Sequence record: KP869100
Reading direction: 5' to 3' (one strand)
Origin: Escherichia typing phage 1
DNA length: 64,000 bases
In this document: positions 1 through 64,000 of the stretch, in pieces
How positions within the stretch are numbered: the stretch's first letter is position 1
Layout: each line of letters starts with the position of its first letter
Program-made: the position numbers and the translations under genes
The notes under the pieces: generated by a model
Database searches by the model: none
The model's input: only the letters and a program-made list of their open reading frames with translations
Told to the model about the DNA's origin: nothing

Positions 1-12
1 ACTAAAGATGAG

Positions 13-420
13 ATGTACACAGAAATTTGTGATAAGTTGAACTGCTCAAGACATGCTGCTAAGGTTCTTGTACATTGTTTTATTTGGGAATGCTCAGAAG
101 CCTATATGAAACACGTAGCTTTTGAGAGTTCTCATTTACTCGGTGATGTAAAAATAGGTGTAGCACTAAAAGAGCCTGAGATGAAAACAGTACCTAAGGT
201 CGGTAATGTGTATAAACTAAAAAATTTTATTACAGGCGAGATTGTTGCAGAAGGTGAAGTGCAACAGGTTTATCATGATGGTAAATATCTGTTTAAGATA
301 TTCGAGTATGATAGTCGTTACAGACACTTATGTGGTATTACATTTTTAGTTTCAGAGGATGACCTCATCAAGAACAATAGTAATAAATTCGCAGTACCAG
401 AATATCAAGTTTTACGATAA
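13..420 (+). CDS. hypothetical protein
   Basis: 135-aa ORF from the track; no recognisable motif; overlaps next ORF by 62 nt in another frame. Confidence 0.4.
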   Translation: MYTEICDKLNCSRHAAKVLVHCFIWECSEAYMKHVAFESSHLLGDVKIGVALKEPEMKTVPKVGNVYKLKNFITGEIVAEGEVQQVYHDGKYLFKIFEYDSRYRHLCGITFLVSEDDLIKNNSNKFAVPEYQVLR

Positions 421-982
421 TGGTGTGATAGATATGGAAAAAGATAACTTAAAAGATGTTGAAGGTAACTATCTAGTCCTTGACTGGAAGGATGTTCGGG
501 AAGCACTCTCCGAAGAAAATCTTGACTGGTTCGAACAAATTATCTTTGCAGTACGGCATAACCGAGAAGTTGAAAATGGTAAAGAGCCACTTGAAGGAAT
601 CTTTGTAGATAGGTCTTATCCATTCTATGAAGACACTTTGCAGAAAGTTAAGATGTACTTTAGACAGAAGAACCGTAAAGTGGTCACTATGGTATCTCTT
701 GGTGGACAGAATATGTCTGTGATGGAAGATATTAATCCTAAGAGACCGAGTAAAGGTATCTGTATAAAAATCACAGGACATGAAGAGTATATCTCAGTGG
801 ATGACTTTAGTGCATTCTGTAATGGCTCTTGTGTCTTTAATGGTTTTCACTATGATATCCGAGTGTACCCAATCAAGGGAGATGATATCATGATGCAGGT
901 ATTCGATAATAACAACGGCTTTACTCATTTTTATCAGACAACCAAGTCATCACTAAAAACAGTTCTGGAAACACTGATTTAA
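359..982 (+). CDS. hypothetical protein (alternative start at 434 would remove the overlap)
   Basis: 207-aa ORF; followed by a hairpin + T-run terminator; no recognisable domain. Confidence 0.45.
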   Translation: MTSSRTIVINSQYQNIKFYDNGVIDMEKDNLKDVEGNYLVLDWKDVREALSEENLDWFEQIIFAVRHNREVENGKEPLEGIFVDRSYPFYEDTLQKVKMYFRQKNRKVVTMVSLGGQNMSVMEDINPKRPSKGICIKITGHEEYISVDDFSAFCNGSCVFNGFHYDIRVYPIKGDDIMMQVFDNNNGFTHFYQTTKSSLKTVLETLI

Positions 983-992
983 AATATCTTAA

Positions 993-1019
993 GAGCCTCC
1001 TTAATTGGGGGCTTTTTTT
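993..1019 (+). terminator. intrinsic terminator
   Basis: GAGCCTCC-TTAATT-GGGGGCT hairpin followed by TTTTTTT, just after stop at 980-982. Confidence 0.6.
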
Positions 1020-1021
1020 AA

Positions 1022-2560
1022 TTTTTATAAAAATTTTATCGGTTGTTCCAACCTCTGGGTCACCATCATATGTGAATAAAATATCTATCCTTCTTAACAA
1101 CCTTCTTAATCTTACTCTCTATATATAGTTATATAGTACTATATAGTGTCTTAGTAACTATCTAGTGGTCTTAATAGCCCCTCTGTATAACCCTTCTAAA
1201 TAGCCCTCTAAACACTCTTCTAACAAGCCTTCTTAACAACCTATACAATCACCTTAACCATCTCTCTATACGCTCTTAGAAGCCTCTATACACCCCTTAA
1301 TCTCTATGTCAGCTATGATACTCTCTATAGGTGTTCACTAGGCACTACTAAGCCTCTATATAGACTGTTTTAACAAACTTAACAGGAATATCTTTACAGA
1401 CCTTATCTCACAAGGTCTAACACGGTACTAACAAGGTATCTTATAAGCCTGTTTCTACCTGTATTTTTAAAAGACTGTATAAGTAATTATTCAGAATTTT
1501 AAAATTTTTATAAAATAAGACTGTCAAGTCATTTTTTAGGGTCTTTGAAGGAACTCAAAAATATCTGTAGAAGATGTATATCTGCTTGGTAGCCCTTAAC
1601 AGCTCCCTTACAAGTACTTTGCAAAATTTTAAAATATCCTTAACAACATCTTAACAACTCTCTCAAGCTCTTAACATCTCTTCAAAGGTCTTAACAGTTT
1701 CTTAACAGAACTAACAAGAACTTAACAGTTTTCTAACAAGCTTTGGTAGGGCTTTACAGAATCTTAACAGATAACTAACAAGAGCTAACAAGTTAATTTT
1801 AAAGAGTTATTTTGTTAAGATAATTAACAAGTTCCTAACAAGTGTTTAATCTTTTTAACAAGCTATTAACATGGTCACTATCTCTTTTCTTATCGTTCCC
1901 TTTCTCTCTTAGTGATTCTCTAAACATACCTTTTAAAAGCTCTCTATAGCTCCTTGTAAGCTCTTTTAAGCCTCTTCCTAGTATCTACCCCTCAACTGTA
2001 TGGATAGCTCTTTATAGGGCTTTACAGGAGCTTTTAAGGCTATGTCAAAGGTTCTTACAAGGCTTTTACGTGGTCTTAACAGAGATTTAACAAGGGGCTA
2101 ACAAGTTGCTAACAAGTGCCTTAAAAGCATAACTATGTAGGGATTGTTAAGAAATTGTTAAGGGGGCTAGCATTTACGTAACTTTTAAGCTACTTCAAAG
2201 TAACTTTATAGCCCCTATAACATACTTTTAAGACACTAACAAGCCCTTTTTAGTAGTTCACAAGATAGCTAACGAGATGATAAAGCTCACACCCTTATAA
2301 GATTCTTTTAAGGCTCTAGAAAGCTCTATAAAGGGCTTTTTAGAGTGGGTTAATATGATTGCTTAAGTTAGGTTGATAAGGCTGTTATAGGGCTTTATAG
2401 AGCGTTTAAATGGTTGCCCTTCCCTTTCGGGTTATGGGCTTATATTTAAGTTGATTTGATAAGGGGTTATAGAGTAAGCTATAGAGTTATTGCTTTTAAG
2501 GTACGGGATAGATTCTAGGAAGGAAAGGAAAGGGATTGTATAGAGTCTCTTTATAGACGT
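1022..2560. repeat. non-coding repeat-dense region (oriented yTAACAr and CTATAG-type short repeats)
   Basis: No credible ORF; more than 25 same-orientation copies of CTTAACA/CTAACAAG-type cores, 15 of them within 1640-1880, plus many CTCTATAG/TTATAGGG copies; bounded by terminators. Confidence 0.7.
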
Positions 2561-2613
2561 AAAAAAGCCCCTATGAGAAGGAGCTTTTCAGGTATCTGGG
2601 GCTATTTAGCCCC
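2561..2613 (-). terminator. terminator region ending the long minus-strand transcription block
   Basis: AAAAAAGCCCC..GGAGCTTTT and GGGGCTATTTAGCCCC hairpins flanked by A/T runs, just downstream of the stop at 2624. Confidence 0.45.
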
Positions 2614-2623
2614 GCTGCGTCGA

Positions 2624-2872
2624 TTAGTTGTAACCTTGTTTGCTGTAGTACAGAGAGACAATCAAGTCACCCCAATAATGGTAGTGAGATTCCTCGTTTA
2701 TGGCTTCTTTTACGGCATCTTTCCAGAAGTCATCAGTAGGGTTATAATCTGGTATCACCTGCTGAATCAGCATTTTGATAAGGTCAAAGGTGTTATCTGT
2801 TCCACCGATATCGAATTTTGCATCAAGTTGGTGGCAGCCATAAGCATTAACAGTTACGCGGATAGTTGACAT
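2624..2872 (-). CDS. hypothetical small protein
   Basis: 82-aa ORF; start directly downstream of a type-A cassette SD. Confidence 0.5.
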   Translation of the reverse strand: MSTIRVTVNAYGCHQLDAKFDIGGTDNTFDLIKMLIQQVIPDYNPTDDFWKDAVKEAINEESHYHYWGDLIVSLYYSKQGYN

Positions 2873-2966
2873 AATTTAGAATCTCCAGTTTAGGACTTTA
2901 TTTAGTGGGGAAGGTCATTCCCTCCCCGTTGTTTAGTAATTTACTGCATATTGGCGTAGGTTGCAA
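2873..2966 (-). promoter_or_regulatory. type-A cassette A1 (promoter TTGCAA-N17-TAAATT + G/C hairpin + SD)
   Basis: -35 at 2961-2966 and -10 at 2938-2943 (minus strand), then CAACGGGGAGGGAATGACCTTCCCC leader and GGAGAT SD before the ATG at 2872. Confidence 0.55.
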
Positions 2967-3204
2967 GCCTTTTTTCGTTGTATTTTGTCAGAATTTCACA
3001 AGATAGAACATCGTACATTGTAACCGCTTTGCTTTTGTCGAGGTCAAAAAAGCCAAATGCTTTACCATCTTTGAATCCGACAACTTCGTAAGATTCTTTA
3101 ATGATTTCACCATTGAACAAATCACTTTCGATACGGTGAAACAACGCTACGTCTTCTTTGTCAGTTGCAATCTGCAATAGTGTGGTTAATTCTACGTGTT
3201 CCAT
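2941..3204 (-). CDS. hypothetical small protein
   Basis: Track ORF 2941..3309 trimmed to the ATG at 3202-3204 because the upstream part is occupied by cassette A2. Confidence 0.45.
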   Translation of the reverse strand: MEHVELTTLLQIATDKEDVALFHRIESDLFNGEIIKESYEVVGFKDGKAFGFFDLDKSKAVTMYDVLSCEILTKYNEKRLATYANMQ

Positions 3205-3297
3205 TTTTGAATCTCCTAGTTTAAGGACTTTACTTAGTGGGAAGGTTAATCCCTCCCCGTTGATTGACAATTTACAGACTTTTGATTGTCTCGTCAA
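3205..3297 (-). promoter_or_regulatory. type-A cassette A2 (TTGACG-N17-TAAATT + hairpin + SD)
   Basis: -35 at 3292-3297, -10 at 3269-3274 (minus strand), conserved leader and TAGGAGATTC SD. Confidence 0.55.
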
Positions 3298-3802
3298 TAT
3301 CTTTTTCAATATCTTTTAAAGTTTTTTCTAAGTTCTTGATATTGAAGGATAAGCCTTCACCGAGAGTCTTAGAATAACCGCTAGGACGTAAATCATAAAG
3401 GCCAATTTGTTCTACATTGGAGAGGTTGACCATTTCACCGCTTACATCATAAGCTATTGATACGGTGTTTTCAGGGGCTTTATAGAACTTGTTAAGATTC
3501 TTGATAGAACGTTCATAAGCCATTTTATAACCATTTAAAAGGTCTTTAACGTGGTTGCGAACGTTTTTACACTCATCTAAGTAAATACCTAAGAATAGCG
3601 GTAACAGTTCTGCTACAGCTTGCATAAAGTGAGATACTACAACAGTAGAAACATTACGACGATGTATATAATAAGCCCCGTTTTCTGATTTAGTGATAGT
3701 TGCAAAGTGTACACCGTTGCAACGAAATTCGAAGGTATCTTTAACGGGTTTAGTCATAACGTTAGATGAGCGAATGTAGTTGATAGCTTGAAACTTGTTC
3801 AT
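3272..3802 (-). CDS. hypothetical protein
   Basis: 176-aa ORF preceded by cassette A3; no recognised domain. Confidence 0.55.
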   Translation of the reverse strand: MNKFQAINYIRSSNVMTKPVKDTFEFRCNGVHFATITKSENGAYYIHRRNVSTVVVSHFMQAVAELLPLFLGIYLDECKNVRNHVKDLLNGYKMAYERSIKNLNKFYKAPENTVSIAYDVSGEMVNLSNVEQIGLYDLRPSGYSKTLGEGLSFNIKNLEKTLKDIEKDIDETIKSL

Positions 3803-3895
3803 TTTGAATCTCCTAGTTTAAGGACTTTACTTAGTGGGGAAGGTCATTCCCTCCCCGTTGTTTAGTACTATACTTGTTTTGATTTGCCTTTGCAA
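3803..3895 (-). promoter_or_regulatory. type-A cassette A3 (TTGCAA-N17-TATAGT + hairpin + SD)
   Basis: -35 at 3890-3895, -10 at 3867-3872 (minus strand), conserved GGGGAAGGTCATTCCCTCCCC hairpin and SD. Confidence 0.55.
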
Positions 3896-4023
3896 GCAAT
3901 TTTTTAAGTTTATCTATAAAGAATCTATTAAGTGAATCCCTTTTAGATAACCCCCTCGAACAAAGTTACCAATGTCAATGGGTATTGTCAACACTTTTTT
4001 AAAAGTTTTTTGTAAGTTATTGA

Positions 4024-4365
4024 TTAACTTATGAAGATTTTTTCAGGCTTTACATAGCTGATACGCTGACTTTTTAGCAGGTCATCCCAGATTAAAGCGG
4101 CAATATGTGCATAACCGGATTCACGTAAAAGCTTCATTGTTTTACTTCTCGTTTCAAAACGGCTTGCGTAGTATTCACTGTTCAAGGTCGTTTTATTCCC
4201 TTCGTTATCTGTATGGATGATTTGCATCACTTGAAAGGGGCTTACACCCTCGCCTTTGTTCCACTGTTCAAAGTATTTTAGGCACTGCATAGGTGACATC
4301 TTATCACTTACTTGAGTTGACCAAGATGAGCCAGCTTTATCGGTAATTACGGTTACATAAGCCAT
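4024..4365 (-). CDS. hypothetical protein
   Basis: 113-aa ORF; preceded by type-B cassette B1. Confidence 0.55.
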   Translation of the reverse strand: MAYVTVITDKAGSSWSTQVSDKMSPMQCLKYFEQWNKGEGVSPFQVMQIIHTDNEGNKTTLNSEYYASRFETRSKTMKLLRESGYAHIAALIWDDLLKSQRISYVKPEKIFIS

Positions 4366-4450
4366 TTTAGAATCTCCAGTTTAGGATTGAGTGGTAAAGC
4401 TCTTTATCTGGGGCTTACTATACAGACTAATAAGCCCCATGTAAAGTACT
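4366..4450 (-). promoter_or_regulatory. type-B cassette B1 (AAAGTACTTT palindrome + GGGGCTTA/TAAGCCCC hairpin + conserved leader + SD)
   Basis: Perfect 8-bp inverted repeat GGGGCTTA..TAAGCCCC at 4410-4438; leader AGATAAAGAGCTTTACCACTCAATCCTAAACTGGAGATTC precedes the ATG. Confidence 0.55.
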
Positions 4451-4699
4451 TTAAGCGTCTTTATATTCTATCTCTGTGCACTCACCTTTTACTAGCTCAA
4501 AGGTCCAAATAATTCGTTTATACTCAATCACTACTACAGTAACAAGGTCAGTCCTCTTCTCATTGGTTTTAAAGTCTATTGTGTGGGTATACTCATAACT
4601 AGTCTTATCCTTAATTTCCCCGTAGCGTCTACACTCTTTATAGACTTCATCCATTAAGCCATTGCTAACCATGTTTTTTAGTTGAGTTTTAGTATACAT
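4451..4699 (-). CDS. hypothetical small protein
   Basis: 82-aa ORF; preceded by cassette A4. Confidence 0.5.
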   Translation of the reverse strand: MYTKTQLKNMVSNGLMDEVYKECRRYGEIKDKTSYEYTHTIDFKTNEKRTDLVTVVVIEYKRIIWTFELVKGECTEIEYKDA

Positions 4700-4795
4700 T
4701 TTTTGGAATCTCCTAGTTTAAGGACTTTACTTAGTGGGGAAGGTCATTCCCTCCCCGTTGATTGATAATTTACAGACTTTTATCAGGCTTGTCTA
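4700..4795 (-). promoter_or_regulatory. type-A cassette A4 (TAGACA-N17-TAAATT + hairpin + SD)
   Basis: -35 at 4790-4795, -10 at 4767-4772 (minus strand), conserved hairpin and SD. Confidence 0.55.
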
Positions 4796-5026
4796 GTCTT
4801 TTTCAATGATAATTTCATATTGACCATCGACACTGTCGAAATAGATTCCTTCGTCATCTTCTGTCTTAAAGTAACATTGTATATCATCACTGGCGGGGTA
4901 GTCTTGTCTTGCTATCTGGCAAACTTGAATAGCATTTTCTTTACTTCCTGTAAACTCTTCAAGCCCTTTAAAGTCACATGAATGGCCGTTACAAATGGAA
5001 AGGATGAGATAAATGGTTGTAAGCAT
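4793..5026 (-). CDS. small protein with hydrophobic N-terminus (possibly secreted)
   Basis: 77-aa ORF; N-terminus MLTTIYLILSICNG is signal-peptide-like. Confidence 0.45.
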   Translation of the reverse strand: MLTTIYLILSICNGHSCDFKGLEEFTGSKENAIQVCQIARQDYPASDDIQCYFKTEDDEGIYFDSVDGQYEIIIEKD

Positions 5027-5036
5027 GATTTAAGCC

Positions 5037-5058
5037 CTCTAAAAGCCCCTGTAAGGGG
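5037..5058 (-). terminator. putative intrinsic terminator
   Basis: CCCCT-GTA-AGGGG hairpin followed on the minus strand by CTTTT, immediately after the stop at 5093. Confidence 0.4.
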
Positions 5059-5092
5059 TTAATCAGTGTTTATAAGGTGAATGTATAGGTTT

Positions 5093-5635
5093 TTAGAAAA
5101 AGACCTTTAAATCACTCTCTACAATGTTTTCTGTCAGTGTATCCATGATGTCACAAAAAACCTGAATACTGTCGGATTGTTGGATACTTTTAGCAAGTAG
5201 CTCCAATGTTTCATCAAGATAATTTAAATTTGGGTTATCCAGTGAAGGGAGACAAAAAGGTGAATACATAGCGTTGAACTCTGTTGTATAGACCTTTTTA
5301 ATCCAATTTACATCAAAGTACTCTGTAAAGCTTGCTATATTTGACATGTTATCACAAGAATAATCATCATTTAGCTCATCCTCTGGAATGTCAAGTTCTA
5401 AGATAACAATATTTTGAGTTTTCATCTGAAAAGCTGCCGTGATAGTGGCATTTCCTAGAGCTTGCTGGATACCTTCCGATGCTATCTCTTCCTCATCATC
5501 ACCATAGAGTTTATTTTCTGGGTACACGTAAAAATTGCCGTCCATATCCGAACAATTCCATACACCTGATGGTTTATCACCGTTATTAATCAGGTTAATA
5601 AAGTTTTCTTGAGTAGTACCGTGAAAGCATTTCAT
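5093..5635 (-). CDS. highly acidic protein (DNA-mimic-like composition)
   Basis: 180-aa ORF, very rich in D/E with few K/R (runs such as GDDEEEIASEG, DIPEDELNDD); preceded by cassette B2. Confidence 0.55.
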   Translation of the reverse strand: MKCFHGTTQENFINLINNGDKPSGVWNCSDMDGNFYVYPENKLYGDDEEEIASEGIQQALGNATITAAFQMKTQNIVILELDIPEDELNDDYSCDNMSNIASFTEYFDVNWIKKVYTTEFNAMYSPFCLPSLDNPNLNYLDETLELLAKSIQQSDSIQVFCDIMDTLTENIVESDLKVFF

Positions 5636-5742
5636 TTTGAATCTCCTAGTTTAAGGATTTAGTGGTAAAGCTCTTTATCTGGGGCTTACTTTATCGAACT
5701 ATAAGCCCCTTGTAAAGTACTTTATCAGTTAATTTTTGACAA
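5636..5742 (-). promoter_or_regulatory. type-B cassette B2 (TTGTCA-N17-TACTTT + hairpin + SD)
   Basis: -35 at 5737-5742, -10 at 5714-5719 (minus strand); GGGGCTTA..TAAGCCCC hairpin; conserved leader and SD. Confidence 0.55.
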
Positions 5743-5926
5743 CTTTTAAAACTGCAAGATAACCTAAGCAATAAGAATCACCGAAGAGAGTTCTACCCAT
5801 GAAAGAATCATCTTTGATATCCTTTGCAGTGACTGTTTTTTCTACGCCGTGGGAAAGAACTACATCACCAACTTTAATGTCTTTGATGTGCGTGGTTTCA
5901 ATGGTTAAACCGTTGATAATAGCCAT
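5729..5926 (-). CDS. hypothetical small protein
   Basis: 65-aa ORF; preceded by cassette A5. Confidence 0.45.
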   Translation of the reverse strand: MAIINGLTIETTHIKDIKVGDVVLSHGVEKTVTAKDIKDDSFMGRTLFGDSYCLGYLAVLKVVKN

Positions 5927-6020
5927 TTTGAATCTCCTAGTTTAAGGACTTTACTTAGTGGGGAAGGTCATTCCCTCCCCGTTGATGTGTAATTTAATCT
6001 ATCTAAAAATCAGTGTCAAT
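5927..6020 (-). promoter_or_regulatory. type-A cassette A5 (TTGACA-N17-TAAATT + hairpin + SD)
   Basis: -35 at 6015-6020, -10 at 5992-5997 (minus strand); promoter part identical to cassette A6. Confidence 0.6.
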
Positions 6021-6027
6021 AAAATTT

Positions 6028-6432
6028 TTAGAGTTCTGCATAAATTGCGTCGCAGATGTCACGAAAGTCATGATTTGCCAAATTACGTTGTAACCAAGTG
6101 GCAAAGAAATCAGCGATTGCAAAATTAGCATCATACTCAACAGATAGCCACACTTTCACGGCAAATCTAAACATTTTCAAGTCTAACTCTTTATTCATTA
6201 CCTTAGATTTGCCTAACATGTCGACCATTTCATATTGTGCACCGTCTAGCGTGATACCTGCTGCAACGTCAGCCAATGAGTTTTTTACGTTTTCAACGTC
6301 TAAGATAACGCTTTGAATCTTTCCGATAATGTTGTGCAATGTTTCATCCGGTGCTGATGATGTAATAACATTGATTCGATTAACGGTTAAACGTGCTTTT
6401 AAGATTGACAACTCACGATTATTAATAGCCAT
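6028..6432 (-). CDS. hypothetical protein
   Basis: 134-aa ORF; preceded by cassette B3. Confidence 0.55.
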   Translation of the reverse strand: MAINNRELSILKARLTVNRINVITSSAPDETLHNIIGKIQSVILDVENVKNSLADVAAGITLDGAQYEMVDMLGKSKVMNKELDLKMFRFAVKVWLSVEYDANFAIADFFATWLQRNLANHDFRDICDAIYAEL

Positions 6433-6517
6433 TTTAGAATCTCCAATTTAGGATTGAGTGGTAAAGCTCTTTATCTGGGGCTTACTGTACAGACTAATAA
6501 GCCCCCTGTAAAGTACT
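6433..6517 (-). promoter_or_regulatory. type-B cassette B3
   Basis: GGGGCTTA..TAAGCCCC hairpin, AAAGTACTTT palindrome, conserved leader and SD. Confidence 0.5.
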
Positions 6518-6790
6518 TTATACTAAATGCAGTTTTTTACCTTTTACTATGATGTAACTTGATGTGCTATTGCTACATACATCCTGATAAATTCTGCGCA
6601 AACGTCCTTCATAGTATACTTTCCAGCTAGTTGGAATCTTTTTGCCGTATCCGGTAGCAGTTTTTTGGAGTCCTGCGACTTGCCAATCTAAGATATGTTG
6701 CTCAGCCTGTAAATCCTCAAAGTGCATCACACCGTCTACATAGTGACGTAGAGTGACATTTAAAGTGCGACCGTTGTTAGTAGTATACAT
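6518..6790 (-). CDS. hypothetical small protein
   Basis: 90-aa ORF; preceded by cassette A6. Confidence 0.5.
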   Translation of the reverse strand: MYTTNNGRTLNVTLRHYVDGVMHFEDLQAEQHILDWQVAGLQKTATGYGKKIPTSWKVYYEGRLRRIYQDVCSNSTSSYIIVKGKKLHLV

Positions 6791-6883
6791 TTTAGAATCT
6801 CCTAGTTTAAGGACTTTATTTAGTGGGGTGTTTATTGCCTCCCCGTTGATGTGTAATTTAATCTATCTAAAAATCAGTGTCAA
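6791..6883 (-). promoter_or_regulatory. type-A cassette A6 (TTGACA-N17-TAAATT + variant hairpin + SD)
   Basis: -35 at 6878-6883, -10 at 6855-6860 (minus strand); hairpin interior differs from other A copies but the GGGG/CCCC stem is kept. Confidence 0.55.
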
Positions 6884-7212
6884 CAGTTTTGTTTTCGTTT
6901 GCTCAACTCTTGAACAATTACAGTATGATAGTCTTTTAAGTCACTAATATTTAAAGCATTTATCAGAGAATTATAATCATCGACTAATTGAAAATCATCT
7001 TTGAAAATGTCGCTGATTTGATAAGTTCTCGCCCTGAATCTGAAGCTCATTTCTAACCGCTTTAATTGTTCATCGCTCAACCGCTCTAGAAAGCTCATTA
7101 CAAGGCTATTGCTAACCTGTTGTGTGATTGCCTTATTTGCTAGATTATAGGCTTTATATGCCTTATAGAGCGCGAAAATGGCAATGATTGCAGTGATACC
7201 AGTCATTAACAT
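6880..7212 (-). CDS. small membrane-anchored protein
   Basis: 110-aa ORF; N-terminal hydrophobic segment GITAIIAIFALY. Confidence 0.45.
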   Translation of the reverse strand: MLMTGITAIIAIFALYKAYKAYNLANKAITQQVSNSLVMSFLERLSDEQLKRLEMSFRFRARTYQISDIFKDDFQLVDDYNSLINALNISDLKDYHTVIVQELSKRKQNC

Positions 7213-7502
7213 GGTGCTTCCTCTTTACGTGATACTTTGCCATTTACAGTTATCTCATAAGAATCTAGTAAATCGCTTTTAGATTTGACAGGACTTTTAA
7301 GAGTATCATCATAGATATTAACTTGCAATACAGGTTTTTTATACTCCCTGCAACTATTCCATAAGCAAATCACTACACGACGACCTTTTATTTTGCCGTG
7401 TAACCATTCCATAACATCATGGCTATTTCTTGATGTTTCAATGAAATCAATTTTGTTGAGTAATTTGCTTAGATTTTCACGAACTTTATTTGATAATTTC
7501 AT
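7206..7502 (-). CDS. hypothetical small protein
   Basis: 98-aa ORF; preceded by cassette B4; 7-nt overlap with the downstream gene. Confidence 0.5.
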   Translation of the reverse strand: MKLSNKVRENLSKLLNKIDFIETSRNSHDVMEWLHGKIKGRRVVICLWNSCREYKKPVLQVNIYDDTLKSPVKSKSDLLDSYEITVNGKVSRKEEAPC

Positions 7503-7590
7503 TTTTGAATCTCCAGTTTAGGATTGAGTGGTAAAGCTCTTTATCTGGGGCTTAAGATACCAACTTTTAAGCCCCTTGTAAAGTACTTTA
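7503..7590 (-). promoter_or_regulatory. type-B cassette B4
   Basis: 9-bp inverted repeat GGGGCTTAA..TTAAGCCCC; palindrome and conserved leader/SD. Confidence 0.5.
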
Positions 7591-7881
7591 TCAGTTAATT
7601 TTCAGCTTTGCATAACCTCTCATTGTACGAATTGGAGATGTTAAGGCTACGCGTCTAATATATGCCTTTTTCGTGTATACATTTGTCTTTCCGATAGTGT
7701 TTACACATGTAAAAAGATTTATTGGTGAATTTTTTAACTTCAACTGTTTATCAGCCTTCACACCCCATCTTACAGCAGATTGTTTTCCGTTGTCAACCAC
7801 TTTCCCGCCTAACTTTTTCGCCATGATGCGAGCGTCATCACGAGTTTTTACAGGAATTACAACGTTTTTGATAGTAGCCAT
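7591..7881 (-). CDS. hypothetical small basic protein
   Basis: 96-aa ORF, Lys/Arg-rich; preceded by cassette B5. Confidence 0.5.
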   Translation of the reverse strand: MATIKNVVIPVKTRDDARIMAKKLGGKVVDNGKQSAVRWGVKADKQLKLKNSPINLFTCVNTIGKTNVYTKKAYIRRVALTSPIRTMRGYAKLKIN

Positions 7882-7969
7882 TTTTGAATCTCCAATTTAG
7901 GATTTAGTGGTAAAGCTCTTTATCTGGGGCTTACTTTATCGAACTATAAGCCCCTTGTAAAGTACTTTA
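7882..7969 (-). promoter_or_regulatory. type-B cassette B5
   Basis: Near-identical to B2 (same hairpin GGGGCTTACTTTATCGAACTATAAGCCCC). Confidence 0.5.
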
Positions 7970-8350
7970 TCAGTTAATTTTGAAGATTGTTACATAACCA
8001 TCACTACCGATTATTTGAGACACTCCAGCTTTTTCTACTTGATAGCCCATATTTTCAAGATGATAAACAGCATCATCGTAACCATATGCGCCACCCTGAT
8101 AACGTCTCTTATCGCATCTTATCAGGTTTTTACCACGTCCAGCAAGTGCATGTAAAATGGCTTTTTCACTTGAAAGAGTACCATCTAGCATTGTCGCCGT
8201 GTAATGGTTAATTTTATTCCCATTGATATCATACTTAAAATTAAACGAGTGAACAACAATAACGTTACCTTTAAAATTCTCATCAAGTGACTTCTCCAGT
8301 GCGTTGCGAAAGTTGTCTTTGTTGATGAATTTAGGTGCACGATATGCCAT
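7970..8350 (-). CDS. hypothetical protein
   Basis: 126-aa ORF; preceded by cassette B6; no recognised domain. Confidence 0.5.
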   Translation of the reverse strand: MAYRAPKFINKDNFRNALEKSLDENFKGNVIVVHSFNFKYDINGNKINHYTATMLDGTLSSEKAILHALAGRGKNLIRCDKRRYQGGAYGYDDAVYHLENMGYQVEKAGVSQIIGSDGYVTIFKIN

Positions 8351-8441
8351 TTTTGAATCTCCTAGTTTAAGGGTTGATTTGGTAAAGCTCTTTATCTGGG
8401 GCTTAAGATATCAGCTTTTAAGCCCCTTGTAAAGTACTTTA
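8351..8441 (-). promoter_or_regulatory. type-B cassette B6
   Basis: GGGGCTTAA..TTAAGCCCC hairpin; palindrome; conserved leader/SD. Confidence 0.5.
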
Positions 8442-8648
8442 TTAGGCATCGTAGTAATAAACTGCTGTCTGTCTTATGTACTTTCTTGTATTTCTTGTAA
8501 GGTAGCAATTAGAGTTTATAGCTGTTTCTACATAGTTGCAATAGTCAGCCTCTGATATTCTAGACCATGCGCCACATACTTGCATGTAAAAACGTTTTAC
8601 CTTTGTGTTAACGTTAGTTGTAACCATCAATTCACGACTATAAAGCAT
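8442..8648 (-). CDS. hypothetical small protein
   Basis: 68-aa ORF downstream of the promoter at 8698-8726. Confidence 0.4.
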   Translation of the reverse strand: MLYSRELMVTTNVNTKVKRFYMQVCGAWSRISEADYCNYVETAINSNCYLTRNTRKYIRQTAVYYYDA

Positions 8649-8697
8649 TTTCGATTCTCCAGTTTAGGAAGTGGGCTTGCTTGCCCGTCTGATGCAA

Positions 8698-8726
8698 ATA
8701 GTACGTAAACTTGTTTGGCGTGTCAA
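8698..8726 (-). promoter_or_regulatory. sigma70-like promoter TTGACA-N17-TACTAT
   Basis: -35 (rc TGTCAA) at 8721-8726, -10 (rc ATAGTA) at 8698-8703, 17-nt spacer; followed by a short hairpin and GGAGAA SD. Confidence 0.5.
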
Positions 8727-8894
8727 CGGTTTTTATTAAATATTTTTTGTAAGGTTGGGAAATGAACGGGCGCGCACGACTACCACAAAACAGAACACAA
8801 ATCAAGAATTATTTTTCAACCCGCTACAAATTTTTCTCTTGACTTTTGGGGAGAGGTGGAGTAAGAGGGGGAGAGGGGTTGGTCTGGCTCTCTA

Positions 8895-9090
8895 TAAAAA
8901 CCTACCTGCACGATTCTAAAATGATTTTTCTTGCCCGACCTGAGCGGGGTCTGCACGTTTTGAAAATGAAAAAGCTCTTTGGAGATTACCTGCACAGTTT
9001 GAAAATGAATTTTCTCTTTGGAGTTCAAAATTCTCTCTACAGATTTCTCTACAGAACTCTACCTGCACAATCCTGAAATGAAAAAGCCCT
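8895..9090. repeat. four direct repeats (CCTGCAC-N-TGAAAATGA) in a GC-richer non-coding island
   Basis: acctgcacgattctaaaatga, tctgcacgttttgaaaatga, acctgcacagtttgaaaatga, acctgcacaatcctgaaatga; surrounding G-rich tract ggggagaggtggagtaagagggggagagggg. Confidence 0.6.
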
Positions 9091-9154
9091 CCTTACCTGA
9101 AAAATTTACCAGATAAAGAAGGCTTAGTCTATTGTGAATATTATACAGAGTTTC

Positions 9155-9940
9155 TTAGTTCTTTGCGTCTAAGAAGGTAACTTCTGGTGAAGAGAAGACC
9201 GTCTCGATATCCTCATCAGTTCTTGCATAAATATATGTATCTGCATCACTGCCAAATGTTACGGCTATCCTGTGATTGCTCTTCGACAGGTGGGTAACTA
9301 GAGCGTTACTTAGAGACATCTTCTCAACCGGAGGGTTACTTTGATGTATCTTACCTTTTCTTCGTCTGAAGAGGGTAACTGTATCATCTTTGAACGTTAC
9401 TACACCTGCAAAGTATTCTGGTTCACAGTAGTTATTCCAACCTGAGCGTAACTTGTGGTACATCTCTCCTTCGTAGACATACAGATAAACATCTACACTC
9501 TTCATCACCTGATTAATGATAACTGTGACGGCTTGAGGGTCAAGTCCACCGATACCTGCACCAATCATAGGTAAACCAACCTTCTTCAACTGATTAACTT
9601 CACAGTATCTGTTAAGCTGTTTCAAAGATGACTCTAAAGCACTGTATCGGGCATCTTTACCAGTCTTAAGCTGAGTGTAAAGGTTAGCTATACGACCTTG
9701 TTTTAAACGTGCTACAGAGAAATTACCCAGTAAATTTTCACAGGGTTTGTGTCCTATACCACCTGCATACAGATAAACTTCTGTATCGGTCTCATATGCT
9801 TTTGGGTAAAGTTTAGAAATCTTGTCAGCGATACCTGCACCCATTAAATTCATACAGTTGCAACCGTGACCGATGATGTCAAACTTACCTTTATCAAATG
9901 CGGCAAAGATATCACCATTAATTATTTTTACAATACCCAT
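9155..9940 (-). CDS. macro-domain protein (ADP-ribose binding/processing) with about 90-aa C-terminal extension
   Basis: 261 aa; GDIFAAF..FDIIGHGCNCMNLMGAGIA and GLPMIGAGIGGL resemble the two macro-domain signature blocks. Confidence 0.55.
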   Translation of the reverse strand: MGIVKIINGDIFAAFDKGKFDIIGHGCNCMNLMGAGIADKISKLYPKAYETDTEVYLYAGGIGHKPCENLLGNFSVARLKQGRIANLYTQLKTGKDARYSALESSLKQLNRYCEVNQLKKVGLPMIGAGIGGLDPQAVTVIINQVMKSVDVYLYVYEGEMYHKLRSGWNNYCEPEYFAGVVTFKDDTVTLFRRRKGKIHQSNPPVEKMSLSNALVTHLSKSNHRIAVTFGSDADTYIYARTDEDIETVFSSPEVTFLDAKN

Positions 9941-10141
9941 TTAACATCTCTCCCAAGATTCTTTGTCTTCTGAAGGTTTTACACGTTGTCCTTCGTGGTC
10001 TACCCAGATGCACCCACAACCTTCACAGATTACTGGCATTGCATAACCAGCTTTAAAGTCATCTTCAGTGATAAGACCTTTTAAGTCACCTGTATCACGT
10101 CCGAACATTTCGATAGAACAGTCTTTGCAGAAGTCAGCCAT
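9941..10141 (-). CDS. small Cys-rich protein (putative zinc-binding)
   Basis: Track ORF trimmed to the ATG at 10139-10141; CKDC ... CEGCGC motifs; translationally coupled to the macro gene. Confidence 0.4.
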   Translation of the reverse strand: MADFCKDCSIEMFGRDTGDLKGLITEDDFKAGYAMPVICEGCGCIWVDHEGQRVKPSEDKESWERC

Positions 10142-10361
10142 TGATAATTGCCTCTTGAATGATGATACCTTTACCACAACGGCTTTTAAAATCTTCCAAC
10201 GGTTGGGAGATGAAGCCACGCAAGCAATCACTAAACACTAAGTTTTTCCTGTAGGCTATCACATCGTTTGCTGTAAACGGGATGACTTCATTTCTTCCAA
10301 TGAATACTGCTGACCGGATGAGTTTCCGTGTCTTTTTATCTCTGGCTAGAATTACTCTCAT
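10134..10361 (-). CDS. hypothetical small protein
   Basis: 75-aa ORF; overlaps neighbours by a few nt. Confidence 0.4.
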   Translation of the reverse strand: MRVILARDKKTRKLIRSAVFIGRNEVIPFTANDVIAYRKNLVFSDCLRGFISQPLEDFKSRCGKGIIIQEAIING

Positions 10362-10701
10362 AGTTTACCTTCTCAGTTAGCTCATATAAATCAACATGCT
10401 CAATACTATCAATGTTGATATCAATCTTTTTGAAGCGTTCTATCACTTCGTTGTCAGTCATCCATATCAGACACCAATGATTCTGAATGGATTCTTCAAG
10501 AAGGTCAACACAATCTTTAAAAGTTTTTGTATCACTTCTCGTTCCAACTACTGCGATTGTTCCATATAGCCACCCACCATTGCCATAAGATACTTGCGCT
10601 ACGCCAACTTCTTTACCTTTCTCGTAGTAAACGGCTACAAAGTCTCTTCCATTAATCTGCATTTGTAAGTTCCTCTGTTGGTAATTCACCATTTTCAGCA
10701 A
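10336..10701 (-). CDS. hypothetical protein
   Basis: 121-aa ORF; start uncertain (internal Met at 10662 possible). Confidence 0.45.
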   Translation of the reverse strand: MLKMVNYQQRNLQMQINGRDFVAVYYEKGKEVGVAQVSYGNGGWLYGTIAVVGTRSDTKTFKDCVDLLEESIQNHWCLIWMTDNEVIERFKKIDINIDSIEHVDLYELTEKVNYESNSSQR

Positions 10702-10966
10702 AGTATTGAAGGTACGGCAACAACTCTTTTACCTGTTCTTGATTGAGCTTCATTCTTTGATTACCTATAAAATCTTTACCAACTAATGCTGGGATATCAA
10801 GTGTTTTCCAGCCATTATCTAGGTACTGAACAGAGACCTCTTTAGCACCTAACCAGATACATGGTTCGTATGATGAACTCTCTTGTAAAGTACAAATTTC
10901 CCCTTTAGCATCTTTAAATTCTGCATAAGAAAATCCACGATTTGTTGGCTGGAATTGCATAATCAT
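10652..10966 (-). CDS. hypothetical protein
   Basis: 104-aa ORF. Confidence 0.45.
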   Translation of the reverse strand: MIMQFQPTNRGFSYAEFKDAKGEICTLQESSSYEPCIWLGAKEVSVQYLDNGWKTLDIPALVGKDFIGNQRMKLNQEQVKELLPYLQYFAENGELPTEELTNAD

Positions 10967-11235
10967 TTCCTCGTTTTAAGAACTGCTAAGATTTCTTTAG
11001 AGTCTGGTAGGAACCATGTGTAGTGATTCTCTTTGATTTCTGGATGAGTGTCAACCTTTATTTTGCACTCTTTACCAACATGCTTAAGCTGTGCTGTGAT
11101 ACCTTGCATAAAGATGTGACACATTACATTATCCATAATCGTAGGTAAGAAATCAATCCTCATGTAAGTATCTTTCGGTCTCGGTAGAAGTAAGTAACCT
11201 TCTGTGTAGAAAGTTTCATCATTACTTTGTGTCAT
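10963..11235 (-). CDS. hypothetical protein
   Basis: 90-aa ORF; ATGA-type overlap with the upstream gene. Confidence 0.45.
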   Translation of the reverse strand: MTQSNDETFYTEGYLLLPRPKDTYMRIDFLPTIMDNVMCHIFMQGITAQLKHVGKECKIKVDTHPEIKENHYTWFLPDSKEILAVLKTRK

Positions 11236-11501
11236 TACTGCTTATTCCCTAATAAAATCATATCAATCAAGTTGTTAGCTTTCATAGTACACTGATAGTA
11301 CCCGTCACGATAAAACTCAAGGGCTTCTGATAAGTCTGCACCAGTGTTACCTTTGACAGCATATCTTACATCTTCCTGAGTGTACTTATCACTTTCACTT
11401 ACTTGGGAGTTTTTGAATGTATTGCTCACTTTGTTCGTTGAACACCCTGACATAGTTATCAGTAACACAAACATTATAAAACTCTGGCTTAGTCTTTTCA
11501 T
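11235..11501 (-). CDS. lipoprotein (outer-membrane spanin candidate)
   Basis: 88 aa; signal MKRLSQSFIMFVLLITMSGC with a lipobox-like Cys; overlaps the 3' end of the upstream membrane protein in another frame, as in Rz/Rz1. Confidence 0.4.
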   Translation of the reverse strand: MKRLSQSFIMFVLLITMSGCSTNKVSNTFKNSQVSESDKYTQEDVRYAVKGNTGADLSEALEFYRDGYYQCTMKANNLIDMILLGNKQ

Positions 11502-11742
11502 ATGTCAGTACCTCTTTTGTGTGCTTATTCTTAGCAAGCACGTCTTTCAAATCATTTTTGTAATTGGTGCTCAGTGTAGCTAATCCTTCCTGATAAGCAT
11601 CTTTAGCAACACTTATTAGCTTCTGGTTGTTTAGCTCAGTTTCAGCAACTTGGTAGTCTCTGTAAGAGTATCCTCCCCAGACACCTGCCCCAACTAAGAA
11701 AACAATTATGAAAGTAGCTTGACAGAACTCTTTAAATGTCAT
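11395..11742 (-). CDS. N-terminally membrane-anchored protein (inner-membrane spanin candidate)
   Basis: 115 aa; TM segment FIIVFLVGAGVWGGY then a helical periplasmic part; overlapping lipoprotein gene. Confidence 0.4.
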   Translation of the reverse strand: MTFKEFCQATFIIVFLVGAGVWGGYSYRDYQVAETELNNQKLISVAKDAYQEGLATLSTNYKNDLKDVLAKNKHTKEVLTYEKTKPEFYNVCVTDNYVRVFNEQSEQYIQKLPSK

Positions 11743-11756
11743 TTAACAATCTCCTG

Positions 11757-11782
11757 AAATGAAAAAGGCTCCCGAAGGAGCC
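11757..11782 (-). terminator. intrinsic terminator (GGCTCC-CGAA-GGAGCC)
   Basis: Perfect 6-bp stem with CGAA loop at 11767-11782, T-run on the minus strand. Confidence 0.6.
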
Positions 11783-11794
11783 TGTATCTTAACC

Positions 11795-12274
11795 TTAACC
11801 GAGGACTTTAGCAAGGATATTTGCAGCCATCGAAGAAGCTTTTGCAGCAGCAACTACGCCAGCTTTGACAGTGCTATCCTTAATAGCAGATACCGTTGCA
11901 GCATCAGTAAAGAGATAAGTGATTGTTTTGGAACCACTTGTAAAGGAAAGCATAAGAGTAGTTTCCAGATTGAAAGAGCGATACGGAGCACCTTCTTTAA
12001 CGATACCTTCAGCACCTAACTCTGAAGCCTTACCCATATCATAGATAGTCATCAGGTTTTCTTTGTGTGCAGTCGTTGAACCAACACCTTTTACGTGCTT
12101 CTTAACGTTCAACAATGCACGATATTCACGAATGCTACCATCAGCTTTTACATTAACAGCACGGAAAATTTTACCTTCAAAGTTACCTTGAATCATTTTA
12201 CGAACTACTTCAGATTTGTTTGCCGTATCGTCCAGTGCTACCGTAATAATATTGTTCATAAGTTCTTCTCTCAA
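11795..12274 (-). CDS. hypothetical protein
   Basis: 159-aa ORF; Ala-rich C-terminus. Confidence 0.5.
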   Translation of the reverse strand: MREELMNNIITVALDDTANKSEVVRKMIQGNFEGKIFRAVNVKADGSIREYRALLNVKKHVKGVGSTTAHKENLMTIYDMGKASELGAEGIVKEGAPYRSFNLETTLMLSFTSGSKTITYLFTDAATVSAIKDSTVKAGVVAAAKASSMAANILAKVLG

Positions 12275-12966
12275 TGTTTAACTAACATAGTTTTAATGTG
12301 TGGAAGGATTCTGTTTACCTTCTGAACATTATTCTCTGTATCTTCTATAAAGCATACTATATTAAAGTAAGGAAGAATGCAAGACTGAATCATCCTCACT
12401 TTCAAACTTTCTGCACTTATAGAGTTAGTTCCAAAACCACGCATAAAAAGCAAGTAATCATGCTCTATATTGTGCCTTAAAAACATCTCAGTAGGTATTC
12501 TCTGAGATTCACCTCTTGCTGTCAAGAGTCCAACTGCTGCATGATTTGCAATTGCATCAATAATGTTGAAAACATATGTTGGCTTTGCTCTTACAGAATC
12601 AAGAAGATTAGTGTACTGTGAGAATGAACCATCAGTCAATTCCGTTGAGCAATCTTCGTGATTAAAATTTGTAAGAACACCATCAATATCTGCTAAGATG
12701 AGGTTACCTTTTTCTACAAGGTCTTTATTGACTATGACTAAACTATCGCGCCTTACACCTATAGTTTGTCCAGTCTCTTTGTCCACAACGTTCACAATTG
12801 GTTCTGATGTGTGGAACTCTTCCAGTGAACATACAACTTCTCTTGCAGTGTCTTCAAAATCCCTACACTGTTCTGGAGTCCATACACAGGAATCAAGACC
12901 TAACTCATGAGGATGTAAGTCATAAGCGTGGCACAGGACTTCATCAGACTTTTTTAATTTTTTCAT
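12271..12966 (-). CDS. HAD-superfamily phosphatase-like protein
   Basis: 231 aa; LILADIDGVLTNF matches HAD motif I (DxDGVL). Confidence 0.45.
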   Translation of the reverse strand: MKKLKKSDEVLCHAYDLHPHELGLDSCVWTPEQCRDFEDTAREVVCSLEEFHTSEPIVNVVDKETGQTIGVRRDSLVIVNKDLVEKGNLILADIDGVLTNFNHEDCSTELTDGSFSQYTNLLDSVRAKPTYVFNIIDAIANHAAVGLLTARGESQRIPTEMFLRHNIEHDYLLFMRGFGTNSISAESLKVRMIQSCILPYFNIVCFIEDTENNVQKVNRILPHIKTMLVKH

Positions 12967-13492
12967 GGTTTACCTTAGAAATGTTTGTTGCAAATTCACA
13001 TTGAGCAATAACTTTCATGTTGTTATAGACATCTTGAGAATATTTCTTAGCTTTAGGGATTCTGTACGAATACCCAGCATTATATGATGCTAAAACTTTT
13101 TGTAAAGTCTTCTTTGACTTTGGGTGACCATGCACCTTCGTCCAAAACTCAAGCTCTTTATGTGTTTCTTTTGCGGCATAGTCAAAATCTTTTAAGAGTT
13201 TCTTTTTAGCAACATTAGGACTAATTTTGTTACGCTTTACAACAGTCTTCAAGTGATTCTGGAAGATACCATAGTCATGGGTCTTTTTATTTTCTACCTT
13301 CAGACCTAACTCTGACTCTTGTAAGGCTATAGCTGCTAGAGTGATACCCCAACCTTTACCCATGTTATTCTCACCATACTGGTAAGCTTTTAACATGTTC
13401 ACTTTTTGGCTAATTGATAGTTCTGGGCAGTCAACTGCATAAGATAAGTGTGCTGTAAACATTAAGCACAAACCTAGAATCAATTTCTTCAT
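12944..13492 (-). CDS. secreted lytic transglycosylase (SLT domain; candidate endolysin)
   Basis: 182 aa; N-terminal signal peptide; SLT motifs ALQESELG, GIFQ and AYNAGYSY. Confidence 0.65.
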   Translation of the reverse strand: MKKLILGLCLMFTAHLSYAVDCPELSISQKVNMLKAYQYGENNMGKGWGITLAAIALQESELGLKVENKKTHDYGIFQNHLKTVVKRNKISPNVAKKKLLKDFDYAAKETHKELEFWTKVHGHPKSKKTLQKVLASYNAGYSYRIPKAKKYSQDVYNNMKVIAQCEFATNISKVNHEKIKKV

Positions 13493-13592
13493 TGGTTCTC
13501 CTGTTTAGTTTATCGTGACATCAATTATACAGCACTCTGCACAAAATACAAATAAAAAAGGCCGCCGAAGCAGCCTTTTAAGAAATTACTTA

Positions 13593-14702
13593 TTAGATTT
13601 CACGTTTACGTTGAGAGATGAGTTCACCAGCAGTGCCAACGATGACATGCAAAGCTTCAGTCTTACCGTCCCATGCTTCCAGCACTTTACGTTGATTATC
13701 AACGATTGCTGCAACTTCATAACGAGAGGAACGCATCTTCATATCATTGTAATCAGTTGGAACAGATACAACATCTCGTGGATGTACGCGAACCTTCAGG
13801 ATTGTATCACCTGAGAAGCAACGAACATAATCCCAAGCACCAACATGAAGACCTTGAGAGCAAGTTACGTTACGGTTATTATCAACCATCCAACGTGGCA
13901 TTTCTACAATGTTACCCAAATCATTAGGCACTTTGTAGGTGTGAGAGTCAACCAGCTTGCCTTCACGAGTAGAGACTTTCTTCCAACCAATGATGTAGCC
14001 TTCTTCATCAATTTCAACATCAAGGTGAGATACAAATCCCCAAAGTTGTTCTACAGAATCTTTAGATGGGTTTTCCATCAGTTTTTCGAAGAACATTACA
14101 AGTCGTTCAAAACCTTTATCGCCAGTTTTCATCATGTGAAGAATACGGTCAACCAGAGTAGAACGCATCTCAACAGCACCGTAGAATAGCTTGTCGCCTT
14201 TGATTGTGATAGCACCCTGAGTGAAGTTTTCGATAGACTTACGAATGTTCATCAGTTCAAATGCTTTCTTGAACTGACCTTTCACAACATGAACTACAAT
14301 CTCTTGATAGTTCGGATGAGTAGACTCAACAATTTCAGATTCTGAACCATAAGTCATAATTACAGAATCACCAGTAATCATGTACTCAATCTTGTCATCT
14401 TTCTGCATAGCTTCGTGCAGTTTATTTACTGGAGCTTTCTGTACAGTGTCTTTAACGACCTTTTCAACTGGTTTGCCAGCTTTCTTTTTAAAAGTCTTAG
14501 CAAATTGTTTCAAAGTCTTCGTAGCTGGTGTAGAAGTTGCCTTCTTCTTGCCTTTTAAGGTTGCTTCATGACGCTCTACAGCACGACCAACTGAACGGGT
14601 TGAAGTATTGAACTTCTGTGCAATAGCTGTTTTAGTCAGCTTACCTTCTTTAACCAGTTTGTAAATTTCTGCGTCAATCTGTGCTTTAGTTTTAGTAGTC
14701 AT
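13593..14702 (-). CDS. putative rIIB-like protein with N-terminal HTH
   Basis: 369 aa; immediately downstream of the rIIA-like gene as in T4; HTH-like LTKTAIAQKFNTSTRSVGRAVERH; assigned by synteny only. Confidence 0.4.
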   Translation of the reverse strand: MTTKTKAQIDAEIYKLVKEGKLTKTAIAQKFNTSTRSVGRAVERHEATLKGKKKATSTPATKTLKQFAKTFKKKAGKPVEKVVKDTVQKAPVNKLHEAMQKDDKIEYMITGDSVIMTYGSESEIVESTHPNYQEIVVHVVKGQFKKAFELMNIRKSIENFTQGAITIKGDKLFYGAVEMRSTLVDRILHMMKTGDKGFERLVMFFEKLMENPSKDSVEQLWGFVSHLDVEIDEEGYIIGWKKVSTREGKLVDSHTYKVPNDLGNIVEMPRWMVDNNRNVTCSQGLHVGAWDYVRCFSGDTILKVRVHPRDVVSVPTDYNDMKMRSSRYEVAAIVDNQRKVLEAWDGKTEALHVIVGTAGELISQRKREI

Positions 14703-14781
14703 CTTATTACTCTCTCTTGTTAGTTAATCAATCAATTTGTGAGGCTATTCTAAGGGGCTTCAAAGCCCCTTGTCAAACACT

Positions 14782-17148
14782 TTAATCGTAAATTGTTGTA
14801 CCTTCTGGAACACATTTCACATTAAAGCCTAAAAACTTACTCACTTCGATAGGTGATACTTTATTCCAATCTAAGTGTGAAAGCAAGAAGTTTTCTTGTT
14901 TTCTTTTTGAAAGATAGTTTGTCAGCTTGATAACCATGCGGTCACCTGCTTTTTTAATCTTTTTGTACAGTTTTGTGTCATTATCAAGGCATGACTTCAA
15001 ATCCTGAAGAACACTGATAGTGTAAGTGTATGCAAACGGTGCAGCCACATACTGAATCTTACCGAACATTGCCTCAACAGCATCTTCATTCCCTTCTAAG
15101 AAGATTGTCTTAATAGTATCCCTTGAATAACAATACCCGCGAGAAATCTTCCTGTTATTGAACGTAAAGTTTCTGGCAATAATCCAACTGCTTGTAAGGT
15201 CGAGGACACCATCCATGTAGATGCGTGTCATATACCTGTTATGGTTAATCCAATGAACATCAGTTAAGCTGTCGTTCAAGAGCTTCTCATCTACTTCAAT
15301 CCAGTCTTCTGGTATCTTTTTCCAATTTGCTTTTCGGAAAACATAGACTGTCTTGCCTGTAACATTAGCAACTGACTTAGCTACATCCTCTGGAGATGAG
15401 CAAAAACATCTACCATCAACTGTGTCACCTACTGCCTTAATATAAAGCTGAGGCTCTTCAATTGTGTCTAAGTCTTCTGACACCTCTTTGTATGAAGCTT
15501 TAGTTTCTGCTGGAACAGCTTTCCAGAGTTTTACAACACCCCTTACAGCTTCTTTACGCTGATAGTGGTGTTCCTTATCAGACATCTTCACAATCTTTAA
15601 CAAGCTTTTATCAAGTTTGTGTAGATTGATTAAATCATCTAACTCTTTTTCAGTCGAGAATACAAAGACAATACCATTGTATCTGTGAAACAGATTTGAC
15701 TCACTGGCGTAGTCTCGACATGCACCACGCAAAATTTGATTGCGTCCTACAGTCTTCTCAGTACCGTTTTTATTGCGACGGTCATTAATCACGAACAAAA
15801 ACTGTTCAATTTGGCTTTTACGCATTGCACCAAAGATATTGAACATGCTTGCCTCTTGAGTGTAGGAAAGTGCTGTTGCACGAATCTTACTCTCTAAAGA
15901 GTTGAACTTGACATAAGCAACTGGGTCATAAAGATAATCTACTTTAGGGATATTGTTCCCGTTCCTATCAACCTTAATATTGCCTTTACCGTCACGTTCA
16001 TAAATGACTGAGCCGTCTTCTGCGTAGATAATTCCACGACGAATGTTTAACAATTCTTCTTCCAGAGAATCAAGCTTAATGCCTCCCCACTCTAGCTTTG
16101 GACACACAGCATTAAACATCTCTCGTGAGTTCAAACGTAGCTCTGCATAAGCCTGTGCAGCATCCATGAGTGTAGGTTGGCTATTAACTTTCTTGATAAC
16201 ATCCTTTGTAATTGCTTCAGTTATCTTTTTGGTAGCCTCGATGATAACATTTTTTGTCGTATCATTCATCTGCAATGCTTCACGAGAAGCTGCTATAGCA
16301 ACTGAACCAATAGGCATGTAGATGTTTACAAGGTCTACGCTCCTACGGAAAAACTCTGGCAAGACTTTGAAGAAATCATCACCAAGTAATGCTTCCATGT
16401 TCACTGGATAGGCAATATTACCCATCACCACATTAAACTCTGTCCTGTTACCACTAGAACGCCAGCTTTGCTTATGAATCATGGCATCATAAACACCTTC
16501 TTCACGGGCAATGACGTTCATATCTGCTAATACATCGTCGTACTCAATATTACTTTCTGGTTTTACAGTGAAGTATGAGTACACATTTCCAGCTTCTTCA
16601 AAGAACTTTGAGATACGGTGGTCAGCAACTGCCACACGTACAGCTAAACCATTAGGTTCTTTTGTTGGGTTAGTGGTCAGCTTAGTTACTTGAGGGATAC
16701 CATTCTCAAGATAAACAGAGTACTTATTAACAACACCATCAACATAGCTAGATACTGTGAATGACTGAGCAATTGCAAATGGGGATTTTGAGCCGATACC
16801 CATTGCACCAATGTAGTCATTAGAGTCATTCTTCGTAGAAGCCCCGTAGTTTAGGTACAAACTCATAACTTTATCATGAGTCAATCCAGTTCCAAAATCA
16901 CGAACTTCAAAGTAAGGCTCAAAACGAGTAGGTAAATGCACATGGAACGGAATGTTCTCTTTTCCAGCTTCTTTCTGAGCATCTACTGCGTTACATGACA
17001 GTTCACGAATCACTGCCCTTTCTTTAAAGGTATATACACCAGAACTCAAAAGGCTGAACATCTCAGGTGTCATTGTAATCTGTGCTTGAGACGTCTCTAA
17101 AGAAGTTGAACTCTTAATCACTTCTGCGTGGTCATTTACCATGCGCAT
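14782..17148 (-). CDS. rIIA: rIIA-like protein (GHKL ATPase fold)
   Basis: 788 aa; GHKL motifs IRELSCNAVDA, DFGTGLT, GAMGIGSKS. Confidence 0.65.
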   Translation of the reverse strand: MRMVNDHAEVIKSSTSLETSQAQITMTPEMFSLLSSGVYTFKERAVIRELSCNAVDAQKEAGKENIPFHVHLPTRFEPYFEVRDFGTGLTHDKVMSLYLNYGASTKNDSNDYIGAMGIGSKSPFAIAQSFTVSSYVDGVVNKYSVYLENGIPQVTKLTTNPTKEPNGLAVRVAVADHRISKFFEEAGNVYSYFTVKPESNIEYDDVLADMNVIAREEGVYDAMIHKQSWRSSGNRTEFNVVMGNIAYPVNMEALLGDDFFKVLPEFFRRSVDLVNIYMPIGSVAIAASREALQMNDTTKNVIIEATKKITEAITKDVIKKVNSQPTLMDAAQAYAELRLNSREMFNAVCPKLEWGGIKLDSLEEELLNIRRGIIYAEDGSVIYERDGKGNIKVDRNGNNIPKVDYLYDPVAYVKFNSLESKIRATALSYTQEASMFNIFGAMRKSQIEQFLFVINDRRNKNGTEKTVGRNQILRGACRDYASESNLFHRYNGIVFVFSTEKELDDLINLHKLDKSLLKIVKMSDKEHHYQRKEAVRGVVKLWKAVPAETKASYKEVSEDLDTIEEPQLYIKAVGDTVDGRCFCSSPEDVAKSVANVTGKTVYVFRKANWKKIPEDWIEVDEKLLNDSLTDVHWINHNRYMTRIYMDGVLDLTSSWIIARNFTFNNRKISRGYCYSRDTIKTIFLEGNEDAVEAMFGKIQYVAAPFAYTYTISVLQDLKSCLDNDTKLYKKIKKAGDRMVIKLTNYLSKRKQENFLLSHLDWNKVSPIEVSKFLGFNVKCVPEGTTIYD

Positions 17149-17176
17149 AATACTTTCCTCTTAGTTTACTGTTAAA

Positions 17177-17353
17177 TTACTTATTAAACATTTTACCAGA
17201 ACCACCACACATAGGGCAACAACCTGCTCTTGTATACCCTTCTCCGTTACAGTAGTCACACTTCTTGTGTTCTGCAAAGTACTTACAAAGAAGATAAACA
17301 AGGACTGCTACACTACCAAGTGACAGTAAAATTTCTACCCAATATGCTTGCAT
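17177..17353 (-). CDS. unlisted 58-aa membrane-anchored zinc-ribbon peptide
   Basis: Hand-translated MQAYWVEILLSLGSVAVLVYLLCKYFAEHKKCDYCNGEGYTRAGCCPMCGGSGKMFNK; TM segment + CxxC..CxxC; below the track length cutoff. Confidence 0.35.
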   Translation of the reverse strand: MQAYWVEILLSLGSVAVLVYLLCKYFAEHKKCDYCNGEGYTRAGCCPMCGGSGKMFNK

Positions 17354-17682
17354 GACTCACCCCTCATGTTTTTGTAAAGGATAAAGCTTCTGTCATGGAC
17401 GATACTTGTAGATACTGCAAAGTTACTTTCAAGCATCTGTTTGTTTGGATTGTAGAAGCTTTTTTTAAACTCGTCAAGTGCAAATTGGTGATGGTCTGGA
17501 AGACCTTTTACACAAACTTTTATTGTGATTGCTGCTGCAATCTTGCCAGTCAGTTCTTCTTTAGCTGCTACTAAAATTTTGTTAAGGAACTTTTTACCAT
17601 CTTCAGGTTTCTTAATGTTCTCCCAACGTTCTTCTAAGATAATGTTGATGTTCATCTCTTTGATTTTCATAGTTTTCACCAA
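17335..17682 (-). CDS. hypothetical protein
   Basis: 115-aa ORF. Confidence 0.45.
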   Translation of the reverse strand: MVKTMKIKEMNINIILEERWENIKKPEDGKKFLNKILVAAKEELTGKIAAAITIKVCVKGLPDHHQFALDEFKKSFYNPNKQMLESNFAVSTSIVHDRSFILYKNMRGESCKHIG

Positions 17683-18020
17683 GTCCAGTTAATGAGTATG
17701 CCATCGAAACCTTTTGCTAAAGGTACACCCTCATGTTCATAAAATTCAGGATTAACTTCGAATCCACGATTTTCAATATACTCTATCATGTATTTCATTA
17801 CAAAGCTAATCTCTTCGTAGTCATCTGGGTCTCTGCCAAAGAACTGTTCTATGACAAACATACCTTCTTTTGTAGCAAATTGGCAGTGGTGATTGTAGAT
17901 ACCTTCACAAAACTTTTCAAACTTTTCTTTACCGAGAACTTTAAGGATGTCTGTATAGGCAACTTGTAAGTATTTCGGTTGTACAGGTTTATTGTTAAAC
18001 CATATGGAAAGGTTGTCCAT
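17676..18020 (-). CDS. hypothetical protein
   Basis: 114-aa ORF; preceded by terminator and SD. Confidence 0.45.
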   Translation of the reverse strand: MDNLSIWFNNKPVQPKYLQVAYTDILKVLGKEKFEKFCEGIYNHHCQFATKEGMFVIEQFFGRDPDDYEEISFVMKYMIEYIENRGFEVNPEFYEHEGVPLAKGFDGILINWTW

Positions 18021-18032
18021 AGCATTCTCCAG

Positions 18033-18058
18033 AAATTAAAAAGGCTCCCGTAGGAGCC
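18033..18058 (-). terminator. intrinsic terminator (GGCTCC-CGTA-GGAGCC)
   Basis: Perfect 6-bp stem at 18043-18058 followed on the minus strand by TTTTTAATTT. Confidence 0.6.
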
Positions 18059-18073
18059 TCTTATCATATACTT

Positions 18074-19855
18074 TTAAAGCTGCTTGTCAATATTATTTCG
18101 AATATCACCAAGAGTTGTGTAACCGTACTGCTCAGAGTCGCTAAAGACTAAACGTAAAGCACAAGCTGGATGTTCAAGTGCATCTGCAAAGCTCTGGAAT
18201 CCATAGCCATCTACAGCTTTCAAATTCTCACCATCCCACATAGGTGCTACACCACCAAAGGCAGATTTCTTAACACCACTATCTGTTTTAGGGTCTTTTG
18301 CAAGCATAATCTCTTTGCCACCAATGCTTGCAAGAGTTGCTTTGACAGCAAATGCAAAGGTGTCACGAGTCATGTACTGGTAAGTGTAAGAGCCTACACC
18401 AAACACCACGTTAGAGCTTGCAAACCCCATTTCATACAGACGCTTCAGGATTTCGTTTGCACGTTCCAACGTGATAGAGTCGCCATAGATAAGTCCAATG
18501 TGCTCATCCAGTACCTTAAAACCTTTAGAGTTGATAGTTCCTCCAAAGATGTTATACAAGGTCTTAATAGCTCCATCAATCTCTGCTACAGGGCGTGTTA
18601 CAACGTTTGCAGAACCAACCATATAAGCGTTCTTCAACATCACTGTATCAGCAACTTCAAAGTCTTCTCTGTCAACAACCATTTCGTAGCCTTCTGACAG
18701 TAGCCATCCAGCAATACCATAGTTGATGTTTTCAAGCTTCATGTTAAGAACAGCATTCAACATTGTGTCACTGACTTCCAGCTTGCTTAGGTGCTCGTAA
18801 TAAGCCTTCTTAGCACATTCTAAGTGGATTGCTTTATAACCTGTGACAATATGTACAGGGTCTCCAGAGTCAGGGCGAATTACCAGTTTGCCATCACGTT
18901 CCATAATTTCTTTACGAAGTGCTGGTAAGATTTCTGACACAGTTCTCCAGAAGTTATAAGTATCTGAAACAATACTTGCAATACCTGTTGGGTAAGTTTC
19001 TGTTAAGAAACGACGGAAGGTTTGTAACTCACCTTTAAAGCGTCTTTCTTCTTCAATCAACTCATTACCACCTTCCCAAGCAATGTTTGCACACATTACA
19101 GAGTGCTCAGTGGCTGGTACAGAGCTACCAATATCAGAGATTGGGTAGGACTGTCCATAGATTCGTTTAGCCGTGTATACAGCAGGGAAGCTATCAGTCC
19201 CTTTAAAGCTGGTTAAGTGACCTACAGCGTTAAATGCGTCATCAGTAAAGCCGGACATACCACGCATAGCAAAATCATGGCACTGATAAGGTAAATGTAA
19301 GTCATTGTCACAAGTAAGGTCAGCCCACTTCTTACAGATGCGTTTGTAATGCAATGCAATAGTTGCAATGGTGCAAGCCTTCCAAATTTCAGCAGAGAAA
19401 GCATCTTCCAGATAACCTGCTACCCAATGAAAACCTGAAACAGTGTTCTGAAAGACAATCATCGGGACACGCATTGGAACAACTGTGCCTTCTTCTACAG
19501 CGTATACTTCAACTGGTAGATAACCTAAGTCGTGAAGTGCTTCCCAATGCTCTCGACCGATAGCATCTTTACCCAGAACACCATTCATGACTTCTAAGAT
19601 TTCATCAATGGCTTCTTTTTTATCACGTTCAAAGAAAGTGGCATTCCAGTGGTCTATCAAGTAATCTTTAACAAAACGTTGAATACCAAAAGCCACTACA
19701 CCGTCAATTGCTAAAGGGCTGTTAAACCATTTATCACTACGTGGTGTCAGGTTGAACATCAAGTATTCTGTTGCACTAGGATACTGGTAAACATGACCAG
19801 ATTTGTAAGCATCTGCATTTAAACCTGCTGGTACTGCATAAAGTGATTTAGTCAT
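18074..19855 (-). CDS. nicotinamide phosphoribosyltransferase-like enzyme (NAMPT/NadV family; possibly Namat)
   Basis: 593 aa; N-terminus AVPAGLNADAYKSGHVYQYP typical of the NAMPT family; adjacent to a Prs-like gene. Confidence 0.75.
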   Translation of the reverse strand: MTKSLYAVPAGLNADAYKSGHVYQYPSATEYLMFNLTPRSDKWFNSPLAIDGVVAFGIQRFVKDYLIDHWNATFFERDKKEAIDEILEVMNGVLGKDAIGREHWEALHDLGYLPVEVYAVEEGTVVPMRVPMIVFQNTVSGFHWVAGYLEDAFSAEIWKACTIATIALHYKRICKKWADLTCDNDLHLPYQCHDFAMRGMSGFTDDAFNAVGHLTSFKGTDSFPAVYTAKRIYGQSYPISDIGSSVPATEHSVMCANIAWEGGNELIEEERRFKGELQTFRRFLTETYPTGIASIVSDTYNFWRTVSEILPALRKEIMERDGKLVIRPDSGDPVHIVTGYKAIHLECAKKAYYEHLSKLEVSDTMLNAVLNMKLENINYGIAGWLLSEGYEMVVDREDFEVADTVMLKNAYMVGSANVVTRPVAEIDGAIKTLYNIFGGTINSKGFKVLDEHIGLIYGDSITLERANEILKRLYEMGFASSNVVFGVGSYTYQYMTRDTFAFAVKATLASIGGKEIMLAKDPKTDSGVKKSAFGGVAPMWDGENLKAVDGYGFQSFADALEHPACALRLVFSDSEQYGYTTLGDIRNNIDKQL

Positions 19856-19867
19856 CTTTTAATCTCT

Positions 19868-19891
19868 CTCAAAATGGGGCTTTTAAGCCCC
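19868..19891 (-). terminator. hairpin between the Prs-like and NAMPT-like genes (possible attenuating terminator)
   Basis: GGGGCT-TTTA-AGCCCC at 19876-19891 with a short T-run on the minus strand. Confidence 0.35.
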
Positions 19892-19900
19892 TATAAAGTT

Positions 19901-20797
19901 TCAATCAAGGTTTGCTACAGTAACTTGACCATAATGTGTTAAGCCACGGTCTTTAGCTTCCCCTAAAGAGTTTGTAGTGTAGATATGGTCAATACCATTG
20001 TCAAGAAGGTTTTCAACATCTTTAGAGAAGATACCATGTGTTACATAGAGTTCCACACGTTTTGTACCTGCTTCACGGAGATGCTTAGCTGCTTCTATGA
20101 AGGTTCGACCACCATCACAGATATCATCCAGAATCATGACGGTTTTATCTGTCAAATCAACATCATCAAGGATTCGCATACCAGTAATTTCACCAGTCTT
20201 AAGGTTACGCACCTTAGACATTGTGATATATGGTTTATCCACCTCTTTAGCGGTCTCTGCAACCTTCTTAGCAGCACCTGCATCTGGGGCTACTAAGTAA
20301 TCAACCAGTGGGTCATTTGCATAGTGGACTGCAATCTCCTTTTGAGGAATACTCTGGAAGCAGTTAAACAGGTTATCTGGTACATAGCTGTGAGGGTCAA
20401 CTGCACAGACTGCGCCAAATCCCATTGCATTAATCTGTTTAGCAAAAACCTTTAAAGCTGCTGCGTCACCTTTAAACATGTGACGGTCATATCGTGCATT
20501 TGGTAAGTAGTAAAAGATGACAGTCTTTAAAGCATAATCATGAGGAATTAAATCATCAATTGCTTCTTTAGCAAGTGCCACAGCAAACAATGTGTCCTTG
20601 TCATAACCTTTTACAATCATAATCACATTGTTGATGGATGATGCTGCATAAGCAGTAAAATCAACAAACTCTGGCGAAAAGTGTCCACCAATCTCACCAG
20701 AAGGGAATTGGACGATGTTAAACTCTTCTTCATGAGTCCCTTTAGTTGGTGAATGAACTGTAACACGGATAGATGTTTTCATAGTTTTCTCTCTCAA
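19901..20797 (-). CDS. ribose-phosphate pyrophosphokinase-like enzyme (Prs family; possibly Adps)
   Basis: 298 aa; VMILDDICDGGRTF matches the Prs ribose-phosphate binding loop; N-terminal half diverges from canonical Prs. Confidence 0.75.
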   Translation of the reverse strand: MREKTMKTSIRVTVHSPTKGTHEEEFNIVQFPSGEIGGHFSPEFVDFTAYAASSINNVIMIVKGYDKDTLFAVALAKEAIDDLIPHDYALKTVIFYYLPNARYDRHMFKGDAAALKVFAKQINAMGFGAVCAVDPHSYVPDNLFNCFQSIPQKEIAVHYANDPLVDYLVAPDAGAAKKVAETAKEVDKPYITMSKVRNLKTGEITGMRILDDVDLTDKTVMILDDICDGGRTFIEAAKHLREAGTKRVELYVTHGIFSKDVENLLDNGIDHIYTTNSLGEAKDRGLTHYGQVTVANLD

Positions 20798-21072
20798 TCA
20801 AAAGTTACGTTTGTTACTGCCATTGCAGATTTGCATTTTGCAGGGTCTACAACGTGATAAAGTACACTACAGTTACCTGTGCTGTCTGGTACAGGTTTAA
20901 CCCATTGTTGCTTGACAGTTGGTTCGCCTAAGTCTTTGTAAGAACCATCTGTAAAGTTGTTTACCATCTCAAGTGCAATTGGCTCTGGAACATGACCACG
21001 TATCATGTACATTTCACAACCATTACCTCCTTCACTGACTAATGGTAAAATCTCCCACTTTTCTTTAGTCAT
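20794..21072 (-). CDS. hypothetical protein
   Basis: 92-aa ORF coupled to neighbours. Confidence 0.45.
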   Translation of the reverse strand: MTKEKWEILPLVSEGGNGCEMYMIRGHVPEPIALEMVNNFTDGSYKDLGEPTVKQQWVKPVPDSTGNCSVLYHVVDPAKCKSAMAVTNVTFD

Positions 21073-21580
21073 TATAAGTTGCCCTATAAACTGTCTCGAA
21101 CTTCAACAGGAGAGATATTGCCAAATCTGTATAGTTGTTGTCAAGCACATCTGGCATATTATTTTTGATATATTTCTCTTGCTCTTCATAGGTCATCTTA
21201 GGGATACTTAGGAGGCTATCTCCTTGCTTCTGGTTATCAGCTTTAGTTTGGATAAACCAGTTTGCACAGTGATGTTCACCACCTTTTGTAACAGGTTTGT
21301 GATGACCTAATGTAAATATTTGCTTACCCGTATACCTGCAAAGATTGTTCAGTGTTGCAATGGTGTTCTTCACAACACACCATTCATACAGGTTATCTAT
21401 TGTGTAGTGTGGGTAATAACGGACAAGTGCTCTTTCACGTAAGTTACCACGATTCCAAAGAACCATGTGATTAGAATTTGAAGGGTCATATTTGTGGGAG
21501 TCTATAAACTCTTGACGCTCATCAAAGCTGAGTCTTAGAACTGACATTGCAACCGAACGTTTCAGGTTTGACAGATACAT
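21065..21580 (-). mobile_element. HNH endonuclease (homing-endonuclease-like)
   Basis: 171 aa; LGHHKPVTKGGEHHCANWFIQTKADNQKQG resembles the HNH motif. Confidence 0.55.
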
Positions 21581-21631
21581 TTTACCTCCAAAATAAAAAG
21601 GGAACCTTTACAGTCCCCTTATAGTATCTGT

Positions 21632-21952
21632 TTACTGAGCTACTTTCAAGATTCTTGTGAATGGAATTTCACTTTCTTCCATTAACTCTTTAGTTTCTTT
21701 GGTAACTTTCACAAAGTTATCTAGGCAGATAATCTTCTTATCTTTCTTACTATAGGTTAATTTAACCTTTTCAATATCTTTCTCAGAGCTTTTCTCTTCA
21801 TTGAAGAGTTTTACAGCCTCTTTGAATGGGAGATATGAGCCATCATTATCACTAATGAATCCTGTACCACAATAGTAGGAGTTATGTTCTCTAGCCATAA
21901 ACTGGCACAGTAAGAAAATCTGTAATTTACGAGTGTTATAAACTTTGCTCAT
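21632..21952 (-). CDS. hypothetical protein
   Basis: 106-aa ORF. Confidence 0.45.
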   Translation of the reverse strand: MSKVYNTRKLQIFLLCQFMAREHNSYYCGTGFISDNDGSYLPFKEAVKLFNEEKSSEKDIEKVKLTYSKKDKKIICLDNFVKVTKETKELMEESEIPFTRILKVAQ

Positions 21953-21954
21953 GA

Positions 21955-22218
21955 TTATTTAGCCTTCTTATTACGTTTACGGTTACGGTTACGAGCTTTC
22001 TTAGCTGCGCGTTTAATTGCTGCTGCACCAGTCGGACGATGGGCTTGCTTCTTACCACCTTTGCCACGGCCTACATAGATGCTTTTCATAATCTCATTAG
22101 CCAGTTTCTCATCCATCTTGAAGTTCTGCATAAGATGAGTCACATCAACACCAGTGAGCATACCTAATGAAGCTAGTGCTGCTTTCACTTTTGATTTAAA
22201 ACTATTCCAGAGTCCCAT
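21955..22218 (-). CDS. small protein with highly basic C-terminus
   Basis: 87 aa; C-terminal KRAAKKARNRNRKRNKKAK. Confidence 0.45.
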   Translation of the reverse strand: MGLWNSFKSKVKAALASLGMLTGVDVTHLMQNFKMDEKLANEIMKSIYVGRGKGGKKQAHRPTGAAAIKRAAKKARNRNRKRNKKAK

Positions 22219-22342
22219 TTCATATCTCTCTCAATCTTTTCACAAAATGTTTTAAGTTCTTCTTCAGTGATACCAACGGTTAAGTTTGTTCTGTAGAACA
22301 TTGTAAAGTGGCTTTTACCGATAACCTACTTTATAACGAGAT

Positions 22343-22828
22343 TTACTCTGCTCTCCACTGACAATCACCTTGCCATCCGTACTCTTTTCTCCAGAGGTTT
22401 TGGTTATCTGAACCACGATACGGTTTAACTGTTGGTTTAGATGAATCATACTTACCATCAATCACCACGTCAACATATTTCATCACATCAAGGTGAATTT
22501 TTTCATGTAACTGAAAACCTGTCCAGAGCCAGATAGATTTTTCTGGGTAAACGGTTTTAATACGTTTGCATATGTTGGTAACCTCTTGAATATTTCTATC
22601 ATCTAGAGGTTCTCCACCAAGTATTGACAGCCCACTGATGGCATTATCATCCATTAACTTAATGATGCCATAAAGGTTTGCATAAGTGAACTCTTTACCA
22701 GCATTAAACTTCCAAGATTCCTTATTAAAGCAACCTTCACAGTGATGCTTACAACCAGCTACGAAGAGGCTTACACGAACCCCTTCACCATTAGCTGTGT
22801 CAAATGGTCGAATCTCCATGTAATTCAT
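22343..22828 (-). CDS. nrdG: anaerobic ribonucleotide reductase activating protein (radical SAM)
   Basis: 161 aa; CKHHCEGC is a CxxxCxxC radical-SAM cluster motif; near nrdD. Confidence 0.8.
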   Translation of the reverse strand: MNYMEIRPFDTANGEGVRVSLFVAGCKHHCEGCFNKESWKFNAGKEFTYANLYGIIKLMDDNAISGLSILGGEPLDDRNIQEVTNICKRIKTVYPEKSIWLWTGFQLHEKIHLDVMKYVDVVIDGKYDSSKPTVKPYRGSDNQNLWRKEYGWQGDCQWRAE

Positions 22829-22837
22829 CTAGTTACC

Positions 22838-23137
22838 TCACCAATACATATAAGTGTTCTTAGCGGCTTTCTTTGGAGACTTGCTATCAATATCAAAATC
22901 TTCATCTAAGAAGGATGTCTTAGAAAGCTGCCTTATTTGTGTTCTTGTAAGACGTTTAGTGGCCTTCTTAATCTCTCTACAAGGCTGGCTTGTGAAGTCG
23001 TAAGAGCCACCTTTTCTGGACATCATATCAGAATGGAAGTAGACATCTGAAGCATTTTCTCTGTTACGTACCTCATTTCTCCACTCATAGAGTCCATGAA
23101 CGTTCTTTAAACCTTTTCTTCGAATTGTTTTACTCAT
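22838..23137 (-). CDS. hypothetical protein
   Basis: 99-aa ORF. Confidence 0.45.
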   Translation of the reverse strand: MSKTIRRKGLKNVHGLYEWRNEVRNRENASDVYFHSDMMSRKGGSYDFTSQPCREIKKATKRLTRTQIRQLSKTSFLDEDFDIDSKSPKKAAKNTYMYW

Positions 23138-23529
23138 TCAAACACCACCTGACAAGGAACCTGTTTAGTAATAAATTCTTCGCAGTGTTCTTTAATGAAG
23201 TTTTGTAATGGCACACAATCTTGTGCACAAGTCATTAGTATAATGTACTCTGGATTCATAATGTTTTCAAGAGTGTAGAAGACAACATCGTTAGATAATT
23301 CATGACCGTCTTCTTCAGACCAAGTTCCAGAGACTACAGCTAATTTGTCAAGCAATTCATTAGGTAACGCTACGCCATCTTCTACGGAATCACTTAGAAC
23401 GTTGTCGCTGATGTACAATGTGAAGGTCGTATGGAATGTTGAATATCTTACGTGATTCTTTTCGCAAGAGCCACACTCTGAGGCATAATCTTTAATCCAC
23501 TCTAACTGTTTTTTGTTCAACTTAATCAT
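23134..23529 (-). CDS. hypothetical protein
   Basis: 131-aa ORF; ATGA overlap. Confidence 0.45.
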   Translation of the reverse strand: MIKLNKKQLEWIKDYASECGSCEKNHVRYSTFHTTFTLYISDNVLSDSVEDGVALPNELLDKLAVVSGTWSEEDGHELSNDVVFYTLENIMNPEYIILMTCAQDCVPLQNFIKEHCEEFITKQVPCQVVFE

Positions 23530-23726
23530 AATTTCACCTTAGTTGGCAATGCACTGAATGCTATGACTAACCCTAAAAATGGTTTGAAGCATGACCATAA
23601 ATCCATCTGACCCTGATATGCGAAACTCCATTGTGGGTCTGAAAAACCCCATACCATAACACTAACCCCAAAGAAGAAGATTAGAATGTGGAGAATGTAT
23701 ATCAACGCTTTTGATATTTTAAACAT
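23526..23726 (-). CDS. small membrane protein
   Basis: 66 aa; hydrophobic segments ILHILIFFFGVSVMVWGF and FLGLVIAFSAL. Confidence 0.4.
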   Translation of the reverse strand: MFKISKALIYILHILIFFFGVSVMVWGFSDPQWSFAYQGQMDLWSCFKPFLGLVIAFSALPTKVKL

Positions 23727-23880
23727 TTTAACTTGCCTCTTAATTCACAATAAGAGAGTCCTAAAAAGAACCCTAGTAAGACAGAACCTATGAACAACCC
23801 AATAATACTCTCTGCCATATCTAACATCCAATAAAAAAGGTGATGTAAGCCTATCAAGACTCACACCACCATGTCAAGTT

Positions 23881-26025
23881 TTACATAGAAACTCTGTCAC
23901 GAATCTCAGCGATTTTTGCATCGTTCATTCGGGATTCACCTTTAATCTTAGTCCATCCAAGATACCCACACACCCTGTTAATCACAGAGATATCATGTGA
24001 GTGACAAACTTCACATTCTTCAACATCAGCCTTTGGCCTGTTACCACAATGTTCACAGATTGCTAAGTCAAAGTTAAGTCCCTGATAGAAACCTTTCAAC
24101 ATCCCTCTTGTAATACAGCTCTTAAGTGCTGATAAGTTTTCTGGGTTAGCTACTCTTACATACTGGATTCTACCGCCTCTACAGATATGGAAGAATGGCT
24201 CTTCTAAGTCCTGCTTCTCAAATGGTGAGATGTCTGCTGCAACATTCATATGGAAACTGTTTGTAAAGTATTCCTTATCGGAAACACCTTTGATAACCCC
24301 AAACATATCTCTGAACTGTTTTAGCTGAGTCCCACATAGTGATTCTGCTGGAGTACCATAGACGGCATATAAGAAGCCATCTTCATTTTTAAACTCTTCG
24401 GTTTTCATGTTAATGTATGCCAGAACATCATATGCAAAACTATAGCTTCCAACTTCATGAAGTCGTTTACCTTCAGCAAGAACAGACAACTCATCAAGCG
24501 CAGTAACACCAAAAGAAGCTGTGAAGGACTTCACAATATCCCAACCAACCTTGTCAGTAGGTTTCTTAGTTCCTTTGTACAGACCACCTTGTGTGAACGC
24601 AAGAGGGTTAGAACTTGCTGGCATATTAGCAATCATTTCGTAGCGTTTCTTGTGGAAGTTGCGAATCATCTCTAGGTACTTATCAAGCTCTTTCCAGAAA
24701 TCTAAACCATTCTCTTTAGAGTACTGGTAAATCATTGGCAAGTTCAAAGATACAGCACCAATGTTAGCACGACCAACGTAAAACTCTTCCCCATCCTCAT
24801 TAAAATATGGAGATAAGAAGGCTCTGCAACCCATCGGTGAAATTACCTTACCAGAACGCTCAAAAGCCTCTGCTACAGCACCATGACCAGACACACTTAA
24901 GAAATCTGGGTACATTGCTTTAGAGCAACACTCAATAGCTTTACTGTACAGGTGACCTTGACAGATATTCTCATCATGTCTCTTCTGGTCATAAATATAA
25001 ACCAGTTTAGGGAATACAACAGGTTTTTTACTCTTGCCTTGTCCATTCATACGAACATCTAGGAGAGTACTTGCAATCATGTATTGTAGTCGATTATCCT
25101 CATTAGACATATCTGAGTCAAGTAAACCAAATGTTAAAGTTGTGAATGCAAAATCACCACGGCTACAAGGTACGGTATTTAGTTTCATCTCAAGTGACTG
25201 AAAACCTTGAGTCAGTTCAATTTGTAACTGCTCCATTACATAATTGTGGTAATGCTCTTTAGGAATACCATAAGATGATGCTTTCTCAGCATGATAGCGT
25301 AGAGACTTCTTAGCATACGGTACAAGTACCTTATCAATCTCTGCTAAAGTAAAACCACCAAATTGCTGTGCAGTTGCTGAAAGTACTACGTCACCAATAA
25401 CCTGCAACGCTGACAGTACAGATTTAGGTTCACAGTACTCAATGCCGGACATTTCAAAGCCACCTTTTAGTACTTTACCAATGTCAAACAGGCAACAGTT
25501 AATACCACCAAAAATCAGGTCTCTCAAATCGTGGATATAGATAAAGCCTTTCTCAATGGCTTCAAGTTCCTCTGGTGTTAGATGATACTGTTTAAAGATT
25601 TCTTTAGTCAGGTAACCACGGATAATTGAACCTTTCGTAGAAATTAAACTGCTGTCAAAGTTAGCATTTTCACGGTCACCTAAGAAGAGTGTATCTTTAG
25701 TCTTCTGGTAGAGTTCGTCCCAATTTTGAGCAACCTCTTTACGGTAATTTCTGTATGTTGAGTAAGACTCATAAATCTCGTGATTGACCTCTGCCAAAGC
25801 ACCTTCAACAATACTGTGAATATCATTTACCGAGATAAGCAAATTATTCTGCTTAGTGGACTTTACCAAAATCCTCATAAATGCTGACTCAAGAGCTTGG
25901 GTAACATCTGGTGGAAGTTCTTTATATCCAACCCTGTTAGCTGACTTAGCTACTGCTGCTAAAACTTTTTTGATATCGGGTTCTTCAAGTGAGCCGTTCT
26001 TTTTAATAATCTGTACTTTGTTCAT
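23881..26025 (-). CDS. nrdD: anaerobic ribonucleoside-triphosphate reductase
   Basis: 714 aa; C-terminal glycyl-radical motif RVCGYLG and Cys cluster CEHCG...CEVCH. Confidence 0.9.
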   Translation of the reverse strand: MNKVQIIKKNGSLEEPDIKKVLAAVAKSANRVGYKELPPDVTQALESAFMRILVKSTKQNNLLISVNDIHSIVEGALAEVNHEIYESYSTYRNYRKEVAQNWDELYQKTKDTLFLGDRENANFDSSLISTKGSIIRGYLTKEIFKQYHLTPEELEAIEKGFIYIHDLRDLIFGGINCCLFDIGKVLKGGFEMSGIEYCEPKSVLSALQVIGDVVLSATAQQFGGFTLAEIDKVLVPYAKKSLRYHAEKASSYGIPKEHYHNYVMEQLQIELTQGFQSLEMKLNTVPCSRGDFAFTTLTFGLLDSDMSNEDNRLQYMIASTLLDVRMNGQGKSKKPVVFPKLVYIYDQKRHDENICQGHLYSKAIECCSKAMYPDFLSVSGHGAVAEAFERSGKVISPMGCRAFLSPYFNEDGEEFYVGRANIGAVSLNLPMIYQYSKENGLDFWKELDKYLEMIRNFHKKRYEMIANMPASSNPLAFTQGGLYKGTKKPTDKVGWDIVKSFTASFGVTALDELSVLAEGKRLHEVGSYSFAYDVLAYINMKTEEFKNEDGFLYAVYGTPAESLCGTQLKQFRDMFGVIKGVSDKEYFTNSFHMNVAADISPFEKQDLEEPFFHICRGGRIQYVRVANPENLSALKSCITRGMLKGFYQGLNFDLAICEHCGNRPKADVEECEVCHSHDISVINRVCGYLGWTKIKGESRMNDAKIAEIRDRVSM

Positions 26026-26040
26026 TATTGCCCCTTTACA

Positions 26041-26065
26041 TGCTAAAAAGGTCTCCGAAGAGACC
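26041..26065 (-). terminator. intrinsic terminator (GGTCTC-CGAA-GAGACC)
   Basis: Perfect 6-bp stem at 26050-26065 followed on the minus strand by TTTTTAGC. Confidence 0.55.
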
Positions 26066-26073
26066 CTTTCATT

Positions 26074-26280
26074 TTAAATCTTTTTAGAAAACTTAGAAAC
26101 GAGTTTTCTAAGTTTTTCAGTGATGCCTAACTGTATCTCTAATATTTCAAAGATAACCCATAGTAACATGGCCCCAAACAATGAACCTTGTTCAAAATCA
26201 GTAAATAGGTTAACAATCAGCATACCAATCACAATAGCTGGTGCATCAACAACCAAACCTTCCCAAATGCGTTTAAGCAT
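26074..26280 (-). CDS. small membrane protein
   Basis: 68 aa; hydrophobic core VVDAPAIVIGMLIVNLF. Confidence 0.4.
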   Translation of the reverse strand: MLKRIWEGLVVDAPAIVIGMLIVNLFTDFEQGSLFGAMLLWVIFEILEIQLGITEKLRKLVSKFSKKI

Positions 26281-26515
26281 TATTCACCTCTGCCATAAAA
26301 TTCTGTAGCGTCCCAACAGGCTTTAGGTTTTGTCCATCAGTTTTCATGATGAATGGCATCTGACGAACTGGCATCTGTGCAATATCCATCAGGTCTGACA
26401 GTTCATAATCCTGCCCTAACATTCTCACAACATGGTCAATACCACGAGTTTTTGCAAAATTCTTTGCAGTCTCACACTGAGGGCATCCAGTTTTGGAGTA
26501 AATCACATAAGTCAT
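26273..26515 (-). CDS. glutaredoxin/NrdH-like redoxin
   Basis: 80 aa; CPQC active-site motif near the N-terminus; adjacent to RNR genes. Confidence 0.7.
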   Translation of the reverse strand: MTYVIYSKTGCPQCETAKNFAKTRGIDHVVRMLGQDYELSDLMDIAQMPVRQMPFIMKTDGQNLKPVGTLQNFMAEVNNA

Positions 26516-27588
26516 TAAGGAACCTCTAAAAATCCACTATTCAAATCATCTACAACAGTATTCAACAGGTACGCACCGTTCTGTTGCTCCTGATTAGCAT
26601 TCTGCTCTTTATCAATTTCCATCTTCTTAATCATATACTTCAAAGGTGGTTCTTTAGGAGCTACAAAATCTCTGGGAATACCAAACATATCATACAGTGG
26701 GGCAGCATTATAGTAAACCCACTCATGAAGAAGTTTTGTATTTAACCCAACTACAGCACGTCCTTCAGAGAAGATATAATACGACCATTTCTCTTCACTT
26801 TCAACTACTTCATCTAAGATTACTTTAATCTCTGGAAGAATTTGTTGAAAAGCTTTCTGCCACTCATCATCTCTTAAAGTTTCTTTTAAAACTTCAATAT
26901 CAATTTTAGTGTGAAGGATTTCGTCAAGCATAATTTTCTGGACAGCTTGAGCAATACCCTGAAATTTATCTTGAGCATCAAGTGCAAAAGTACATGCAAA
27001 GGATGCCATAAAAGATATACCTTCAAGTGCAGTCACTGCAAACAGCCCTTTCAGAATCACTTTATGGAAGTGTAAAGGGTCTTTGTCAAGAAGTGAATCA
27101 CGGACATAACTCAGGCGATAGTTTATACCTTCATCCAGTAATTCTTCAAGAACACGATTCACAGTTTTTAATCGGTCTTGTACAGCAACATTCTGGTTAA
27201 TCTCATCTAAGATTGTTTCAGGGTTTTTAATACATTGCCTTACAATCTCTGAGTAAGTAAGAGCATGTAGGTTTTCAATCTCAGACTGCTTCATAATTGC
27301 AGTTGCATAGATGTCATCAGAGATGAATGGTGCAAAGGCGAATGCCAAGCTCTTAGCAACTTGGGTATCTGCTTCCCACTGCCACTTAAGAATCTCAAGC
27401 ATTACACCTGACATTGATGCTGGCACACTCTCAAAATCAAGACGTGATTGTTCAAAAGGAAACTCATCTTCTGACCAGTCTTGCGCTTTTTGTTGTTTAT
27501 ATAGCTCAAAGATTTTTGGGTAGTGCTTATTAAGTGAGTCAAATGTCTTTCTCTCACCACCTAAAAAGATTGGGTGTTGGTTAATCAT
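26515..27588 (-). CDS. nrdB: ribonucleotide reductase small subunit
   Basis: Start trimmed to the ATG at 27586-27588 (ATGA overlap with the upstream gene); R2-like ferritin-type helices; adjacent to nrdA. Confidence 0.8.
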   Translation of the reverse strand: MINQHPIFLGGERKTFDSLNKHYPKIFELYKQQKAQDWSEDEFPFEQSRLDFESVPASMSGVMLEILKWQWEADTQVAKSLAFAFAPFISDDIYATAIMKQSEIENLHALTYSEIVRQCIKNPETILDEINQNVAVQDRLKTVNRVLEELLDEGINYRLSYVRDSLLDKDPLHFHKVILKGLFAVTALEGISFMASFACTFALDAQDKFQGIAQAVQKIMLDEILHTKIDIEVLKETLRDDEWQKAFQQILPEIKVILDEVVESEEKWSYYIFSEGRAVVGLNTKLLHEWVYYNAAPLYDMFGIPRDFVAPKEPPLKYMIKKMEIDKEQNANQEQQNGAYLLNTVVDDLNSGFLEVP

Positions 27589-27926
27589 AGTGTGATTTCT
27601 CCTTTCTTTATCATTTCTAAGGCTTGTTTTCGGTCTAGAACTTCCCAATTTTCTTCATTGAACATTTCATATGGTCTTGCATAGATTTTACCATCTGCTG
27701 TAGAGATGTATGACACACCATCAACCCATGAGTCATCATTTTGTTTTATCATCATATCTGTGCTACTTACATAGTACAACGTTTTCCGAGGTTTGTAGAG
27801 CAGATAAATTGGCCACTCATGATTTGCTATTAAGTCCTTCATACTCTCTCCAAAGTTATTTTTAGAGGGTCTTTTACGACCCTCATAGTTGTTAAAACTA
27901 AACACCGCAGCCCTCGCAATAAGCAT
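27585..27926 (-). CDS. hypothetical protein
   Basis: 113-aa ORF inserted between nrdA and nrdB. Confidence 0.45.
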   Translation of the reverse strand: MLIARAAVFSFNNYEGRKRPSKNNFGESMKDLIANHEWPIYLLYKPRKTLYYVSSTDMMIKQNDDSWVDGVSYISTADGKIYARPYEMFNEENWEVLDRKQALEMIKKGEITL

Positions 27927-30132
27927 CTTGCAGTGCAGATTTACCTACACCAATGCGACTGTTAAGGTAGTACATGGTTTTCATACCTACCGAGTTGGCA
28001 TAAATCATGTACTTCAGAGCTTGAGCCAATGATACCTTCTTAGACTTTGCATAGTCAACATAGAAGTCTGAAGAGATAGCTTGACCAGTGAACTTTTGAA
28101 CAATTGCATAACAATCAATCATATCAAAGGTGTCAATATCCCAAGCAATTTCATAGACATACTTCAACTCTTCATAATCTGGAACAATAAACAGTACGTT
28201 ACCAGTTGCAGACTTTTTAGTTAAAATAAAGTCACGAATTGGGTACAAGCCATTTGTCGTATTAGTTGCTAGTGAAGAACTCTCATTAGGCATGTAAGCT
28301 TCTAATACAGAGTTTCGGATTCCACCATTCTCTTTGATACGTTGTGCTAAGTCATCCCAATCATATCGTAGTTTCGCATCATGCTTTTCATCAATCTTCT
28401 TGTTAGCTGTCTTTGGAGGAACCCACCCTTCAGGATACTTAGTGAACTTCATATACTCAGGTACACCACGTTCTTTAGCAAGTCTCAAAGAAGCTTCGTG
28501 TAAGTAGTAAGAGTGCATTTCAGCAAGCTCATGAAGCTTCGTCTTACCTGCTCTTGAAGAATAGTTCACGTAGTTCTTCGCAAGGTAATGAGCCACATTT
28601 GTAAGGCCAATCCCAACAGAACGACGCTTCTGAACATGGTTACGCATCGACGGATACGGATAATCCATAAGGTCAATAACGGAGTCAACCATTGCAAGAG
28701 CATAATAAGCAACGTCAGCGTATTCATCTTCTGAAATTCTCCCTGCAACCAAACTAGCTAGGAAGCAAAGAGCTACCTCACCATCCTCTTTCACAGCATC
28801 GTCTCTGTAAAGGTCTGTCTCTTTCTCAAAACCATACACTGGCAATACAATTTCCATACAAAGATTTGACATCTTCAATGGTTCTTTAAATGGTGTATGT
28901 GTGTTTGCATTGTTAGTGAAGAATGGATACACACGACCTGTAGCATAACGCTGTTGAATAAACAGCTTAGCAATTTCACGAGCCTTGACTCGTCTGTGTT
29001 TAACACCTGAATGTACTGCATGACCAACTGCCATAGCAAACTCATCAGCAGATGCTGTGTAGAACATGTCATAGAGTTTTGGTGCATCTTTGTAAGAGAA
29101 TAGCAACCAATCTGTATCATACTGAACACACTGCCAGAAATAATCGTTTGTACCGAATGAGTAGTCCATCTCATTAATACGTTTAGAAGGAACCGTTGTA
29201 GGGTGCTTCAAACGCAGTAAATCTTCAATCTGCGGGTCTAGAGCAGTGTAGAAGTTATTAGCTGAACCACCACGACTCTTCTGTTTGTTTGCCTCTACAG
29301 ATGAACGTACAAGCTTGTAATAAGGTAGCTTACCCATGTGCTCAATCGTATTTTGACGGATACCATCACCAATAGTGCGAGTCTCCATCAGCATACCAAT
29401 ACCAGCTTGCTTTGTAGTCATATCATAAGCAACCTTTGCAGCAATACCAAGTGATTCAGCAGTATCATTTGCCTTAATCAAACAGCATGACGCATAGCCT
29501 GATTTAGTTGCTCTTAAACCGTTTAAATAAGGCGTAGGAGCGTTAATCTTCAGGTCAGATAGGTAAGTGTACAGCTTGATAACATCTTGTAGTCTACGGT
29601 GCTTTGGTTGCTTCTCAAAGGCTTTCATAGCCATGCCCATAAACATAAATTGTGGTGACTCAAAAAGTCTTCCAGTTTTAATATCACGGATACCATACTT
29701 GTCTCTGAACTGTTTCAATACTGCATAGCCGTAAGAGATATCTTTTGAGTGTACGATGTAACCTTGCAGATATTCAAGCTCTTCCTGTGAATAATCCATC
29801 TTCTCCCAAAGTCCTGCTCTCTCCATATTTTTAACGAAGGTAATCAGCGTAGGAACCTTAGTAAAGCCTCCAAAGGCTTCTTTGTAGATAATACCCAGAA
29901 GTAGCCGTCCAGCCATATCTGAGTACTCTTGAGTTTGTTTATCAACACAAACATCAATCATGGCTTGGTGCATCTCTTTTGTGGTGCAACCTTCATAGAC
30001 ACGTTTCATAGCTTCCATAGTGACTTCTGACCAGATAATTCCACGCTTGTCTGCCCATGATGCCCACTTATTCAGTCTTTCTGGGTCAAAGCTTACTACT
30101 GTGCCGTTTGATTTTTTAATTGTCTTAATCAT
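27898..30132 (-). CDS. nrdA: ribonucleotide reductase large subunit
   Basis: 744 aa; N-terminal ATP-cone-like segment; C-terminal CEGCGV tail; adjacent nrdB. Confidence 0.9.
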   Translation of the reverse strand: MIKTIKKSNGTVVSFDPERLNKWASWADKRGIIWSEVTMEAMKRVYEGCTTKEMHQAMIDVCVDKQTQEYSDMAGRLLLGIIYKEAFGGFTKVPTLITFVKNMERAGLWEKMDYSQEELEYLQGYIVHSKDISYGYAVLKQFRDKYGIRDIKTGRLFESPQFMFMGMAMKAFEKQPKHRRLQDVIKLYTYLSDLKINAPTPYLNGLRATKSGYASCCLIKANDTAESLGIAAKVAYDMTTKQAGIGMLMETRTIGDGIRQNTIEHMGKLPYYKLVRSSVEANKQKSRGGSANNFYTALDPQIEDLLRLKHPTTVPSKRINEMDYSFGTNDYFWQCVQYDTDWLLFSYKDAPKLYDMFYTASADEFAMAVGHAVHSGVKHRRVKAREIAKLFIQQRYATGRVYPFFTNNANTHTPFKEPLKMSNLCMEIVLPVYGFEKETDLYRDDAVKEDGEVALCFLASLVAGRISEDEYADVAYYALAMVDSVIDLMDYPYPSMRNHVQKRRSVGIGLTNVAHYLAKNYVNYSSRAGKTKLHELAEMHSYYLHEASLRLAKERGVPEYMKFTKYPEGWVPPKTANKKIDEKHDAKLRYDWDDLAQRIKENGGIRNSVLEAYMPNESSSLATNTTNGLYPIRDFILTKKSATGNVLFIVPDYEELKYVYEIAWDIDTFDMIDCYAIVQKFTGQAISSDFYVDYAKSKKVSLAQALKYMIYANSVGMKTMYYLNSRIGVGKSALQDAYCEGCGV

Positions 30133-30146
30133 TTTTAAATCCTACA

Positions 30147-30172
30147 GATGAAAAGAGCCTCCGAAGAGGCTC
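30147..30172 (-). terminator. intrinsic terminator (GAGCCTC-CGAA-GAGGCTC)
   Basis: Perfect 7-bp stem at 30155-30172 followed on the minus strand by TTTTCATCT. Confidence 0.55.
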
Positions 30173-30178
30173 CCTAGT

Positions 30179-30514
30179 TTAAATCTTGAAAATTTGCTCA
30201 TTCTGCCACATATCGTAAAACTTATCACTTACCTTTGTGACTGAAGAGGTGTGCATACAATTCAGGAACCATGATGGTGTACTATCATCCATAATTGTTT
30301 CAAGTTTTTGTGTGACATTCACATCCATGTCTGCAACAACGTAATTGCCTCGCATTTTGCAAACAATTCTTCCAAACAAGATTGCGCTTCTGCCTCTTCG
30401 GTCGTCACAGTACATAACTGTGTCACCGTGCTTAACATCTTGTCCGATACTATCAACACCTAATTTAGCACCTGAGATAATGTCATCATAAGATAGCTTT
30501 TTTGCTTTAGACAC
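30179..30514 (-). CDS. hypothetical protein
   Basis: 111-aa ORF. Confidence 0.45.
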   Translation of the reverse strand: MSKAKKLSYDDIISGAKLGVDSIGQDVKHGDTVMYCDDRRGRSAILFGRIVCKMRGNYVVADMDVNVTQKLETIMDDSTPSWFLNCMHTSSVTKVSDKFYDMWQNEQIFKI

Positions 30515-30839
30515 GGTATTTCTCCAAGTTTCTTTTTAGATATAACCAACCATAGTCAGTTCTTTCTACACCCATGAATAGTGGAGCCATTACAACTTTA
30601 CCAAAAGTATTCCTGTGTTGGCAGATTTCAAAAGAATATTCTTTCTCAATATCAATCCCGTATTTGTACAGGACTGCTTTTAAAACTTGTTCATTGTCCA
30701 GAAGTGTATCTGGAGTCTCACCATATTTTTCTAGTAACGGGTCATTCATAAACACCGTCATAGAAATATTGTAGTTTGAGAAGTGGCTCTTCTGAGCCAC
30801 ACCTTCTTTATTAATGTTCTGTGAATCCATTATAACCAA
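30507..30839 (-). CDS. hypothetical protein
   Basis: 110-aa ORF. Confidence 0.45.
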   Translation of the reverse strand: MVIMDSQNINKEGVAQKSHFSNYNISMTVFMNDPLLEKYGETPDTLLDNEQVLKAVLYKYGIDIEKEYSFEICQHRNTFGKVVMAPLFMGVERTDYGWLYLKRNLEKYRV

Positions 30840-31566
30840 CCCCTTTTAACCAGCACTTCAGGTTATTAGCATCATAATTCAGTTTCGGGTATGAGGTTAC
30901 ATGGAACTGCTCACCATCATAGTAGACAATATCTGCAATCCATAGTCCGTTCTCTTTACAGAAATCTTTATCTGCTTTAGAGGTAATTGGATTAACTTCT
31001 ACAAAACCATCTACACCCAAATCCTTTAAGCTACCTACAATACCTTTGCAGATAACGCATGTCTCAGATACTACCACAAAAAGTTCTTGGCTTTCAAGTT
31101 CTACAATGTATTCACCAAGCTGTACTTTTGGGAGATTCGATTGCTTCATAATCTTCCCATCGGCTACACGAACAATTGCGTACCACTCTTTACCATCAAC
31201 TACTGACATTCTGACAATACAATCTTGACCAGTACGCTTCTCAATATCTGCAAGACGTTTTAAAGCTTCTTCATAATCGTCTGTGTATTTCAGGTCATTA
31301 TTATGGCAAACAGCTTTCATAGCACCGTTATGGTCATGTTGTGACAGGTAAATCAAACCGTCAAGAACATATTGCAAATCTGCCTGAGCATCCAGTGTCT
31401 CAATGGGGTCTTTCTCTTCAATCGCTTTTACAAGCTCTTTTGCTTCTTCAAGCATACACAGAGATTGAGATTTCAAAGACTCCCAATACTCATTACTGTA
31501 TGGTTGTTTTTGAGTTTTTCCGCAACGAAGATTCCAGTTTTTTACTGATTCTCTTGAGTTAAACAT
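30811..31566 (-). CDS. hypothetical protein
   Basis: 251-aa ORF; weak MazG-like helical N-terminus, not confirmed. Confidence 0.4.
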   Translation of the reverse strand: MFNSRESVKNWNLRCGKTQKQPYSNEYWESLKSQSLCMLEEAKELVKAIEEKDPIETLDAQADLQYVLDGLIYLSQHDHNGAMKAVCHNNDLKYTDDYEEALKRLADIEKRTGQDCIVRMSVVDGKEWYAIVRVADGKIMKQSNLPKVQLGEYIVELESQELFVVVSETCVICKGIVGSLKDLGVDGFVEVNPITSKADKDFCKENGLWIADIVYYDGEQFHVTSYPKLNYDANNLKCWLKGVGYNGFTEH

Positions 31567-31805
31567 TTGGACTCCTTAAAATATCTGTTAACCTTTAGCT
31601 CTCGTGTTTCAATATATTCCAGATGTTCACGTAGCTCTTGGCGTTTAAGCATTAGGTGCTGCATTTGAGATTCAACAGCTTCAACTTCTTTAATTATCGA
31701 CTCTCTAGCATTTGCAAGAATGCGCTCAAGTTCTTCAATCTTACTGTCAACTTTTGCTACATGACTCACAGCTTTGCTTTTATTAAACATTTTATTCTCT
31801 CTCAA
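31542..31805 (-). CDS. small coiled-coil protein
   Basis: 87 aa; heptad-like charged repeats. Confidence 0.4.
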   Translation of the reverse strand: MRENKMFNKSKAVSHVAKVDSKIEELERILANARESIIKEVEAVESQMQHLMLKRQELREHLEYIETRELKVNRYFKESKCLTQENQ

Positions 31806-31811
31806 TAGTTA

Positions 31812-32309
31812 TCAAGCACAGTTTGCTTTCATTACCTTATGGATTCTTTTTTCAGCATCTTCATAAGTTTCTTTAGTAATAAACTTAATTGCTGCAATAT
31901 TGGCATTGTAGAAGAGTCTGAGCTTAGAGTCAATCCTTTTTGTCATTACATCGAATTTATGTTGAAGATTTGCTTCACCATAGACTAGGCCACCTTTTGT
32001 GTAGTAGGTCTGAATAATGTAAAAGTCAAAAAATTCTTTTCCAAAGCTCTCAATATCTTTTTTAATATACTCAGAAGAAGTTTCATAAGTCATCCAATCA
32101 CTCTCCTTAGTGACTACCTTCTTCCGAGTCTTGCCAGCAACTTTTCTTTTAGTCACACTATTAAGCTGTTTCTTTCCGATATAATATTGTCCGGTTTTCT
32201 TACAGTGTACTAAATAGACAAAACCAAAATGTTTAGTGGGGTCAACTTCCCCACATAAAGACACCCAATGACCATAGGTGGGGCAATTGCCAAATCCTTT
32301 AATCTTCAT
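31812..32309 (-). CDS. GIY-YIG nuclease
   Basis: 165 aa; GFVYLVHCKKTGQYYIGKK matches the GIY-YIG signature. Confidence 0.55.
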   Translation of the reverse strand: MKIKGFGNCPTYGHWVSLCGEVDPTKHFGFVYLVHCKKTGQYYIGKKQLNSVTKRKVAGKTRKKVVTKESDWMTYETSSEYIKKDIESFGKEFFDFYIIQTYYTKGGLVYGEANLQHKFDVMTKRIDSKLRLFYNANIAAIKFITKETYEDAEKRIHKVMKANCA

Positions 32310-33339
32310 TCATACACGGCTCCCAATTATATTTCTTAAAAGAGAAATTATCTTTTGGATTTCTTTCTTGATAAGCTATCCAGAAATGCTGTTCCATTAG
32401 CTCTAACGGTGTCTTTGTAACTGTCTGTCCATCCCATGATACATAGGTGTAAGAGTCTTTTTTAGCATAGAGTTCATAGATAGCATCAAGACACTCTTTG
32501 TAGGTCTCTTTACCATCTAAAGCATTCATCACAGCCACTTTACCAGCACCTTTAAGTCCGAAGTAGTTGTCTGCATTATCTCCAGCAACAGCCTGATAGC
32601 ACAAGAATTTAAAACCTACACCAACTGTTTTTGCAGCTTTTGGTTTTGATTTGATAGGACAATCCCAGATATCACCAACATTATTATCAGCAATAAAGAT
32701 TAGTGGTGATTTTTCATAAGTCATATCAATACAATAAGTTCCTTCAGCTTGTCGAAGGTCTTTGTCAATACTCATAAGAGCAGCCTTCTTACCCATCTTT
32801 TCAGCTTTAGCAATTACGATTGAATCGGCTTCGAAGCCCCCCTTTAAGAGCTTGAACTCTGGTCTGGATAAAAGGTATTCACGACAAGCGACTAAGTGTG
32901 TTGGTGTGACAGCATCTTTACGATTACCTTGATATTGGTGCTCAAGACCTTTAATGTCTTTATGTTTATGCACACCCTTCTCTGTTAAATAACCTACCCA
33001 AGTTCTTTCTTTACCAACAATCTTAAGCCATTCCTGAAGCACCTGTTGAGTAGCCATGATAGCTTCTTTTTCACTCTTAGCTTCTTTCCAAGTTTGTCTT
33101 TCCCATTCATCTTCCTCAAATGTCAGGCCAAGCTCTTCCACAAGGATTCTCTGGTCTGCTAACCATCTTGCAGCATCTTTCGCATTATCAAATGGTTCAG
33201 ACTCTTCTGCTGTGAGTTTATTAACGTATTTATACTTTGCTTTCTCAACTACACAAGCACCTTTATAGGCAATACTGTCAGAGTCAATAAAGACATGTGT
33301 AACTGAATCGGGAAGCTTTGTTAATGTGTACTTCTCCAT
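32299..33339 (-). CDS. 5'-3' exonuclease / flap endonuclease (RNase H-like)
   Basis: 346 aa; N-terminal VFIDSDSIAYKGA and later SIDKDLRQ resemble FEN-family acidic motifs. Confidence 0.65.
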   Translation of the reverse strand: MEKYTLTKLPDSVTHVFIDSDSIAYKGACVVEKAKYKYVNKLTAEESEPFDNAKDAARWLADQRILVEELGLTFEEDEWERQTWKEAKSEKEAIMATQQVLQEWLKIVGKERTWVGYLTEKGVHKHKDIKGLEHQYQGNRKDAVTPTHLVACREYLLSRPEFKLLKGGFEADSIVIAKAEKMGKKAALMSIDKDLRQAEGTYCIDMTYEKSPLIFIADNNVGDIWDCPIKSKPKAAKTVGVGFKFLCYQAVAGDNADNYFGLKGAGKVAVMNALDGKETYKECLDAIYELYAKKDSYTYVSWDGQTVTKTPLELMEQHFWIAYQERNPKDNFSFKKYNWEPCMNED

Positions 33340-33351
33340 TATGGCTCTCCA

Positions 33352-33381
33352 TATGAAAAAGCCCCATACTAAGTACAGGGC
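33352..33381 (-). terminator. putative intrinsic terminator
   Basis: GCCC..GGGC hairpin followed on the minus strand by TTTTTCAT. Confidence 0.4.
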
Positions 33382-33401
33382 TTTAAAGTAACTTTTAGAG
33401 A

Positions 33402-34259
33402 TTAGTCTTCTGTATCGAAGTCTTCATCTTCTTCGTCATCTGGGTCTGGCAAATCTTCGTCATCGCCATCATCAGAATCATTCGAAGATTTATGGTCTGT
33501 TGCGTCTTCTTCAGTGATTTCACCGTTATCTTCGACACCATCAAGACCAAGCATAGCCAGTTCGTCTTCATCCAGTTCAGGTTCACCGTTAGCACCGTTA
33601 CCACCAGTGTAAGGTACAAGAGTATCAATGATAAACTGTTCCTGAATAGGTTTTGTCAGAACATTGTTCTCAAAAGTGTAGAAGTGAGTAGAAAGAATCA
33701 CGCTACCAAAAGAACCGTTACCAACTGCAATATCTGGATGAATTACATCATAGTTCTTATCATCTTCATGTTTGTCAGATGCTTGAGCTTTGATTTTCTT
33801 CATCGGCTGCTTAACAGCTACACGCTTACCATTTACTTCTTCAATCAGCATTACAGGGAATGACTGTTTAGCTGTCCATACAGCACCATCTTTATAAGCT
33901 GCTGCACGACTTACTTTCAAGATGTAGTAAGTGTCTGCTTCAAATGGTGGTTTGCAACCAAACTTCTCTTCGAAGTCATCTGCATCAACTGCTTCAGTAG
34001 TAACTTTATCCCAACCTTCTGGGTTTTTCTTAGACTTAGTAAACTCTTTAAACAGCTTGTTACCATCTTCTGCCAGAATTGAAACGCTGTAGTTACAGTC
34101 TTTGCCTGGGAATTTCTTATCAATAGACTTACCTTTTCCCGGACGTGGTGAAGTATTCAGGTAATAAAACCATACATCTTTCAGCAGGTAACGCAGAGTT
34201 TGACGTTCAGTACCGTTGTACTTCTCTACCGGAGCTTTCATTTTAACAACTTTAGACAT
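33402..34259 (-). CDS. putative single-stranded DNA-binding protein (acidic C-terminal tail)
   Basis: 285 aa; extremely acidic tail DDEDLPDPDDEEDEDFDTED as in phage SSBs; sits in the replication module. Confidence 0.5.
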   Translation of the reverse strand: MSKVVKMKAPVEKYNGTERQTLRYLLKDVWFYYLNTSPRPGKGKSIDKKFPGKDCNYSVSILAEDGNKLFKEFTKSKKNPEGWDKVTTEAVDADDFEEKFGCKPPFEADTYYILKVSRAAAYKDGAVWTAKQSFPVMLIEEVNGKRVAVKQPMKKIKAQASDKHEDDKNYDVIHPDIAVGNGSFGSVILSTHFYTFENNVLTKPIQEQFIIDTLVPYTGGNGANGEPELDEDELAMLGLDGVEDNGEITEEDATDHKSSNDSDDGDDEDLPDPDDEEDEDFDTED

Positions 34260-34295
34260 TATTTAAACCTCTATCTCAATTTATGAAGAGTACCA

Positions 34296-34324
34296 ATTCT
34301 AGTTTGTTGATACTCTATTGTCAA
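34296..34324 (-). promoter_or_regulatory. sigma70-like promoter TTGACA-N17-TAGAAT
   Basis: -35 (rc) at 34319-34324, -10 (rc) at 34296-34301, 17-nt spacer; upstream of the SSB candidate. Confidence 0.5.
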
Positions 34325-34331
34325 ACACTAA

Positions 34332-34481
34332 TTACTGGAAGTTGTGCTTATCTTTAGAAGCTGCTTTACGTGCAGTTTTTCCAGTTCTTACACGTTTTTC
34401 TTCATAGTATTTTGCTGGTTTTCCAGCAGTGGCTTTTAAGGAATCCCCAAAAACTTTTTCAAATGCTTTAGAGTGTTTCAT
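34332..34481 (-). CDS. unlisted 49-aa basic peptide
   Basis: Hand-translated MKHSKAFEKVFGDSLKATAGKPAKYYEEKRVRTGKTARKAASKDKHNFQ; GGAGAA SD; ATGA overlap with the upstream ORF. Confidence 0.3.
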   Translation of the reverse strand: MKHSKAFEKVFGDSLKATAGKPAKYYEEKRVRTGKTARKAASKDKHNFQ

Positions 34482-34759
34482 GATATTCTCCGATATACTT
34501 GATATTCAAACACATTTTCTTTCATTATAAACAGCCAACCAATATTATGCTGAGGTATAGTAATAGTGACTGTGATAATACTGTGATGGAACTTTTCTTC
34601 TACCTCAACACCTCCATCACATTTCATGTAGAGCATTCTATAGAACCTATCAACCTTTGTCAAACACTCTTCCTGAAATTTATTTAAACTTTTTTCTTCA
34701 AAGAAGGGTGTGAACCCCTCTCTTTTATAACTATCACTCAGTTTCGAATGGGCAGTCAT
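34478..34759 (-). CDS. hypothetical protein (start trimmed; overlaps helicase 3' end)
   Basis: GAGG SD 6 nt before the ATG at 34757-34759; coupled to the downstream small ORF; could be spurious. Confidence 0.3.
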   Translation of the reverse strand: MTAHSKLSDSYKREGFTPFFEEKSLNKFQEECLTKVDRFYRMLYMKCDGGVEVEEKFHHSIITVTITIPQHNIGWLFIMKENVFEYQVYRRIS

Positions 34760-36725
34760 CTGCATCCTCACTTAATACAGGTGGAATCGTTGAGCTTTGA
34801 CGCTGCTCTTCAGTATAGACTTCACCAGTCTCACGGTCAAACACTTCATCCTCATAATGTGGCAAAGAGTCATCGTAATGGTCTTCAGCTTCACCAATAC
34901 CAAACTGTTGGCGAATATTTTCTGCTGCACCATCAATGTCAACTCCGCAACCAGATGCTTTGATGAGGCGTCCTGTATCTGGATTGTACCAAGTATGACC
35001 AGCAATACCCGTTGACTTACCATGACGACGACATTTAGTTAGCTTGATTTTTGTCAAGTTTTTCTTAACAGGGTCTGGGTCAACCTTGTTACGCATTAAC
35101 AGAATGTTGTTCATAGAAATCTGGAAATACGCACCAGAGCCTTTAATATCCTCTTCAGAGATATCCCCACCTTCAGAGTTAGCCTTCTGACCACCTGCAC
35201 TCTTACGAACGTGACAGACGTTCACTTGTGCATACTGGTAGCGTTTGCAACGACGCAATAGCTCAGATAAAACTTCCTCTTCATCCGTATCTGAACGTGA
35301 CAGAGCCAACGTAATAGGGTCAAGAATAATAATCTTGCAGTCTAAACTGTTAACCAGATAATCAACAAATTCCAGCAAGTTATCTTGGTCAATTGCCCCT
35401 TGATGGTCAACGATGTGGATACGACGACCTTTAGACAGTTCTGCGTGTGCCTCCTTCAATTCATCCCAATCACGTTCGTCATAAGGAATCTCAGAAATCT
35501 GCTTGCTCAGGTGGATTGCACAGAGCATCTCCATCAACTCTTCATAGGTATCTTCAACCGGAATTACACCAATATTGTAATCAGTATCTTTCCAAGCTGA
35601 ATAAATCATCTCACGAGTGTAAGCTGACTTACCTACTGAAGATGGTGCTGCAATAGTTGTAATCTCACCCAAACCATAACCACCGTAAGTCAGTCTGTTC
35701 AAATCCCCGAAAGATTCTGGGAAAGGAATCAATGGAATCTGACCACGATTCTTCATTGCCTCAAAACCATCTGCAAAGTTCTTGATACCAGCAGGACAGT
35801 AACGAGGTGCGTTGTAGATACGCTGCTTAAATCCTTCCAGAACTGTGTCTTTCTCTTTATAGAACTTTGTCCACCATTCGTTAAGGTCTTTTACACCCTC
35901 TGGATACTGGAATAAACGAACCTTCTCAATAGGTAAGATACCAGCAGCCTCTTTGGTAGCTTTAGCACCTGCTTCATCGTTATCAAAGCACAAGTAAATT
36001 TCATCAAATGATGTGATGTACTGATAGTTATCTTTGATAGACTTGATGTTTGCACCTGACGGAACAGATACATGACAGTAATTCTTACGACGAGACTTGT
36101 CTTTAATCGCAAGAGAGGTCATATAGATTGCTGTCGCACATTCCATCTCACCTTCCCAGATGAATAGACGGTTACCACCTTCTGGAGCAATCCATGAACC
36201 GAACATTGCCAGTTCACCTTTAATGTCTCCAACACCACCAGAAAAGTCTTTTAGCTTACCACGTAGGTGCTCTTTTGGATGGTCTTCTGGGTAACGGTGA
36301 CGAACACGGTAGCCAACATGTTCTAGCTTACCATCTTCATTACGTTTGTAAGTTGGATAGAAGTGCGCATCAATTTCACCGTCACTGTCAATGTCAACCT
36401 TGATACCTAAGCGTTCAAGGACTTTTGCAGGAATCTTCCTATCTTTCAAGTCCATTGCTTCTAGGTTTTCTTTTACATCGTCTAAATCCATTCCACGGAA
36501 AGTACGGTTTTTATTGTCTGAACCAGTAGAATAAGTGCTCACGATTTGTCCTTTATCAAAATCCCACTCTGGGAAACCTTTGTTACAACTAAAGCAAGTC
36601 ATTGAATAAGAATCATCGTCATGATGATAGATTGAACCAGCATCTGATGAACCACAACGTGGACATGCGCAATGACCAACAAACTGACCAGCCTCTTTCA
36701 ATTTACGACCTTTAGACATTAGCAC
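34734..36725 (-). CDS. bifunctional primase-helicase (zinc-ribbon/TOPRIM primase + DnaB-like helicase)
   Basis: 663 aa; N-terminal CPRCGSSD..CFSCNKG; TOPRIM-like LCFDNDEAG; Walker A APSSVGKSAYT. Confidence 0.85.
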   Translation of the reverse strand: MLMSKGRKLKEAGQFVGHCACPRCGSSDAGSIYHHDDDSYSMTCFSCNKGFPEWDFDKGQIVSTYSTGSDNKNRTFRGMDLDDVKENLEAMDLKDRKIPAKVLERLGIKVDIDSDGEIDAHFYPTYKRNEDGKLEHVGYRVRHRYPEDHPKEHLRGKLKDFSGGVGDIKGELAMFGSWIAPEGGNRLFIWEGEMECATAIYMTSLAIKDKSRRKNYCHVSVPSGANIKSIKDNYQYITSFDEIYLCFDNDEAGAKATKEAAGILPIEKVRLFQYPEGVKDLNEWWTKFYKEKDTVLEGFKQRIYNAPRYCPAGIKNFADGFEAMKNRGQIPLIPFPESFGDLNRLTYGGYGLGEITTIAAPSSVGKSAYTREMIYSAWKDTDYNIGVIPVEDTYEELMEMLCAIHLSKQISEIPYDERDWDELKEAHAELSKGRRIHIVDHQGAIDQDNLLEFVDYLVNSLDCKIIILDPITLALSRSDTDEEEVLSELLRRCKRYQYAQVNVCHVRKSAGGQKANSEGGDISEEDIKGSGAYFQISMNNILLMRNKVDPDPVKKNLTKIKLTKCRRHGKSTGIAGHTWYNPDTGRLIKASGCGVDIDGAAENIRQQFGIGEAEDHYDDSLPHYEDEVFDRETGEVYTEEQRQSSTIPPVLSEDADDCPFETE

Positions 36726-36912
36726 CTCTTCGTTGTAGTTCTGCCTTCAATCCATTTTCAATCTTGTCCAGTTCATGAATTTCATCTGCAATCTCTTTCC
36801 TTCGTGATTCAACTCTCTTAAGACGTTCAATCATTACCTCATTGGAAAGAGATGAGAGTTCCACTAAACGGTGGTCAATAACTTTAAAATTGTCTTTTAC
36901 TCTCATCTTCAT
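36712..36912 (-). CDS. hypothetical small protein
   Basis: 66 aa; coiled-coil-like. Confidence 0.4.
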   Translation of the reverse strand: MKMRVKDNFKVIDHRLVELSSLSNEVMIERLKRVESRRKEIADEIHELDKIENGLKAELQRRGANV

Positions 36913-36920
36913 TATCTCTT

Positions 36921-37664
36921 TTAAACTTTAATGATGGCTCTTAGCTTGTTCTCAAGGTCTGCAAGAGTACCATTATTATGAATAATGTCACGCTCATATT
37001 TTGTAGAAATCCCATTTTCTGAAACATGTGATGAAACCTTGTCCACATTGTCTCTTTTTACTTCAATAGTTTGGTGTGCAAATCTACTCAGCCATTCAGC
37101 TTCAGAGTCAAATCTTAAATCACTGATTAAGACAAAACCATATTGATTTCTAAGTGAGCACATTTCATGGAATCTAACCATTCTTTTTTCAAGGTCTTTA
37201 GACCAGAACTTGTCGCCCATTACTTTACGGACAACTTCAGTACCCCAAATCTGTTGAATTTGTCTTGATGAGAATTTATACTTTTTACTAAATCCCAGAC
37301 GTGTTAATAGGGTAGGTTTAGCAACCTTCTTAAGCTCCATGATTAATCGTCCGGTTAACTCTGACATAAGCTTGAAGTCCATATGGTAACGTTCATCTCT
37401 GAAGGTGAACTCCATAGCTTCCGTAACTTTAAACATCAGTTCAGGATATGATAAGTCAAATACTTGTGGAGTCTCTTTAGTTTCACCATACAGGTCATTC
37501 CAAGTCAGGTCAAATATCTTTGATGCAGACAGTTTAAGGTTGTCTGCAAAGGCCATTACAGCAACATTGTAGCCGTACTCATCCTCTAAGATGTTCTTCA
37601 CAATAGAACATGAGGTGTCTTTTCCAGAACGTGCCTTTCCAGTAAATGCGATAATATTACTCAT
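36921..37664 (-). CDS. deoxynucleoside monophosphate kinase
   Basis: 247 aa; N-terminal IIAFTGKARSGKDT P-loop resembling T4 gp1. Confidence 0.65.
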   Translation of the reverse strand: MSNIIAFTGKARSGKDTSCSIVKNILEDEYGYNVAVMAFADNLKLSASKIFDLTWNDLYGETKETPQVFDLSYPELMFKVTEAMEFTFRDERYHMDFKLMSELTGRLIMELKKVAKPTLLTRLGFSKKYKFSSRQIQQIWGTEVVRKVMGDKFWSKDLEKRMVRFHEMCSLRNQYGFVLISDLRFDSEAEWLSRFAHQTIEVKRDNVDKVSSHVSENGISTKYERDIIHNNGTLADLENKLRAIIKV

Positions 37665-37725
37665 TTTATCTCCCTTAATTACTAAAAAGCCCCCAACTAA
37701 GGAGGCTTGTAAGATTTATAAAGAC

Positions 37726-38526
37726 TTAGTGCAGTTGCTCAGCAGACTCTTTTTCAGCCATAGCTGAGATTTGCTTCACAAAATCATCACCGAAGTTAAT
37801 GCGTAGTTTCTCTTCAATGATTGAAGCACCGATGTTCACCAAAACATCATTGATTGCTTGCATACTAACGCCACCAGTCATCTCTTCAATGAACTCAATA
37901 CTTACACCCATCATCTGTGAAAGTTGGATTAGTGCAACGATATTCATCATCGTAGAGATAGCTGGAATCATCAGTGCAACTTTCACCTGAAGAGGTTCTA
38001 TATCAGCTACAGAGTCATCTTCAACAGCTTCTTCCAAAGACTCTTTAGTTTGCTGGATAATTTCTTTGATTCGTGGGCTTAACTCTTCTACGCCCCAATC
38101 AAGTTTTTCATATCGTGAAAGTTTCTCTTCCATGCGCTTCTCAAGAACTGCCATAACAGCACTTGTTGATGAGATTAGTGTGTCAATAAGGAAATCAGTA
38201 TCCTTAGTCAGCAATAGTTCCTTTTCTTCATCTGACATCCTGATATAGTCATTCTTTTGCATTTCATAAAAAATGAACTCTGCAAGCGCATCAACACCGA
38301 CTGCAATAGATGCAAGGGCAAGTGTAGTATCTGACAACATCATATTAACCTGCTCTGCAAAAGCACCGTTATCAGTTTTATCTTCAGGCAAGTTATAGCT
38401 TTTTGGCATAAACTGTTCTGTATAGTTATTTCCACGAAGAATCATAGCCATGCTTTCTACATCATTGATTAAAAATGCTTCATCAATACCTTTTTCTTTA
38501 AGCATTTGGTCTACAGTAGTATTCAT
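37726..38526 (-). CDS. hypothetical acidic protein
   Basis: 266-aa ORF. Confidence 0.5.
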   Translation of the reverse strand: MNTTVDQMLKEKGIDEAFLINDVESMAMILRGNNYTEQFMPKSYNLPEDKTDNGAFAEQVNMMLSDTTLALASIAVGVDALAEFIFYEMQKNDYIRMSDEEKELLLTKDTDFLIDTLISSTSAVMAVLEKRMEEKLSRYEKLDWGVEELSPRIKEIIQQTKESLEEAVEDDSVADIEPLQVKVALMIPAISTMMNIVALIQLSQMMGVSIEFIEEMTGGVSMQAINDVLVNIGASIIEEKLRINFGDDFVKQISAMAEKESAEQLH

Positions 38527-38527
38527 A

Positions 38528-38950
38528 TTATTTCTCTCTCAGTTGGTTAAGTTTCTTTCTAGAGCATTTTAAGTTTTCAGATGAAGAAAAGTCAAGTGTC
38601 TTTTCAGAACGTGGATAGTAATGCCTGTCCCAAGAAGTTTCAACATCGTTAATCAGTGATGCTAGATTACACAGGTCTGTACCACTTTGCAACCTCTTTT
38701 TAAGAGAATCTAGTAAAGCAACTGTATCTTTAGCTTTACGTCTAGCTATAGCAACGTCTTTCATATGCTCGAACACAGAGCATTTTAAGTCATCTTCATA
38801 GTCTTCTGATAACTCTATTTCATGTTGTATATCAACCATTCTCCTGTGATGGTGAGCATATTCCCGTTGAGCAGCAATGTCAAGTTCTTCCAACTTCTGC
38901 AAAGCTCTAACAAAGTCAGCTATGTCTGGGTGAACAAACATTTTCTGCAT
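38528..38950 (-). CDS. hypothetical protein
   Basis: 140 aa; first gene of the minus block after the divergent region. Confidence 0.5.
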   Translation of the reverse strand: MQKMFVHPDIADFVRALQKLEELDIAAQREYAHHHRRMVDIQHEIELSEDYEDDLKCSVFEHMKDVAIARRKAKDTVALLDSLKKRLQSGTDLCNLASLINDVETSWDRHYYPRSEKTLDFSSSENLKCSRKKLNQLREK

Positions 38951-39207
38951 GTAAGCCTCTTTTAAGTAACTATTAAGTTTTAATCTTTTATCTTAACGTA
39001 TTCTATACGTTATACTTTAAAGCTTTTTAAAAGCTATTAAATAATCTTTTAAGAGTTTTAAAGTATCTGTATAGTTAAACTGTTAAGTAACCTTTTAAGT
39101 AAAAACCCACTTCGCAAAGATTAACACCTTGTCAAGTACATTGTCAACTTGCTTTTTATAATTTTTTGCAGTAATGTATGAGGTTAATGATTTTAGAGGG
39201 AGTAAAA
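38951..39207. promoter_or_regulatory. AT-rich divergent intergenic region
   Basis: 257-bp AT-rich spacer between divergent blocks; TTGTCA and TATAAT-like hexamers present but spacing non-canonical. Confidence 0.4.
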
Positions 39208-41907
39208 ATGGAAAACGTAGATTTTAAAAACTTACATTTAGTTGGTGATACAGAAACTGATGGTTTACTCCTTGAGTTCACTAAAGTTCACGTAATGGCT
39301 TTCGCAGACTACAAATCTGACGACGAAGAACCACCAGTATGGGTCTTTACTGATGAGCCTATTCTCGGTCACAAGTACACTAAGTACATCAAGGGTGGAT
39401 TACGTGAAGGTATTGAGTTTGCGTTGAAGGCAAAACGACTTTGTATCCATAATGGTCTCGGTTATGACTGGTGGGTTTTCAATCACATTGCACCGGATTT
39501 ATGGAACTTTGATAATCCAAAGTGTAAGCCATGGAGTAATTTCTTTCAGGATTCTCTTATCCAGTCTCGTGTTCAGTGGATGGATAGACCAACTCCAAAG
39601 GGTTATAAAGGCGCTCATGGCTTGGCTGCATGGGGTGCTCGTGTTGGTGTTCGTAAACCAGAGATTGAACATTGGGGTGTGTGGAATGCAGAAATCTTCA
39701 CTCGTGTTGTAGAAGATATCCGTATTAACGCCAAAACTAAACGGGCACTTGATAACGAGTATCTCAAGCTTAAGAAGTGTGGTATAGACACTTATGAAAC
39801 TTACATGCGAGCTAAAGAGACATCTTTCTGGATGAGCCAACAAGCTATCAATGGTTGGAAAGCTGATAAGGAGCTTATGGAGTTCCATGTAAAGGAGCTT
39901 GACAAATTGACTAATGAACTTGCTTCAGAGGTTGAACCACATCTACCTCCAACTATTAAGACCAAAGGTAAAGTCACTGGAGAAGAGTTTGCAAAAGCTT
40001 GGAATGAGTATGTTGAAACATTCGGTCATGCAGATGGACTGAAGAGAATTACCAAGTACCCTAAAACAAAGTATCGTCAGCAGGTACGTAACGGTGAGAT
40101 GCAGACATACGAAATCAAGCCATTTGGTAAGCCAACTACAAAGATTTTTAACATTGAAAAGAGAAATTGCTATACACCAACCAACTCTGTAACTGGTGAA
40201 GAGTACAAGGAAGGCTTTGTAGCAATGAAGGATGCTCGTGCAATTTGCAACGAGTTGAATGCAAAGATTGGTAAGAAATGCAAAGACTGGAAGCCAGTAA
40301 AAACTGTTAAAACTGTGAAGTACTATAACAGCCATGTTGTTAACCACTTTGAACTGGAGTCAAGTCGCTACACAGGATTGATTGATGCACCATATACACC
40401 AATTGAGTTTGAAGTTTCTCGTATGACTCAGGTAGCAGTTGTTAAAGACTACTTGAAATCAGTTGGTTGGATTCCAGATGACTGGAATTACAAGAAAGAC
40501 TCAGATGGTCGCCCTGTCAAAGTTTGTCGTTTCAAAGACAATAAAAAGATGATTACAAAGCATCCTAAGTGGCAGGAAATGGTTGAGCGGTGTGGTTTGA
40601 GTTATGTTGAACATGAAGGTGTACAGTACATCGAGCATAACTGGTCTGTGAAGAAATACACAGATTTGCTTGAGCCTTGCTTAATCCGTACTTCACCAAA
40701 ACTTACTGAATCATCTTATGATACGATTGAAGGTGAGCTTGGACAGAAGATTGCGAAGTACTATACTTTGATGCACCGACGCAGAACTATTGAGAACTCA
40801 AAGGATGACGAGAAAGGTTGGCTGAACCAGATTCGTCCAGATGGTCGCCTTAGTGCTGGTGCAATGGTATTTGGTACTTCAACTGGACGTATGACACAAT
40901 ATGGTATTGTAAACGTACCGTCTGGTGCTGCTGTCTATGGGGAGCCAATGAGGGCAGTGTGGATTTGTGAAGAAGGTACTAATGTTGTCTCTGTAGACAT
41001 GAACTCAGCCCAGCTAGTTCTCCTTTGTAACTTTATGGGTGACAAAGACTTCACCAAAGCGGTAACGCAAGGTAAAGAAGAGATTGAGTTTATTCGTCAA
41101 GAAGATGGACGCTATTACTGCAAACATTTTGATGAGTACCTCAACCCAGAGATTGATAAGTACCTTCGCTATGACTCTGAGAATGACCTTTACGTTGTCT
41201 ATTCAGGGACTGATGCACACACACTGAACAGTATTTACTTTAGCTTGAATGATGAGCAGGATATCTTGACTTGTCGAGCTACTCAGGATGAGAATCTTCT
41301 TCATGAGATTAGCAAGGGTCGTAAGAAAGCTAAGAATGGTATCTATGCACTGCTGTTCGGTGCAGGTGATGAGAAGTTTGCTAAGACAATTAAAGCTGCA
41401 ACTACTCAGGAAGGTGCACTGACTAAACAGACTTACTTTATCCGTTTGCCTAAAATTAAGAAGCTGCTAGATGACTTGGAAGCTGACTACAAAGCGACTA
41501 AAAAGGCACTTGAAGAGGTGTTTGGTAAGACTGCTGCAATCTCTAAAGGGGGTTTTGTAAAGGTTGCTGGAGCTTGGTTGTGGTGTAAATCTCCACACAA
41601 ACTGTTGAACTATCTTTTGATGGGTTCAGAGGCCCAGATTCAAAATGAGGCAATTAACCTTGCTTGTCGTCGTATGATTGACGAAGGTTTGATGAAGTTG
41701 AATGGGCGTCAACCAGCTATTGGTGCTCGTTTACTCTGCGCATATCACGATGAAACAAGTTGGGAATGTCCAGAAAGTATGACGGCAGAAGTGAAAGCAG
41801 TTACTGACTGGTATTATGGACAAGCTTCTAAGAACTTAGGTCTTAAGAAAGAAACACTTGTAACAGGTACTGGTAAGGTTGGTAAAAGCTGGCTTGAAGT
41901 ACACTAA
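39208..41907 (+). CDS. DNA polymerase, family A, with 3'-5' exonuclease domain
   Basis: Start moved to the ATG at 39208 behind a GAGGGAG SD; exo motif LVGDTETDG; Pol A-like motifs VDMNSAQLVLL, KNGIYALLFGAG, LLCAYHDE. Confidence 0.9.
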   Translation: MENVDFKNLHLVGDTETDGLLLEFTKVHVMAFADYKSDDEEPPVWVFTDEPILGHKYTKYIKGGLREGIEFALKAKRLCIHNGLGYDWWVFNHIAPDLWNFDNPKCKPWSNFFQDSLIQSRVQWMDRPTPKGYKGAHGLAAWGARVGVRKPEIEHWGVWNAEIFTRVVEDIRINAKTKRALDNEYLKLKKCGIDTYETYMRAKETSFWMSQQAINGWKADKELMEFHVKELDKLTNELASEVEPHLPPTIKTKGKVTGEEFAKAWNEYVETFGHADGLKRITKYPKTKYRQQVRNGEMQTYEIKPFGKPTTKIFNIEKRNCYTPTNSVTGEEYKEGFVAMKDARAICNELNAKIGKKCKDWKPVKTVKTVKYYNSHVVNHFELESSRYTGLIDAPYTPIEFEVSRMTQVAVVKDYLKSVGWIPDDWNYKKDSDGRPVKVCRFKDNKKMITKHPKWQEMVERCGLSYVEHEGVQYIEHNWSVKKYTDLLEPCLIRTSPKLTESSYDTIEGELGQKIAKYYTLMHRRRTIENSKDDEKGWLNQIRPDGRLSAGAMVFGTSTGRMTQYGIVNVPSGAAVYGEPMRAVWICEEGTNVVSVDMNSAQLVLLCNFMGDKDFTKAVTQGKEEIEFIRQEDGRYYCKHFDEYLNPEIDKYLRYDSENDLYVVYSGTDAHTLNSIYFSLNDEQDILTCRATQDENLLHEISKGRKKAKNGIYALLFGAGDEKFAKTIKAATTQEGALTKQTYFIRLPKIKKLLDDLEADYKATKKALEEVFGKTAAISKGGFVKVAGAWLWCKSPHKLLNYLLMGSEAQIQNEAINLACRRMIDEGLMKLNGRQPAIGARLLCAYHDETSWECPESMTAEVKAVTDWYYGQASKNLGLKKETLVTGTGKVGKSWLEVH

Positions 41908-41968
41908 TTAGTATTGACAAGGTGCTCATGGAAGAGTACCTTATACTGTATCTTGTATAGGAGGTCTC

Positions 41969-42187
41969 ATGACACTTTCAGACGTTATTCAGCAACTTCA
42001 CGACAACTGCTATACTCCAGAGTTGATTCAGGAGATGCTTATTGTGGTGATGCCTAGTAAGTTCGTAAAAGGTTTTAATAGTGAATCTTTAAGGTCTGCA
42101 CATATCCTTATTGTTGACGGTAAGATTGCAAGAGACCGTACAGGTGTTCTTAAGGGTGAACGCATTGATATCTTGGAATTGTTATGA
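41969..42187 (+). CDS. hypothetical small protein
   Basis: 72 aa; AGGAGG SD upstream. Confidence 0.45.
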   Translation: MTLSDVIQQLHDNCYTPELIQEMLIVVMPSKFVKGFNSESLRSAHILIVDGKIARDRTGVLKGERIDILELL

Positions 42188-42344
42188 ATAGGTTATATAG
42201 TCTCTGGGGAAGGATGGGTAAAGACTCTGATTGGAACCTACTAAAAACAAACGTAAAAAGTAATGAGATAGCGTACTACAAAATTCATTACTACAAAACT
42301 TTCAGAGAGCTTGAGTATCGTGAACAACAGACAGGAGAAGTATT

Positions 42345-42581
42345 ATGTGGAAATCAGTAATTGTGCTTGGTGTTATTTTTCTAGCTGGCTGCAATCCTTC
42401 TTATGAAGATAAAAATGCTTCTTATAGCCTCCCACCAGAGATGCAAGATTGCAAAGTCTATAAGTTGCATGGTGATGCCATAAGTAGAGACATTGTTGTT
42501 GTCAGATGTCCAAACTCTCAAACGACAACATCTTATAGTTATGGAAAAAATGGTCAATCACACACTACGGTTATTGAGTGA
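42345..42581 (+). CDS. small lipoprotein
   Basis: 78 aa; signal with lipobox VIFLAGC. Confidence 0.45.
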   Translation: MWKSVIVLGVIFLAGCNPSYEDKNASYSLPPEMQDCKVYKLHGDAISRDIVVVRCPNSQTTTSYSYGKNGQSHTTVIE

Positions 42582-42591
42582 GGTTTTCACG

Positions 42592-42798
42592 ATGGAAGTC
42601 CTAGTAAACTATATCTATTGTTATGATGTTGTTCACTCCACTACAACCGTAGCTCAACGTAACCCAATCGTCCCACGAGAAGGTGAATTGGTTCGCATTG
42701 AGGGTTGGACTTACACTGTGGAAAGTATCATTCATAAGTTTGATGTTGCTGGTGATGTTCAAGTTATCGACGTAGAGATTGGTGGTAAGAGAAAATGA
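42592..42798 (+). CDS. hypothetical small protein
   Basis: Track ORF trimmed to the ATG at 42592. Confidence 0.4.
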   Translation: MEVLVNYIYCYDVVHSTTTVAQRNPIVPREGELVRIEGWTYTVESIIHKFDVAGDVQVIDVEIGGKRK

Positions 42799-42953
42799 AA
42801 CCTAAGCAAACAATGACAGATGCAACCTTCACAGTGCGCAGTTTCGAAAGGTTGCACATCAAAGATGCAAAAGATACACCAAAATGCGTTGTGCATTTCA
42901 TTAAAAGGCGTAGTAACATGTCATATATGAAATCTGACAAAGGCAAGAGATAA
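42795..42953 (+). CDS. unlisted 52-aa ORF
   Basis: ATGA overlap with the previous gene; hand-translated MKPKQTMTDATFTVRSFERLHIKDAKDTPKCVVHFIKRRSNMSYMKSDKGKR. Confidence 0.3.
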   Translation: MKPKQTMTDATFTVRSFERLHIKDAKDTPKCVVHFIKRRSNMSYMKSDKGKR

Positions 42954-43145
42954 ATGAACAAAGAAGATAAGCATAAAAATGCTGTACGAACTCCTGATGG
43001 AAAGGTTCAATCCTTCATCCTGACAGTTGGTGGAAAGCCGTTTCGTTGCCACTGCGGAGCGAACTGTTTTCATAAACCAGATAAAAACGACTTAGAGCTT
43101 TACGCATGTAATGCTTGCAATACTTGGTATCACTCAGAGGAATAA
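42954..43145 (+). CDS. small zinc-binding protein
   Basis: 63 aa; CHC-x3-C ... C-x2-C arrangement. Confidence 0.45.
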   Translation: MNKEDKHKNAVRTPDGKVQSFILTVGGKPFRCHCGANCFHKPDKNDLELYACNACNTWYHSEE

Positions 43146-43146
43146 A

Positions 43147-44247
43147 ATGACAATACTGTACAAACAAAATAAAGATGGCTCTTTTAACATCTGGTCATGT
43201 GTTGCTGTAGGTGACAAAGTTATTACAACCTACGGTAAAGAAAATGGCAAGATGATGTTTGAAGAGTATACAGCAGAACCTAAAAACATCGGTAAAAAGA
43301 ATGAGCGTAACGCTGAACAGCAAGCTCTCTTTGAAGTTGCTGCAAAGTATAAAAAGCAAGTTGACCGTAAAGGTTATGCTTACACAAAAGAGTCTGCACA
43401 GAATACTGAGAAGGTAGGTGTACAGCTTGCTCATGATGCTGCAAAGGTTAGTCATGCAAAGTATCTGAAGTTCCCTGCTGATGCTCAACCTAAACTTGAT
43501 GGTGTCCGTTGTAGGATTTCAAGAGATGCTGATTCAGTTAGCTTCACGGCTTACTCTCGTGAGAATACTGTTTACAACGTCCCAGCAGAACTAATCCCAG
43601 ATTTGCTTTTGTTGCTTAAATTGCATCCACAAGTCGAAGACTTTGATGGTGAGATTTATGCTCATGGTTGGGACTTAGAAGATATTGTATCTATGATTAA
43701 GAATGCTGACAACCCAGACCGTCACCTTCTTAAATTCTACTGGTATGATATCTGTGACAATTCAAAAACTTGGCCTGAGCGTCGTGAAGTTATTGATAAC
43801 TCACCAATTATTGAGCTTGGTGATACCTGTAGAGTTGTTCCTGTACAGACTATCCGTGTAAATTCTTGGGAAGAGTTTGATGAAGCTCATGATAAGTGGG
43901 TTGAAGCTAAGTTTGAAGGTGCAATGTACCGTTCAATCTCTGAAGACTCCTTCTATGAGTGTTGTCACCGTTCATACTTCTTGATTAAGCATAAGAAGAT
44001 GCACACTGAAGAGTTTAAAGTGACTGGTGTAAAGACCGATAAACGTGGTCATGGCAAGTTCGTTGTAGAGACTCTTCCTAACGTCTTTGTAGATGTCTCA
44101 TGGAAGACTACTCATGAGAAGAAACAGTATCTTGCTGAGCATCCTGAAGAGTTTATCGGGAAGCCTTTAACGGTTCAGTTCCAGAAGATGACTCGTAAGG
44201 GGTCTTTACAGTTCCCTGTTGGTCTCGTTATTAGGGATTATGAATAG
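43147..44247 (+). CDS. ATP-dependent DNA ligase
   Basis: Start trimmed to the ATG at 43147; adenylation motif I KLDGVRCRI. Confidence 0.8.
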   Translation: MTILYKQNKDGSFNIWSCVAVGDKVITTYGKENGKMMFEEYTAEPKNIGKKNERNAEQQALFEVAAKYKKQVDRKGYAYTKESAQNTEKVGVQLAHDAAKVSHAKYLKFPADAQPKLDGVRCRISRDADSVSFTAYSRENTVYNVPAELIPDLLLLLKLHPQVEDFDGEIYAHGWDLEDIVSMIKNADNPDRHLLKFYWYDICDNSKTWPERREVIDNSPIIELGDTCRVVPVQTIRVNSWEEFDEAHDKWVEAKFEGAMYRSISEDSFYECCHRSYFLIKHKKMHTEEFKVTGVKTDKRGHGKFVVETLPNVFVDVSWKTTHEKKQYLAEHPEEFIGKPLTVQFQKMTRKGSLQFPVGLVIRDYE

Positions 44248-44431
44248 TGAAAAGAGAGATTATCAAGTTTGTAAACCCGGGGAGTTGTTGTCCGGTTCAT
44301 GATAAGTACCCTAGCAACACTTACAAGAATAGGCGCTCTATCAAGAAGAGGTCACTCTTTATTAAGAAAGAGCATAGGCATGTTAGGCGGGTCGTTAAGC
44401 AAAATCTTCATAAAACTTTATTAGAAAGTTG

Positions 44432-44459
44432 TTGACATAGAAAATTTGGTGAGTATACT
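44432..44459 (+). promoter_or_regulatory. sigma70-like promoter TTGACA-N16-TATACT
   Basis: TTGACA at 44432-44437, TATACT at 44454-44459. Confidence 0.5.
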
Positions 44460-44490
44460 GAGCAGCATAAACCAACGGGTACTCACCAGC

Positions 44491-44794
44491 ATCACTTAAG
44501 AGTCTTCTAAGAGGGTTTTTAAGTGATGTGTAGCTTGGTCAGGTATGGTGCGGTGGTGTAAGGTGGTGTCAGGTGTAGTATGGTGCGGTGATGTGAGGTA
44601 TGGGTAGTTAGTCTCAGCTACATTAAAATGAGACTTACCTTTTTAAAAGGTCTTTAAACAGGGTCTTTTAATAAGGTGGGGTGGGGTGGTGTATGGTCTG
44701 GTAAGGTGGGGTGTGGCGCGGTATGGGTGGATGGTAGTAGCCACATTAAAAATCTACCAAGTTTCTAAAGAGTCTTCTGTTGAGGGTTCTTTAC
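44491..44794 (+). repeat. GT-rich repeat units 1 and 2 with conserved large-loop hairpins
   Basis: Units share ACTTAAGAGTCTTCTAAGAGGGTTTTTAAG, a GGTG-rich tract and a terminal hairpin (AGTCTC..GAGACT at 44610-44635; GGTAG..CTACC at 44733-44758). Confidence 0.6.
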
Positions 44795-44816
44795 AAACAA
44801 CTTAACAATCAACTAA

Positions 44817-45422
<606 letters not shown>

Positions 45423-45424
45423 TT

Positions 45425-45865
45425 ATGAATACAAAAGCATTAGCAGCAAAGTTCAGTTACGGTGACACTGTATCACATTCTGAGATGGACACCTTCTTAG
45501 GTATTGTGAAGCCAACTTATCAAGGTGACATTGTTAAGTACGAAGATGAAATGAAGGCTTATGCACTTACACGACTAAACCGACTTGAGAAGTTTATTGA
45601 GAAGCTTCTTAAAGAAGAGAAGATTTATCTTGTTGCTTCAATGGGTGTTGGTTATCGTGTGGTTGAGCCTAAGCATCAAGCGACTATTGCAAAACGTAAA
45701 ATGTCTGGTAAGATTGGTCGTGCTTTAAAGCAAGCCACTCAAGCAATTGAGAATGTGAACACTATGGCACTGAGTCATCAAGAACGTTCACGGCTGATTG
45801 AACAGCAAAACCACTTAGCTGCTATGAAAGCTAACATTAACAAGCAACGTAGAAAACCTTTCTAA
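45425..45865 (+). CDS. hypothetical protein
   Basis: 146 aa; followed by a terminator. Confidence 0.5.
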   Translation: MNTKALAAKFSYGDTVSHSEMDTFLGIVKPTYQGDIVKYEDEMKAYALTRLNRLEKFIEKLLKEEKIYLVASMGVGYRVVEPKHQATIAKRKMSGKIGRALKQATQAIENVNTMALSHQERSRLIEQQNHLAAMKANINKQRRKPF

Positions 45866-45876
45866 GTTGACTATGT

Positions 45877-45899
45877 AGCCTCTTCGGAGGCTCCTTTTT
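45877..45899 (+). terminator. intrinsic terminator (AGCCTC-TTCG-GAGGCT)
   Basis: Perfect 6-bp stem, TTCG loop, then CCTTTTT. Confidence 0.6.
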
Positions 45900-46160
45900 A
45901 AAAGGTCTTTAAGAGGGTCTTTTAATAAGGCTCGGCAATGTTCGGCATGGTCTGGTATAGTCCGGTGCTGTTCGGCGTGGTAAGGTGAGGTATGGGTAGT
46001 TAATCGGAGCTACATAAAAATTCGATTACATCACTTAAGAGTCTTTGAAAAGGGTTTTTAAGTGAGGTTTGGCTCAGTATGGTTATGTGTGGTGATGTGT
46101 GGTTCTGTAAGGTCATGTTTGGTATGGAAGGATGGCAGTAGCCTTATAAAAAATCTGCCA
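45897..46160 (+). repeat. GT-rich repeat units 3 and 4 with conserved large-loop hairpins
   Basis: Homologous to units 1-2; hairpins TAATCG..CGATTA (about 46000-46027) and GGCAG..CTGCC (46132-46157). Confidence 0.6.
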
Positions 46161-46178
46161 AATAAGCTATAAAATCTG

Positions 46179-46213
46179 TTGACAAGTCAGGTGTTATAGC
46201 TTATTTTTATACT
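46179..46213 (+). promoter_or_regulatory. putative promoter (TTGACA-N17-TATTTT, or TATACT further downstream)
   Basis: TTGACA at 46179-46184; -10 candidates at 46202-46207 and 46208-46213. Confidence 0.4.
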
Positions 46214-46251
46214 CAACGTAATACAAAATTTAATATAACTTTGAGGTCATT

Positions 46252-46635
46252 ATGAAAAAGATTTTATTAGCTGCTGCAATGATTATGGCAATGAATTTAC
46301 CAGTCAATGCAACAGAACTGCCAAATGTGAACTTATCAGGTGTCCCAGAGGATACTTGTCAGATTGTAAAAGGTGTTGCTCTAGCTAATGGTGAGCTACT
46401 AAAACCAATTTCTGAAGAGTCTTTGACAGAGATGACTGATAAGGTGACTGACTATCAATATCGCGTTCTTGCAGAGTATTTCCTGCAATCTGCAAATATT
46501 AAAGAGAAGCACCATGATGATATTGATGTACAGGCGATGCTCAACCACCGTATCCAGTTTAAAGAAGATTTGATGCAAAAAGCTATGTATGGTGTTGAGT
46601 ATTTCTTAGAAAACAGAAGCTGCACAGGTATTTGA
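46252..46635 (+). CDS. secreted/periplasmic protein
   Basis: 127 aa; signal peptide MKKILLAAAMIMAMNLPVNA. Confidence 0.5.
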   Translation: MKKILLAAAMIMAMNLPVNATELPNVNLSGVPEDTCQIVKGVALANGELLKPISEESLTEMTDKVTDYQYRVLAEYFLQSANIKEKHHDDIDVQAMLNHRIQFKEDLMQKAMYGVEYFLENRSCTGI

Positions 46636-46636
46636 T

Positions 46637-46849
46637 ATGGCTCTTAAAAAGTTACATCCCAGAAGCGGTTATGGTAAGATAATTGACGATACAGACGGCT
46701 TTACAGTCTTTACAGTCATCTGTCAAGATGATTCACAGATTGAAAAGGCTCTTGATGATTATCTTAATGATGAACGTGAAAAGGTCAGAGCTACAAACAT
46801 AGACTCATTAATTGATACTTCACGTAAACGGAAGAAGAAAGATGAATGA
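46637..46849 (+). CDS. hypothetical small protein
   Basis: 70-aa ORF. Confidence 0.45.
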   Translation: MALKKLHPRSGYGKIIDDTDGFTVFTVICQDDSQIEKALDDYLNDEREKVRATNIDSLIDTSRKRKKKDE

Positions 46850-47141
46850 GGTTTTTGACCCTTATGCTCCACAAGATGATTGGGAGGCTGATAGAGAGGC
46901 TGAAATGGAGAGTTATATTTGTCCAATGGATGTAGACGAAATGAGAGACTTCGTTGCACATCGTTTTAAGAGAGAGATTAAATCCAGAGGTCTTTCTCAA
47001 GAACAAGTCGCTAAAATTTGTGGTATCTCTCAAGCTCGTGTATCCAACATAATCCACCTCACTGGGAATGTCTCTCTTGAGTATATGTTGGAAGTGTGTG
47101 AAAAATTTGGTGTTAATTTCAATTTAAGGTTGGCAGATTAA
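46842..47141 (+). CDS. HTH DNA-binding protein (XRE-like)
   Basis: Start trimmed to 46842; LSQEQVAKICGISQARVSNI is helix-turn-helix-like. Confidence 0.5.
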   Translation: MNEVFDPYAPQDDWEADREAEMESYICPMDVDEMRDFVAHRFKREIKSRGLSQEQVAKICGISQARVSNIIHLTGNVSLEYMLEVCEKFGVNFNLRLAD

Positions 47142-47142
47142 T

Positions 47143-47502
47143 ATGAAACGTGAAAACATTATCCACTCTGAAAACTTCGCATTAGGCTTTTATGGTGCAC
47201 CTACTCACCTTGAAAAGTACTACGGTGTAAAAATTCTTTCCAATCTCATTATGGCTTACAAAGATGGTAAGATTAAGCACACTGAGAAGAAACGTGTCAT
47301 GGGCTACATGGCTGTAGGTTCAGCAATCTCGAACATTAAGCTGGAAACCACTAGCAGTCAGATTGTAAAAGACCACTTCATCAAAGAGCTTTACCATAAT
47401 CTTGACGGTGTAGATGTTCAGGCTGTTTGGTTGGATGTTGATGGTCACAACTACACGAGTTTTGTTTTCAAAAACGATGACATTAAGTGCTTGTTCCCAT
47501 AA
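47143..47502 (+). CDS. hypothetical protein
   Basis: 119-aa ORF. Confidence 0.5.
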   Translation: MKRENIIHSENFALGFYGAPTHLEKYYGVKILSNLIMAYKDGKIKHTEKKRVMGYMAVGSAISNIKLETTSSQIVKDHFIKELYHNLDGVDVQAVWLDVDGHNYTSFVFKNDDIKCLFP

Positions 47503-47515
47503 TAGGTGATTAACT

Positions 47516-48031
47516 ATGATTGATGTCTACTTACAAGATGCTCATGCAGATTTCCTTAAAGAAATGCTTAAAAAGTTTATGGCTTCACAGTATGAGAATG
47601 AAGCATCTTTTAAAATAGTTACATGTGGCGATGAAGCTGGTTTTGTTGAGATTGAACATGAAGGTACTGGAAAGATTGTTTGTAAACTACCTGACAGTAT
47701 GTTCTCTAGTGCATTCTTAACAAAGACTAGCATAAATGTTAAGCTTGTCCCTCAGATTGAAACATACTCTGGTACAGATTACCCTAAAGGTTTCAAGTCA
47801 CTGATGAAGTACTTCTTAGATGACTTTGTGAGTAATCTTCTGAGGGAGGTAAAAGAAAGTCGTACAGTGTTAACTGTAGAGAACATGGGAGGAACTATAA
47901 AGGTTACTTCTGACTGTTTTGTGATGAGCCTCTTCGACTTCGTTCCTAAGAACTTTGATGGTATTCTGGATGAAGAAGATGACTGTGTAGACTTTATATT
48001 GGTTCTTGAACCAGTTTTTGAGGTTAAATAG
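47516..48031 (+). CDS. hypothetical protein
   Basis: 171-aa ORF. Confidence 0.5.
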   Translation: MIDVYLQDAHADFLKEMLKKFMASQYENEASFKIVTCGDEAGFVEIEHEGTGKIVCKLPDSMFSSAFLTKTSINVKLVPQIETYSGTDYPKGFKSLMKYFLDDFVSNLLREVKESRTVLTVENMGGTIKVTSDCFVMSLFDFVPKNFDGILDEEDDCVDFILVLEPVFEVK

Positions 48032-48292
48032 ATGAAAATTGAACACTGCTATGAGTCTGATGGAACACCTATCCGATGTCCACATTGTGGGTGTACAGAC
48101 TTGCAAGGCGAGGTAAGTGAAATAGTCAACGGTCATATCGCTGAAGAGAGTACAAGGTGTACAGAGTGTAATGAAATCATTGCTTTCTGGGCTTATGGTT
48201 CATACCAACCTACACCACACTTAATATACCATAGCAATAAAGCTGTGAAGAATGTTATCAACTGGTTCATTAAGAAAGGATTTACAAAATGA
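48032..48292 (+). CDS. small zinc-ribbon protein
   Basis: 86 aa; CPHCGC ... CTEC. Confidence 0.5.
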   Translation: MKIEHCYESDGTPIRCPHCGCTDLQGEVSEIVNGHIAEESTRCTECNEIIAFWAYGSYQPTPHLIYHSNKAVKNVINWFIKKGFTK

Positions 48293-48834
48293 TTAAATTA
48301 ATCTTTGCAAGTGGTGAACATGGGGAGTTCGGTACTCCAACTGGTATGCCGTGGCCTCGACATAAACAGGATATGCAAGAGTTTAAGAGACTCACTAAAG
48401 GCAACTTGGTAGTCATGGGTAATGAAACTTTTAAGACTCTGGGTAGTAAACCATTACCAGAACGTACAAACCTCGTCTTAACGAACTCTGTTCCATATTT
48501 GGGTATAGACTTTGACAAAGATGATGTAATGTATGCTAAGGCTAGTAAAGAATCCTTTGGAGCATTTTTGAAGTATCTTGATAGCTCTATTGATGAAGAT
48601 GTCTTTGTAATTGGTGGTGCAGGTGTTCTTGTCGATGCTTTGCCGTATGCTGGTGTAGTTTTCCATACAGTTTTCCATAAAGTTACTGAAGAGGCCACTG
48701 TGTATTTACCTTTTGAAAACTTCTTCGATAAACTGTATGATAGCCGTGTGTTTGCAAAGGTGCAGTCAAGACCCTCAGATGATGGTAAAGCAACCTTTGA
48801 GATTTATGTTCCACAAGTAAAAGGACACTTTTGA
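48289..48834 (+). CDS. folA: dihydrofolate reductase
   Basis: 181 aa; MIKLIFA..GMPW..VVMGNETF..PLPERTNLVLT matches the DHFR pattern. Confidence 0.8.
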   Translation: MIKLIFASGEHGEFGTPTGMPWPRHKQDMQEFKRLTKGNLVVMGNETFKTLGSKPLPERTNLVLTNSVPYLGIDFDKDDVMYAKASKESFGAFLKYLDSSIDEDVFVIGGAGVLVDALPYAGVVFHTVFHKVTEEATVYLPFENFFDKLYDSRVFAKVQSRPSDDGKATFEIYVPQVKGHF

Positions 48835-48835
48835 T

Positions 48836-49735
48836 ATGTCACAAGCAGATTCAAGTTATAAAAATATCCTGAACCATGTTTTATCAGTCGGTGAACTGCG
48901 TACTACACGAACTGGAGATGTTATCTCTGCATTTGCTCCACCTAAGTTTCGTTTTGATATGCGAACTGGTTTCCCGCTTTTAACATCTAAACAGGTGTTT
49001 ACACGGCAAGTTATTGGGGAAGCTCTATGGTTCCTGAACGGTGAGAATAAACTTGGTGAACTCCGTTATCGCACTTGGGGTGAAAATGATGGGGAACGCT
49101 GGACTATCTGGTCAGATGATTTTAAACGCTGGTTAAGTTCTAATTATTCTTCTGAACAAGATTGGTTAGAAGATGCAGGTGGGAGAATCTATGGGGTTCA
49201 GTGGAGAAACTTTGAAGGTCATAATGGTTGTGTTGTAGACCAGCTAGAGGCCTTAGTAACGAAGATGAAGGGTGATATCACAGACCGTTACATGCTTGTT
49301 AATGCTTGGAATGCAGCAGATATTGCAGCAAACTCAATGGCTTTAGCACCTTGTCATGTTCTGTTTCAGATTTATATCACTAATGAGGGTGAAGTTGACT
49401 TACAGTGGTATCAACGTTCAGTAGACACCTTTTTAGGACTTCCGTTTAATATTGCGTCTTATGGTTTCATCTTAGAAGTTCTTTGTAAGATGACTGGATA
49501 CACTCCACGGTACTTGATAGGTGTCTTTGGAGATACTCAGATTTATCAGAACCATATGAAACAGGTTTATGAACTGATGAACAATGAAGAGTTCCATGCA
49601 CCTACTTTTGAGATTGGTGTACAGCTTAACACCCTGAGTGACCTGAAACATCTTACTGCAAGTGATTTTATTGGTGGTATTAACAACTACCAACATGCAG
49701 GGAAGATTGAAGCACCTCTGTCAGTAGGTAAGTAA
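48836..49735 (+). CDS. thyA: thymidylate synthase
   Basis: 299 aa; catalytic block ALAPCHVLFQIY...LQWYQRSVDTFLGLPFNIASY. Confidence 0.9.
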   Translation: MSQADSSYKNILNHVLSVGELRTTRTGDVISAFAPPKFRFDMRTGFPLLTSKQVFTRQVIGEALWFLNGENKLGELRYRTWGENDGERWTIWSDDFKRWLSSNYSSEQDWLEDAGGRIYGVQWRNFEGHNGCVVDQLEALVTKMKGDITDRYMLVNAWNAADIAANSMALAPCHVLFQIYITNEGEVDLQWYQRSVDTFLGLPFNIASYGFILEVLCKMTGYTPRYLIGVFGDTQIYQNHMKQVYELMNNEEFHAPTFEIGVQLNTLSDLKHLTASDFIGGINNYQHAGKIEAPLSVGK

Positions 49736-49740
49736 AAACA

Positions 49741-49775
49741 AAAAAGGCTCCTTTTTACGGGAGCCTTAAATTTTA
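49741..49775. terminator. bidirectional intrinsic terminator between convergent blocks
   Basis: GGCTCC..GGGAGCC hairpin flanked by AAAAA and TTAAATTTTATTTTT. Confidence 0.55.
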
Positions 49776-50144
49776 TTTTTCAGTATTCTTTGTGTTCTTT
49801 TCAGTAATAGCTTGCAAGGCTGATACTGATTGAGCCAGATTGTTCACACTGTCAGAGAATTTATCAAGGGTTTTGGTAAGTTTTGCGTTTTCACCCTTAA
49901 CATTCTCTAACTGAACTTTCTGGTTCTCCATCCCTAGCTGAATCAATCTCATGTCAGACTGTAAATCACGAATAGCTGAATAGTTACTTTTGGAATAATT
50001 ATCTAGCTGCTGTAACTTTGTTGTGACAGACACTTCCTGCTTACCACTTGAGACTTGCATAGTGGTATACATCCCAATAACACTAAAAATACCAACTACA
50101 ATTGCACCAATATTATTTTTAAAAGCTTCCTCTAGCCACTTCAT
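49773..50144 (-). CDS. membrane-anchored coiled-coil protein (holin/antiholin- or spanin-like candidate)
   Basis: 123 aa; TM IGAIVVGIFSVIGMY then helical region. Confidence 0.45.
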   Translation of the reverse strand: MKWLEEAFKNNIGAIVVGIFSVIGMYTTMQVSSGKQEVSVTTKLQQLDNYSKSNYSAIRDLQSDMRLIQLGMENQKVQLENVKGENAKLTKTLDKFSDSVNNLAQSVSALQAITEKNTKNTEK

Positions 50145-50339
50145 TTATTTCTCCCCCTTAAAAGCTTTTTCTAAGTTATCTACGAACTCATCATCAATAG
50201 GTGTATCTGTTTTACTCGCAAGGTATCTTGCAAGCTTAAAGAACACTTTCTCAATCATGTATTCACTTAGAAGGGATAAAATGAGTTTCCAGAAGAAGCT
50301 ACCTAGATTTTTTAGAAGAATTGCTAGGATTGTAGGCAT
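50145..50339 (-). CDS. small membrane protein (holin candidate)
   Basis: 64 aa; hydrophobic ILAILLKNLGSFFWKLILSLL then charged tail. Confidence 0.4.
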   Translation of the reverse strand: MPTILAILLKNLGSFFWKLILSLLSEYMIEKVFFKLARYLASKTDTPIDDEFVDNLEKAFKGEK

Positions 50340-50418
50340 TTAATCACCTCATCAGCCAAGATGGTGAGAATACCCATAAAGAATATTAACACCATCTTAA
50401 CAATCAGTCAACAAGGGA

Positions 50419-52965
50419 TTAAGCAGTTCTTACCCAAGCCATTAACTTATAGAACTGGTTAGTAACACTAAATGCTGAACCAGAACCAGTACCACCTGTG
50501 TTACCGCTAACTGTGTGGCTGTGAGCACCAATACCAACAGTGTGGCTGTGGTTACCTGTTGTATTCGTTACACCAGACCAGTTTCTTGATGCGTTGAAGT
50601 TGACAGGGATACCATTAGTAAAGTTGTTACCAGTATACCCTTTAGAACCTGCCTGACTACCGAGGTAGAATGCACCACTTGCTGTGTAGAAGCTACTAGC
50701 GTCACTTCTGAAGTAACCAAATGAACCAGTAATCTCCATAGTACCTCTGTTGTGGTTGTGGTTACCAGTTGTGCTAGAAGTCTTAGTACCATAGTCAAAT
50801 GATGAAGTAGTAGCAGAGAATCTGTGCGTGTGTGAAGGTAAGTTACCAACAGACAACGTTACAGAGTCTGAACCACCAGTTGTAGCAACATCTGAACCGT
50901 TTGCTGCTGCAATTCTAATAGTTCTACCAACACCATTATTCAGGTACGTCCAAGTTAACCCAGGAAGTGCTGTGTTTGGGTTGACATTACTGTTAAACCA
51001 CGTCACAATACCTACTGGATAGATTTTATTCAGGTCTGTAGAGTCACTAATTGCTTCTGCAATCTTCTGGTCAGTCTCTGCTTTAGTGTATGCACCAATA
51101 TCTGAAGGGGTTGGTTTTTGCAAACTTGTGTAGTATTTTGCAATTGTACCCTTCACAATACCTTGTGGAGCATCATCAAATGTCTGTGGGACTTCAAACA
51201 ACTGTACACTTGCATTACTAGAAGACTGAACCCTTGTCGTTGTGCTGTTTTGATACGTACCAGCAAGATAGTAAATATCATAGGTGTCTCCAGAAGTATT
51301 CACATAACCAATATCCCTGACAATGGTGTTCTCTGATGTTCTCCAAGCAACAACATTTAAGCCCTTTGGATTGTTATTTGAAGTTCGCAGAACAATTTCA
51401 CATTTACCTGCTTGGTTTGGTGTATTAATATTAAAACCTGACCCACCAAATACCTCAATAACAGCAGTGGATGCTGATTGTGGCATCACAACAGTGGCAA
51501 TTTTAGCCCACTTATCAGTGTTTCCCACATTGAAGCTAGTGCTTCTGATTCTTAGGTATCTACTATCACTAGCACTTTGCGTAAAGTATCTAGCATCTAA
51601 GTTAGAGAAATCTGAAGGTTGAACTTGTCCAGCAATAGTCAATGTTTTGTTAATGTATGATGTTGTATTCCCGAGAACCAATTGGGTTCCAGAATAACTG
51701 TTATTTAGGGTAACATCATTCGTGTCAGCACCACCAACACCAATCCACCATCTTGATACATTAGTAGTGTCCACACCACGAATATATAATGGTCTATTCT
51801 GAGTAGAGTTTTTAACAATCAGACCTTCATTATCCGTAACAACTGTCTGTACACCATTAAAAGTATTCCTTGCATTAGTTCTTGCAATCGTACTTAATGT
51901 TGCTACCGGAATATATCTAGAGTCAATGTTAGCCCAATCTGAAGGTTGGACTTGTCCAGTGATTTGCACAGTTTTATTGATACCAATAGTAGTACCTAGT
52001 GAAACCTGTGAACCTGTAAGGTAGTTATAAATGTTTAGACGTGTCTCGTCAGAATCTGTACCAACATACCATTTATTTGTTCCATCAGACTTCTTACCGA
52101 GAATGTAAAGTGCTGTATTTGCATCAGTATTCTGCAAAGTAATGGCATTAGCATTCTTCTTAGCAACAAGGTTAGTGAAAGTGTTAGCACCTGTAAAAGT
52201 ATTATTGCCAGCTAACTGTGCAAATCTCTGATTAGCTGCCGTCTGAGTAAAGTATCTAGCATCTAAGTTAGAGAAATCAGAAGGCTGAACTTGACCAGTG
52301 ATTGCTAAAGACTTATTAACAGAGATATTACTTGCAACAGTCAAGACTGAGTTGTATTTGCTATTGTACAGCTTTACTTCGTCAGAGCCATTACTACCAA
52401 TACCAACCCACCATCTAGCCGAACCATCTAGGTTTACACCTTCAATATATTGTGCATTATTTGCATTTTGGTTTCTAAGGCGAAGTAAGTTAGCATCACC
52501 TTGAATGTTCTGAGTCCCAGAGAATGTGTTTGTGATAGCAAGTCTTGCATATCTTGCGTCATTCTCTTCATTAGTTCTCATACCAAGCTCATTAGGACTT
52601 GGCTTATTCAGAGTATGATAAACAGTTGCTGACCTTGAAGCATCTGCAATAGTTAGTTTAAGACCACTTGCGTTAAGTTTAAAAGTCTTTAAAACATCCC
52701 CAATAGTAATCTCAGAAGAACCTGTAGGGTCAAATACTGCCTTACCACCGTAAAGTAACTTGACAATACCTAAATCCCCCGTCATAGTGCTTCCAGCAAT
52801 CTGAACAAACCTTTCTAGTTTGAAGGAAGCTAAGAAGTCTTGATAGGTCATTCTACGGTCTTCGTCACCCAACATTTCAGGTCTTTTCTTAACTCTGATG
52901 TGCAATAGGTCTTCTGAACGAATTGTGTCGATTGAGTTTAACTGACTCAATTTGTAATCTGCCAT
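50419..52965 (-). CDS. tail fibre protein (long, His-rich C-terminal tip)
   Basis: Start trimmed to the ATG at 52965 behind an AGAGGA SD; Gly/Ser/Thr/Asn-rich repeats; C-terminal HTH/HNH/HSH triplets; C-terminus homologous to the upstream fibre. Confidence 0.75.
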   Translation of the reverse strand: MADYKLSQLNSIDTIRSEDLLHIRVKKRPEMLGDEDRRMTYQDFLASFKLERFVQIAGSTMTGDLGIVKLLYGGKAVFDPTGSSEITIGDVLKTFKLNASGLKLTIADASRSATVYHTLNKPSPNELGMRTNEENDARYARLAITNTFSGTQNIQGDANLLRLRNQNANNAQYIEGVNLDGSARWWVGIGSNGSDEVKLYNSKYNSVLTVASNISVNKSLAITGQVQPSDFSNLDARYFTQTAANQRFAQLAGNNTFTGANTFTNLVAKKNANAITLQNTDANTALYILGKKSDGTNKWYVGTDSDETRLNIYNYLTGSQVSLGTTIGINKTVQITGQVQPSDWANIDSRYIPVATLSTIARTNARNTFNGVQTVVTDNEGLIVKNSTQNRPLYIRGVDTTNVSRWWIGVGGADTNDVTLNNSYSGTQLVLGNTTSYINKTLTIAGQVQPSDFSNLDARYFTQSASDSRYLRIRSTSFNVGNTDKWAKIATVVMPQSASTAVIEVFGGSGFNINTPNQAGKCEIVLRTSNNNPKGLNVVAWRTSENTIVRDIGYVNTSGDTYDIYYLAGTYQNSTTTRVQSSSNASVQLFEVPQTFDDAPQGIVKGTIAKYYTSLQKPTPSDIGAYTKAETDQKIAEAISDSTDLNKIYPVGIVTWFNSNVNPNTALPGLTWTYLNNGVGRTIRIAAANGSDVATTGGSDSVTLSVGNLPSHTHRFSATTSSFDYGTKTSSTTGNHNHNRGTMEITGSFGYFRSDASSFYTASGAFYLGSQAGSKGYTGNNFTNGIPVNFNASRNWSGVTNTTGNHSHTVGIGAHSHTVSGNTGGTGSGSAFSVTNQFYKLMAWVRTA

Positions 52966-53011
52966 TATGAATTTTCCTCTTAAAAGGGGCTTTATAGCCC
53001 CTGTAAAGAAA

Positions 53012-54187
53012 TTAAGCTGTTCTCTGCCACACATACACTACAAAAGATGGCTGCTCAACACTGAAAGCTTGACCACCACCAACAGAACCAGATGTCCCTG
53101 AGTGTGTATGCTCAGAGCTAGAAACAGTAACAGTGCCTGTATGACTGTGCGAACCAATATTAACAGTGTGGCTGTGAGCACCAATTGCGACAGTATGGCT
53201 ATGAGCACCAGATGATGCAGTTGTACCTGAGAAGCTATGGGTGTGAGCACCAGCTAAATCAGTATACATAGCATTACCAACACCAGCATCAGCAGATGCA
53301 GTAATAGCGTTTGTGCCACCCCTATCATTACCCCTCATAGGGACTCTATGGTTGTGGTTACCAGCATTACTTGTTGTGCCACTAAACGTGTGAGTGTGAG
53401 CACCAGCACTATTAGTCGTTTTTGTACCGTAATCAAAAGTTGATGTACTTTTTGAACCATAATCAAAACTAGAGATAGATACACTTGCAGAGTGTGTATG
53501 ACCACCACCTGTTAGATAGATAGAGTGAGTATGTGCTGGTAAATTATTATTTGTTAATGCTACAGTCTGAGAACCAAACGTTGAACCAACAGGTCTAGAA
53601 TCTGTATCATAACCAACTAGTGCTCTACCTTTAGAAACTAACTCCCAAGTACCTCCACAAAGCAAGTAAGTGGATGGGTTAGCAGAGTTAACAGATAGAT
53701 GAATAGTCCCTACTGGATATGACGCTTGGATAGCTTTGTATAAATTATTAACTGCTTTCGCGGTAGCATACTTATCAGCATCTTCATTGTACAGATTAGA
53801 TGTTGTCCAGTTCTGAACATTACTTAAACCAACCTGTGCTTTCGTTGTATTGTGTGGGTTACTTTTGTCGTCAATATGTTGCTGAATTAAGTTATTCACT
53901 TCCTCTGACGACATAATTTGTAGATTTGCTCTTGCCTCAGCAACACTTACAATATCTGACAAGTTATTAGCTGCAACTAATTGAAGAGAGTTAATAACAT
54001 TATCAAGACCTACTTGTGATTTAGTTACACCATGAGGGTTATTCCTCAAAGATGCGTGAGGTGCTAACAACTGCTCAAGCGTACATCTTTTATCCTCAAC
54101 ACCTTGCTTAAGGTGGAAGATATCACTCAAATCAACTGGTAAGGCCGCTTGTGGCAAGGCACTAATTTGAATTTCACCTACTGCCAT
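53012..54187 (-). CDS. tail fibre protein (short paralogue)
   Basis: 391 aa; His-rich C-terminal repeats (AHTHSFSGTT, GAHSHTVAIGAHSHTV) and a C-terminus matching the other fibre. Confidence 0.7.
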   Translation of the reverse strand: MAVGEIQISALPQAALPVDLSDIFHLKQGVEDKRCTLEQLLAPHASLRNNPHGVTKSQVGLDNVINSLQLVAANNLSDIVSVAEARANLQIMSSEEVNNLIQQHIDDKSNPHNTTKAQVGLSNVQNWTTSNLYNEDADKYATAKAVNNLYKAIQASYPVGTIHLSVNSANPSTYLLCGGTWELVSKGRALVGYDTDSRPVGSTFGSQTVALTNNNLPAHTHSIYLTGGGHTHSASVSISSFDYGSKSTSTFDYGTKTTNSAGAHTHTFSGTTSNAGNHNHRVPMRGNDRGGTNAITASADAGVGNAMYTDLAGAHTHSFSGTTASSGAHSHTVAIGAHSHTVNIGSHSHTGTVTVSSSEHTHSGTSGSVGGGQAFSVEQPSFVVYVWQRTA

Positions 54188-54189
54188 TA

Positions 54190-54492
54190 TTAAGCTCCTA
54201 CATATTCATATGTGTAAAGGTTTCTTGTACTTGTTGATGCAGTCCCTGTCTCAGACTTAATGAGATTCCAGCCATTAGCCACTAAATCTGGTTGCTCAGT
54301 TGCATATGAACGAACTTCACCAACAGTGCCATTTACTTTATTCAGCAGGTAGTTGATAATATAGTTGAACCACTGTCTACCCATAGGCTCACCCTTTAAA
54401 AGACCTGTCTCTTGAACTTCCGGTGGTGGTAAAACTTTTAACTGATTACCATCAGTATCTACTTCGTTTGTAGACCAATTTAGAACTGCCAT
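54190..54492 (-). CDS. tail fibre/baseplate-associated small protein
   Basis: 100 aa; coupled to neighbours in the fibre-baseplate module. Confidence 0.4.
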
Positions 54493-55346
54493 TAAGAATT
54501 TCCTTCTTGTTGTGATTTATCTTTTCTGCCTTTGACAATTTGTGCAACCTCAGCCATGATTCCATATGCACCACCTGCAATAGCTTCTTTACCAGCAATG
54601 AAATAGCCACTATTATTAGACCTATCTACAGTCATATAATCATCGCTCTGTGGGTTTGCTGTTCTGTCAACCTTAAAGTAACCATCAATAACACCAGCAT
54701 CTGCAAGACTCCCTACTAGGTTGGACTCCAGAGAGCCACCAGTGTTATTTGTTACCAGACCCCTGTTAGCATCAGTTACAAACCAGTTCTCTTTATCATC
54801 AACAATAGCAAGTGATGAATCAGCAACCTCTACAGGTGTCCAAGCAGTCCCATTTAAAGTAACATCTCTTAAGATAACAGCGGAACCAGTGGTTGTTGCA
54901 GAAATCTTTGACAGTGTATATGCAGCATCAAGAACGCTTTTTCTAGTATTAATACGGATAACGATACCACCAGTCTTAGGAGTAATATGCTCAAAAATCT
55001 GAGAGAAAGTTGCACCATACAATGTCATAATTGCTTTTTGCAAGAATGTTGGAGTAGTATCAGAACGTCTTAGGAAGATTTGGATATAAAGCATAGCTCT
55101 GTATGTTTCATCATCAGCACCTAAAGGTCTAGGAACTTTAATCAGTGAGCCAATATTATCAAGTTGTTGACCTACTGACGTCCTGATATTTCTCTCTGTG
55201 TGCATCTGCCAGCAAACATCCTCTAGTGTTTGTAGCTCATCAGTGATTGCTTTCAAGATACTTGTATAGATAAATTTATCTTTAAACTGTGTTACAGTCC
55301 TTTCATCAAGTGTTTTATAATAAACACTATCAATCTTTTCAAACAT
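54492..55346 (-). CDS. baseplate/tail structural protein
   Basis: 284 aa; position between baseplate and fibre genes. Confidence 0.45.
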
Positions 55347-55348
55347 TA

Positions 55349-56817
55349 TTACTCCTTAGTGATGGTATACTGGCTACTTTCCCAAACAGTATATTGGTCA
55401 CCGTCAACAGTAATTCTTGCTGTAGTATATTGTCCGTCACTAGGTGGAACTGATTGGCTGTTTGATAATGCTACTTTCACCTCATTAATCTCAATACCTT
55501 TGATTACGTCATAGATGTACCCATAAATTCTGTTAGGGATAACATCATTACCAACCTTAAGAGTTCTTCCGTAGGCGTTAATACCTTGCACAATACTATC
55601 TCTGATATCTTCTTCAGGGATTGTCAAACTTTCTTCGTCATATAATGAGTAAGACACCTTAACAAATGCGTATTTTGGTGTTGGTCTGCTAAAATAGATA
55701 TTATGTGCCAGACCACCTAAATCATAGGCTGTACCAAAAATTGAGCCATAAGCCCTGATACCAGCAGGTTTTGTATCCCAGATTGCTTGAGCAACATTAT
55801 CATTTTGACCACCAACTACAACAATCTTAAAAGATTTTGGTGGAAGACCTTCTGAGTTTGTCTCTTCAGTATCATTTTCAACACCTGAAGCATCTGAGAC
55901 ACCTTGAACTCTTTTAACAGCAGCTACAATTGCATCCAAAGTCCCTACACCAGTAACTGCTAAGGATTCTAAATATCTCTGTCTAAGTTCTGTGTCAGTT
56001 TCTTCGTTTCTACCAGTCGTTAAGTCATACCTGTTATAGATGCTGTCAAGACCATCAACAGTTGTCTCAATCTCAATAAGAGTTCCAGCTAAAGCAGGAA
56101 TAGCACCAACCTCTTCAGCTACTACATCTGAGATAGTTGTAATCTTTGTAAAGGTCAGAAACGTTGTCGCAGTGACAACCATAGGATTTGTTCTTGCAAT
56201 GATATCACCCTCATCTTTATAGACTCTTAATGCGGCTCCATCATTGATAACTTCTGCTTTTGCTACAATACCACCATTAATAGCCTCTGCTAATTTAGTT
56301 AGGAGTGTGGTAATTGTGTCTGATGAGGTTGGTTTATATGAGAAAATAACGTTATCAATAATAATAACATAATCTGCATCAGTTCGTAAAGAGTTAACTT
56401 CAAGAACAGCTTCAACACAATATGATGGGGTAAGGGTAATATTGTTAACTGGATAAAAGATATTTCCAGCAGTACTTCTCAATCTTGTTGTTGAAGAGAT
56501 GGTAGCACCAGTTGTTCCAGTGAACTCAACCTGACCCCTTGTTGCCTGAGCAACATATCTGTATACAGCATTCAAAGCTGTAATATCATCAAGGTTAAAT
56601 CCTTCAGCCTTGTCAATTGTCCCGCCGTCATAGATTTCTGATAGAATCTCGTGTGTATCTGCTAAAGACCTTGCAATTGAAGCTAGGAAGAGACCTAATT
56701 GGCTATCTTCAGAGACGTCAAGGTTTGGTGAAATATCTCTAAGAAGTCTTGATTTGATATTATCAAAAATTTCCTGATATCTTAGAGTTTGTAATCCTGT
56801 TGTAGTTAATCCTGCCA

Positions 56818-56818
<1 letters not shown>
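55349..56818 (-). CDS. baseplate protein (J-like, by position)
   Basis: 489 aa; largest baseplate-module protein; no motif confirmed. Confidence 0.45.
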
Positions 56819-62202
<5,384 letters not shown>

Positions 62203-62203
<1 letters not shown>

Positions 62204-62442
62204 TACATTTTTCCTGCTCTTCTAAGTTCGTTGTAAGCAATTTCCTCTTTATACGACCTCTGAATCTCAAGAAATTGTCTCAATGATAATAAATCAGAGA
62301 ATGTCATAGCAAAGAGTTGGTCAAGTGTTTCTTTACACCCTTCCATACCATAAATAGCAAGCACAAATTTCATCTCGTCTGCTTCTTCATAGGTTGCCTC
62401 TACAGCAGCATCAGTTAGTGGTGTCTGTAGAGTGTTACCCAT
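62203..62442 (-). CDS. tail assembly chaperone (distal part)
   Basis: 79 aa; abuts the upstream 132-aa ORF in the usual G/GT position. Confidence 0.4.
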
Positions 62443-62444
62443 GT

Positions 62445-62843
62445 TTACTGAGAAGTTAGGCTTTTGAAAATGCTTGCTTCGAAAAAACTTCCGAAGTTTG
62501 CCTCCAGCGCAAATGCTAAGTAATCAATAAACTCACCGTAGTTTGCTTGGAAGTACGTATCAATATTAAGTGGGAAGTCATCGACAGTTGCCCCTTGAAA
62601 TAGTAATGTAGCCATTTCTTCAAGGTTAATTTCTTCAATTCTGTCAAAACAAGCTTCAACAAGTTCTTTAAATGGAACCATTGGAGCTTCTTTCTTGTCT
62701 TTATCAGTCAGACTTGACAGCATCTGTGCAAAGGTTGGAACAACAATTTTACCCAACTTCATAGACATCTTAATACCATCTCTCGCCCCAAGCAGAACGA
62801 TATTTACTTTCTTACCATTAATTACTCTAGATTCTGTTTTCAT
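62445..62843 (-). CDS. tail assembly chaperone
   Basis: 132 aa; between tube and tape measure genes. Confidence 0.45.
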   Translation of the reverse strand: MKTESRVINGKKVNIVLLGARDGIKMSMKLGKIVVPTFAQMLSSLTDKDKKEAPMVPFKELVEACFDRIEEINLEEMATLLFQGATVDDFPLNIDTYFQANYGEFIDYLAFALEANFGSFFEASIFKSLTSQ

Positions 62844-62916
62844 TGTGATTCCTTAATACTTTTAAAAGAAACAAAAAAGGGGAAGACCTTTTAAAGTCTC
62901 CCCCTTATAGGATTTA

Positions 62917-63363
62917 TTAAACACTTGACGCTGGAATTGTAGAAGTGTAGTCTAGCTTCTCACAACCAAAAATCCAAGTTTTAGAGTTCTGGTCACGACC
63001 AAGTTCAATCTGTGGTAATTCCTGCAACCAAGCATTAATACCAGTTGCCAGAACAGAGCCTGATGGGTCGTAGATTACGAAGTTAGAAGAGATATCTTCT
63101 TCAAGTTCCATATTGTCTTGTTTAGCTTGAATTGCAGAAAGCATCTGGTTAGAGAGAGAAGTCTGCATTAGCTCAATCTCAATAGTACCTGTCTTGTCTG
63201 CATTTCTTGTCAGAGCAACTTGACCACCTGCACCTACAACTGGTGTCACAAGTGGTGATGTTCTCTGTAGACGTAAGAATGAGTCTGGGGCAAAGCCTTC
63301 AATGGCAATACCATTCCAGCTACACACAACGTCTTTAGGGGAATATTGCTGATACATAGCCAT
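62917..63363 (-). CDS. tail tube protein
   Basis: 148 aa; between sheath and chaperones. Confidence 0.5.
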   Translation of the reverse strand: MAMYQQYSPKDVVCSWNGIAIEGFAPDSFLRLQRTSPLVTPVVGAGGQVALTRNADKTGTIEIELMQTSLSNQMLSAIQAKQDNMELEEDISSNFVIYDPSGSVLATGINAWLQELPQIELGRDQNSKTWIFGCEKLDYTSTIPASSV

Positions 63364-63378
63364 TCCAATTTACCTCTA

Positions 63379-64000
63379 TTATTCGTAAGCCACTGTACCT
63401 TTCAAGTCAACATCCAAGATAGCCCCTGCTAAGATACCTGAGAAGGTAACGTCTTTCAGGATACGAGCTTTCTTGTCTGCCAAAGCAACTTGAGAGGCTT
63501 TAGGAACATTAACTGTGTAAGATGACAGGAAGTTTCTGTTGACTGCTCTTTGCAGAGAGGTTTCAATGACTTGACGAATACGGGTAATACCAGTATCATC
63601 ATAAGTAATCTTACCACCCTTCTGGTTAATTAGCAAGTCTCTCAGAGAAGTTTTCAGGTCTGATTCTAACCAGTCAACACCACGGACGATATCAATCCAT
63701 TCCCCACCAGAAGTAATCCCTCTACGAACCACTGGAACACCACCATCAAGGTCAATAAAGTTACAGTGACGTGCATCTAAAGCTGACTTCTGAATACTTG
63801 TCAGAGGTCTCTGATTAGATGGCTGTAGAGAAGCAGCTACGCCAGTTAACTGTGCGTTACCCCAAGCAATTGAACCTGCATCATACGGAGCGCCATAAGC
63901 AATGTATGCCATTTCTGGATAGTCTTCTGCTGCTGTGTGATGCCACAAGCAAACGGTACGAGTGTACTGACTCTTAGCAAGCTGTGCTGGAACATCATTT
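63379..64000 (-). CDS. tail sheath protein (C-terminal part; 5' end beyond the window)
   Basis: Open minus-strand frame running to the window edge, upstream of the tube gene. Confidence 0.5.
   Translation of the reverse strand, partial: NDVPAQLAKSQYTRTVCLWHHTAAEDYPEMAYIAYGAPYDAGSIAWGNAQLTGVAASLQPSNQRPLTSIQKSALDARHCNFIDLDGGVPVVRRGITSGGEWIDIVRGVDWLESDLKTSLRDLLINQKGGKITYDDTGITRIRQVIETSLQRAVNRNFLSSYTVNVPKASQVALADKKARILKDVTFSGILAGAILDVDLKGTVAYE

Follow-up and report, generated by a model that had tools for sequence, protein, structure and literature searches.

A phased 11-bp repeat lattice across the very probable concatemer junction of a Felix O1-type phage

The region at positions 1022-2560 of the window (the whole 64-kb stretch of DNA that was analysed) is situated where two convergent gene blocks meet: plus-strand genes are followed by a terminator, the non-coding region and a second terminator, which closes the minus-strand genes (Table 1). 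The plus-strand terminator is annotated at the same place in the phages wV8 and Moogle and the minus-strand terminator at the homologous place in Moogle, which thus has both; the hairpin at 2561-2585 was missing from the output of the terminator scan and was seen by direct reading of the sequence only. Between the two terminators there is no open reading frame of 36 or more amino acids wholly inside 1022-2560: the largest are three ORFs of 30-35 amino acids each, and the left edge is overlapped by a minus-strand ORF of 59 amino acids (921-1100). The original prediction, that a stretch with no credible ORF is flanked by convergent terminators, is borne out on both points. None of the five flanking genes matches a Pfam family, and the only PHROGs that they match are of unknown function. 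The neighbouring 82-amino acid protein, which from its position we take to be the product of Felix O1 gene 23, is acidic, and no recognisable DNA-binding features were found in it. The large terminase gene is outside the 64-kb window.

A coding function of the region was rejected, as there is no credible ORF and the 1-bp and 11-bp indels found among relatives would break any reading frame. A structured RNA or tRNA was rejected too: a tRNA search of the region found none and Rfam, even at a permissive threshold, has no match inside it. That the region is transcribed into a non-coding RNA or an array of small RNAs is very improbable. Fold z-scores of -1.7 to -3.0 in three segments and the existence of weak promoter-like matches would be compatible with such transcripts, but the modest fold signal is explained by palindromic units, the promoter-like sites are not in excess (8 versus 5.6±2.1 in shuffled sequences) and a long inverted repeat around position 2167 is not kept in relatives; the lack of an Rfam match and the convergent terminators that bracket the region argue in the same direction.

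When the segment 1000-2600 was compared with phage records, 255 records matched and 197 of these cover at least 80% of the segment. Identities at the best place are mostly 80-92% and nearly all matched records are Felixounavirus (Felix O1, wV8, ECML-1 and others); by sequence similarity, the window belongs to a Felix O1-type myovirus of the genus Felixounavirus (Ounavirinae). The counterpart of the stretch in Felix O1 is 12329-13910, between the convergent transcription units described by Whichard et al. (genes 97-131/1-23 versus genes 40-24). The papers on Felix O1 and on wV8 pass over the homologous stretch without comment.

Table 1. Features of the region and its borders, with positions in the window
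Feature	Position	Strand	Remarks
Intrinsic terminator, end of plus-strand gene block	991-1019	+	10-bp stem (991-1016) and T-run
Left unique flank	1022-1587		About 11-bp lattice of CTCTATA, CTTAACA and CTAAATAG-type units; C-rich on the plus strand
AT-rich patch with overlapping palindromes	1465-1535		About 50-120 bp outside the left cut
TGTATATCTGCTT, just outside the left boundary of the direct terminal repeat (DTR)	1575-1587	+	Identical in 11 of 11 relatives examined there
DTR, 580 bp	1588-2167		Boundaries inferred by homology
Forward YTAACA arrays	1594-1874	+	16 TAACA copies as well as TTACA variants, spacing mostly 11 bp; a single inverted copy (1813)
TTTGCAAAATTTTAAAATATCC block	1617-1640	+	About 30 bp inside the left end; 95% conserved
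Central TAACA-free segment of the DTR	1875-2060		Pyrimidine-rich tract at 1881-1909; CTCTATAG, CTTTTAAG and CTTTACAG units
Four TAACA units	2074-2117	+	Spacing exactly 11 bp
Two inverted units (TTGTTAAG), then GGGGGC	2143-2167	-	Units 11 bp apart; up to the right cut
Right unique flank	2168-2560		Begins with TAGCATTTACGTAAC; G-rich; CTTTTAAG and TATAGRG units
Terminator-like hairpin and T-run, end of minus-strand gene block	2561-2585	-	Read directly from the sequence

The region is packed with the motif TAACA: 29 copies are on the plus strand and four on the minus strand (at 1813, 2145, 2156 and 2383), while 2.7 would be expected from the window-wide rate and 1000 dinucleotide-preserving shuffles gave 2.9±1.6, with a maximum of 9. 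All 10 plus-strand copies of CTAACAAG in the 64-kb window fall inside the region, and so do 14 of the 15 same-strand TAACA pairs of the whole window that are 9-12 bp apart. Eleven of 28 TAACA spacings are exactly 11 bp, compared with 0.006 in shuffles. The majority of the forward copies (20 of 29) are within the DTR: a pair begins 7 bp from its left end, a 13-copy run follows at 1641-1790, four more copies are at 1825-1871 and a forward quartet with a spacing of exactly 11 bp is at 2077-2114. The richness in repeats that had first drawn attention to the region is therefore real and highly non-random. The earlier count of 15 copies within 1640-1880 is exact, that of more than 25 copies is confirmed by the 29 on the plus strand, the clusters of CTCTATAG/TTATAGGG are present and the AT-rich patch placed near 1480-1530 is found at about 1465-1535; only the statement that all copies are on the same strand does not hold, given the four inverted ones.

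The spacing of 11 bp extends beyond the TAACA copies. At lag 11, the same-base autocorrelation reaches 0.44 for the DTR and 0.39 for the whole region, compared with a background mean of 0.27 and a background maximum of 0.30, and all three segments of the region have the lag-11 peak (0.36, 0.44 and 0.37). Harmonics are found at lags of 21-22, 31-32 and 42-43, indicating a period close to 10.7-11 bp. A tiling procedure resolves the region into about 137 degenerate units of about 11 bp with the consensus tCTTwAyAgg; the units themselves are 8-9 bp long with a period of 11 bp, and the unit types in the tiling include CTTAACAAG, CTCTATAG, CTTTTAAG and CTTTATAGG. The repeat is dominated by YTAACA(A/G)G units of one orientation, which flips in the two or three units that lead up to the right cut; the flanks are made of other unit types. 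Three findings go beyond the original prediction: the DTR boundaries, the inverted copies next to the right cut and the extension of the 11-bp lattice over all of the 1.5 kb.

The position of the genome ends can be derived from relatives, in which termini are already known and annotated. Four relatives have an exact duplication at both ends of their records: Ro111lw (613 bp), Pr103Blw (581 bp), the Citrobacter phage HP1 (Mooglevirus, 570 bp) and the Hafnia phage SPARTY (Kolesnikvirus, 439 bp). The repeat of each of these phages begins directly after TGTATATCTGCTT; in the Felixounavirus and Mooglevirus members its 3' end is TGTTAAGGGGGC, followed by TAGCATTTACGTAAC or a near variant. The same boundary sequences are present once each in the window and delimit a repeat of 580 bp, from 1588 to 2167. 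We infer that the cuts are between 1587 and 1588 (TGTATATCTGCTT^GGTAGCCC) and between 2167 and 2168 (TTGTTAAGGGGGC^TAGCATTTACG). The 20-bp blocks across these two sites are 100% and 97% conserved among 11 relatives from three genera, and the identity of TGTATATCTGCTT at the left boundary extends to both Kolesnikvirus sequences. By homology to the four relatives with duplicated ends, the same sequence with fixed boundaries would be found at both ends of the chromosome.

Further data on relatives agree with these boundaries. Many GenBank relatives start or stop inside the region, and in a sample of 60 records, 10 have an end no more than about 25 bp away from a boundary, which cannot be explained by an arbitrary opening of assemblies. 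A terminal repeat is annotated in the records of Pr103Blw and HP1, and PhageTerm called the DTR packaging mode for Ro111lw and Pr103Blw (PMC6454146, PMC8303462). For UAB_Phi87, Bal31 digestion and run-off sequencing had located the ends and yielded a DTR of 608 bp (PMC4837284); the repeat defined by our boundary motifs in this phage is 614 bp, 6 bp off the published length, and the predicted terminal SpeI fragments of 4431 and 2751 bp are in rough agreement with the published 4322 and 2819 bp (70-110 bp off). The large terminases of UAB_Phi87 and Felix O1 cluster with DTR-type terminases, and the restriction pattern of UAB_Phi87 is unchanged by heating (PMC4837284). By homology to relatives with mapped ends, the region is very probably a concatemer junction that holds the DTR together with both cut sites.

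These data also decide between the types of genome end that the original prediction had left side by side. A genome terminus stands, as the mapped ends of relatives put both cuts of a non-permuted DTR of about 580 bp into the region. A strict headful pac site with permuted ends was rejected: the relatives have exact, fixed repeats with identical boundaries and the PhageTerm class is DTR. The best reading is a packaging-recognition region, which is pac in a looser sense. A cos site was likewise rejected, since the ends are duplicated over 439-614 bp and heating does not affect the UAB_Phi87 pattern.

The remaining suggestion of the original prediction was a replication origin, with the phased repeats as iterons and the AT-rich patch at 1465-1535 as the unwinding element, the DTR merely overlapping with it. 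Oriented direct repeats are indeed located beside an AT-rich and palindrome-rich patch, conservation of the region is no lower than that of the neighbouring genes (77% versus 71% identity to HP1), and origin and terminus readings can both hold. However, typical iteron origins, which usually have the initiator gene beside them, consist of a few repeats of 17-22 bp and not of about 137 units of 8-9 bp with a period of 11 bp over 1.5 kb. Moreover, the boundaries of the array and the switch in orientation fall at the cut sites, a replication-related or initiator-like domain is absent from the adjacent genes, and the site is convergent and bracketed by terminators. We therefore consider an origin unlikely; the GC skew changes its sign only with gene orientation and is uninformative on this question.

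Conservation was assessed in an alignment of 12 sequences from Felixounavirus, Mooglevirus and Suspvirus. Mean identity of the window to the 11 relatives is 87% in the left flank and 82% in the right flank, and conservation of the AT-rich patch is 83-92%. Within the repeat, the five positions of TAACA are 96% identical to the window, compared with 82% for the rest of the repeat. Per-position identity of Y-T-A-A-C-A is 92-97% in the 11 relatives and 74-77% in the spacers; in the other genera alone, the values are 82-93% and 60-63%, respectively. Conservation climbs again one unit away on both sides, resulting in a periodic footprint.

Variation between relatives mostly comes in steps of the same size: besides single bases, indels are mostly of 11, 12 or 22-24 bp. 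The repeat lengths of ten phages form an 11-bp ladder (569/570, 580/581, 591, 603 and 613/614 bp). At the right cut, the inverted units number three in most relatives, and the window is one 11-bp unit short. A 35-nt inverted repeat around the right cut was examined as a possible conserved element and rejected; it is not preserved in relatives because unit numbers differ. When the two cut sites are compared as an inverted pair, there is weak symmetry (z 1.8-3.1), which is absent in Kolesnikvirus. The unit-sized indels could reflect slippage instead of selection for phase.

In Kolesnikvirus (phages of Erwinia and Hafnia), only about 90 bp near the left end of the DTR can be aligned (positions 1617-1699 of the window, inside its DTR and including the TTTGCAAAATTTTAAAATATCC block). 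Nevertheless, in the 439-bp Kolesnikvirus repeat no 5-mer is commoner than TAACA, which shares first place with the overlapping TTAAC; 14 of its copies are forward and 7, located towards the right end, are inverted. The non-coding junction has a length of about 1.45 kb and, again, an 11-bp autocorrelation peak. In the right flank, the motif is TTAGAAG (12 copies), compared with TATAGAG and CTTTTAAG in Felixounavirus. Thus, the motif of the repeat is common to the genera examined, whereas that of the flank changes from genus to genus.

These comparisons bear on two explanations that need no phage-specific reader of the lattice. Slippage in steps of 11 bp may have filled a dispensable spacer with neutral, satellite-like DNA in which only the cut sites matter; frequent unit-sized indels, variable unit numbers among relatives and a repeat length that ranges from 439 to 614 bp would all be expected from such a process. 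Yet the cores are conserved far above the spacers and in a periodic footprint, the motif and its orientation persist in Kolesnikvirus, where the DTR can hardly be aligned any more, and about 1.45-1.5 kb of non-coding DNA is retained subfamily-wide in genomes that are about 90% coding. Neutral DNA is, on these grounds, quite improbable.

The other explanation is a scaffold for host nucleoid proteins (IHF, Fis, H-NS), or intrinsically curved DNA, that bends or condenses the junction. The alternation of AT-rich cores and G/C spacers with about 10.7-11 bp over the whole region would suit it, and matches to the IHF consensus with one mismatch are mildly enriched (6 and 5 per strand, compared with 1.8 expected). 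However, this enrichment is explained by the TAACA units themselves and the exact IHF consensus is absent from the region. Predicted static curvature is unremarkable, with a mean of 7.0 versus 6.2 degrees per turn (a value of low weight). The strict conservation of YTAACA and of its orientation, together with flank motifs that are specific to the genus, argues for sequence-specific readers that co-evolve with the phage, and a host scaffold without such readers is improbable.

The lattice is probably a selected array of protein-binding sites. The overall explanation that we favour, and consider reasonably likely, combines this with the genome ends: the region would be the concatemer junction of a DTR phage, carrying a phased lattice that is read by a phage protein. 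Replicated genomes would join head to tail through one copy of the 580-bp repeat, and packaging would cut at two fixed sites with duplication of the repeat. With cuts between 1587 and 1588 and between 2167 and 2168 and a duplicated repeat, every virion chromosome would have the repeat at both ends, which corresponds to a short exact DTR of the T7 type. In the virion, the left flank would then be just inside the right-end copy of the DTR and the right flank just inside the left-end copy. In general, the concatemers of DTR phages are stated to share one repeat copy and to be cut sequence-specifically; how synthesis of the second copy proceeds has not been worked out in full, even in T7 (PMC3350473, PMC10438801).

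A phage protein would bind to the units of the lattice and polymerise on one side of the DNA. Every unit would present the same helix face, making head-to-tail polymerisation possible. The likeliest reader, as a candidate only, is the recognition partner of the large terminase, resembling a small terminase. Such a reader may mark the repeat, position both cuts and tell the repeat from its flanks; the inverted units at the right cut would reverse the polarity of the protein there and the differing units of the flanks would separate outside from inside. That the lattice serves packaging or end formation at all is a tentative proposal, to which we give somewhat less weight than to its rejection.

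A still more specific version is possible, though rather doubtful as a whole. The junction could be a 'terminus organiser' of about 140 helical turns, in which oriented and phase-locked sites of 8-9 bp are read by a phage protein (a small terminase that has gone unrecognised, or a protein that binds the ends). The subfamily-wide YTAACA would mark the repeat and the genus-specific flank codes (TATAGAG/CTTTTAAG versus TTAGAAG) would give the side, while the length would be held to whole helical turns, with the cuts in register.

Several known systems resemble parts of this arrangement. Closest are the mapped or annotated DTRs of Felixounavirus, Mooglevirus and Kolesnikvirus, which have homologous sequence, the same two boundary sequences and a similar length (439-614 bp). 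In mechanism, the nearest counterpart is the concatemer junction of T7. The 160-bp terminal repeat of T7 and its short-repeat arrays, named SRL and SRR, were reportedly described by Dunn and Studier in 1983. In the T7 record, the 160-bp repeat contains the motif CCTAAAG three times and the left flank eight times, with variants in the flank to the right; all have the same orientation, and the spacing of the left array is about 13 bp (autocorrelation peak at lag 13). T7 and the Felix O1-type phages thus have in common a short exact DTR, an oriented short motif with an A/T core in the repeat and beside it, and an AT-rich patch just outside the left cut. A same-orientation motif in and beside the terminal repeat is found in both as an architectural analogy: there is no sequence homology, and the resemblance would be one of architecture and not of common descent. 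There are also clear differences. The T7 arrays span a few hundred base pairs, whereas the Felix O1-type lattice extends over 1.5 kb, in a junction about three times longer; unlike in T7, its units are locked to 11 bp, most copies fall within the repeat, its final units have the opposite orientation and the flanks consist of different unit types. To our knowledge, the function of the T7 arrays is itself unsettled.

Short sites near a cleavage point that are bound by the small terminase are found in the R-sites of lambda cosB, the hexamers of P1 pac and the pacL/pacR boxes of SPP1. These are cos or headful systems with 3-7 elements within 100-200 bp, some of them phased at about one helical turn. 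With more than 100 units and an exact-DTR genome, the Felix O1-type junction could be compared with them as a functional analogy. Cooperative reading of many short units is typical for centromere-like sites of plasmids that are bound by ribbon-helix-helix proteins, such as the 11-bp repeats of R1 parC, with about one unit per turn, and the heptad arrays of omega. Here too, many short direct or inverted units follow each other along the helix and the analogy may be one of working principle; the biological role is different and there are no partition genes nearby.

Our search of the literature yielded no account of the lattice, of the rules for its orientation, of the ladder of repeat lengths or of the genus-specific flank motifs, and as far as this search goes they are new here. 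The reports consulted on mapped or annotated relatives give repeat length and position only and do not mention a motif lattice, an orientation or an 11-bp ladder. When viral contigs were scanned for four TAACA copies spaced by 11 bp, more than 120 contigs were returned, only 14 of which are Felix-like; the others have short perfect tandem arrays, come from unrelated viruses (a giant-virus contig is among them) and do not share a context.

Little is understood of end recognition and duplication in phages with short exact repeats other than T3 and T7. Salmonella typing and biocontrol make wide use of Felix O1-type phages, yet no small terminase has been identified in them, Felix O1 included. A sharply defined, strongly conserved and quantised lattice could be used as bait for the recognition protein, and it offers simple variables for engineering: the number of units, their orientation and the scrambling of cores. 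The two boundary sequences allow the true ends to be set, without new experiments, in the many Ounavirinae assemblies that were opened arbitrarily. The small 'hypothetical proteins' that some records annotate at the junction are probably spurious.

The direct terminal repeat of the phage, whose bounds in the window are set by homology, varies among relatives in discrete steps: repeat lengths in ten relatives form an 11-bp ladder of 569/570, 580/581, 591, 603 and 613/614 bp. At its right end, the repeat in the window is without one TGTTAAGAAAA unit that is carried by most relatives. The unique sequence flanking the repeat has switched its motif between genera: the right flank of Hafnia phage SPARTY (Kolesnikvirus) contains 12 copies of TTAGAAG, where Felixounavirus phages have TATAGAG and CTTTTAAG units. 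Unlike this flank motif, TAACA is retained in the terminal repeat of SPARTY.

For UAB_Phi87, a relative with published end mapping, the two Bal31-sensitive SpeI fragments were reported as 4322 and 2819 bp, adding up to 7141 bp, while the published repeat of 608 bp plus the SpeI-SpeI distance, taken from positions 9000-22000 of its sequence, gives 7176 bp; thus, the published numbers are not internally exact. The published fragments are 70-110 bp apart from those of our mapping (4431 and 2751 bp in silico).

Several GenBank records (UAB_Phi87, LMP25/33/34 and JLBYU28) have 'hypothetical proteins' of 25-49 amino acids annotated within the non-coding concatemer junction that contains the repeat. 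These are unlikely to be genes, because relatives differ here by 1-bp and 11-bp indels. Among the matches to the Felix-type junction in sequence searches is also one record with an organism name starting with 'Staphylococcus', probably through mislabelling or contamination of the entry.

The right flank of the junction is adjoined by a gene for an acidic protein, which, by its position, we regard as homologous to the product of gene 23 in Felix O1; Pfam has no family for this protein. The gene 23 product is among the virion proteins detected by proteomics in the Felix O1 paper. A module of about 70 bp is found in three copies between consecutive minus-strand genes; in each, a hairpin, GGGGAAGGTCATTCCCTCCCC, precedes a ribosome-binding site. 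In the wV8 record, the homologues of these modules overlap terminators and bear the direct-repeat labels DR_2, DR_3 and DR_5. The module may be a terminator/translation-start cassette that is used repeatedly.

Positions in the window of the terminal repeat and of features beside the junction
Feature	Position	Strand	Size
Direct terminal repeat	1588-2167		580 bp
Acidic protein gene	2624-2872	minus	82 aa
Module, copy 1	2874-2945		~70 bp
Module, copy 2	3201-3275		~70 bp
Module, copy 3	3801-3874		~70 bp

Many unrelated viral contigs of IMG/VR, among which no shared context was found, also have arrays in which an 11-bp unit with TAACA in it is repeated perfectly in tandem. Examples are arrays of CTTAACAAGTT (5-7 copies) and of TTTAACAATTC (more than 15 copies), and one contig with such an array encodes a giant-virus major capsid protein.

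Follow-up and report, generated by a model that had tools for sequence, protein, structure and literature searches.

PeSL (promoter-early stem-loop) elements are known from the T4-like phages RB49/phi1, T4/PST and KVP40/nt-1 (Arbiol et al. 2010, PMC2839356; Comeau et al. 2014, PMC4122927). They combine a sigma-70 promoter with a Gn-loop-Cn stem-loop, mostly positioned between the -35 and -10 boxes or over the -10, end at their 3' side in a Shine-Dalgarno (SD) sequence and ATG, and are located in hyperplastic regions (PMC2839356). For T4/PST the consensus TTTACW-N17-TAYWAT was reported (PMC4122927). In the papers on phage Felix O1, the elements analysed here (type B) are recorded merely as "direct repeats". 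Judged by analogy, they match the PeSL promoter/stem-loop cassettes, previously described in T4-like phages only; they are helpful for annotation and are not a new kind of system.

The window, a stretch of 64,000 nucleotides from Escherichia typing phage 1 (KP869100), represents a Felixounavirus that shares 99.5% identity with E. coli O157 typing phage 15; the minus strand is the coding strand for the genes in the region of the type-B cassettes. The pattern GGGGCTTA-N13-TAAGCCCC was found six times in the window (4410-4438, 5681-5709, 6477-6505, 7547-7575, 7926-7954 and 8398-8426), with 0 matches expected by chance, and the exact palindrome AAAGTACTTT also occurs six times, each at the identical cassette offset. 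A single family (D1) with six members of about 103 nt each was returned by the repeat finder, no additional strong sense-strand copy was revealed by nhmmer over the window, and the closest genome holds six type-B places in total. The cassettes are restricted to the small-ORF array downstream of the macro-domain gene, and blastn detected no similarity to them outside the Ounavirinae. The six repeats, all present as an earlier sequence-only reading had described them, are confirmed as genuine cassettes between the genes of a Felix O1-like phage, and that reading's proposal of repeated regulatory cassettes upstream of genes is also supported. On the minus strand, each copy shows the order upstream stop codon, (T)AAAGTACTTTACA, hairpin, AGATAAAGAGCTTTACC..., GGAG, 7-8 nt and ATG; the distance from GGAGATTC to ATG is 4-5 nt, and not 1 nt as given in that reading. 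The features of the array are as follows.

4363..4453, minus strand: B1 cassette, stop TAA 4451-4453 to ATG 4363-4365 of gene 4024..4365; SD GGAG 4374-4377, 8 nt from ATG
4417..4445, minus strand: B1 predicted sigma-70 promoter, -35 TTTACA 4440-4445, 17-nt spacer, -10 TATAGT 4417-4422; predicted +1 C/A 4410/4409
4394..4453, minus strand: B1 extended inverted repeat, TAAAGT.CTTTA...GGGGCTTA[loop]TAAGCCCC...TAAAG.GCTTTA; inner arms 4431-4438, 4410-4417; MFE -31.1 kcal/mol, z -4.6
5633..5731, minus strand: B2 cassette, stop TAA 5729-5731 to ATG of gene 5093..5635; SD GGAG 5643-5646
5688..5716, minus strand: B2 predicted promoter, TTTACA-17-TAAAGT; predicted +1 near 5681/5680
5665..5724, minus strand: B2 extended inverted repeat, inner arms 5702-5709, 5681-5688; MFE -26.2 kcal/mol, z -4.1
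6430..6520, minus strand: B3 cassette, stop TAA 6518-6520 to ATG of gene 6028..6432; SD GGAG 6441-6444
6484..6512, minus strand: B3 predicted promoter, TTTACA-17-TACAGT; predicted +1 near 6477/6476
6461..6520, minus strand: B3 extended inverted repeat, inner arms 6498-6505, 6477-6484
7500..7593, minus strand: B4 cassette, stop TGA 7591-7593 to ATG of gene 7206..7502; SD GGAG 7511-7514
7554..7582, minus strand: B4 predicted promoter, TTTACA-17-(TGg)TATCTT, extended -10; predicted +1 near 7547/7546
7531..7590, minus strand: B4 extended inverted repeat, inner arms 7568-7575, 7547-7554, 9 bp; MFE -24.8 kcal/mol, z -2.8
7879..7972, minus strand: B5 cassette, stop TGA 7970-7972 to ATG of gene 7591..7881; SD GGAG 7890-7893
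7933..7961, minus strand: B5 predicted promoter, TTTACA-17-TAAAGT; predicted +1 near 7926/7925
7910..7969, minus strand: B5 extended inverted repeat, inner arms 7947-7954, 7926-7933
8348..8444, minus strand: B6 cassette, stop TAA 8442-8444 to ATG of gene 7970..8350; SD GGAG 8359-8362
8405..8433, minus strand: B6 predicted promoter, TTTACA-17-(TGa)TATCTT, extended -10; predicted +1 near 8398/8397
8382..8441, minus strand: B6 extended inverted repeat, inner arms 8419-8426, 8398-8405, 9 bp; MFE -24.3 kcal/mol, z -3.2
5926..6019, minus strand: type-A cassette (context), TTGACA-17-TAAATT, 10 nt, hairpin GGGGAGGGAATGACCTTCCCC, common SD module
~2875-2957, 3206-3284, 3803-3895, 4702-4795, 6792-6883: other type-A copies
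8649..8726, minus strand: third-type cassette, first of the array (context), TTGACA-17-TACTAT, hairpin GGGCAAGCAAGCCC, same SD module CCTAAACTGGAGAATC

The conservation pattern was determined from an alignment of 60 type-B copies, 40 of them distinct, which were taken from the window and from 10 loci belonging to Felixounavirus, Mooglevirus, Kolesnikvirus and one unclassified ounavirus. An independent IMG/VR set, retrieved by a pattern with the loop unspecified, yielded 44 new distinct cores; the pooled distinct copies (n=83) come from four Ounavirinae genera. All six window copies carry TTTACA, 17 nt and TAnnnT. In the 60-copy alignment (40 distinct), information reaches 2.0 bits at every base of the -35 and at the hexamer's T, A and last T, and 0.07-0.34 bits at its three middle bases. 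These T, A ... T loop/arm positions, 17-18 nt downstream of TTTACA, are invariant in 40/40 distinct copies; 11 hexamer variants occur among them, every one TAnnnT, and the spacer measures 17 nt in 39 of the 40. The IMG/VR cores show TAnnnT at 17-18 nt in 43 of 44 cases and add five hexamers, while TG is present at -15/-14 in 45 of the 83 pooled copies. The hexamer occupies the 3' part of the hairpin loop, a loop that had been described as variable; its sequence does differ among copies, but the 3' part is always TAnnnT and not free. Taken together, the type-B cassette most likely contains a host-type sigma-70 promoter within a conserved hairpin, with the predicted start just past the hairpin. 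RT-PCR of Felix O1 placed ORFs 16 and 20 in the class peaking at 5 min (PMC3185647), and these are the genes directly downstream of its two 57-bp B repeats. Counting against a promoter, the -10 hexamers agree with TATAAT at just 3-5 of 6 positions, the discriminator AAGCCCC is G+C-rich, and promoter-like matches are common in this A+T-rich DNA (32 vs 21.9 ± 4.9 in shuffles). Part of the conservation of TTTACA and of the last hexamer T could be structural, as both are also helix positions. Like the T4 early promoters of the UP/-35/TGn/-10 class (Hinton 2010, PMC2988021), the cassettes are predicted to use unmodified host sigma-70 RNA polymerase, frequently show a TGn extended -10 and have A/T-rich DNA upstream of the -35, but their -10 departs more from TATAAT, their discriminator is rich in G+C and the putative promoter is embedded in an inverted repeat.

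The hairpin is real, and the alignment supports selection of its stem for pairing, as the sequence-only reading had proposed for the stem structure. In the alignment 94% of the inner-helix cells are paired, and all shuffle and slide controls score below the real alignment. A compensatory change from GGGG/CCCC to GGTG/CACC (G-C to U-A) is found in Erwinia phages, and an alternative stem, GGGG(C/T)TATC/GATAGCCCC, is present in relatives. Two window copies (B4 and B6, inner arms 9 bp) have a 9-bp stem and an 11-nt loop; loop length varies by ±1 among copies. The perfect hairpin noted earlier is present in the window copies, but it is really the top of an interrupted helix of about 20 bp, in which the fold reaches 20 pairs, laid out as 6 + 5 + 9 pairs with one 1x1 and one 3x3 internal loop. 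What had been called the "conserved leader", AGATAAAGAGCTTTA, extends the helix by pairing with the palindrome region; the palindrome supplies the 5' arm of this outer helix, its TAAAG-nn-CTTTA being paired with TAAAG-ag-CTTTA further downstream. Pairing in the outer helix amounts to 96%, and columns 5/56 show a compensatory G-C to U-A change. A U·G pair occupies arm position 5 in 20 of the 40 distinct copies, in every case with U·G in the sense orientation; read on the antisense strand, the two recurrent U·G pairs would be A·C mismatches, and the sense strand gives the better fold in 28/40 copies. Similar to an intrinsic terminator, the G+C-rich stem-loop directly follows a gene, but it differs in having no U-tract after it on the coding (sense) strand, and 0/6 type-B hairpins were flagged by the terminator scan. 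Hence, PeSL-like terminator activity is not predicted from the sequence.

The best explanation, to which we assign a probability of roughly 0.7, is that the type-B repeat is a composite intergenic expression cassette that works like the PeSL of T4-like phages. It occupies the entire space between one small early gene's stop codon and the ATG of the gene that follows. Its first part would be a host sigma-70 promoter (-35 TTTACA, 17-nt spacer, often TGn, -10 TAnnnT in the loop), the hairpin arms forming the spacer and the G+C-rich discriminator and the predicted start lying at C/A directly after the 3' arm. The second would be the interrupted inverted repeat of about 20 bp, with outer arms that coincide with the UP/-35 region and the first ~15 transcribed bases. 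It would fold only in sense RNA reading through from an upstream promoter, where its most likely effect is to attenuate read-through or to protect or process the upstream message at its 3' end. Next would come a leader of about 45 nt that is unstructured and has GGAG 7-8 nt ahead of ATG, and as a fourth part the ~90 bp of repeated homology may act as a crossover point for gain, loss or swap of small early genes. The cassettes share with PeSL the (here predicted) sigma-70 promoter, the Gn-loop-Cn between -35 and -10 or over the -10, the 3' SD, the occurrence in many copies, restricted to a hyperplastic region with small orphan early genes, and the bounding of indels between relatives, including chimeric elements. 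They differ in lineage (Ounavirinae, Felix O1-like, not T4-like) and in that the stem-loop tops a 20-bp interrupted helix to which the -35 region and the earliest transcribed bases also contribute. Experiments on RB49/phi1 have demonstrated promoter, terminator and mini-circle activities; for type B, promoter activity is predicted from conservation.

In a model built on the sequence-only reading, AAAGTACTTT would bind a dimeric regulator and overlap a -10 TACTTT, with a start upstream and the hairpin as a 5' leader structure. This is now very improbable. The palindrome is indeed perfect in 6/6 window copies, but comparison with related phages showed that it is not conserved as a symmetric site: 18/40 distinct relatives have G, C or T in place of its central A (0.5 bit), so that TACTTT becomes TGCTTT, TCCTTT or TTCTTT and the essential A at position 2 of the -10 is lost. 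The TTGTCA reported as the -35 of B2 does lie 17 nt upstream of TACTTT, but in that copy only and within upstream coding sequence; in the other 5/6 copies the position holds unrelated coding sequence and no -35. The invariant T, A ... T of the loop would be left unexplained, and the palindrome is already accounted for as the outer-helix arm. Moreover, transcripts from the predicted cassette promoter would begin past the hairpin, which would therefore not be a 5' leader structure of the cassette's own mRNA. An antisense terminator, in which the hairpin followed by TTGTAAAGTACTTTAT on the plus strand stops antisense transcription from the convergent gene block, is scarcely credible, even though annotation software marked one wV8 B hairpin, and likewise KhF3 hairpins at type-A cassette positions, as rho-independent on the antisense strand, and the B4 plus strand folds strongly (-37.2 kcal/mol). 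Just two U directly follow the stem, the consensus scan makes no call, the recurrent U·G pairs turn into A·C mismatches with an antisense fold less stable in 28/40 copies, and neither promoter signature nor SD module is explained.

It is unlikely, too, that the arms GGGGCTTA/TAAGCCCC, ~21 bp centre to centre, are half-sites of a dimeric phage protein that would cover spacer, -10 and +1 and switch off all cassette promoters jointly, as an early shut-off, RNA pairing being incidental. The inverted repeat is centred on the predicted -10 and spacer, a classical operator geometry, arm conservation is far above the needs of a promoter spacer, and the symmetric GGTG/CACC change fits half-site co-evolution; symmetric two-arm changes are also expected of a co-evolving dimeric operator. 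However, arm position 5 breaks the symmetry in half of the distinct copies, always with the sense-strand U·G, arm sequence and length differ by subtype in one genome (in Mordin, GGGGTTATC/GATAGCCCC vs GGGGTTTA/TAAGCCCC), loop length shifts by ±1, and no candidate repressor was identified. The early genes of T7 have RNase III processing hairpins in between, and these sites have no promoter. The type-B elements resemble them in being irregular RNA helices of ~20 bp that lie between the cistrons of a polycistronic early transcript and contain an internal loop, and differ by their predicted promoter and by sister type-A stems of just 8 bp. An RNA-only element of this kind, a processing or stability signal with the loop bases as recognition determinants, would agree with the 6 + 5 + 9 pairs and their 1x1 and 3x3 loops, the high pairing with some covariation, the G·U pairs favouring sense RNA and the location exactly between cistrons. 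It is nevertheless distinctly unlikely, since TAnnnT at exactly 17-18 nt from TTTACA and the TG enrichment at -15/-14 are unexplained, and the interleaved type-A cassettes, with the same positional role, have a hairpin of 8 bp, below the length that RNase III needs. Only in a "no promoter" version is the RNA-only element a rival; a processing role fits the hairpin part of the composite expression cassette.

With regard to module exchange, relatives differ in gene content by cassette-bounded units. Ends of homology blocks fall within cassettes ±15 nt in 57/69 cases (18/25 distinct), against a cassette share of 24% of the region (p about 7e-7); a crude test of gene adjacency gave no significant result (p = 0.33). 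In AN17P8, a chimeric B cassette joins g11 to g6, and the cassette ahead of g17 is of type A in Felix O1 and of type B here, the switch lying within the common SD module. Recombination would take place inside the cassettes rather than merely adjacent to them. Module boundaries are expected in intergenic DNA regardless, and here intergenic DNA is nearly all cassette.

On the strand antisense to the genes only, GCTCTTTA, the boxA core of lambda-type nut sites, is located 4 nt before the hairpin. A lambda-type nut site (boxA + boxB) was rejected, GCTCTTTA being merely the complement of the 3' outer arm TAAAGAGC and the type-B loop being of 11-13 nt and not a GNRA-like pentaloop. In the nearby gap 5027-5092, a terminator-like canonical hairpin, CCCCTTACAGGGG, is followed by CTTTT, and the equivalent hairpin is annotated as a terminator in wV8.

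Over positions 3800-9000 the window showed 99.5% identity to E. coli O157 typing phage 15 and 99.2% to phage wV8, both members of the genus Felixounavirus, i.e. Felix O1-like myoviruses. The ORF map and the deposited annotations show an array of closely packed small genes along the minus strand of this region, with flanking genes annotated as hypothetical, so the cassettes have to be read on the window's reverse complement. Three types of cassette were distinguished in the array:

4363-8444, minus strand: six type-B cassettes (B1-B6), each upstream of one small early gene
5926-6019, minus strand: an example of the interleaved type-A family, TTGACA-17-TAAATT plus hairpin
8649-8726, head of the array: third cassette type, TTGACA-17-TACTAT, hairpin GGGCAAGCAAGCCC and the SD module (ribosome-binding segment) common to A and B

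The array head is arranged differently in wV8, which is without the downstream 207-bp gene. The wV8 record labels these elements DR_1 to DR_9, and in the Felix O1 genome paper no function is given for either type, B appearing simply as a "57 bp direct repeat" and A as a "39 bp repeat"; the passage of transcription through the many hairpins and the existence of secondary promoters are stated there as not known. In the open-access literature, neither a paper treating these Felix O1-like repeats as promoters or as PeSLs (promoter-early stem-loop cassettes of T4-like phages) nor a Felixounavirus transcript-mapping study was found. The B cassette was not found by blastn in 5,426 E. coli genomes, and a host REP-like repeat is therefore ruled out. 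Rfam 15 gave no relevant family at E ≤ 1 in 2500-9500 and zero matches at the gathering score over the whole window; at that threshold the 64-kb stretch is thus without tRNA genes, about 22 of which are typical of these phages.

The repeat finder returned one six-member family of about 103 nt, and the inverted repeat GGGGCTTA-N-TAAGCCCC, which the sequence-only reading had claimed for six copies, was found six times, with 0 expected by chance. Read along the coding strand, a copy consists of a stop codon, (T)AAAGTACTTTACA, hairpin, AGATAAAGAGCTTTACC, about 15 nt, GGAG, 7-8 nt and ATG. The earlier description of the cassette was thus accurate except for the spacing of the SD to the start codon. 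Each B copy occupies the entire gap between two genes with a cassette length of 91-99 nt, the upstream stop codon lying 0-7 nt before TAAAGTAC or overlapping it. The inner stem, GGGGCTTA(A)/(T)TAAGCCCC, brackets the spacer and the -10 element of a predicted promoter.

A consensus scan placed this sigma-70-like site in all six window copies. The predicted -35 is TTTACA, part of ACTTTACA, and is followed after a spacer of 17 nt by a predicted -10 (TATAGT, TAAAGT, TACAGT or TATCTT) in the 3' part of the loop, so that its final T opens the 3' arm. The loop, previously described as variable, is not freely so, its 3' part being TAnnnT throughout. Since promoter-like matches are common in this A+T-rich DNA (32 found versus about 22 expected), the site was tested by conservation, using 60 sense-strand copies (40 distinct) collected by nhmmer from the window and ten loci (Felix O1, Mordin, Sf17, KMM2, SflM_004, KhF3, ECML-1, AN17P8, SeBD_211 and Erwinia phage M7). 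The TTTACA bases and the T, A and final T of the hexamer were invariant in 40/40 distinct copies (2.0 bits), and the three middle hexamer bases carried 0.07-0.34 bits. Eleven hexamer variants were present, every one of them TAnnnT, with a 17-nt spacer in 39/40 distinct copies. The result was replicated in IMG/VR with a search pattern of fixed flanks only and an unspecified loop: 43 of 44 new distinct cores had TAnnnT at 17-18 nt, with five additional hexamer variants, on contigs all 54-94 kb and mostly 84-94 kb in length, which is the Ounavirinae genome size. TG at -15/-14, the signature of an extended -10 (element classes according to PMC2988021), was found in 45 of 83 distinct copies.

With TTTACA-17/18-TAnnnT, the B cassettes would qualify as PeSL-type sigma-70 early promoters. 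The predicted start is the C/A directly 3' of the hairpin's 3' arm, 7-8 nt past the loop hexamer (4409/10, 5680/81, 6476/77, 7546/47, 7925/26 and 8397/98 in the window), giving a leader of about 45 nt. By RT-PCR, ORFs 16 and 20 of Felix O1 are among the genes peaking at 5 min (PMC3185647); both are located directly downstream of its two B repeats. Two other placements of the promoter were rejected. For a TAAAGT situated 10 nt before the hairpin, like the type-A TAAATT, no -35 exists at a suitable distance, its fifth-position G is T in some relatives, and the hexamer in the loop is the better match. If GCTTTAC-11 nt-TAAACT were read like a MotA box, the start would land in or past the SD.

The exact palindrome AAAGTACTTT was present in every copy (6 occurrences, constant offset), and had been proposed as a symmetric regulator site overlapping a -10 of TACTTT. 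Its central A is replaced by G, C or T in 18/40 distinct relatives (0.5 bit), therefore symmetry is not maintained, and the proposed -10 reads TGCTTT, TCCTTT or TTCTTT in relatives. The accompanying -35, TTGTCA, occurs in B2 only, inside the upstream coding sequence. In foldings the hairpin continues outward, TAAAGU.CUUUA pairing with the downstream UAAAG.GCUUUA. AGATAAAGAGCTTTA, which had been called a conserved leader, thus forms the 3' side of an interrupted helix about 20 bp long. As TAAAG-nn-CTTTA is self-complementary, two direct copies also form an inverted repeat, and the palindrome is explained as an arm of the outer helix.

That the stem is under selection for structure was supported. 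In the inner helix 94% of cells are paired, with compensatory changes from G-C to U-A (GGTG/CACC in Erwinia phages), an alternative stem GGGG(C/T)TATC/GATAGCCCC among the copies and U·G pairing in half the distinct ones; every shuffle and slide control scored below the real alignment. The outer helix has 96% of cells paired, and its columns 5/56 show a compensatory change in three distinct sequences, with three others unpaired. Fold energies range from -24 to -31 kcal/mol (z -2.8 to -4.6). Two recurrent U·G pairs become A·C mismatches on the opposite strand, and the sense strand folds better than the antisense strand in 28/40 copies. The U·G pairs and the folding bias favour a structure in the sense RNA; the plus strand of some window copies also folds well, in a different register.

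The earlier proposal of regulatory cassettes with a selected hairpin therefore stands, while the position of the promoter and the role of the palindrome had been misplaced. A promoter inside the hairpin, in the manner of a PeSL, is the reading that we prefer, with a probability of about 0.7; an RNA-only processing site and a symmetric operator covering the promoter are its chief remaining competitors. The geometry of 20 pairs in 3 segments is compatible with the irregular dsRNA cut by RNase III, as the former would have it. The arms are conserved far beyond the needs of spacer and discriminator, so promoter and helix both appear to be selected. A further, quite improbable possibility is that the inverted repeat, besides forming an RNA hairpin in read-through transcripts, acts as a DNA-level switch within the promoter, in which supercoil-driven cruciform extrusion, or a phage protein on the arms or the extruded hairpin, would gate all early cassettes together; the -10 would then be in the loop, with spacer and discriminator as arms of the extruded hairpin. 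If true, host RNA polymerase would here be serving a promoter class that depends on structure. Phage N4 has hairpin promoters, to which such an arrangement bears a loose resemblance.

Under the promoter-in-hairpin reading, a transcript from the cassette's own promoter would lack the 5' arms, so the helix would fold solely in read-through RNA from upstream promoters. No U-tract follows the stem on the coding strand, where the sequence is AGAUAAAGAGC, and a terminator scan called 0/6 B hairpins as intrinsic terminators. Candidate roles for the hairpin would be attenuation, protection of upstream 3' ends or RNase III-type processing. In type-A cassettes the hairpin is just 8 bp long, includes G·U pairing and lies 10 nt past the -10, which argues for a role within reach of a simple stable GGGG...CCCC hairpin.

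In deposited records, one B hairpin of wV8 (1603-1647) and hairpins at type-A position in KhF3 (7716-7736, 10366-10386, 11231-11251 and 12790-12810) are annotated as rho-independent terminators on the strand opposite the genes, probably a software artefact of the inverted repeat. Annotators should be cautious not to call B hairpins antisense terminators. The plus strand of every B cassette (4394-4409 and equivalents) also carries GCTCTTTA, 4 nt before the hairpin, which matches the boxA core exactly. The motif is complementary to the 3' outer arm and lies antisense to the genes, so the likeness is probably coincidental; an antisense boxA/nut reading was rejected as being on the wrong strand.

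Gene clustering across eleven loci showed a conserved block from rIIA to the macro-domain gene without cassettes, and all cassette copies in the array downstream of it, where an A or B cassette precedes each small ORF or ORF pair and gene content varies between relatives in cassette-bounded units. A Fisher test on gene adjacency (variable junction versus presence of a cassette) was not significant (p = 0.33); this test is crude, with noise from singletons, from ORF calling on one strand and from the rearrangement of the Erwinia locus, and was replaced by a breakpoint test at the nucleotide level. Of the blastn homology-block ends, 57/69 (18/25 distinct) fell within cassettes ±15 nt, which make up 24% of the array (p about 7e-7), an enrichment to be read with the caveat that block boundaries are expected in intergenic DNA regardless of cassettes. 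AN17P8 has a single, chimeric B cassette between genes g11 and g6, the left part matching the window cassette between g11 and g12 and the right side continuing into g6. Upstream of gene g17 there is an A cassette in Felix O1 and a B cassette in the window; the switch from one to the other lies within the SD module that both types have, CCT(T)AAAC(T)(A)GGAGATTC. Citrobacter phage Mordin carries two tandem B cassettes without an ORF between them (8481-8634), joined at a CTTTAC microhomology present twice per cassette; this may have been left by illegitimate recombination or by the excision of a gene.

PeSLs have the SD and start codon at their 3' end and are found in hyperplastic regions, where they mediate the shuffling of ORFans (PMC2839356); the T4/PST consensus is TTTACW-N17-TAYWAT (PMC4122927). 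[quoted passage not shown] All sequence-level features of a PeSL are present. Promoter and terminator/attenuator activity and mini-circle formation have been demonstrated for the PeSLs of RB49/phi1, the promoter of the B cassettes being predicted from sequence. The B cassettes have a longer composite helix and belong to Ounavirinae instead of T4-like myoviruses. Blastn of the cassette matched records whose names refer to Felixounavirus or to phages of Escherichia, Salmonella, Shigella, Citrobacter and Erwinia, together with one Staphylococcus-, one Campylobacter- and one other-named record; every record fetched from the former set was Ounavirinae, with no similarity detected there outside the subfamily. 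The cassettes are therefore regarded as analogous to PeSLs, a homology not being demonstrable from these comparisons.

The promoter-in-hairpin reading would supply about a dozen candidate early promoters per genome, with precise start-site predictions, in a phage group widely used for typing and biocontrol. It would account for the mosaic early region among otherwise near-identical phages. Modular shuffling of the PeSL type would then occur outside the T4-like phages too, in a myovirus subfamily unrelated to them, which suggests a general route by which lytic phages may trade small host-takeover genes along with the signals for their expression.

Other non-coding features were observed in the early region. 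The gap at 5027-5092, between genes 5093-5635 and 4793-5026, is one of the few intergenic gaps of the array without a promoter cassette; it contains a canonical sense-strand terminator-like hairpin, CCCCTTACAGGGG, then CTTTT, and its wV8 equivalent is annotated as a terminator. A non-coding gap of 506 nt separates the macro-domain gene from the first cassette gene; in it, 8730-9154 holds four minus-strand copies of approximately TCATTTTCAAAnnGTGCAGGTA (D6 family) and a C/T-rich tract, CCAACCCCTCTCCCCCTCTTACTCCACCTCTCCCC, and a strong terminator hairpin (9084-9125) comes before them. Between the end of the minus-strand early array and convergent genes, about 1.5 kb (1100-2560) is without ORFs. 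Of the 94 YTAACAR heptamers in the window, 28 lie within 1094-2242, 25 of these on the plus strand and often 11 nt apart (1691/1702/1711/1722/1733 and 2076/2087/2098/2109). The region is also rich in CTCTATA and CTATATAG motifs, and resembles an array of iterons or protein-binding sites that may be an origin.

Follow-up and report, generated by a model that had tools for sequence, protein, structure and literature searches.

The lambda origin (ori) carries four direct iterons bound by the O protein, has A-tract bends and needs transcription. The primary origin of T7 consists of promoters 1.1A and 1.1B with the region downstream, ~15% from the left end of the genome, and T4 oriE combines an early promoter and iterons with transcripts on both strands. 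Phages also carry pseudo-ToxI decoys. Phage T5 transfers 7.9% of its genome first, and transfer stops in a conserved untranslated repeat region, better conserved than the surrounding open reading frames (ORFs) (bioRxiv 10.1101/866236). For Felix O1, the genome paper states that the replication origin, the control of temporal transcription and the mode of DNA entry are unknown; the DNA polymerase of this phage is T7/SP6-like and its primase-helicase gp4-like, it encodes no RNA polymerase, and no origin has been described for it (PMC3185647). We analysed a stretch of 64,000 nucleotides from Escherichia typing phage 1 (KP869100; hereafter the window), a Felixounavirus genome segment whose closest match is E. 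coli O157 typing phage 15 (98.7 to 100% identity). Between two of its genes lies an island that is real and conserved and is not described in the searched literature. It falls fully within none of the definitions against which it was compared, and most resembles promoter-plus-iteron origins.

The island comprises 506 bases (8649-9154) without a credible gene. On its left a 68-aa "cassette" gene (8442-8648) starts, and on its right a 261-aa macro-domain gene (9155-9940) stops; both are on the minus strand, which carries every gene around the island. Read along the plus strand, a leftward cassette promoter is followed by a GC-rich stretch, a second leftward element resembling a weak promoter, an A/T-rich core, a promoter-like element that points rightward (hereafter P-right), a G tract, four repeats (U1 to U4) with tandem 12-mers, and the macro terminator (Table 1). 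A sequence-only reading of this DNA had reported the four CCTGCAC repeats, the G tract, the gggcgcgcacg stretch, the ORFs and the leftward promoter, and all of them were found again in place, the promoter, which it had called well spaced, being recovered by our promoter scan. The -35 box of this promoter and the downstream TGATGCAAATA are kept in all relatives in the alignment. The same reading had described a GC-richer island: the GC content is indeed higher (0.41 to 0.43 versus ~0.385 for the window), but only marginally so, as the adjacent macro gene reaches 0.42. The true compositional anomaly is the flip in sign of the GC skew (+0.14 to +0.24 versus a negative background), which is due to the G tract. 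P-right, the fusion of U4 to the terminator and the distance of ~7 kb to the terminal repeat were absent from that reading. In this fusion, the A-run of U4 is complementary to the U-tail of the macro terminator, whose stem is complete on the minus-strand RNA only, G-U pairs becoming C-A mismatches on the plus strand.

Table 1. Position of the elements of the island in the window.
Element	Position	Strand	Description	Basis
Cassette promoter	8698..8726	-	Early sigma-70 promoter of the rightmost cassette gene, TTGACA-N17-TACTAT	Promoter scan, 10/12 matches
GC-rich stretch	8768-8778		gggcgcgcacg	Sequence
Second leftward element	8777..8805	-	Weak promoter-like element: TTGATT (8805-8800), N17 ending TGG, TAGTCG (8782-8777)	Read from sequence
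Most conserved 50 nt	8800..8849	.	AATCAAGAATTATTTTTCAAyCCGCTACAAATTTTTCTnTTGACTTTT	Alignment, variability count
P-right	8839..8867	+	Promoter-like element: TTGACT (8839-8844), N17, TAAGAG (8862-8867)	Alignment
G tract	8848..8878	+	Polypurine GGGGAGAGGTGGAGTAAGAGGGGGAGAGGGG, left part of the variable 55-nt tract (8849-8903)	Sequence
U1	8903-8924; extended 8903..8930	+	TACCTGCACGATTCTAAAATGA; extended TACCTGCAC GATTCT AAAATGA TTTTTC	
U2	8949-8969; extended 8949..8975	+	GTCTGCACGTTTTGAAAATGA; extended GTCTGCAC GTTTTG AAAATGA AAAAGC	
U3	8987-9008; extended 8987..9014	+	TACCTGCACAGTTTGAAAATGA; extended TACCTGCAC AGTTTG AAAATGA ATTTTC	
Tandem 12-mers	9034..9069	+	Three copies, TCTCTACAGATT / TCTCTACAGAAC / TCTACCTGCACA, running into U4	Sequence, repeat family D2
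U4	9060-9081; extended 9060..9086	+	TACCTGCACAATCCTGAAATGA; extended TACCTGCAC AATCCTG AAATGA AAAAGC	
Macro terminator	9084..9125	-	Rho-independent, at the end of the macro gene / rII-side transcription unit; stem of 17 bp, tail TTTCATTTCA	Scan

The four repeats share the motif TGCAC-N6-AAAATGA-(A5/T5) in the same orientation, with the consensus (T)AYCTGCAC-RWTTYK-AAAATGA followed by A5 or T5 and a conserved core of ~23 bp. When TGCACN6AAAATGA was searched with at most one mismatch on both strands of the 64 kb, all 4 matches fell within 175 nt (8907-9081), compared with 0.81 scattered matches in shuffled sequence; a variant with a 5-nt spacer had no match in the 64 kb. A general promoter or operator motif of the phage was therefore rejected, no further copy being present in the 64 kb. 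U1 to U4 form the kind of array by which iteron origins are defined, i.e., at least three direct repeats of 17 to 22 bp at a single locus. Start-to-start spacings are 45/39/73, 43/39/73, 45/41/75 and 39/37/37 nt in different phages, out of phase with the DNA helix; a conserved core of ~23 bp in variable spacers (37 to 75 nt) is what would be expected of independent protein sites rather than of a processed RNA repeat. The tails of the repeats equal the usual terminator tail of this phage, CTTTTTCATTT, of which a further copy lies at 11757-11766. A DnaA-box array was also rejected for this phage, since the units of the window, like those of the Moogle-like phage, have no match to TTWTNCACA within one mismatch; the units of the Erwinia phages match the DnaA box at 8 of 9 positions and are single and direct.

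The island is widely kept among relatives. A blastn search with 8740-9090 returned 256 phage records, in 237 of which the match spans 80% or more of the query, and the loci of relatives were retrieved via the macro protein. Syntenic islands occur in Felixounavirus, Suspvirus (SUSP2), Mooglevirus or Moogle-like and Erwinia Kolesnikvirus phages, with the same order of parts in Erwinia phage Ea_Tu10 (Kolesnikvirus) and in two Erwinia-phage-like IMG/VR contigs (L052 and L057). In the Erwinia-phage island, a G-rich stretch also separates the rightward promoter from the repeats, and four repeats (ATGCAC-N6-AAAATGA) spaced 37 to 39 nt apart precede a terminator and the macro gene; U1 is orthologous to the second Erwinia unit, AAAATGATTTTTCTTGCC(C/A)GACCT being almost identical in both. 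Nucleotide identity to the window is 86% for the island versus 74% for the macro gene in SUSP2, 73 to 80% versus 71% in Moogle-like phages, and 67.5% (array) versus 56% in the Erwinia phage, in which the macro protein is only 37% identical. The count, order and orientation of the repeats are kept in four genera. The left neighbour varies, with different cassette genes beside the island in different relatives, and in two loci (L043 and L066) another gene stands in place of macro while three repeats and the fusion of the last unit to the terminator are kept. These comparisons show the island to be under purifying selection. The sequence-only reading had left room for the scar of an acquired segment or an indel. 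We reject this, since presence in 256 phage records and four genera, with conservation at least like that of the flanking gene, does not fit it, and only the internal 55-nt tract (8849-8903) has two alternative forms. Thus, because the island is conserved at least as well as the macro gene, shows no codon periodicity and has repeat-made ORFs that are broken in relatives, it is non-coding and under selection rather than a scar. As it is kept across the whole phage subfamily, it is, on this comparative evidence, a functional element, presumably a control region, non-coding and acting in cis, that the Ounavirinae have retained from their common ancestor.

The absence of coding potential rests on several observations. 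Both ORFs in the repeat region, 8816-9028 on the minus strand and 8846-9076 on the plus strand, have TTG starts. Among 23 distinct relatives, substitutions are spread evenly over the three codon positions (32/31/33 for the plus-strand ORF and 19/18/22 for the minus-strand ORF), and the plus-strand ORF is broken by a 2-nt deletion frameshift in L008, by a stop in L015 and by several stops in the Moogle-like group. Since repeat spacings differ among phages, no reading frame is kept, and different genera use different frames in the repeat region. A protein-coding gene was rejected on these grounds, in agreement with the earlier view that the region is non-coding and that its repeat-made ORFs are not genes. 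Some records annotate hypothetical proteins here (e.g., Mordin_126), and annotators should stop calling such ORFs genes.

The best-conserved part of the island lies upstream of the repeats. The 50 nt listed in Table 1 hold an A/T-rich core flanked by two divergent -35-like boxes, which together form the inverted repeat GTCAAGA ... TCTTGAC; these 50 nt show 1, 3, 4, 3 and 3 substitutions per 10 nt versus 8 to 20 elsewhere in the island, and are less variable than the cassette promoter itself. The block CGACTACCACAAAACAGAAC..AATCAAGA of the second leftward element is kept in Felixounavirus, Suspvirus and Moogle-like phages, in which the -35 reads TTGACT, and the element is absent as such from Erwinia phages; we only infer that it may act as a promoter. 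P-right is sigma-70-like and runs towards the repeats, opposite to every gene that flanks the island, with a predicted start at ~8873 to 8876. Its TTGACT is invariant, but the promoter scan of the window did not pick it up because its -10 ends in G. The syntenic element of the Erwinia phage, TTGACG-N18-TATACT, is near consensus and scored 10/12 in the scan. A P-right-like element and the repeats have the same relative orientation in four genera, and the conserved P-right would transcribe the repeats.

The alignment shows two forms, A and B, of the 55 nt that separate the rightward -35 box from U1. Form A, the G tract, is found in the window and in wV8-like, SUSP2 and Moogle-like phages, and more loosely in Erwinia phages. 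Form B, ATTTCCAGATGTGGTAGCCTTGTGAGAAATGGCGACATCCCCACCTGCACCCACC, is found in nine fetched Felixounavirus loci (the L009-L034 set), which we take to be the Felix O1 lineage and in which ATTTCCAGATGTGGTAGCC...CCCACCTGCACCCACC replaces the G tract. At 17 nt after TTGACT, form A reads TAAGAG or TAATAG, and form B reads TGnTAGCCT. Because a TA-initial hexamer thus stays at 17 nt in both forms, the alignment supports the promoter, rather than the tract, as the probable constrained feature. A canonical G-quadruplex motif (four runs of at least 3 G, loops of 1 to 7) is present in 10 form-A relatives and in neither strand of the window, where one run reads GGTGG, nor was it found in form B or in the Erwinia phage.

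The position of the island was set against the physical end of the genome. The 618-bp direct terminal repeat of Felixounavirus UAB_69 was determined experimentally (PMC11350853, Fig. S1) and aligns to 1586-2162 of the window, in agreement with the 608-bp terminal repeat mapped with Bal31 in UAB_Phi87 (PMC4837284). An array of TGTTAR motifs is found in the terminal repeat only. Hence, the island lies 7.1 to 7.6 kb from the physical end at the terminal repeat, ~8% of the 88-kb genome. A distance of ~7 to 8 kb from terminal repeat to island is also seen in Ea_Tu10, Mordin and SUSP2, with inferred repeat boundaries in these phages. Small minus-strand genes fill the intervening DNA one after another; many have a promoter-like site upstream, and at least 13 of them share a nearly identical ribosome-binding region, CCTTAAACT(A)GGAGATTCWAAAATG.

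We tentatively propose, from the analysis of the locus, that the island could be a transcription-activated replication origin for the T7-like replisome of this phage; we place this reading first, although our confidence in it is low. Early in infection, the host RNA polymerase would start at P-right, and transcription would cross the G-rich tract and the four 23-bp repeats against every neighbouring gene. The transcript would open the duplex and/or prime the T7-type DNA polymerase of the phage, and the G-rich non-template strand may perhaps hold it as an RNA-DNA hybrid. The repeats, each with an A5 or T5 tract, would be recognition sites, at which a phage or host protein would mark the site. 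The firing of P-right, the binding of a protein to the repeats and the initiation of replication as the outcome are what we would infer from the following: (i) the array is unique and clustered; (ii) the island is under selection and non-coding; (iii) its architecture of promoters, G-rich tract, repeats and terminator is conserved; (iv) the anatomy of the repeats is site-like and lacks an RNA signature (no fold, no Rfam match); (v) the predicted promoter would fire against all genes with nothing to express; (vi) the replisome of Felix O1 is T7-like, and this phage encodes no RNA polymerase and has no known origin; and (vii) in its anatomy the locus is reminiscent of lambda ori, the T7 primary origin and T4 oriE.

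These likenesses are partial. Like lambda ori, the island has four direct repeats of ~20 bp with A/T tracts at a single locus downstream of a putative activating promoter; unlike them, lambda iterons are palindromic, close and regular, inside the initiator gene and beside a clear AT-rich region, whereas the spacing here is irregular, with no known initiator gene and no distinct AT-rich block. In 40-nt bins, the A/T-rich core upstream of P-right reaches 72% AT and the array 57 to 72%, for a genome at 62%, and no distinct block stands out as a marked unwinding element. With the T7 primary origin the island shares the type of DNA polymerase and primase-helicase, as described for Felix O1 (PMC3185647), a predicted inward promoter near the left genome end and a non-coding region. 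For a T7-type origin, the replisome type is taken from that paper, and the promoter-like element is conserved but weak in the window; moreover, T7 uses its own RNA polymerase and no sequence-specific repeats, whereas the island has a host sigma-70-type promoter and four repeats. T4 oriE likewise has an early promoter and a cluster of direct repeats where transcription crosses, or here would cross, on both strands, but its transcripts encode RepEA and RepEB, whereas the island has no conserved ORF, and there is no sequence similarity. Several observations argue against an origin. The spacing of the repeats is unphased, and the -10 box of P-right is poor in the window (TAAGAG) and failed the scan. 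Against the R-loop part of the model, the putative Felix O1 lineage, a successful one, has in place of the G tract a sequence that is not G-rich, and the window has no canonical quadruplex. No candidate initiator protein was identified for the candidate origin, and no flanking gene could be linked to the island because flanking genes vary between relatives. A GC-skew switch was tried as an origin mark and dropped, none being found at the island.

The regulator-binding array and the small RNA locus put forward by the sequence-only reading are two live classes of explanation, and we rank the origin above a non-coding RNA, the RNA above a boundary or regulator array, and the array above a T5-like entry stop. 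The RNA, which we hold to be possible but doubtful, would be an early plus-strand transcript of ~200 to 250 nt or longer from P-right, or an antisense running into the 3' end of macro. Its four unstructured UGCAC-N6-AAAAUGA modules could bind and titrate an RNA-binding protein, e.g., a translational repressor or a RegB-like endoribonuclease acting on early cassette mRNAs; a RegB-like gene is annotated in a relative (Mordin_137). Promoter and repeats are always co-oriented with the repeats downstream, the free spacing suits RNA motifs, and the imperfect plus-strand terminator hairpin makes antisense read-through into macro possible. The Felixounavirus modules also resemble the very uniform cassette ribosome-binding regions (CCTTAAACTGGAGATTCWAAAATG), with which U1 shares the 12-mer GATTCTAAAATG and the flanks of U2 and U3 share TGGAGATT. 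However, the Erwinia-phage modules look like the Felixounavirus modules and unlike their own ribosome-binding regions, so that the mimicry is not co-evolving, and the GGA/GGAG motifs beside the modules are not conserved in Erwinia phages; ribosome-binding-site mimicry and a CsrA-type GGA sponge were both rejected for this lack of conservation. The 5' region of the putative RNA is, moreover, wholly replaced in the putative Felix O1 lineage, and the searched literature gave no transcriptome of these phages. A structured RNA was rejected: RNAalifold on both strands found no conserved fold or covariation except the terminator (minus strand), and no Rfam 15 covariance model matched 8650-9154 even at E up to 10. 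The scan found no plus-strand terminator. Type III antitoxin (ToxI) loci also show a promoter followed by a non-coding direct-repeat array of ~36 to 45 nt that is transcribed (predicted here); but ToxI repeats are head to tail with a fixed period and conserved over the whole unit, whereas the period here ranges from 37 to 75 nt with 23 nt conserved per unit, and such repeats of constant length are thus not what the island contains. There was no Rfam ToxI match in 8650-9154 and no bacterial counterpart was found. The two-unit pattern retrieved unrelated tandem repeats only in 185,579 species-representative genomes, E. coli genomes gave no match to the repeats, and plasmids gave only two short sub-threshold matches, in unrelated Gram-positive plasmids. 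Host mimicry was rejected for want of a counterpart in the genomes searched, and resemblances to sigma-54, Fur, ArgR, IHF and T7-primase sites, judged by eye, were unconvincing.

Rather unlikely, in our view, is a boundary or regulator array by which the island would insulate the early cassette module at the terminus from the long rII-macro unit transcribed leftward. The terminator would halt incoming transcription; the convergent P-right, together with a repeat-bound protein, would keep polymerase from reading through or set the timing of the early-to-middle switch. On the minus strand the G tract is C-rich, and there it might serve as a Rho-loading site. The position fits exactly, with the terminator of the upstream unit on one side and the first cassette promoter on the other, the last-repeat-terminator fusion survives replacement of the upstream gene, and the repeats carry the usual terminator tail of the phage. 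Form-A minus-strand RNA is C-rich and G-poor, like Rho-loading sites, but the minus strand of form B is G-rich, so that a Rho site could not serve as a general explanation. A terminator alone suffices at other module boundaries in the window, the absence of the motif from all other promoters in the 64 kb makes it no general operator, and the depth of conservation seems high for an insulator. We find it improbable that the island is a DNA-entry checkpoint like the T5 injection stop, at which the early-module end of ~7 kb would enter first and pause at the repeats until early proteins are made. The T5 signal (Repeat Region 3, in the left terminal repeat) is, like the island, untranslated, repeat-rich and better conserved than nearby ORFs, at ~8% of the genome from the end and bounding an early host-takeover gene block. 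Both share the pattern of conserved untranslated repeats among variable ORFs described for T5 (bioRxiv 10.1101/866236). The distance to the presumed terminal repeat is similar in Erwinia, Citrobacter and SUSP2 phages, the intervening module is made of small genes, each with a strong predicted host-type promoter, and the Erwinia-phage repeats come within one position of a DnaA box. Yet the T5 signal consists of eight paired DnaA boxes in 131-bp inverted repeats, with many palindromes, inside a 10-kb terminal repeat, whereas the island has four direct repeats, no DnaA boxes in this phage within one mismatch, and a 0.6-kb terminal repeat 7 kb away. Paired TTWTNCACA boxes in inverted repeats, by which the T5 signal is defined, are thus lacking here. 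These contractile-tail phages are not reported to transfer their DNA in two steps, the distance might reflect merely conserved gene content, and in a distant contig of the L053 type the repeats directly abut the TGTTAA array, with no early module between. A functionless remnant, in which tandem copies of a terminator tail or of a ribosome-binding junction would have decayed and be kept only by chance or recent common ancestry, is very improbable. The units do look like the terminator tail nearby and like the ribosome-binding regions of the cassette genes, which suggests how the array arose, but it is at least as conserved as the adjacent coding gene out to 37% protein identity, and four genera keep its repeat organization. 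The comparison of island and macro gene identities nearly excludes a remnant.

Felix O1 and related phages belong to those most widely used for Salmonella and E. coli typing, biocontrol and therapy, and the searched literature gave no description of the island, of a Felixounavirus origin or of a transcriptome; the Bas63 knockout-library paper and two T5-entry papers contain nothing on the island. Bas63 is a relative in which Cas9-assisted recombination is effective. As the clearest conserved cis-element candidate in the 64-kb window, small, unique and easily mutated, it gives a precise mutable handle on the origin, temporal control and DNA entry of these phages, and genome engineers should avoid disrupting it. 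If true, a T5-like entry checkpoint in a contractile-tailed phage would make two-step delivery ancestral and shared by unrelated phage groups rather than a peculiarity of T5.

The G tract also marks the place where the EC106, Andreotti and KhF1 records and four IMG/VR contigs start or stop. Records starting there suggested a genome end or packaging site, which was rejected because the terminal repeat lies 6.5 kb leftward. Failed assembly at G-rich sequence of low complexity and strain polymorphism in metagenomes best account for the breaks; one contig continues into a Nextera adapter and another into E. coli mukB. Assemblers should expect contig breaks at this tract.

Sequence comparison locates a recombination breakpoint within the repeat array of the island, the conserved gene-free stretch that carries four direct repeat units (U1 to U4) to the left of the macro gene, at window ~8969. 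In two variants, L043 (IMG/VR 2974574300) and L066 (IMG/VR 3300045988_024527), the left half is retained, i.e., the promoters, the G tract, U1, and U2. Beyond U2, they carry another spacer followed by a single last unit fused to another terminator, and macro is replaced by a different gene. The similarity of ECML-1 and phiWec174 ends at the same point at which L043 and L066 diverge.

Several GenBank records carry "hypothetical protein" features beneath the island match (FSL SP-010, UAB_69, typing phage 12, ULIM3, ULIM8, and ULIM9, among others), and phage Mordin has an annotated gene built from the repeats. Since the reading frames of such genes are unlike between genera and are disrupted in close relatives, the gene calls made of island repeats are almost certainly spurious.

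Past the terminator tail, ~17 nt (CTTTTTCATTTCAGGAgATTGT) are near-identical at the macro terminator and at a second terminator, where CTTTTTCATTTCAGGAgATTGT is continued by the ribosome-binding site and the start of the gene that follows. This hints at a derivation of the island repeat units from a terminator/ribosome-binding-site junction.

Features of the window and of related phages
Feature	Record	Coordinates	Strand	Remark
Mordin_126	L085	12085-12273		annotated protein-coding gene built from island repeats
Second terminator	window	11757-11783	minus	tail is that of the macro terminator
Cassette genes	window	2870-8650	minus	small genes
G tract	window	8848-8878		
TGTTAR motif array	window	1400-2300		TGTTAA/TGTTAG
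TGTTAA motifs and repeat units	L053	600-1020		intergenic position of the island

At least 13 small cassette genes have a near-identical 25-nt ribosome-binding region, CCTTAAACT(A)GGAGATTCWAAAATG, and many are preceded by a promoter-like site, frequently TTGACA or TTTACA. This arrangement is similar to that of T4-type hyperplastic regions with their mobile promoter/stem-loop cassettes. Mordin_137 of phage Mordin is annotated as a RegB-like nuclease, for which the uniform GGAG context of these ribosome-binding regions could be a target.

Window positions 1586-2162, which lie in the TGTTAR array, show 86% identity to the 618-bp direct terminal repeat that has been reported, on experimental evidence, for Felixounavirus UAB_69; on this match, we place the physical genome end of the phage inside the window. 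Clustering of TGTTAA/TGTTAG (up to 16 per 300 nt) is confined to the TGTTAR array within the window. In a more distant phage, L053 (IMG/VR contig 3300045988_063805), with a 148-aa macro gene (~46-50% identity over tblastx segments), ~13 TGTTAA motifs are followed directly by 4-5 TATGCAC-N6-AAAATGA units. The TGTTAA array and the TGCAC-type repeats are adjacent in L053, whereas they lie 6.5 kb apart in Felixounavirus.

The G tract is a break point of public assemblies (L003, L002, L006, L020, L021, L023, and L027). The EC106 record has its first base within it, and that of Andreotti begins shortly past it and carries 19 nt that repeat, in inverted orientation, a segment lying downstream; the ends of the KhF1 record overlap by 377 bp, the overlap being N-filled. 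Among the IMG/VR contigs breaking there, one continues into Nextera adapter and another is a chimera with E. coli mukB. Such breaks probably arose as artefacts during the sequencing or assembly of this low-complexity, G-rich tract. Two other records look chimeric or mislabelled, namely GU169904.1, a 147-kb record titled Staphylococcus phage SA1 in which the present Felixounavirus region occurs (89.5% identity), and a record labelled Campylobacter that likewise matches.

Follow-up and report, generated by a model that had tools for sequence, protein, structure and literature searches.

A predicted Gln-type macro hydrolase with an Ounavirinae-restricted C-terminal domain in Escherichia typing phage 1, a phage that carries NARP1

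Within the 64,000 nucleotides of Escherichia typing phage 1 (sequence record KP869100) that were analysed, hereafter the window, an ATG-started open reading frame of 261 codons occupies positions 9155-9940 on the minus strand. Around this gene, the window shows 100% identity to Escherichia coli O157 typing phage 15 (KP869113, genus Felixounavirus), 94.7% to Salmonella phage Felix O1 and about 91% to the BASEL phage Bas63 (JohannRWettstein). The product is a 261-residue, two-domain protein that corresponds to Felix O1 ORF13, Bas63 g95 and AKE47278.1 in KP869113, being 100% identical to the last and 97% identical to Bas63 g95. It carries several names in existing records, including 'macro domain protein' (KP869113), 'phosphatase' (Felix O1 RefSeq) and 'putative phosphatase' (bas63_0095 of Bas63), and the record of phage KhF2 ties it to the T4 '17.5 kDa protein', which is Tk.4. 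The enzyme family is already known, annotated and partly characterised, and what is new here is modest: a predicted Gln-type macro hydrolase joined to an orphan C-terminal domain that, by sequence, is restricted to the Ounavirinae, in a phage with NARP1.

The macro gene closes a dense run of minus-strand genes, which includes NrdG, Adps, Namat, rIIA, rIIB, PNK and the spanins. The sequence-only reading had placed it as the first gene after an early-gene promoter island, a placement that does not hold, as transcription proceeds from high to low coordinates and, because the gene is on the minus strand, the 506-bp spacer (8649-9154) lies downstream of it. A Rho-independent terminator on the minus strand (9084-9125, read 9125 to 9084) follows 30 nt past the macro stop codon, with a 17-pair stem and then a T-run. 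The terminator past ORF13 in Felix O1 is t13, with a dG of -21.8 kcal/mol (PMC3185647, Table 2), and a terminator after the macro gene is also annotated in KhF2. The spacer further holds four direct copies of CTGCACnnTTnnnAAATGA (8889-9096), outside the gene, and a single sigma-70-like site (8726 to 8698). This sole site faces the next gene, and its orientation is wrong for the macro gene, so that the spacer was rejected as a promoter island for it. An array of promoter-like sites does continue further downstream, from 8726 to about 2600, with one site per small ORF for about a dozen ORFs; across 2600-8726, 32 such sites were observed, compared with 20.3 +/- 4.8 in shuffled sequence. A structured RNA in the spacer was likewise rejected, with no Rfam match better than E=0.23 and a fold z-score of -0.94.

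The claim of early expression itself stands, since the Felix O1 ORF13 transcript reaches its RT-PCR maximum at 5 min (PMC3185647). In the PhageMaP preprint, Bas63 g95 is dispensable on laboratory strains as well as in TerY-P and AVAST type 4 backgrounds, with fitness values of +0.6 to +1.1; DarTG is absent from its Bas63 defence panel, in which no sign of RES-type systems was seen either. Dispensability on laboratory hosts fits a conditional anti-defence gene, and by analogy with its homologues the macro gene probably encodes an early-expressed, non-essential counter-defence enzyme.

Directly upstream of the macro gene, on the same strand, is a 66-residue Cys-rich ORF (9941-10141; C5xxC8 ... 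C39xxC42xC44; PHROG 2210). Its TAA stop codon (9941-9943) is immediately followed by the macro ATG (9938-9940), whose Shine-Dalgarno sequence, GGAG (9950-9953), sits within the 3' end of the Cys-rich ORF. A coupled Cys-rich peptide had been proposed from the sequence, and while this ORF is real, it precedes the macro gene and functional coupling finds no support. Beyond the genus level, in Kolesnikvirus and in distant relatives, the peptide is not kept beside the macro gene: in Kolesnikvirus its place is taken by an ORF for a putative lipoprotein, which overlaps the Rz-like spanin of the annotation; of two distant relatives, one encodes a non-homologous CxxC peptide (E=0.5) and the other an ORF that is not Cys-rich. 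Searches of PDB and NCBIfam with the Cys-rich peptide returned no match. Given the different neighbours in Kolesnikvirus and the two distant relatives, the ORF was rejected as a functional partner. The remaining annotated neighbours of the macro gene are small hypothetical proteins and spanins; no ADP-ribosyltransferase is found among them, and no darT is adjacent.

The N-terminal part of the protein, residues 1-157 (9470-9940, minus strand), is a macro domain. It matches Pfam Macro (PF01661) over residues 25-141 with 32.3 bits against a cutoff of 22 (E=1e-7), and PHROG 335 with E=4e-113. We modelled the full-length protein with AlphaFold2 on the basis of 31 homologues, obtaining a mean pLDDT of 90.1 and a pTM of 0.88. 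Together, the HMM match and the predicted structure confirm a three-layer alpha/beta/alpha macro fold with ADP-ribose-binding loops, as had been proposed from sequence; the fold, on whose presence that proposal depended, is there in the model. The two blocks originally singled out, residues 9-38 and 122-133, coincide with the invariant or nearly invariant alignment columns of two glycine-rich loops, comprising H25, G26, N28, C29, M33, G34, A35, G36 and A38 in the first block and P124, G127, A128, G129, I130, G132, L133 and D134 in the second. Loop 1, H25-GCNCMNLMGAGIA-38 (9827-9868, minus strand), contains N28, the counterpart of N23 in PhiKZ AdfM, where an N23A substitution lowers activity (PMC13309987). 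Across an 18-member alignment (A4), N28, C29, M33, G36 and A38 of this loop are invariant, and H25 and G34 are at least 90% conserved. Loop 2, P124-MIGAGIGGLD-134 (9539-9571, minus strand), is the Gly-rich diphosphate-binding loop, in which P124, G127 and G129 are invariant in a 31-sequence alignment (A2), but just P124 and G127 in the 18-member A4. From this conservation, loops 1 and 2 together with N28 are predicted to bind ADP-ribose. Loop 2 is nearer to the 'IGAGIG' of T4 Tk.4 and the 'LGVGNGGLDW' of DarG than to the 'MGCDRAGGSW' of Adpp.

Critical to the classification of the domain is the N86-L-Y-T-Q90 motif (9671-9685, minus strand), in which Q90 lines up with the catalytic Lys of TARG1 (K84) and DarG (K80), an equivalence seen in HMM alignments with TARG1, Mtb DarG and Taq DarG. 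Hydrolases of the DarG/TARG1 type have this Lys after the beta-strand, in the motif N-F-P-T-K / L-I-T-K; the protein has Gln instead and falls outside the Lys-type group. N86 and Q90 are invariant in 18/18 family members, T4 Tk.4 and two Adpp proteins among them, and the Gln is therefore not a degenerate feature. A PDB profile search with the 18 family members as query matched BT1257 (E=8e-22), TARG1 (1.5e-19), SCO6735 (5e3b; 2e-19), Mtb DarG (6e-18), Poa1p (1e-17) and ALC1 (5e-4). By profile similarity the class is ALC1-like/TARG1-like, not MacroD/YmdB, so the MacroD/YmdB families first suggested for comparison are not the closest ones. The signatures of the phage Poa1p-like subfamily, H-x-[CA]-N-C...M-G-x-G-x-A and N-[LV]-x-x-Q, are both present, and homology to this subfamily (T4 Tk.4/AdfM, Adpp; PHROG 335) extends over the full domain.

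Residues 158-261 form a second, beta-rich domain of 104 residues (9158-9469, minus strand), in agreement with the extension of about 90 residues that had been noticed at the outset; no family match was obtained for it. In the full-length model it is predicted with confidence as one helix, six beta-strands and a final helix. It is an orphan: Pfam gives NAC only, at E=0.08 and below cutoff; NCBIfam gives no match to the C-terminal 105 residues alone; a PDB profile search gives BamB only (E=0.086); and Foldseek against BFVD gives only the SUSP2 orthologue, at a poor TM-score of 0.39 that does not independently corroborate the modelled fold. Tandem beta-propeller-like and other multi-repeat HMM matches were spurious, one beta-hairpin motif being matched repeatedly, and a degenerate second macro domain was rejected at an hhalign probability of 0.1%. 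Among 1.84 billion representative proteins, searched exhaustively by HMM, the domain turned up only fused to an Ounavirinae-type macro domain, or as fragments of such fusions. It is under purifying selection, with dN/dS of 0.04-0.16 compared with 0-0.012 in the macro part, values from which we take it to be genuinely coding, and in dN it evolves about ten times faster than the macro part. Across relatives, identity in the C-terminal domain falls from 51% to 15%, whereas that of the macro parts falls from 82% to 41%. The two-domain architecture is kept across the Ounavirinae, in Felixounavirus, the SUSP2 group (70% identity), Mooglevirus (64%), Si3-like phages (41%) and Kolesnikvirus (260 aa), and both the architecture and the rIIA-rIIB-...-PNK-...-macro synteny recur in metagenomic relatives at 33% identity. 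Rigid attachment to an enzyme, together with the faster evolution, suggests a module for partner or substrate recognition. Nucleic-acid binding by charge was rejected for this domain, the net charge ranging from -4 to +5 across the family.

The sequence-only reading proposed a role in reversing ADP-ribosylation-based immunity or in processing ADPR-derived molecules, and for both there is precedent among homologues, namely T4 Tk.4 acting against DarTG2 and Adpp of Vibrio phages. We favour, tentatively and at a probability of about 0.4, the first of these, in which the main target would be thymidine-linked ADP-ribose set on phage single-stranded DNA by DarT2-type toxins, so that in the Ounavirinae the protein would correspond to T4 Tk.4/AdfM. 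We infer both this substrate in typing phage 1 and the role of the C-terminal domain, drawing on activities and phenotypes from the literature on homologues. The macro domain would bind the ADP-ribose moiety via its two glycine-rich loops, with N28 and the invariant Q90 positioning the distal ribose. Water, rather than a catalytic lysine, would then hydrolyse the group on ribose C1'', a Gln-type mechanism as for SCO6735, and the same active site may also dephosphorylate ADPR-1''-phosphate. The C-terminal domain would be a lineage-specific accessory module packed on the macro domain, most plausibly binding the toxin, the DNA substrate or a replication protein, by analogy with the toxin-binding domain of DarG. 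This DarG-like role is put forward as an analogy only, which neither a sequence nor a charge signature backs.

T4 Tk.4 is the closest characterised relative, with 35% identity over residues 3-157 (82 bits, E=3e-24). It was the single match of a transposon screen on DarTG2, and its clean deletion sensitises T4, on which basis it was named adfM; this evidence is genetic only (bioRxiv 10.1101/2025.11.20.689424). The two proteins share the H-G-C-N-C...M-G-x-G-[IV]-A loop, the N-L-Y-T-Q motif and the IGAGIG loop 2, and each is encoded in the early region of a virulent enterobacterial myovirus. They differ in that Tk.4, at 155 aa, stops after the last macro strand and has no C-terminal domain, in that its neighbours are vs and tk.3, and in that the anti-DarTG2 phenotype is documented for T4 only. 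PhiKZ gp104, for which AdfM biochemistry, the removal of ADPr from thymidine in single-stranded DNA, is known (PMC13309987), comes from an unrelated subfamily, although its N23 matches N28 here.

The chemistry of a Gln-type active site is illustrated by SCO6735 of Streptomyces coelicolor (PDB 5e3b), which is of the same ALC1-like/TARG1-like class and in which Gln also replaces the catalytic Lys. Its Gln85 is essential, Q85A being inactive, and the wild type strips dT-ADPr from DNA and protects against DarT, for which a water-mediated mechanism was proposed (PMC9411070). The equivalence of Q90 with Gln85 rests on both residues aligning to TARG1 K84. Unlike the phage protein, SCO6735 is a bacterial housekeeping or stress protein that lacks the beta-rich C-terminal domain. 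DarG (PDB 5m3i, 5m31, 7omu) is a further point of comparison, as DarG models are the sole PADLOC and NCBIfam matches (E=4e-13 and 1.5e-12), covering the macro half only. The PADLOC model is matched at positions 18-145/329, and the NCBIfam DarG equivalog NF048014 at positions 4-152/338 with 47.5 bits against a cutoff of 250. DarG differs in carrying Lys, in N-F-P-T-K, where Gln is found here, and its DarT-binding domain is unrelated to the C-terminal domain of the phage protein. Yeast Poa1p (PDB 6lfq), which works in clearing tRNA-splicing by-products, and Bacteroides BT1257 (PDB 2fg1/2afc) differ in being cellular, single-domain proteins.

The gene neighbourhood bears on the second precedent. 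The window encodes Namat, a NAMPT-like NARP1 enzyme (18074-19855, minus strand; Pfam NAPRTase and NAMPT_N; 98% identity to Bas63 g80), and Adps, a Prs-like NARP1 enzyme (19901-20782, minus strand; Pfam Pribosyltran and Pribosyl_synth; 77% identity to Bas63 g79), both possible pathway partners of the macro protein. NARP1 was discovered, and its function shown, in Bas63, and its substrate is ADPR. The NAMPT/Prs pair and the common ADPR/NAD theme suspected from sequence are thereby upheld, the pair being NARP1 Namat and Adps, on the same strand and with ADPR as substrate. The presence of NARP1 gives a phosphatase an obvious use in this phage, an observation that counts against a purely AdfM-type function. 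It is quite possible that the macro protein is instead an Adpp-type phosphatase that turns RES-made ADPR-1''P into ADPR for the phage's own Adps and Namat, in a NARP1-AP arrangement split across the genome, and that it could also salvage NARP1 by-products derived from ADPR-cyclic-phosphate, into which ADPR-PP decays in Bas63-infected cells. RES-type defences (aRES) cleave NAD+ by phosphorolysis to nicotinamide and ADPR-1''P, which NARP1 cannot use. To overcome aRES, phage Gary needs Adpp, a Poa1p-like macro protein that turns ADPR-1''P into ADPR (bioRxiv 10.64898/2026.01.28.702374). NARP1 alone, of the kind whose orthologues of Bas63 g79/g80 the window holds, fails against aRES. Like Adpp, the protein belongs to the Poa1p-like macro subfamily and occurs in a phage with Adps and Namat. 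Vibrio phages K460 and JSF10 each have an Adps-macro-Namat operon, whose macro protein is a homologue that shares N28 and Q90 as well as the H-x-x-N-C and N-L-x-x-Q motifs, the K460 protein at 28% identity (50 bits, E=2e-12). Elsewhere, a family member in Pseudomonas phage phiK7A1 lies three genes from a NAMPT gene, and another carries a fused cREC domain for cyclic-phosphate processing.

Set against this phosphatase reading is, first, the arrangement of the genes. While the macro gene and NARP1 do occur in one genome and on the same strand, they are 8 kb and about 14-15 genes apart (Bas63 g95 compared with g79/g80), with rIIA/rIIB, PNK and the spanins standing between them, which is outside the distance of two genes from Adps/Namat by which NARP1-AP was defined (bioRxiv 10.64898/2026.01.28.702374). 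Adpp itself is a single domain of about 150 aa encoded between Adps and Namat. Second, the macro protein resembles T4 Tk.4 (82 bits) more closely than Adpp (50 bits), and its loop 2 is unlike that of Adpp, which is divergent. Nor does the family appear to be tied to NARP1, as T4 has a family member but is not known to carry NARP1. In essence, overall similarity and loop 2 (IGAGIGGLD) lean to Tk.4/AdfM, and genomic logic leans to Adpp. Phylogeny was rejected as a means of assigning the substrate: a rough NJ tree of macro cores fails to separate Tk.4-like proteins from NARP1-associated Adpp, and since it mixes the two, the substrate is not assignable from sequence alone. The phosphatase function is compatible with the preferred, AdfM-like one, as one active site could serve both substrates.

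Two broader functions appear unlikely. The substrate may be another ADP-ribose derivative altogether: ADP-ribose on proteins or RNA, for example from host ADP-ribosyltransferase defences, ADPR-1''P or Appr>p by-products of RNA repair, or ADPR-derived immune signals. TARG1 and SCO6735, of the same structural class, also act on protein (PMC9411070), and a survey of viral NAD/ADPr enzymes argued that phage macro domains target mainly soluble ADPr derivatives (PMC9503650). PNK is encoded within the same block (Bas63 g87), and the PhageMaP preprint gives a weak Tpt1/KptA-like structural similarity for Bas63 gp107; a partner of this kind was nonetheless rejected, as neither the gp107 orthologue nor the PNK-block proteins yielded a Pfam Tpt1/KptA match at E<=0.01. 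Against such substrates, no subfamily homologue is known to have these activities, and no ADP-ribosyltransferase partner is encoded within the examined part of the window. It is similarly improbable that the protein is a bifunctional factor, whose Gln-type macro domain both erases DarT2 marks and feeds ADPR from RES-made ADPR-1''P to NARP1, and whose C-terminal domain blocks a host defence protein or tethers the enzyme to its substrate. A single enzyme could have both activities because the class takes several C1''-linked substrates (PMC9411070), and such a factor would, by analogy, parallel the enzyme-plus-binder logic of DarG in a phage protein.

That the protein is a non-catalytic ADP-ribose binder, which sequesters ADPR molecules or blocks a toxin by binding, with the C-terminal domain as the interaction surface, is very unlikely: Q replaces K at the catalytic position, some close relatives are named 'high-affinity ADP-ribose binding module' in their records, and SCO6735, DarG and TARG1 inhibit DarT through interaction even when catalytically dead, but the Gln-type SCO6735 is active and dependent on that Gln (PMC9411070), Gary Adpp is an active phosphatase whose K460 and JSF10 homologues carry the same Gln, and the invariance of N28 and Q90 together with the conserved loops argues for conserved chemistry.

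Bas63 is an available model phage in which both published counter-defence roles can be put to the test directly, and the orphan C-terminal domain is compact, conserved and amenable to experiment. If the protein erases DarT2 marks, as we favour, the Tk.4/AdfM type of counter-defence would reach a second major myovirus lineage and would back Gln-type macrodomains as a general means by which phages counter DNA ADP-ribosylation. If it is instead an ADPR-1''P phosphatase, Felixounaviruses would already hold an unlinked NARP1-AP, and the published figure of 15% of NARP1 phages with an associated macro protein, which counts adjacent genes only, would be an underestimate. Felix O1-like phages are widely used in Salmonella and E. 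coli typing, biocontrol and therapy. Either way, the macro gene would help to predict their host range against strains bearing DarTG or RES.

The macro gene (minus strand, 9155-9940) is followed by a long spacer that carries four direct repeats of CTGCACnnTTnnnAAATGA at 8889-9096, with copies starting at 8906, 8951, 8990 and 9063, each embedded in a longer repeat of 34-36 nt. The motif is confined to this array, with no other copy across the 64-kb window, and the repeats are also kept in Bas63 and in the related phage record KhF2. The final copy overlaps the T-tail of t13, the Felix O1 terminator. Searches of Rfam with the spacer returned no match, and RNA folding of the same region gave nothing out of the ordinary; the repeats may form a protein-binding array. 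Elsewhere in the spacer, at 8836-8880, the plus strand consists of purines only (GGGGAGAGGTGGAGTAAGAGGGGGAGAGGGG), and the transcribed strand of pyrimidines only. The gap after the macro gene is long in the Kolesnikvirus locus of Erwinia phage vEam_PM_27 (460 bp non-coding, 3780-4240) but short in metagenomic relatives (only ~100-140 bp), and thus the spacer is a variable feature of the lineage.

Upstream of the macro gene, a minus-strand site at 10387-10412 (TTGATA-N13-TGATTTATA), located within the 3′ end of ORF 10336-10701, is the counterpart of the predicted Felix O1 promoter P11, from which it differs in its first hexamer (TTGACA-N13-TGATTTATA in Felix O1). If functional, this site would drive a three-gene unit composed of ORF11, ORF12 and ORF13, the last being the macro gene. 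On the same strand, downstream of the macro gene, the region 2600-8726 holds approximately 12 small ORFs of 65-180 aa, each preceded by a spacer of ~90 bp with a sigma-70-like site (TTGACA/TTTACA-17-TAnnnT), and such sites number 32 across the region, compared with 20.3 ± 4.8 in shuffles. The products are all hypothetical, with none of the four tested matching Pfam, and the arrangement resembles a row of early units with one gene each.

The NARP1 genes, encoding Namat and Adps (minus strand, 18074-20782), are counterparts of Bas63 g80 and g79, respectively. While Namat is 98% identical to g80, Adps shares just 77% identity with g79, and because the mismatches cluster in the N-terminal 180 residues, the sequence comparison suggests that the N-terminal half of Adps is mosaic or has been exchanged.

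Among relatives of the macro protein, P0008 (179 aa; 15 member sequences) is frameshift-truncated and retains the macro domain alone, and P0050 has an internal deletion through which loop 1 runs straight into loop 2; for each, the explanation could be either natural pseudogenization or faulty assembly. In P0026, a metagenomic protein of 339 aa, a macro domain of the same subfamily is fused to cREC_REC (PF20274), a "cyclic-phosphate processing receiver" domain. By joining these two domains, P0026 suggests a two-step route in some phages, from ADPR-cyclic-phosphate to ADPR-1''P and then to ADPR. Bas63 gp107 bears a weak likeness to the NAD-binding domain of RNA 2′-phosphotransferase (Tpt1/KptA), according to the PhageMaP preprint; its orthologue here (minus strand, 5093-5635) had no Pfam match at E ≤ 0.01. 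If the Tpt1/KptA likeness is real, a Poa1p-type phosphatase would be supplied with ADPR-cyclic-phosphate made by this orthologue.
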